30,246 nucleotides of DNA. It comes from Octopus sinensis (taxonomy: Eukaryota). The stretch lies in NCBI RefSeq assembly GCF_006345805.1, contig NW_021836554.1, positions 1-30,246 on the forward strand. Direction: 5' to 3'. The notes under the pieces were generated by a model. That model did no database searches and had not been told where the DNA came from. It worked only from the letters and a program-made list of their open reading frames with translations. Made by a program: the position numbers and the translations under genes. Of this stretch, positions 1-30,246 are shown in pieces (within the stretch, counting starts at the first letter, position 1; each line of letters begins with the position of its first letter).

Positions 1-11287: not shown

Positions 11288-12270
11288 TATTTGTATATGC
11301 AGACTAGGTATATGTCGGTATGCGTCCGTACTTGCGCATGTAAGGTATAGTTCTGTTTTAGCGTAAAGTTTTTATACGAATCCAATACGATTTGAAAATC
11401 GGTTACGGATCTCATAATGTTTCAATCGCCAACGAAATTGCTGAATTTTCATTATTAATAACTCTACAATATAATTTCAATACAGTCTATCATACCTTCA
11501 TACGGTGTGAAACGGCGGTCCCTGTTGACTGGCCCCATTAACTGCCAAGTTTTTTATTCATACTTTTTGTCTTTGCGAGATGACGCAGGAATTAAAATTA
11601 TATATATTTAAATTTTCTTCATATGTGAATTATTTTGGAAATTATGATAAATTTTTCGATAAGTCGCAAAGGAGTATCGCTGACAAAAAAAAACAAAAAC
11701 ATATTTATGCTTTTTCTGTTCAATTGCAATAAGAAACATTTTAGTTTTTTTGAAACTATAGTATCAAATTTGAATGTGTATGAAATATCAATAAATGGTA
11801 TAGATGGAAAATGCAAAAAAAAAAAAAAAAAATACAAACCTTTTCAAAACAGTCAATATTTTTGTAGTTCAAAAATTACGATTTATGACATAAAATGTTC
11901 TCTAGAATGATCCAGAGCTAATAACGACAAGCTTTAACTACTAAATATGGTTAAACACACCTCTGCGAATGCAACATAGATAAGTAATTCACTTTAAATA
12001 CAACGAACAACCGGCAGTGAGATTGTTTTTAGCAGGTCTCCAAATGGGGCTCATGGTAGGCAATGGGTTAAAATAAAAGGTTAACAAATTAGTAATCCCA
12101 GTTTTGGTTATCCAATGTAACTGTTGTGGATACAAACAGATTGGTTGTTTGTTTCTCTGGGATTGGTAAAAACGATTCGGATATCGATTTAGGTTGAACA
12201 TAATTTTTTTCTATTTACGAAGAAACTGTTAAGTTAGCCCTCTTTAAAGGCATGCCCTTCGGACATGAAT

Positions 12271-12577
12271 GGCCATGTTATTGCACCTACAAATTCCCCC
12301 TCCGAGGCACAAGTTCGGGAAAGGTTGATAACGGAAGACCAGCAGTCGCCCATGCACTCCATTCTCCCTTATTCACAGCACTGATGTTATGCAAGGGAAA
12401 GGCAAAGGGGCCGATACAGCTTGGCCCCAGTGACATCGTAACGCATTCCTACAGATGGGTGAACTGAAGCAACGTGAAATGAAGTGTCTTGCTCAAGAGC
12501 ACAACATATAGCATGGTCCGGGAATCGAACTCACAACCTCAAGATTGTGAGCCGGACACACTAACCACTGAGCCATG
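12271..12577 (-). mobile_element. tRNA-headed SINE, family D
   Basis: Minus strand GCATGGCTCAGTGGTTAG (A-box) and GAGTTCGATTCCC (B-box); CORE-like GCTCTTGAGCAAGACACTTCATTTCACGTTGCT shared with family A, followed by a different body. Left boundary approximate. Confidence 0.8.
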
Positions 12578-12663
12578 CTCTACTTTTTATTAACCTACTA
12601 TATAGGCTACATATGTATAGTTACTCTCTCTCCCTCTTTCACTCCCCCTCTCTCTCCCTCCAC

Positions 12664-12707
<44 letters not shown>

Positions 12708-12738
12708 CTCTTGTAGAAAGGAATATTAAACTGTTGTT

Positions 12739-12971
12739 AAGGCGTCGAGCTGGCGGAACCGTTAACGCGCTGGGCAAAAAGCTTAGCGGCATCTCGTCTT
12801 TCTTTTCTTTCTGAGTTCAAATTCCGCCGAGGTTAACTTTGCTTCTCATCTTTTCAGAGTCAATAGAATAAGTACCAGTAAAACACTGGGGTCGATGTAA
12901 TCAACTAAAATTCGCTCCCACATCAAAATATTTCAAGCTTCGTGCCTAAAGTAGAATAGATTATTATTATT
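12739..12971 (+). mobile_element. SINE family B, short variant with (TTA)n tail
   Basis: AAGGCGTCGAGCTGGCGGAACC head; GAGTTCAAATTCC B-box; AGTACCAGT..CTGGGGTCGAT body; GTAGAATAGATTATTATT tail. Confidence 0.85.
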
Positions 12972-13148
12972 CTAAAAACATCATCAACATCACCGTCGTC
13001 ATAATCATACTCCTCCTCCTCATCATCATCATCAACAACAACAAAAGTCTGCGCCTCTTCATCATCACTATCGCAGTCATCATCACCATCATCATTATCA
13101 TCATCTCCTCATGATATTCCTTGCCGTTCGTTGTTGCTGGTTTTGTTG

Positions 13149-13194
<46 letters not shown>

Positions 13195-13227
13195 CATTAT
13201 TATTATTATCATCATCATCATCATTAT

Positions 13228-13260
<33 letters not shown>

Positions 13261-13282
13261 TATCATAATCATCATTAGTATT

Positions 13283-13466
13283 AAGGTGGCGAGCTGGCAG
13301 AATCGTCAGCGCGCTGGACAATGTTTAGCGGTATTTCAACCGTTGGTACGTTCTGCGTTCAAATTCCGCCAAGGTCGAATTTACCTTTCATCCTTTCGGG
13401 GTCGATAAACCAAGTGCGACTTAATCGCTTCCCCAAATTTGAGGTACTGTGCTTCCAGTAGAAAGA
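13283..13466 (+). mobile_element. SINE family B, short variant (internal deletion); (TTA)n tail to 13568
   Basis: AAGGTGGCGAGCTGGCAGAATCG head; GCGTTCAAATTCC; CTTTCATCCTTTCGGGGTCGATAAA. Confidence 0.85.
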
Positions 13467-13470
13467 ATTA

Positions 13471-13501
<31 letters not shown>

Positions 13502-13568
13502 TATAATTATAATTATTATTATTATTATCATTATTATTATTATTATCATTATTATTATTATTATTATT

Positions 13569-14158
13569 GAGTGAGAGAGCAGTTCATGCCATCAAAGTGA
13601 CACTGGGGTAAAATATCCGAAGCCCAGTATACCCATCATGACTACCCGTCTGATAAGGGTATACCAGGCACATGCATCACAACTATATGTGCGCGACATG
13701 GTGATCTCATATCAAGGTAAACAGCGCATGACCTTGCAGGTGGGGCCCAGTTAGAATTTTCTTCAGGTCGAGTAGCCCATCCCGCTCAAAAGGTCCCTGA
13801 ATAAGGGTTGTTAGCCCATCCCGCTCAAAAGGTCCCTGAATAAGGGTTGTTTAAGGATGTTGAAAGAACCACCCATGTTTCCAGAGGTGAATTATTCAAA
13901 CCCCAAAGAATCCCTCTCAACACATGGCTATGATGCTCCCCCACTACTTCTGCTCGTGATCAGAGATGCACATATCGTCAGCCACTAAGGGACATGCTCA
14001 ACTGGTTAAGGTCAAACACTGACAAGCAAATGTGGTATTGAGCAGAATATTTGCTGTAGCCCATCTTTTATACCAAGACAAAACAATGTACGTGATGACA
14101 CTTCCAATCAGTTAAGATCAGAAGCTATGAGAGCCACTGCCTGGTACTGCATCAGGGC
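13569..14158 (-). mobile_element. ~590-bp non-coding retroposon flanked by (TAA)n on both sides; no tRNA head
   Basis: Minus strand runs (TAA)n|GCCCTGATGCAGTACC...CTCTCTCACTC|AATAATAAT; a second, 5'-truncated copy at 25577-25800 has the same 3' end. Confidence 0.8.
13773..13850. repeat. Exact 39-bp tandem duplication
   Basis: TAGCCCATCCCGCTCAAAAGGTCCCTGAATAAGGGTTGT occurs at 13773 and 13812. Confidence 0.95.
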
Positions 14159-14220
<62 letters not shown>

Positions 14221-14301
14221 TATTATTATTATATCATCATCATTATTATTATTGCTATTATTATCATCATTATCATTTTCATTATCATTATATTATCATT
14301 A

Positions 14302-14339
<38 letters not shown>

Positions 14340-14485
14340 TATTATTATTATTATTATTATATTATTATTATATTATTATCAATTATTATTATTATCATCA
14401 TATTATTATTATGCTATTATCATCATTATCATCATTATTATTATTATTATGATTATTATTATGATTATTATTATTATTATTATTA

Positions 14486-14544
<59 letters not shown>
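14159..14544. repeat. (TTA)n/(TCA)n microsatellite
   Basis: Directly visible. Confidence 0.95.
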
Positions 14545-15687
14545 TCTGTAAGATATAAAATCGTGGTTAAGTAAATAGTTACTACTACATGTCTCTACAT
14601 CCTGCATCTCTATTTATCCTTCACGAACAGATGGGTTTTAAGAGAATAACAAAATCAATACAAAGAAAATTAAAAGCGTTATCTTTCTTCTTTTTTTTTT
14701 TTTAAAGAAACTCGCTTTTATTGCTCATGAATTCTAGGAAAATCAACTTGTAAATTCGATCAAAATACGTCGTTTTTAAAGGTAAATTTCCCTCGATAAT
14801 GTTCAAACCCACATTTATGAGACGAAAAGATGAGGATATATATATTTTTTTAAAATCTTTTAGATAAAATTGTTACATTTCTGGCAGATATAAAAAGAAG
14901 TATATTTCCTCAATCCATCCTCTAAAACATTAATAGAAAACAAAAAATAATAAATAAAACGAAGTTCTTTTTTTTCTAAATCCCCATAGCTTCTCCAGCA
15001 TTTTTCTGCAATCCCCAATTCTTTATGATCATTCCTCCTAAATCACCATTCTTTTATGGATATTTCTTTAACATCCAGATACTTTTACGATCATTTCTCT
15101 AAAATCCCTTTTTTACTCCTTATTTTTTTTTTATAAACTTACCACTAAAATTATAATTCTTTTATAGGCGAATCAATAAAGTTACCATTCTTTTATGATT
15201 CTTTGTTGAAACTTAGTATTCTTTAATGAAAACTTTTGAATCAGTGTTTTATTTTTTAATGGAAATAATGTTGCTTCCACATAACAATTAACTGAACGAA
15301 ATACAATGGAAAGGAGTGCTGTATTATTGCAATAGTTTAATGATTGGACAAGAAACAAGAACGGTCACGATTGCAAGGTGAATATTATTGCACAGCTTTC
15401 TTTCGTAATCTTCCACTAAAATTTTCGTTCTGTTTAGGCATTCCAAGATGAGGCTTCTACGTTAGCTGCCGTGTAAATACCGCTCAGTATGTCTTCCATG
15501 TTATCTTCACGATCTGTTAAAACTAGCAGTCAAAAATCAATGTCTCATGACGACTTGACATAGTGAAAAAGCGGGGCAACGGTCTGTGGGATAACAGAAT
15601 GAAATATACGCAACAGATGAGGAAAATTAGTGTGGACGAGAGGATGTCACGAATCATACACCTGGACCGATTGTATATATATATACC

Positions 15688-15908
15688 TATTTCTTTAGGG
15701 GCTAAACACAGAGAGGACAAGCAAGGACAGACAAACAGATTAAGTCGATTATATCGACCCCAGTACGTTACTGGTACACATTTAATCGACCCCGAAAGGA
15801 TGAAAGGCAAAGTCGACTTCGGCGGAATTTGAACTCAGAACGTAGCGGCAGACGAAATACCGCTAAGCATTTCGCCTGGCGTGCTAACGATTCTGCCAAC
15901 TCACCGCC
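15688..15908 (-). mobile_element. SINE family B, long variant, full length with TSD
   Basis: Minus strand AAGGCGGTGAGTTGGCAGAATCG...GTGTTTAGCCCCTAAAGAAATA; flanks TTG(TA)6CC at 15671-15687 and TTG(TA)5CC at 15909-15923. Confidence 0.9.
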
Positions 15909-15933
15909 TTGTATATATATACCAATATAAAAG

Positions 15934-16190
15934 CTGGCACTCCGTCGGTTGCGACGACAAGGGCTCCACTTGATTCGATCAGCGGAACGGCTTGCTTATG
16001 AAATTAACTTGCAAGTGGCTGACACTCCACAGACACGTGTAACCGTAACGTAGTTCTCGGAGACTTAGCGTGACAGACAATGTGGCAAGGCTGGTTCTTT
16101 GAATTACAGTTGCAACTCACCTTTGGCAGCTGAATGAGAAACAGAGGAACGAGAAATAAAGCCTCTTGCTCAAGGACACAACACTCGGAA
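15934..16190 (-). mobile_element. SINE family A, lacking the tRNA head
   Basis: Body aligns with 758-1000 (CTGGCACTCCGTCGGTT...CAGACACGTGTAAC...CTTGCTCAAGGACACAAC). Confidence 0.8.
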
Positions 16191-16359
16191 TTTGTATTTT
16201 ATAAATTCTAAACATTATTTTCGATTGAAAATCTTCAGGTTCTTCATAAACAATTTGGTTCGAACCTAGGGGAGAATCTGCTATATTGGTCATTAATCTG
16301 TATCATATTATTTTATGTAGTTGGGAAGTTAAATTCTTAACACACAGCCAAACTTGCGC

Positions 16360-16395
<36 letters not shown>

Positions 16396-16397
16396 GT

Positions 16398-16428
<31 letters not shown>

Positions 16429-16807
16429 GTGTCTGTGTGTGTGCGTGTGTGTCTGTGTGTGTGTATGTGTGTGTGCGCGTGTGTGTGTGTATATATGAAT
16501 GTATGTATGTATATTTGTGTTGCAAGATTCTTGACGTAAGACCGTCTGTTGAAACAGATATTGTTGTATTTCGAGTCATTTCTATTTTTCAATCTTCACT
16601 CGTTATAAAGAAATCATAGCAGGAGCACACATGAGGACGGAAGGTGTCACTGAAGAGGTCACAGATGTGTGACGAAAGATTTCCAGACAAGAGACACGAG
16701 TTAAAATACGAACAGTAATAAACGAGTGAATAACGAATATATATTGCGTGTGTTTATTTTGAAAAAATGACCGTCCCGAAATACAACGATACACACACAC
16801 ATTAATG

Positions 16808-16840
<33 letters not shown>

Positions 16841-17245
16841 GGTAGAGGGTAGCGATTTTCTTCATTACTTTAGGGAGTGACGACCCTGCCTGACATGAGT
16901 CCCGGGCTCAGCTGGCTCCAGTTGACGGTACCCGGTATTGGCCCCTATCCAGGGTTACGGAAAGGAGACAACCTTGAAAGAAATCCGGAGTGGAGCCCCG
17001 TAGGCGGTTTAGTGTTCGACCCGACACTGATCCGGTAGCTCCTCCAACCAAGCTGGTGCGAAACGTAATGCTTTACACTCCTTTGGACTACGTCAGCAAG
17101 GTTAAGAGCGGAATCCTGACGATTGGGCGACCCAGGATTTTCTTTACATCTAGCCCAGGCCTGCACAAAACTGGAGTAAAAACCAGACTGGATTATTTTA
17201 TGCTCAACTCCATTGTCTCCCGAGACAAAAAGATGCCAACAACAA
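16841..17245 (+). mobile_element. Bipartite non-autonomous RTE-derived element (5' UTR fused to 3' terminus), in (TA)n
   Basis: GC-rich island containing GGAGTGACGACCCT, AAATCCGGAGTGGAGCCCC and CCAAGCTGGTGCGAAACGTA...CCTTTGGAC, which I recall from RTE/BovB-group 5' UTRs. It ends CTCCATTGTCTCCCGAGACAAAAAGATGCCAACAACAA, an RTE-type 3' end with a (CAA) tail. No endonuclease or RT coding lies between. The family match is from memory, not from a search. Confidence 0.6.
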
Positions 17246-17799
17246 TTTATATATATATACATCTAATATAGGATAAAAATTTATCAATGGCCAGCATATT
17301 AAAAAATACTTTTAAAGTTTAGATTTATAAATAACTTATAAACAATGGCAAAAGAAAGTGATGAATTATATGGTTATGGGCGATGTGTCTAGTTTCGGCA
17401 TATTAGGCATTAGAAATTTGTTTCTTTTGCCCTTGTTTATAAGTTGTATATATATATATATATTTATTTATGTATATACATAGTTCAAGAAATGCAGGAA
17501 ATTTGAATGTTTCATTGTTTATTGCATTCTTTAACTGGCACAGACAAACAATGGCAAGGAGCACATCGCGCTGGAACCGAAATCAAGACCTGTTCTTTCA
17601 GACAAGCCTCGCCATTCATATTCTTAGTCTCTTTAACCAAAGACCTCTTAAATCATTTTCCATTTTCTCCTTATCAATGATGGATTCTACTTAAATCACA
17701 TCTCGCCCATTACGAGATTAAGGAGAGAATAGCTCCCCGCTCCACCCTCCACATTCTTATTCTCTCGCTTTACACACGTACAACACACATACATAGATA

Positions 17800-17856
17800 G
17801 ACGAGCGCGCACACACACACATGTTGTTTGTATGCATGCATATATACGTATAGGTA

Positions 17857-17894
<38 letters not shown>

Positions 17895-17949
17895 TATATA
17901 TTCTATATATACTATATATATTTATAGATTATATATATATTTGTGTATG

Positions 17950-17993
<44 letters not shown>

Positions 17994-18012
17994 ATATATA
18001 TATTTATATATT

Positions 18013-18043
<31 letters not shown>

Positions 18044-18239
18044 ATATACACACACACATAGATATATATGTATATGTATATTTATATTTTATATATACGC
18101 ACACATGCATTTACATATACATATATGCCATATTATATATACCACACACATTTATATATATATATATATATATATATATGTAGGTATATATATGCATACG
18201 TATATATACACACTTATGTGTAAACACAAACACACACAT

Positions 18240-18272
<33 letters not shown>

Positions 18273-18430
18273 TATATGTGTGTGTATATACACTCACGTG
18301 TACACATACATACATATAAATATTATCTCTCTCCCTGTCTGTATGCATCAGCTTCTCTCCCGCTCTCTCTCCCTTTCTCTCGCTTTCTCCCTTTCCCTCT
18401 CTCTCCACCCTCTCTCTCTTTCTCTCTCTC
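17800..18430. repeat. (TA)n/(CA)n/(TACA)n/(TC)n compound array
   Basis: Directly visible. Confidence 0.9.
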
Positions 18431-18599
18431 GCTATGTTCCATCTGTTATGAAAGTCATTAGTAGTCGTTCTTTGATGTAATCCGGATAAAAGTGGAGGAG
18501 TGATAAACCGACTGGAAAGATCTTACAACGAACCGATCGATAATATAGAGCTTGAGTGATTGACTTTGCTTGGTTTCATCGGCACAGAACACCACACAG

Positions 18600-19500
18600 C
18601 CAGCGCCACCAGCGCCACCAACGTGCACCGTCGGTGACACTAATGATATTATTACTGCCCCCCTCCGCCACCTCCTCCACCGCCACCACCACTCCACCTT
18701 AGATTCCCAACACCAGTCGACCACAACTTAACACATCACGACCGAAAACGCCACCACTGCCACGACCACCAACACCAACGGCAACAACATTACCCCCCCC
18801 CCGCCAACTTCCATACCATTCCACACCACCGTTCCACCTTTAGCATCGCCAACACCACCACCAGCACCATCACCACTAACAAAATTACCCCCCCCAGCCT
18901 TGATACCATTCCACACCACCGTTCCAACTTCAGCATCGCCAACACCACCACCACCACCAACAGCACCACCACCACCATAACCACCACCACTAACAACAAC
19001 AACTACAACAACCATCACCACCACTTCCACTGCCACCATTACCCACTACTACCAGTGACACTACCACTACAATCACCGATATCATCACCTCCACTACCTC
19101 CAACACTACCATCACCACCACCACAGCACCACCACTACCACTACTACAAACCCCACCACCACTACCACCCACACCGACACCGACACTCCACCACCACCAC
19201 CACCACCACCACCAGTACAACAACCATTACCTCGACATCTGAAGCGTCACCATCAACGATACCACATCAATACAGCCACTAGAGCATTACACTACCACAC
19301 CACTACCACAATATATACCACAACATAAACCACCGCATCAACATTGTCACCTACCACCACTACCAACTCCCGCCTCAATACTGTTGCCACCACTACTACA
19401 GCATCACCATACTGCAATGCCTACCTCATCATCACCACGAGCAACAACACTATACTACAACACAAGCTTCAATAGCAACTACAACCAAAACTACATCAAA
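18600..19500. repeat. Degenerate (ACC)n-rich array with a 90-bp two-copy repeat
   Basis: ATACCATTCCACACCACCGTTCCA occurs at 18813 and 18903. Confidence 0.85.
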
Positions 19501-19841
19501 CAACAACTCGTGGCTAACACCAAAACACAAGGTACCACCACATCATAGGTACTAGACATGCTAGTATTTTCTGAATACCTGGGGCACGTTCTAGACAATA
19601 CAAACAAATATTCGACGTAGGGTACCCGGTAATGATACGGAATGGTCACGGTTGGAATACATTTAGTAACAGATGTACATCAGGTTTGTCCTATGTTTGA
19701 AACAATAACAAAACAACTATAACCTATGTAAGTAACACCATCTGCGAGTCTCTATGTGGCGTCTCAAACTGTTAGTTATGGCAGCTAAATCTCCCTTATT
19801 TCAGGGAAATTATTTTTCGAGAAACGCCATGCTGGTTTACC

Positions 19842-20063
19842 CTTTACTCTTTTAGTCTTTTATTTGTTTCAGTCATTGGACTGCGGCCATGCTGGAGCAA
19901 AAATTTTAGTCGAGCAAATCGACCTCAAGACCTATGCTTTGTAAGTCTAGTATTTATTCTATCGGATCCTTTTGCCGAACCGCTAAGTTACGGGGATGTA
20001 AACACGGCAGCATCGGTTGTCAAGCGATGTTGGGTGGGGGACAAACACAGACACACGAACACA

Positions 20064-20117
<54 letters not shown>

Positions 20118-20317
20118 ATATATATATATATATGTGTATACGTATATCGACAGGCTTCTGTCAGTTTCTGTCTACCAAATTCTACTTACAAGGCTTTGGT
20201 CGGCCAGAGGCTATAGAACAATACACTTGCGCAAGGTGCCCAAGGTACCACGCAGTGGGAGTGAACCCGGAAAGATGTGGTTGGTAAGCAAGCTCCTTAC
20301 CACACAACAACTCTGCG
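19842..20317 (-). mobile_element. tRNA-headed SINE family C, full length, with internal (TA)n(TG)n microsatellite
   Basis: Minus strand GTGTGGTAAGGAGCTTGC (A-box region), CCGGGTTCACTCCC (B-box), CCTTGCGCAAGTG; body ends CCAGCATGGCCGCAGTCCAATGACTGAAACAAATAAAAG. Confidence 0.85.
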
Positions 20318-20539
20318 TTTATGTATTTTGCTGCTGTGTTTGAGCAGAGGAAAATAAGGTGATGGTCACGGCTAGATGGTCCTTACTCATGGTCTTCTAG
20401 ACAGATGTGGGTTGGTCTGGGTTTAAGTAAAAATGTCAACACGAAATCTCACACGGACCAGCAAGATTGTCACTGAAGGACGTCGCCATTGCACACTGTT
20501 TGACCGACAACACCGCAAAGATCGGCACCGCCTCCCCAC

Positions 20540-21135
20540 ATCCGCCACCAGGTTGACCAAACACCATCATCACCACCACTACCACCACCACCAACAACAA
20601 CCACGCTACGTTAAGCACCGTCATCACCATCATCACCAGCACCACCACCATCACTAACATCACCATCACTATCACCACCATCACCACTACCACGACCATC
20701 AACACCACGACCATCACCACCACCACCTCCACTACCACCACCACCACTACTAATGGTACTACTACTTCAACTGCTATTACTACCACCACCACCACAACCA
20801 ACAACAACATCATCACCACCATCACCGCCACCATCACCAGTACCATCACCAACGATAAAACAGCACCATCACCACCGCCAACACCAGCTTGAACAAATAC
20901 CATCATCTCCTCCACCAATCCCGCTACCACCACCAGCATCGACACAAACATCAGTACCTCACACACATACACACACACACACACAAACATCTCAGATACT
21001 AGCCCCACCGCAACTGCCACGATTCTTGCCCTTTGACCCAAACCAAGATTACTGGCACCGATCCCACCACCATAAATGCCACTGCAGCTTGCGCCACCAC
21101 CATAAATCACCACGCAAGCAACAACACTAACAACA
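20540..21135. repeat. Degenerate (ACC)n/(ATC)n array
   Basis: Directly visible; generates the 247-aa Val/Met-rich minus-strand ORF. Confidence 0.85.
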
Positions 21136-21153
21136 AAAATAGACAATATTGAC

Positions 21154-21358
21154 TTCAACTTTTGGCACAAATCCAGCAATTTCGCTAAGACGATTACATT
21201 GACCCCTGTGTTCTAACTGGTATTTATTTGATAGACCCCACGAAAGGATGAAAGACAAAGTCAACCTCGGCGTAATTTGAACTCAGAATGCGAAGACGGA
21301 CAAAATGCCGTTGGGCCTTTTGTCCGGCATGTTAACGGTTCTGCCAGCTCTTCGCCTT
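21154..21358 (-). mobile_element. SINE family B, short variant (diverged)
   Basis: Reverse complement of head (GAGCTGGCAGAACCGTTAAC), B-box (CTGAGTTCAAATT) and tail (TGTGCCAAAAGTTGAA). Confidence 0.8.
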
Positions 21359-21380
21359 CGAATAAAAGCAGAAAATATTC

Positions 21381-21575
21381 TTCCTTCTCTAGGCACAAGG
21401 TCTGAAATTTCTGGGGAGAGGACACTTCGATTACATCGACCCCCAGTGTTTCACTGGTACTTGTTTTATTGACTCCGAAAGGATGAAAGACAATGTCGAT
21501 CTCGGCGGAATTTGAACTCAGAACGCGCTGAGCATTTTGCCCGGCATGCTAACGATTTCGCTAGCTTATCGCCTT
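21381..21575 (-). mobile_element. SINE family B, short variant with diverged TSD
   Basis: Same motifs; flanked by AATAAAAGCAG..ATATT at 21361 and 21579. Confidence 0.8.
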
Positions 21576-21619
21576 AATAATAAAAGCAGTGGATATTGCC
21601 ACCCCTGCTTTAAGGAAGA

Positions 21620-21815
21620 GAGCAGACAGGAGCTTTACTGCGCCGAGGGAAATGTTTAATGGCATTTCTTCTGACTCGACGTTCTGTGTTCAAATTCCGC
21701 CGCGTCCGAATTTGATTTTTATCCTTTAGGGGTCGATACAAGAAGTACCAGTTGAGCTCTGGAGTTGATGTAATCGACGAAGCCCCATCTCCCGAAATTG
21801 CAGACCTTGGACAAA
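21620..21815 (+). mobile_element. SINE family B, short variant (diverged)
   Basis: GTGTTCAAATTCCGCC; ATCCTTTAGGGGTCGATA; AGTACCAGTTGAGCTCTGG. Confidence 0.7.
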
Positions 21816-21879
21816 CCGTTGCTATCACTGGTACATACCAGCCTCCAACGAGCAGATCCTCATCATACAACCAATACTG

Positions 21880-22070
21880 CCATGAAAACTACTACCACCA
21901 CCACCACAACCACCACCACCAACACCACCACCATCACCACCACTGCTGACCTCCGCTCTCTTGCTCGAGCAGAAAGCGTCCTCAGAAAGAGGTGGAGGGA
22001 ATGAGAGAGTGAGGAAATAAACAAGATGAAGTATAGGGAGTGTTGTGGGGTGGAGAGAGAAAGAGAGAGG

Positions 22071-22108
<38 letters not shown>

Positions 22109-22154
22109 CCAAGGATGAAGAGAGAGGAAGGAAGAAGAGAGACAAGAAAATAGA

Positions 22155-22189
<35 letters not shown>

Positions 22190-22500
22190 GAGAGACGTGA
22201 AATCTGAAATGGCGAGGATGGCATCAGGCATTGACATCAATCAGCAATCACATTAAGAACTGTACCTCCTCATTACACATTAAATATAATAATGGTATTG
22301 GTGCTGGTGGTAAAGAAGATGGCTGCCGTGATAGTTTCCGTTGCTGCCGTTGATGGTGGTGGTGGTGGTGGTGGTGGTGGTAGGAAACACGAAAATAGTT
22401 GAGTTAACGGGTGGCATTGCTGTTATTATTACTGTTGTGGTTGTAGTCGTTCTTGTTAGTACTGGTGGTGGTGGTGGTGGTGGTGATGATGATAGTGAAA
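21880..22500. repeat. (ACC)n, (GA)n and (GGT)n microsatellite blocks
   Basis: Directly visible, with short unique spacers. Confidence 0.85.
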
Positions 22501-22511
22501 ATGTTAATGGC

Positions 22512-22731
22512 TCTGACGACCAGCTGGCAGAATCGTGAAGGACACTGGACACGAAATATTCAGCAACATATTTCGCTCGTTGCTACGTTCACAGTTCAAA
22601 ATCCGCCGAGGTCAGTTATGCTTTTCGTACTTTCGGGGTCGATAAATTAAGTACCAGTGAATCCCTGGGGTCGATATAATCGACTATTACCCTCCACCCA
22701 AATTTGAGGCCTTGTGCCTCCAGTAGAAACG

Positions 22732-22732
<1 letters not shown>
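22512..22732 (+). mobile_element. SINE family B, short variant; (TTA)n tail to 22820
   Basis: AGCTGGCAGAATCG head; CAGTTCAAAATCCGCCGAGG; GGCCTTGTGCCTCCAGTAGAAACGATTATT tail. Confidence 0.85.
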
Positions 22733-22820
<88 letters not shown>

Positions 22821-23264
22821 GAGGCAGCAAACTGGCAAAGATGTGAGCAAGCTAGACGAAATGCTTAGCGGTATTTCACCCGGCAGAATCGTTAGCACGC
22901 CGGACGAAATGCTTAGCGGTATTTCGTCTGCTGTTACGTTCTGAGTTCAAATTCCGCCGAGGTCGACTTTGCCTTTCATTCTTTCGGGGTCGATAAATTG
23001 AGTACCAGTTACGCACTGGGGTCGATATAATCGACTTAATCCGTCTGTCTGTCTTTGTTTGTCCCCTCTGTGTTTAGCCCCTTGTGGGTAGTAAAGAAAT
23101 AGGTACTTCACCCGTCGCTACGTTCTCTGTTCAAATTCCACCAGGGTCGACTTTGCCTTTCTTCCTTTCGGTGTCGATTAAATAAATACCAGTCGCGCAC
23201 TGGGAGGGGGGTCGATGTCATACCCTCCCCCAAAATTGCTTCCGTTGAGGCAAAATTTGAATCC
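22821..23264 (+). mobile_element. Older SINE B short variant interrupted by a nested long variant
   Basis: Host head at 22821-22881 and host remainder at 23102-23264 are more diverged than the insert; (TTA)n tail follows. Confidence 0.85.
22882..23101 (+). mobile_element. SINE B long variant nested in SINE B
   Basis: 12-bp TSD GGTATTTCACCC (22870-81) / GGTACTTCACCC (23102-13); ends GTAGTAAAGAAATA. Confidence 0.88.
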
Positions 23265-23311
23265 ATTATTATTATTATTACTATTATTATTATTACTATT
23301 ATTATTATTAC

Positions 23312-23378
<67 letters not shown>
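23265..23378. repeat. (TTA)n microsatellite (SINE tail)
   Basis: Directly visible. Confidence 0.95.
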
Positions 23379-23380
<2 letters not shown>

Positions 23381-23500
23381 GGATCGTGAATGGTATCAGG
23401 TAACATCATTAGGGTGCTTGACCAAACGTCTTATTCTATCTAGTGAATTCACTTGATGTTCTCGGTTCAAATCCCGCCGAGGTTCTATTTTCCTTTAATC
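23379..23500 (+). mobile_element. Highly degenerate SINE B head
   Basis: B-box and following word GGTTCAAATCCCGCCGAGGT; the rest barely aligns. Confidence 0.5.
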
Positions 23501-23869
23501 ATGGTTTCATCATCATCCGCGCCATTATTACCCCTATTATTACCACCATTATTCTTATCATTTTCTTAACTGTAAAATCGTCAACATTATCGTCAGTCTA
23601 ATCCTCCTCATCATAATCGTCATCGTTATTATCATTGTTATCTTCATAGTCGTCGACGTCAAACACCGTAACCATCGTATTCCTAGCACTGATCGTCATT
23701 ATTAATAGCGTGTTGGTCATACTGGTCATCCTCATATTCCCCACCATCATCACGGTTATTATCATCGCGTCTTCACCACCTAAACTATTATAATCATTAA
23801 CCATAACACCATTCTCTATTAAACGTTATCATCCATCTTCCCTCAGGATCAGCCTCCATACCATCGGCA

Positions 23870-23902
23870 ATAATAATAATAAAATTAATAATGATGATGA
23901 TG

Positions 23903-23975
<73 letters not shown>

Positions 23976-24084
23976 TGATGATGATGGTGATGATCATGAT
24001 GATGATGATGATGATAATAATAATAATAATAAAATGATGATGATGATGATAATAACAATAATAATAATATTAATATTAATAATA
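23870..24084. repeat. (TAA)n/(TGA)n microsatellite
   Basis: Directly visible; 5' flank of the Dong insertion. Confidence 0.95.
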
Positions 24085-25333
24085 GAGGTCGAGCAATCCT
24101 GAAGTCTGAGCTGAATGCATATAATAAGGTGTTAGCCATAAATTCCTTAGCAGTCCCAGTTGTTCTTCATAGTTCCAATGTGATTTACTGGAATACCAGT
24201 GATATAATGAAAATTGGCAGAAAAATCTGCAGTCTACTGACTTGTAATAAGATGCACCATCCAAAGGCAGAGGTGGATCGTCTTTACCTTCCCAGAGCTA
24301 AGGGAGGTCGAGGTTTGATCCAGCTTGAACTTACATATAAAACTACCACAATCGGACTGGCCAAATACCTTGAAGCAACCAACGATTGGATGCTAAAACT
24401 TGTTGAAAAACATAAAAGACCGAAAAAACTTCACTCTATTCTGAAAGAGAGCAATAAATTCGCTACTGACCTCTTAGATTGATCAGGTTGAAGGAAATGC
24501 GCCAACTGCTGCAAAGAAATTAAAATTAATTGCAAAGACAAAAGCACATGAAAAATTAGCTAGCAGACGGGAACAGAAACCTCTGCATGGCAAGTATGTG
24601 GCCTGTAGCAAACAAGCTGATATCGACCAGAAACACACGCACCAATGGTTACGAAGCTCAGGGCTAAAAGCAGAGAGTGAAGGTTTCATATTAACTGCTC
24701 AAGACCAAAGCTTATTAACCCGGAACTACCAAGCCAATGTGATAAAAAATGGAGCTGACCCAAAATGCCGATTCTGTAACGATGAGATTGAAACAATAGA
24801 CCACCTAACCTCAGGGTGTAGAGTCTTAGCACATGTAGAATATAAAGCAAGACATGACAGAGTCGGCCAGTATTTACACTGGACAATATGTCAGCATTAT
24901 AAAATCAAAGCCACTGACAAATGGTATAAACACCATCCTGAAGCTGTGACTGAGGGAGAAAATGTGTCGATTCTATGGGACTTCCCCGTGCAGACCGACA
25001 GAACTATAAAAGCTAATAAAACGGATATTATTATAAAAGATCACACAAAAAGGTTGTGTTTATTAATTGACATGAGTATCCCTTGCGATCACAATATAGC
25101 GGCGAAAGAATTTGACAAGATCAGTAAATATAAAGACTTACTAATAGAAACTGAAAAAAATGTGGCATCTCAAGGCGACTACAGTACCAGTGATTGTAGG
25201 ATCTCTAGGAATGATAAAAAAAGATACTGAAACCTATTTGAAAATGATACCAGGCTTGCCATCCCTTCAGGAAGTGCAAAAAATCGTGTTAACTGGAACG
25301 GCTCATGTACTGAGAAGAGCATTATCGCTGTGA
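24085..25333 (+). pseudogene. Dong/R4 ORF C-terminal part: post-RT region, CCHC knuckle, restriction-like endonuclease
   Basis: NKVLAINSLAVPVV; RLYLPRAKGGRGL; CRFCNDEIETIDHLTSGC; RHDRV; ANKTDIIIKD; LIDMSIP; KYKDL; VPVIVGSLG; GTAHVLRRALSL*. Frameshifts near 24478 and 25165. Confidence 0.93.
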
Positions 25334-25500
25334 AAACAACATCCATTCATAAATTTATTTATTTATTAATTTTTTAAATACATATTTTACCTTTGAATTT
25401 GCGTGTGTAATCTGGGAATGCATACAATGAGCTTCTCTCCCTAGGTGTATGGAAAACACTCGGCGAGAAACGGAACAAAATTTGAAGAAAGAAGGCAAAA
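24085..25500 (+). mobile_element. 5'-truncated Dong/R4-clade non-LTR retrotransposon in (TAA)n
   Basis: Flanked by TAA repeats; 3' UTR ends GAAGAAAGAAGGCAAAA followed by ATAATAAT. Dong elements are known to target (TAA)n. Confidence 0.92.
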
Positions 25501-25576
25501 ATAATAATAGTAGTAGTAGTAGAAGTAGTAGTAGTAGGTAGTAGTAGTAGTAGTAGTATAGTAGTAATGCAGAGTT

Positions 25577-25800
25577 CTTTTGAGCGGGATGAGCTGCTCG
25601 ACCAGAAGAAAACTCTAACTGGGCCCCACCTGCAAGGTCATGCGCTGTTTATCTTGATATGAGATCACCATGTCGCGCACATATAGTTGTTATGCATGTG
25701 CTTGGTGTGCCCTTATCAGACGGGTAGTCATGATAGGTATACTGGGCTTCGTATATTTTACCCCAGTGTCACTTTGATGGCATGCACTGCTCTCTCACTC
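25577..25800 (+). mobile_element. 5'-truncated copy of the ~590-bp (TAA)n retroposon
   Basis: Reverse complement of 13569-~13790; ends CTCTCTCACTC followed by AATAATAATAAT. Confidence 0.85.
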
Positions 25801-25888
25801 AATAATAATAATAACAATAATAATAACAATGTTAATAATAATAATAATGAAAACAAGAATAATGGTGATGATGATGAAGATGATTTCA

Positions 25889-25975
25889 AATTTTGGCACA
25901 AGGCCAGTAATTTCGTGTGACGGAATAAGTCAGTACTTGACTGGTACTTCATTCTATCGAACTCTGACGACAGAG
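25889..25975 (-). mobile_element. SINE B 3' fragment
   Basis: AATTTTGGCACAAGGCCAGTAATTT and ACTGGTACTTCATTCTATCGA are reverse complements of the short-variant tail and body. Confidence 0.6.
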
Positions 25976-26510
25976 TTTTGAGCTTCATAAAGAACCAGAA
26001 CGAATAAGCGAGATAGTTTTCCATCGTCACTACCACCATCATCATCATCAGGATTTCTGCTCATGATAATAATAATAATAATAATGAAATAATTAATGTA
26101 CATCTATGATCGTATATCCCTGATACATGGGTCCCATTTTCAGGATAAATACGTCACGCTCAGCTGTGAACCATGCTACGCTTATCTCGAATTTATTTGG
26201 GATAACTAGCATAGGCGGTCAGTCAAACATCTTTCTTGATCTATAGAAGAGTGACCCAGCCAGCAACCGCAGTGCAACTTACTTTTCTCATATATTATAT
26301 CATTCATTTATCATTGATTCGTTTAAAATTGTGATTTTAAAACCAAACACCCACGAGAATAAATATAATTAAACGAGAGCAGATATAACTGTGATGTATT
26401 CTCTAGAAGGCTTAAGTTAGGAAGAACATCTTACAATTATTGAAGAGGATGTAATTCGGTTTATTTAGAGAAATATTTGTAAAGTGTTAATACTATTAAT
26501 GTGTAATATT

Positions 26511-26771
26511 AAGGCGGCGAGCTGTCAGAAACGTTAACACGCCGGGCGAAATGCGTAGCGGTATTTCGTCTGCCGCTACGTTCTGAGTTCAAATTCCGCC
26601 GAGGTCGACTTTGCCTTTCATCCTTTCGGGGTCGATAAATTAAGTACCAGTTACGCACTGGGGTCGATATAATCAACTTAATCCGTTTGTCTGTCCTTGT
26701 TTGTCCTCTGTGTTTAGCCCGTTGTGGGTAGTAAAGAAATAGGTATTTCGTCTGCCGTTACGTTCTGAGTT
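26511..26771 (+). mobile_element. SINE family B long variant with a 30-bp re-entry of its own internal sequence
   Basis: GGTATTTCGTCTGCCG(C/T)TACGTTCTGAGTT at 26560-26589 and 26742-26771 (period 182). Confidence 0.9.
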
Positions 26772-27198
26772 CTGAGTTATGAAGGCCTTGATGAGAATAA
26801 TAATAATACCTTTAGCTTTTAGAATGATTATCTTCAAAAGTCTAAACGATATGTGACGATTATTAACTAAGAACTAGTTGTTCAGCCAACACCAAGAAGA
26901 AAAAAAAATAGTTTAGCTCCGAAAATAAGAATCGAAACCGTAACGACAATACTACTCAGAAATTCATTACCACAGCATTATATTGAACGCACAGATGTAT
27001 TAGCTGTGAAGATATTCCCCATTAAAATATTCACAAAACCATTGAGACTTTGAGCCAAACGAAATCAACTGAATGAATGAGTAATAATATTTATAGAGCG
27101 GTACAACGGCTTCATATGTGACAGGGTGAATAGCTGTGGTGTATATGGACACGGTAGATTCGATTAGAAGGCGCATCAAAGATTCGGGGGTTTGGTTT

Positions 27199-27252
27199 GG
27201 GCGGGGTGGCTGCAGTTTATTGATATGATTGAATTGGCATAGCAACGGAAAT
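27199..27252. promoter_or_regulatory. Possible regulatory cluster (GC box, RFX X-box-like, ETS-like)
   Basis: GGGCGGGG at 27199-27206; ATTGGCATAGCAAC at 27233-27246 (2 mismatches to GTTGCCATRGCAAC); ACGGAAAT at 27245-27252. Motif match only. Confidence 0.2.
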
Positions 27253-27440
27253 GGAAATCACACTGACTTACAGACATAGTTAACTATAATTCATGAATAT
27301 GTATATATGTGTGTGTGTGTGTGGGGGGGGGTGTCTGTGTGTGTGTGTGTGTCTGTGTGTGGGTATGTGTGTGTATATGTACGAATGTATGAGAGAGAGT
27401 GCAGTGTGTATTTGTGTGTATGTTTGCATGCATTCATTTC

Positions 27441-27488
27441 ATAGATAGACAGGCAGACAGACAGACAGATAGATAGATAGATAGATAG

Positions 27489-27570
<82 letters not shown>

Positions 27571-27583
27571 GACAGAGAGAGAG

Positions 27584-27662
<79 letters not shown>

Positions 27663-27670
27663 TAGATAGA
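27441..27670. repeat. (GATA)n/(GACA)n microsatellite
   Basis: Directly visible. Confidence 0.95.
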
Positions 27671-28079
27671 GACATGGTGAGAGAAATTACTAGCTAGACA
27701 GATAGTCAGACGGTGAATATCACTGGAAAAGACGGGCGGGCAGACATCAGAGCGATAGAAATGAAAGCGAACATATGAATAGTAACTGGTTTTGATTGAT
27801 TCCCGAAGTAGGAATAATCACAGAGTAACCAATTCCACGGTGAAGTTTGAAATTATCAGACGAACTTGACAACCAGACACATAGACTATTACGAACAGTA
27901 CAAAGGTTTGAAACTCATTTCGACGATGCGATGTGTTTCATAAATATATCTGCGAGACAACATTGGAACCGGGAGGTAATTAAAGCATAGCACCTGGACA
28001 ACATTGATAATTGATTACATGACGAAATACATACGTACAGACTTACATGCGTCTGTGTGTGTGTGTGTGTGTATACATA

Positions 28080-28082
28080 CAT

Positions 28083-28122
<40 letters not shown>

Positions 28123-28133
28123 CTATATATAAC

Positions 28134-28219
<86 letters not shown>

Positions 28220-28329
28220 TTATATATTACACACACATATATATATATACATATATACATATACATACAAATATATGTGTATATATATATATACACACAT
28301 ATATATATATACATATATATATATATACC

Positions 28330-28413
<84 letters not shown>
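28080..28413. repeat. (TA)n-rich microsatellite
   Basis: Directly visible. Confidence 0.95.
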
Positions 28414-28414
<1 letters not shown>

Positions 28415-28492
28415 AAATCCGAAGATTAAAAATATTTTACATACAAAATTTAGAGGACTAAGCTGTATGTAAAATTTTTAATCTTCAGATTT
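28415..28492. repeat. Short inverted repeat (29-31-bp arms, 18-bp spacer)
   Basis: AAATCCGAAGATTAAAAATATTTTACATACA / TGTATGTAAAATTTTTAATCTTCAGATTT: one substitution and one 2-nt indel. Confidence 0.9.
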
Positions 28493-29154
28493 AAAAAAAA
28501 ATATGCTAGGCCACTGGTTTTAATTGATTGATATCAATTTCTACCCTTATATATATATGTGTGTGTGCGTGTATGTGTGTGTTTGCATGTATGTATGTTA
28601 GTTTCAAATTCTGGAACCAGGCGAGCATGTTGGGGAGGAGTTAGACAGATGCTAAGGTAGATAAACGTACCTTTCAGACATATTTACATGGAGCACGAAA
28701 TACAGATTATATATATTCTGTATTGTACATAATGTAAAATATTATGTTATGTTCTAACTCGACAGCCAGTTCATGAGGCCAGACTTACGGAAAAACTCTA
28801 TCCATAAGTGATGTATGCATGATGTCATCGATATGGTACCGTGGATAATTCCAAATGAAATTGTCAAAGTAGACAAGAGTAGGTGGGGAGGCAAATGCCG
28901 CTCTAGTCTTCAGAAGGGGAGTTCTAGAGTGTTGTAGAAGGACTCAACTTAGAATTAATGGGCAGATGTAAGCCCAGAGTCTAAGACAACAGAAATTCGA
29001 ACGAGGGTCTGTTGTGTTGTCACGTGTAACACAGGGGATCCCTTGTTCGAACATGCCTTTCTCTCACCTCAAATAAATATGCCTAAGTAAGAGCTAAATG
29101 GATGATGTGTTCACTATTAATCACATCATAGTAGGATACTTGTATAGTATCAAT

Positions 29155-29250
29155 ATCTTTTGTCAAACCGCGATGTTACGGGGATGTAAACACACTAACA
29201 TCCGTTATCAAGTGGCGATGAGGAACAGACGCACACAAAGACACACAAAC
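29155..29250 (-). mobile_element. SINE family C internal fragment
   Basis: GTTACGGGGATGTAAACAC...ACAGAC matches 19986-20050. Confidence 0.65.
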
Positions 29251-29321
29251 ACCACATAAAAAGCAGTAATTAAATTATTAGCACCATTTATGTTATCAGG
29301 AAGAAAATTATAATATAATTA

Positions 29322-29360
<39 letters not shown>

Positions 29361-29361
<1 letters not shown>

Positions 29362-30246
29362 GAGGGACGTTCAATAAGTAATGCCTCTGACCCACTTGCA
29401 GTTGTTGGATGTAGCTGAAATTGCATGTGCAATCATTTATATCCCTATAGAGTAAGTGGCAAATTACAGCTCTGAATTAATTGTGCTTTCTGATTTACAG
29501 GTGTTTGAACCGAGTCAGGTGTGAAATGGAGCCTGTTGAGTGCCGAGCAGGCAGTGATCCGGTTTTTGTATTTGAAAGGACGCACACCACGGGAGACTTT
29601 TGATGAAATGAAAGTAACTTATGGTGATGATGCCCCATCATATGATCTTGTAAAACGCTGGCATCGTGAATTCAAACATGGTCGGAACTCTGTGGAAACA
29701 GCTCCCAGATCTGGCGCCCCCTTCTGCCATTGATGAGGCATCTGTCCGTCAAGTTGAGGCTGTGCCATTTTGGAAGATCGACGCATAATTATTCGCCAAA
29801 TAGCCCATGAGGTCAAGATTAGTACCGGGTCTGGGGAAACTATCATTCATGACCATTTGCATATGCAAAAGGTGTCTGCCAGATGGATTCCCAGGTTGCT
29901 CACGCCTTTCCAGAAGCAAGAACGCGTCGAGTGCTCGAGGGTGAATTTGGAGATGTGCCAATAAGATGAGTCAAAATTTTTCAAAAGACTGATTACACAG
30001 GATGAAACCTGGGTCCATCATGATGATCAAGAGACCAAAGCCCAGTCAATGCAGTGGAAGCACCGTGACTCACCCCCTCCAAAGAAGGCAAGGGTGCAGC
30101 CCTCTACTGGCAAGGTCATGCTCACAGTCTTCTGGGACCAGGACGGAGTAGTGATGACAGATTTCCTGGCAAAGGGTACCACAATTGCAGGGCCTATTAT
30201 GCTTCACTTTTGAGGAAATTAAGAGAAGTTATCAAATCAAGAGGCG
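29361..30246 (+). mobile_element. Mariner (irritans/Hsmar2-like), 5' part, cut by the window end
   Basis: TA|CGAGGGACGTTCAATAAGTAATGC left end inside (TA)n, followed by a transposase pseudogene. Confidence 0.92.
29526..30246 (+). pseudogene. Mariner transposase pseudogene (partial)
   Basis: MEPVECR..AVIRFLYLKG...VKRWHREFKHG...PRSG; KVSARWIPRLLT; RLITQDETWVHH; KVMLTVFWD. Several frameshifts and a TAA stop at 29962. Confidence 0.93.

What the first reader, a model, noticed from the sequence alone, without database searches (positions are those of the whole stretch)
22821..23264. Self-nesting SINE: long variant targets the GGTATTTC motif inside its own family
Seen: a younger long-variant copy splits an older SINE B exactly at GGTATTTC between the A and B boxes, with a 12-bp TSD. 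All three long-variant copies in the window (15688, 22882, 26511) end GAAATA|GGTA(T/C). The short variant instead ends in (TTA)n. Inference: one SINE head and core has two alternative 3' tails using different LINE partners. The long tail confers GGTAT site preference (endonuclease specificity or 3' microhomology priming), which disrupts competing copies' promoters and could build tandem arrays.
Basis: partly seen in the sequence, partly recalled or inferred. Interest (0 to 1): 0.72.

Follow-up and report, generated by a model that had tools for sequence, protein, structure and literature searches.

The report
Young SINE nested in older SINE
A younger copy of a short octopus-type retroposon (SINE) has inserted into an older relative at a GGTAT motif that this subfamily favours wherever it lands; this looks like an ordinary short-motif target preference, not proven self-homing.

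Summary
A 220-bp, 5'-truncated long-tail SINE (22882-23101) splits an older, ~77%-identical short-tail SINE (22821-23264). It is flanked by a 12-bp duplication, GGTATTTCACCC/GGTACTTCACCC. All three long-tail copies in the window end GAAATA followed by GGTA. In two of them the 5' duplicate also starts GGTAT, so the motif belongs to the target and is not merely encoded by the element. The third copy has no duplication and is followed by 31 bp of SINE sequence starting at the same GGTATTTC.

Three more junctions from Octopus vulgaris transcripts read GGTATTTA, GGTATTTT and TATGTG. The preference is therefore strong (5 of 6) but not absolute, and it also applies to non-SINE sites.

SINE heads hold 18-38% of GGTAT(A/T)T or GGTATTT sites in this window, so two head hits in three (two in five GGTA-type junctions overall) need no self-recognition. 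The two tails are homologous: same CUUGU loop, with a compensatory stem change. This points to related LINE partners, not unrelated ones. No SINE-period arrays exist here.

The best reading is target-primed insertion with a short-motif preference. Whether the endonuclease or primer-template pairing sets that preference is unresolved. The sample is tiny and the host genome was out of reach.

The parts
22505..22820 (+). Upstream short-tail SINE copy (about 22505-22731) with its (ATT)n tail (22732-22820). The outer SINE starts directly at the end of this tail.
22821..22869 (+). Outer (older) short-tail SINE: 5' head, including the A-box-like region, up to the insertion point.
22870..22881 (+). 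5' copy of the target-site duplication, GGTATTTCACCC. This is outer SINE sequence.
22882..23101 (+). Inner (younger) long-tail SINE, 220 bp. It is 5'-truncated by 13 nt and ends GTAGTAAAGAAATA. Its tail hairpin GCCC-CUUGU-GGGU is at 23077-23089.
23102..23113 (+). 3' copy of the target-site duplication, GGTACTTCACCC (one T>C difference).
23114..23264 (+). Outer SINE, remainder: B-box-like region, core and short tail.
23265..23379 (+). (ATT)n tail of the outer SINE.
15688..15910 (-). Long-tail copy a, with a full-length 5' end. A 10-nt deletion (TGTGGGTAGT) has removed the 3' half of the tail hairpin.
15911..15923 (-). 5' duplicate of copy a: GGTATATATATAC.
15673..15687 (-). 3' duplicate of copy a: GGTATATATATATAC, one extra AT unit.
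26511..26741 (+). Long-tail copy c, full length, with no recognisable target-site duplication.
26742..26772 (+). 31-bp SINE fragment GGTATTTCGTCTGCCGTTACGTTCTGAGTTC, corresponding to SINE positions 39-69. It matches the young subfamily at 30/31 and abuts the 3' end of copy c. No SINE head lies upstream of copy c.

Best explanation
This is an ordinary nested retroposition. A younger long-tail subfamily of a tRNA-derived, octopus-type SINE was copied by target-primed reverse transcription into an older short-tail member of the same superfamily.

Shown:
- The insert is 5'-truncated, flanked by a 12-bp duplication, and younger than its host.
- This subfamily's insertions start preferentially at nicks immediately 5' of top-strand GGTAT(T/A)T. 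The priming bottom strand therefore ends ...A(A/T)ATACC-3', and the duplications begin with the motif.

Inferred:
- The preference is set at first-strand cleavage or priming by the partner LINE. My split is about 45% nicking specificity of its endonuclease, about 40% base pairing between the nicked end and a few nucleotides following GAAAUA on the template RNA, and the rest something else.
- The family's head carries GGTATTTC in the 3' strand of its anticodon-arm-like hairpin, and SINEs are very abundant. Heads therefore supply a large share of available sites, and same-orientation nesting at position 39 recurs as a by-product. It is not recognition of the SINE as such.
- The short-tail relatives behave analogously with (ATT)n: their tails end in it and new copies abut it.
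For: - Nesting, duplication and truncation.
- Age order: long copies 91.5-94% identical to each other versus 77-79% to the host.
- Copy a has a 13/15-bp duplication beginning GGTAT at a non-SINE (AT)n site.
- All three window junctions are GAAATA|GGTA, against a background of 0.0031.
- O. vulgaris transcripts that map at 100% identity to genome scaffolds give GGTAGTAAAGAAATA|GGTATTTATAGAC (comp3761) and TAATAAAGAAATA|GGTATTTTGCACG. Both are non-SINE sites.
- SINE heads make up 18% of GGTAT(A/T)T sites and 38% of GGTATTT sites in the window, which is enough to explain 2 head hits in 3.
- The head hairpin places GGTATTTC at the loop/stem boundary.
- Short copies abut (ATT)n tracts in the window and in an O. 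vulgaris transcript.
- Sequence-specific SINEs that pile up in another repeat are an established kind (SINEU-3, PMC4494074). Site-specific LINE clades (Dong-R4, L1-Tx1, R2, Hero) are recently active in O. vulgaris (PMC13282606).
Against: - There are only six junctions, and one of them was found with a search word that already contained GGTA.
- One unbiased external junction (comp3425) reads GAAATA|TATGTG with no GG.
- Copy c has no duplication, and its 31-bp SINE fragment is not explained by a simple insertion.
- No partner LINE with this tail was found, so neither endonuclease specificity nor template pairing is tested.
- The window was flagged because it is SINE-rich, so the site-share estimate is local and post hoc.
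Confidence: 0.55

Rival explanations
1. Primer-template pairing sets the preference, not endonuclease specificity. The template RNA carries a few nucleotides after GAAAUA (GGUAU, perhaps GGUAUUU), read through from the source copy's own flank or encoded by the partner LINE. Only nicked targets ending ...ATACC-3' anneal and prime. Each new copy then sits again in front of GGTAT, so the preference is inherited through the flank.
For: - The homologous short tail carries (ATT)n at the corresponding position and sits next to (ATT)n tracts, as in LINE clades whose 3' repeats pair with the target.
- Copy c shows a copy whose sequence continues past GAAATA with GGTATTTCG... for 31 nt, as expected for read-through from a source nested in a young SINE head.
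- The two sites whose upstream context is known share nothing 5' of the nick: GCTTAGC versus TTATATT.
- A correlation between the first base of the duplication and 3' microsatellite-like ends is documented for RTE-related elements (PMC6007223).
Against: - The comp3425 junction GAAATA|TATGTG lacks GG. If GGUAU were templated and TAT had primed, GG should have been copied.
- The full 5-7-nt identity in 5 of 6 junctions is more uniform than the usual variable microhomology.
- No source copy or LINE tail with the extension was seen.
Confidence: 0.3
2. True self-homing. The machinery recognises the SINE head itself, either through a longer sequence around GCTTAGC|GGTATTTC or through Pol III factors bound to the A and B boxes. 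It preferentially disrupts rival copies.
For: Two of three window copies are joined to SINE position 39, in independent contexts: the diverged host CACCC and the young-type GTCTGCC.
Against: - Copy a and both external GGTATTT junctions are at non-SINE sites.
- The motif share of SINE heads alone predicts 18-38% head hits, giving P of about 0.09 for 2/3 and about 0.23 for 2/5.
- Four other intact GCGGTATTTC heads in the window are unoccupied.
- There is no evidence of arrays.
Confidence: 0.1
3. GGTA(T) is simply the encoded 3' end of the element and there is no target preference. The matches in the 5' duplicates are coincidence.
For: All window copies show the same four bases after GAAATA.
Against: Both 5' duplicates begin GGTAT upstream of the element. 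The chance of that is about 0.0011 each. One external copy lacks GGTA entirely.
Confidence: 0.03
4. The structure is not an insertion. It is a product of unequal recombination, gene conversion or partial duplication between neighbouring SINE copies.
For: SINE copies are dense here, and copy c carries a partial second unit without a duplication.
Against: - At 22870-23113 there is a clean 12-bp duplication of host-specific sequence (CACCC).
- The insert is 5'-truncated, ends precisely at the family's 3' terminus, and differs from its host by about 22%.
Confidence: 0.02

Closest known systems
SINEU-3 of crocodilians, mobilised by target-specific Tx1-clade LINEs (Kojima 2015, PMC4494074)
   Same: A SINE whose copies land at one position of another interspersed repeat. 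Sequential insertions give tandem copies that sandwich a duplication.
   Different: For SINEU-3, 90% of copies sit in one DNA transposon with a 16-bp fixed duplication. Here only a 5-7-nt motif is shared, 2 of 6 junctions are in a repeat, that repeat is the SINE's own superfamily, and no partner LINE is known.
L1/Alu TT|AAAA nicking preference, with Alu insertions into A-rich tails of older Alus (textbook knowledge, not tested here)
   Same: A short-motif preference of the LINE machinery, together with that motif's presence in an abundant SINE, produces recurrent SINE-in-SINE nesting as a by-product.
   Different: The motif here is GGTAT(T/A)T. It lies in the tRNA-like head between the promoter boxes, not in the tail. 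The element has no poly(A).
Microsatellite-directed LINEs such as Dong/R4 at (TAA)n, and LINEs or SINEs whose 3' repeats pair with the target (CR1/L2 type); RTE insertion signature (PMC6007223)
   Same: The short-tail relatives end in (ATT)n and abut (ATT)n tracts. The long tail is homologous to the short one. In both, the duplication begins with the bases that follow the conserved tail.
   Different: The long variant has no terminal repeat. The clade of its partner is unknown. Dong-R4, CR1, RTE and L1-Tx1 are all active in O. vulgaris.
Octopus tRNA-derived SINEs OR1, OR2 and OK (Ohshima & Okada 1994; OR2 is filed as SINE/tRNA-Core)
   Same: This is a tRNA-like head plus core plus LINE-like tail in an octopus-type genome. 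OR2 is the SINE label RepeatMasker gives in O. vulgaris transcripts.
   Different: I could not obtain the OR1, OR2 or OK consensus, so identity with any of them is untested.

Membership tests
SINE (Pol III-transcribed, tRNA-derived retroposon) | Internal A and B boxes in a tRNA-like head | tested here: inconclusive
   By eye, TGGCAGAATCG matches the A-box consensus at 9/11 and GAGTTCAAATTCC is B-box-like, about 40 nt apart. The head folds into a long hairpin. ARAGORN finds no tRNA, and Rfam listed no tRNA among its best 150 of 172 matches.
SINE (Pol III-transcribed, tRNA-derived retroposon) | Short (<600 bp), non-coding, many dispersed copies with distinct flanks | tested here: met
   About ten copies of 200-230 bp in 30 kb, each with different flanks. 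The same tail is present in O. vulgaris transcripts.
LINE-dependent (target-primed) retroposition | Variable-length target-site duplications and 5' truncation | tested here: met
   Duplications of 12 bp and 13/15 bp in two of three long copies. Copy b is truncated by 13 nt. Copy c has no duplication.
LINE-dependent (target-primed) retroposition | 3' tail shared with a partner LINE | not testable with these tools
   The tail occurs only in SINE copies in the window. The 19-mer gave only chance matches in the metagenome, prokaryote genome and viral collections. The host genome is absent from the protein collection.
Sequence-specific (site-specific) SINE/LINE | The large majority of copies lie at one defined target sequence, with a duplication of fixed sequence | tested here: inconclusive
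   Five of six junctions share GGTA, and four or five share GGTAT(T). The duplications differ after 5-7 nt, and one junction lacks the motif. Six junctions are too few.
   Heads make up 5 of about 27 GGTAT(A/T)T sites and 5 of 13 GGTATTT sites. Observed head hits are 2/3 in the window and 2/5 of all GGTA-type junctions, so there is no significant excess.
   TRF finds only microsatellites and periods up to 47 bp.
CORE-SINE / OR2 | Conserved CORE domain after the tRNA-like head | tested here: inconclusive
OR2 is listed as an octopus CORE-SINE and is annotated in O. vulgaris transcripts, but not on the contigs examined.

The most novel reading that the evidence does not exclude
Target choice is inherited through the flank rather than encoded by an enzyme. 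Pol III transcripts of long-tail copies run a few bases into the downstream GGTATTT(T), where a T-run may even serve as terminator. That GGUAUUU end pairs with a nicked GGTATTT site, so every daughter again sits in front of the motif. Copies nested in SINE heads (GGTATTTC, only three T) read through further and give extended products such as copy c. The SINE would then carry a self-propagating 'address' that happens to match its own head.
Probability: 0.12. Interest if true: 0.7.

Novelty: new member of a known kind. Interest (0 to 1): 0.35.

Why it matters
If the GGTAT(T/A)T preference holds genome-wide, it has three uses:
- It gives a handle on the unidentified LINE that drives one of the younger SINE waves in octopus genomes, where SINEs make up about 12% of the DNA.
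- It explains recurrent same-orientation SINE-in-SINE composites, which repeat annotators may mis-call as dimeric subfamilies. This happened with SINEU-3B.
- It offers a simple natural case for separating endonuclease specificity from primer-template pairing in target choice.

It does not, on present evidence, show a SINE that homes to and silences its own relatives.

Tried and rejected
1. More copies from public DNA collections. The 19-mer tail TGTGGGTAGTAAAGAAATA was scanned against metagenome, prokaryote genome and viral contigs. All 12 loci match only the 19-20-mer, so they are chance hits.
2. Octopus DNA through proteins. An antisense SINE ORF found nothing. The LINE ORF at 24598-25230 found only 65-70% relatives in cnidarian, crustacean and echinoderm records. 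The contig of the best hit carries no copy of this SINE. The host genome is therefore not in those collections.
3. Literature search by sequence strings found nothing in main texts. The supplement of PMC9115989 holds the first 400 kb of the O. vulgaris transcriptome and gave three junctions. The supplement of PMC13282606 held none. PMC4795812 is not held.
4. I asked whether the flank after copy c's 31-bp fragment is a degraded short tail, which would indicate a nested, internally deleted host. Local alignments were no better than shuffles, so this was rejected.
5. I looked for a duplication for copy c. No shared word longer than 6 nt exists between 60 bp upstream and 150 bp downstream.
6. The Rfam scan gave only sub-threshold microRNA-family hits at its top, on TA/TATG/AC-type microsatellites. 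These are artefacts.
7. The CORE-domain test with a remembered MIR consensus was not significant.
8. The site at 15481(-) GGTATTTAC was checked as a possible further SINE head. It is not one.

Full report
**What the window is.** The 30-kb window is AT-rich, microsatellite-laden eukaryotic DNA with no tRNA genes. It holds about ten copies of one tRNA-derived SINE superfamily, two mariner-like transposase remnants and a LINE 3' fragment. The exact 21-mer of the long SINE tail, and a short-tail copy of the same family, occur in Octopus vulgaris transcripts (PMC9115989, Additional file 2). The source is therefore an octopus or a close relative. That is an inference, not a determination.

**The observation.** An older short-tail SINE is split by a younger long-tail copy at 22882-23101.
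- The insert begins at GGCAGAATCG. It lacks the first 13 nt of the full-length element (AAGGCGGCGAGCT, seen in copies a and c) and ends at the family terminus GTAGTAAAGAAATA.
- It is bracketed by GGTATTTCACCC (22870-22881) and GGTACTTCACCC (23102-23113).
- The duplicated bases CACCC are specific to the host element; the young subfamily has GTCTGCC there. The duplication is therefore host DNA.
- With the insert and one duplicate removed, the host aligns without a gap to its paralogues.
- Long copies are 91.5-94% identical to each other but only 77-79% identical to the host. Short copies average 77% among themselves. A young element therefore sits in an old one.

**The other long copies.**
- Copy a (15688-15910, minus strand) is full length and flanked by GGTATATATATAC / GGTATATATATATAC at a non-SINE (AT)n site.
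- Copy c (26511-26741) is full length. It is followed by 31 bp, GGTATTTCGTCTGCCGTTACGTTCTGAGTTC, which is SINE position 39-69 and a 30/31 match to the young subfamily.
- No SINE head lies upstream of copy c, and no duplication is detectable. The sequence after the fragment is not a recognisable SINE tail.
- AAATAGGTA occurs three times in the window, only at these three ends.
- Background frequencies are 0.0031 for GGTA and 0.0011 for GGTAT per position and strand. The shared junction is therefore not chance.
- Both available 5' duplicates start with GGTAT, so the motif is part of the target.

**Independent junctions.** No tool reached the host genome. The held part of the O. vulgaris transcriptome supplement gave three junctions on contigs that end in the repeat.
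- comp3761 starts GGTAGTAAAGAAATA|GGTATTTATAGAC.
- The contig before comp3771 ends, in reverse complement, TAATAAAGAAATA|GGTATTTTGCACG. This one was found with a word that includes GGTA, so it is a biased find.
- comp3425 ends, in reverse complement, CTTGTGGGTAGTAAAGAAATA|TATGTGCAC.
- comp3761 and comp3425 map at 100% identity to genome scaffolds.
- Altogether 5 of 6 junctions (4 of 5 unbiased) begin GGTA. Four or five begin GGTATTT if the T>C change in copy b is counted as secondary. One has no GG.
- The two external GGTATTT sites are not SINE sequence.

**Is it self-targeting?** The window has 29 GGTAT(A/T)T sites. After removing those created by the insertions, about 27 remain, and 5 of them are SINE heads (18%). 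For GGTATTT, 5 of 13 are heads (38%). Two head hits in three has P of about 0.09 at 18%. Two in five GGTA-type junctions has P of about 0.23. Four further intact GCGGTATTTC heads in the window are unoccupied. A 5-7-nt motif preference, plus that motif's presence in a very abundant head, is sufficient. Nesting at position 39 in the same orientation then follows automatically. I see no evidence that the SINE head is recognised as such.

**The tails.** Aligned, the last ~33 nt are homologous. The long tail reads TTTAGCCCCTTGTGGGTAGTAAAGAAATA. The short tail reads ATTT(C/G)AGGCCTTGTGCCT(A/C)(G/C)AGTAGAAAGA(ATT)n. Both fold into a 4-5-bp stem closing the same CUUGU pentaloop, with the stem changed on both sides: GCCC/GGGU versus GAGGC/GCCUC. 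This is the pattern expected of a LINE 3' recognition hairpin that diverged between related lineages. The long variant differs by a ~40-nt insert upstream of the hairpin and by what follows AAAGAA: ATA and then target GGTAT, instead of (ATT)n. Short-tail copies abut (ATT)n tracts. The outer SINE starts at the end of the (ATT)30 tail of the copy at 22505, and other 5' flanks end in ATTATT. An O. vulgaris transcript shows a 5'-truncated head directly after another copy's (ATT)5. The only SINE pile-ups actually seen are these tail-directed ones. TRF finds no array with a SINE-sized period.

**Mechanism.** Shown: target-primed insertion features (duplications of 12-15 bp, 5' truncation) and a junction motif. 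Inferred: the first-strand nick falls just 5' of top-strand GGTAT, so the primer ends ...ATACC-3'. Two causes fit.
1. Nicking specificity of the partner's endonuclease. This is favoured by the uniform 5-7-nt identity. It is also favoured by the comp3425 junction, where GG is absent, which implies the template ends at GAAAUA.
2. Pairing of the nicked end with a GGUAU(UU) extension on the template. This is favoured by the analogy with (ATT)n in the sister tail, by the lack of any similarity upstream of the nick in the two known sites, and by copy c, whose sequence continues 31 nt past GAAATA as if read through from a source nested in a young head.

I put these at roughly 45% and 40%. Both are standard behaviours of non-LTR elements: target-specific Tx1, R4/Dong and R2 lineages, and the RTE correlation between 3' repeats and the first base of the duplication. 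Dong-R4, CR1, RTE and L1-Tx1 are all recently active in O. vulgaris. The partner itself was not found.

**Unexplained.**
- GAAATA|GGTATTTC is a near-palindrome, because the tail end is the complement of the target's TATTTC. The primer strand (...GAAATACC-3') therefore resembles the RNA's own 3' end. I cannot say whether this matters.
- Copy c's structure fits read-through, template switching, or nesting followed by deletions. The window cannot decide among them.

**Comparison and verdict.** The closest documented case is SINEU-3, which inserts into one position of a mariner-derived repeat and forms tandem copies around the duplication. The closest analogy in logic is Alu landing in A-rich parts of older Alus because of L1's TT|AAAA preference; that comparison rests on general knowledge. 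Relative to those, this is a further example of motif-biased SINE integration. The modest twist is that the motif lies between the promoter boxes of the family's own head. The self-homing, competition and array-building reading is not supported by the evidence available. With six junctions, all quantitative statements are provisional, and a genome-wide junction census would settle them quickly.

Noticed in passing
window 13485-13792 and 25577-25884 (inverted): A second, unrelated repeat family of about 300 bp, 90% identical between the two places. It ends in an (AAT)n/(ATT)n tract, so it may be another retroposon with a (TAA)n-type tail. At 13485 it directly follows the (ATT)n tail of the SINE at 13284.
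   Followed up: partly
window 22505-23379: A three-level pile-up. A short-tail SINE with an (ATT)30 tail is followed by a second short-tail SINE that starts exactly at the end of that tail, and the long-tail copy is nested in the second one's head. Short-tail copies seem to land in (ATT)n, as Dong/R4-type elements do at (TAA)n.
   Followed up: partly
window 24033-25330 (+): A LINE ORF2 C-terminal fragment with a weak zf-RVT match and one frameshift. Its best relatives are only 65-70% identical, in cnidarian, shrimp and sea-cucumber records. Its 3' end does not resemble either SINE tail, so it is not the partner.
   Followed up: partly
window 10479-10945 (-) and 29509-30246 (+): Two degraded mariner/Tc1-like transposase remnants: frameshifted ORFs with motifs such as PPYSPDIAPFDY and ITQDETWVHH. 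There was no Pfam hit for the first at E<=0.1.
   Followed up: no
window 15688-15910 (-), tail: Copy a lacks 10 nt (TGTGGGTAGT) of the tail, which removes the 3' half of the conserved hairpin. This is either a post-insertion deletion or a variant that still transposed.
   Followed up: no
window 21186-21600 (-): Two adjacent short-tail SINE copies share the same 5' flank motif CTGCTTTTATT. The regions 21191-21379 and 21428-21597 align at 73%, which suggests an old local duplication of SINE plus flank rather than two independent insertions.
   Followed up: no
window 736-999, 8657-8863 and 15912-16182: Another dispersed repeat, 66-72% identical between copies. One copy lies immediately upstream of long-tail copy a.
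   Followed up: no
window 2793-3398, 9020-9400, 17860-18320 and others: The listed Rfam 'evalue' hits at these places (mir-297, mir-466, mir-3149 and similar) fall on TA/TATG/ATAC microsatellites, far below gathering scores. They are artefacts of low complexity. An 82-bp periodicity is visible at 2968, 3050 and 3132.
   Followed up: partly
window 13773-13851: A perfect 39-bp direct repeat in two copies (TAGCCCATCCCGCTCAAAAGGTCCCTGAATAAGGGTTGT), lying partly within the second repeat family.
   Followed up: no
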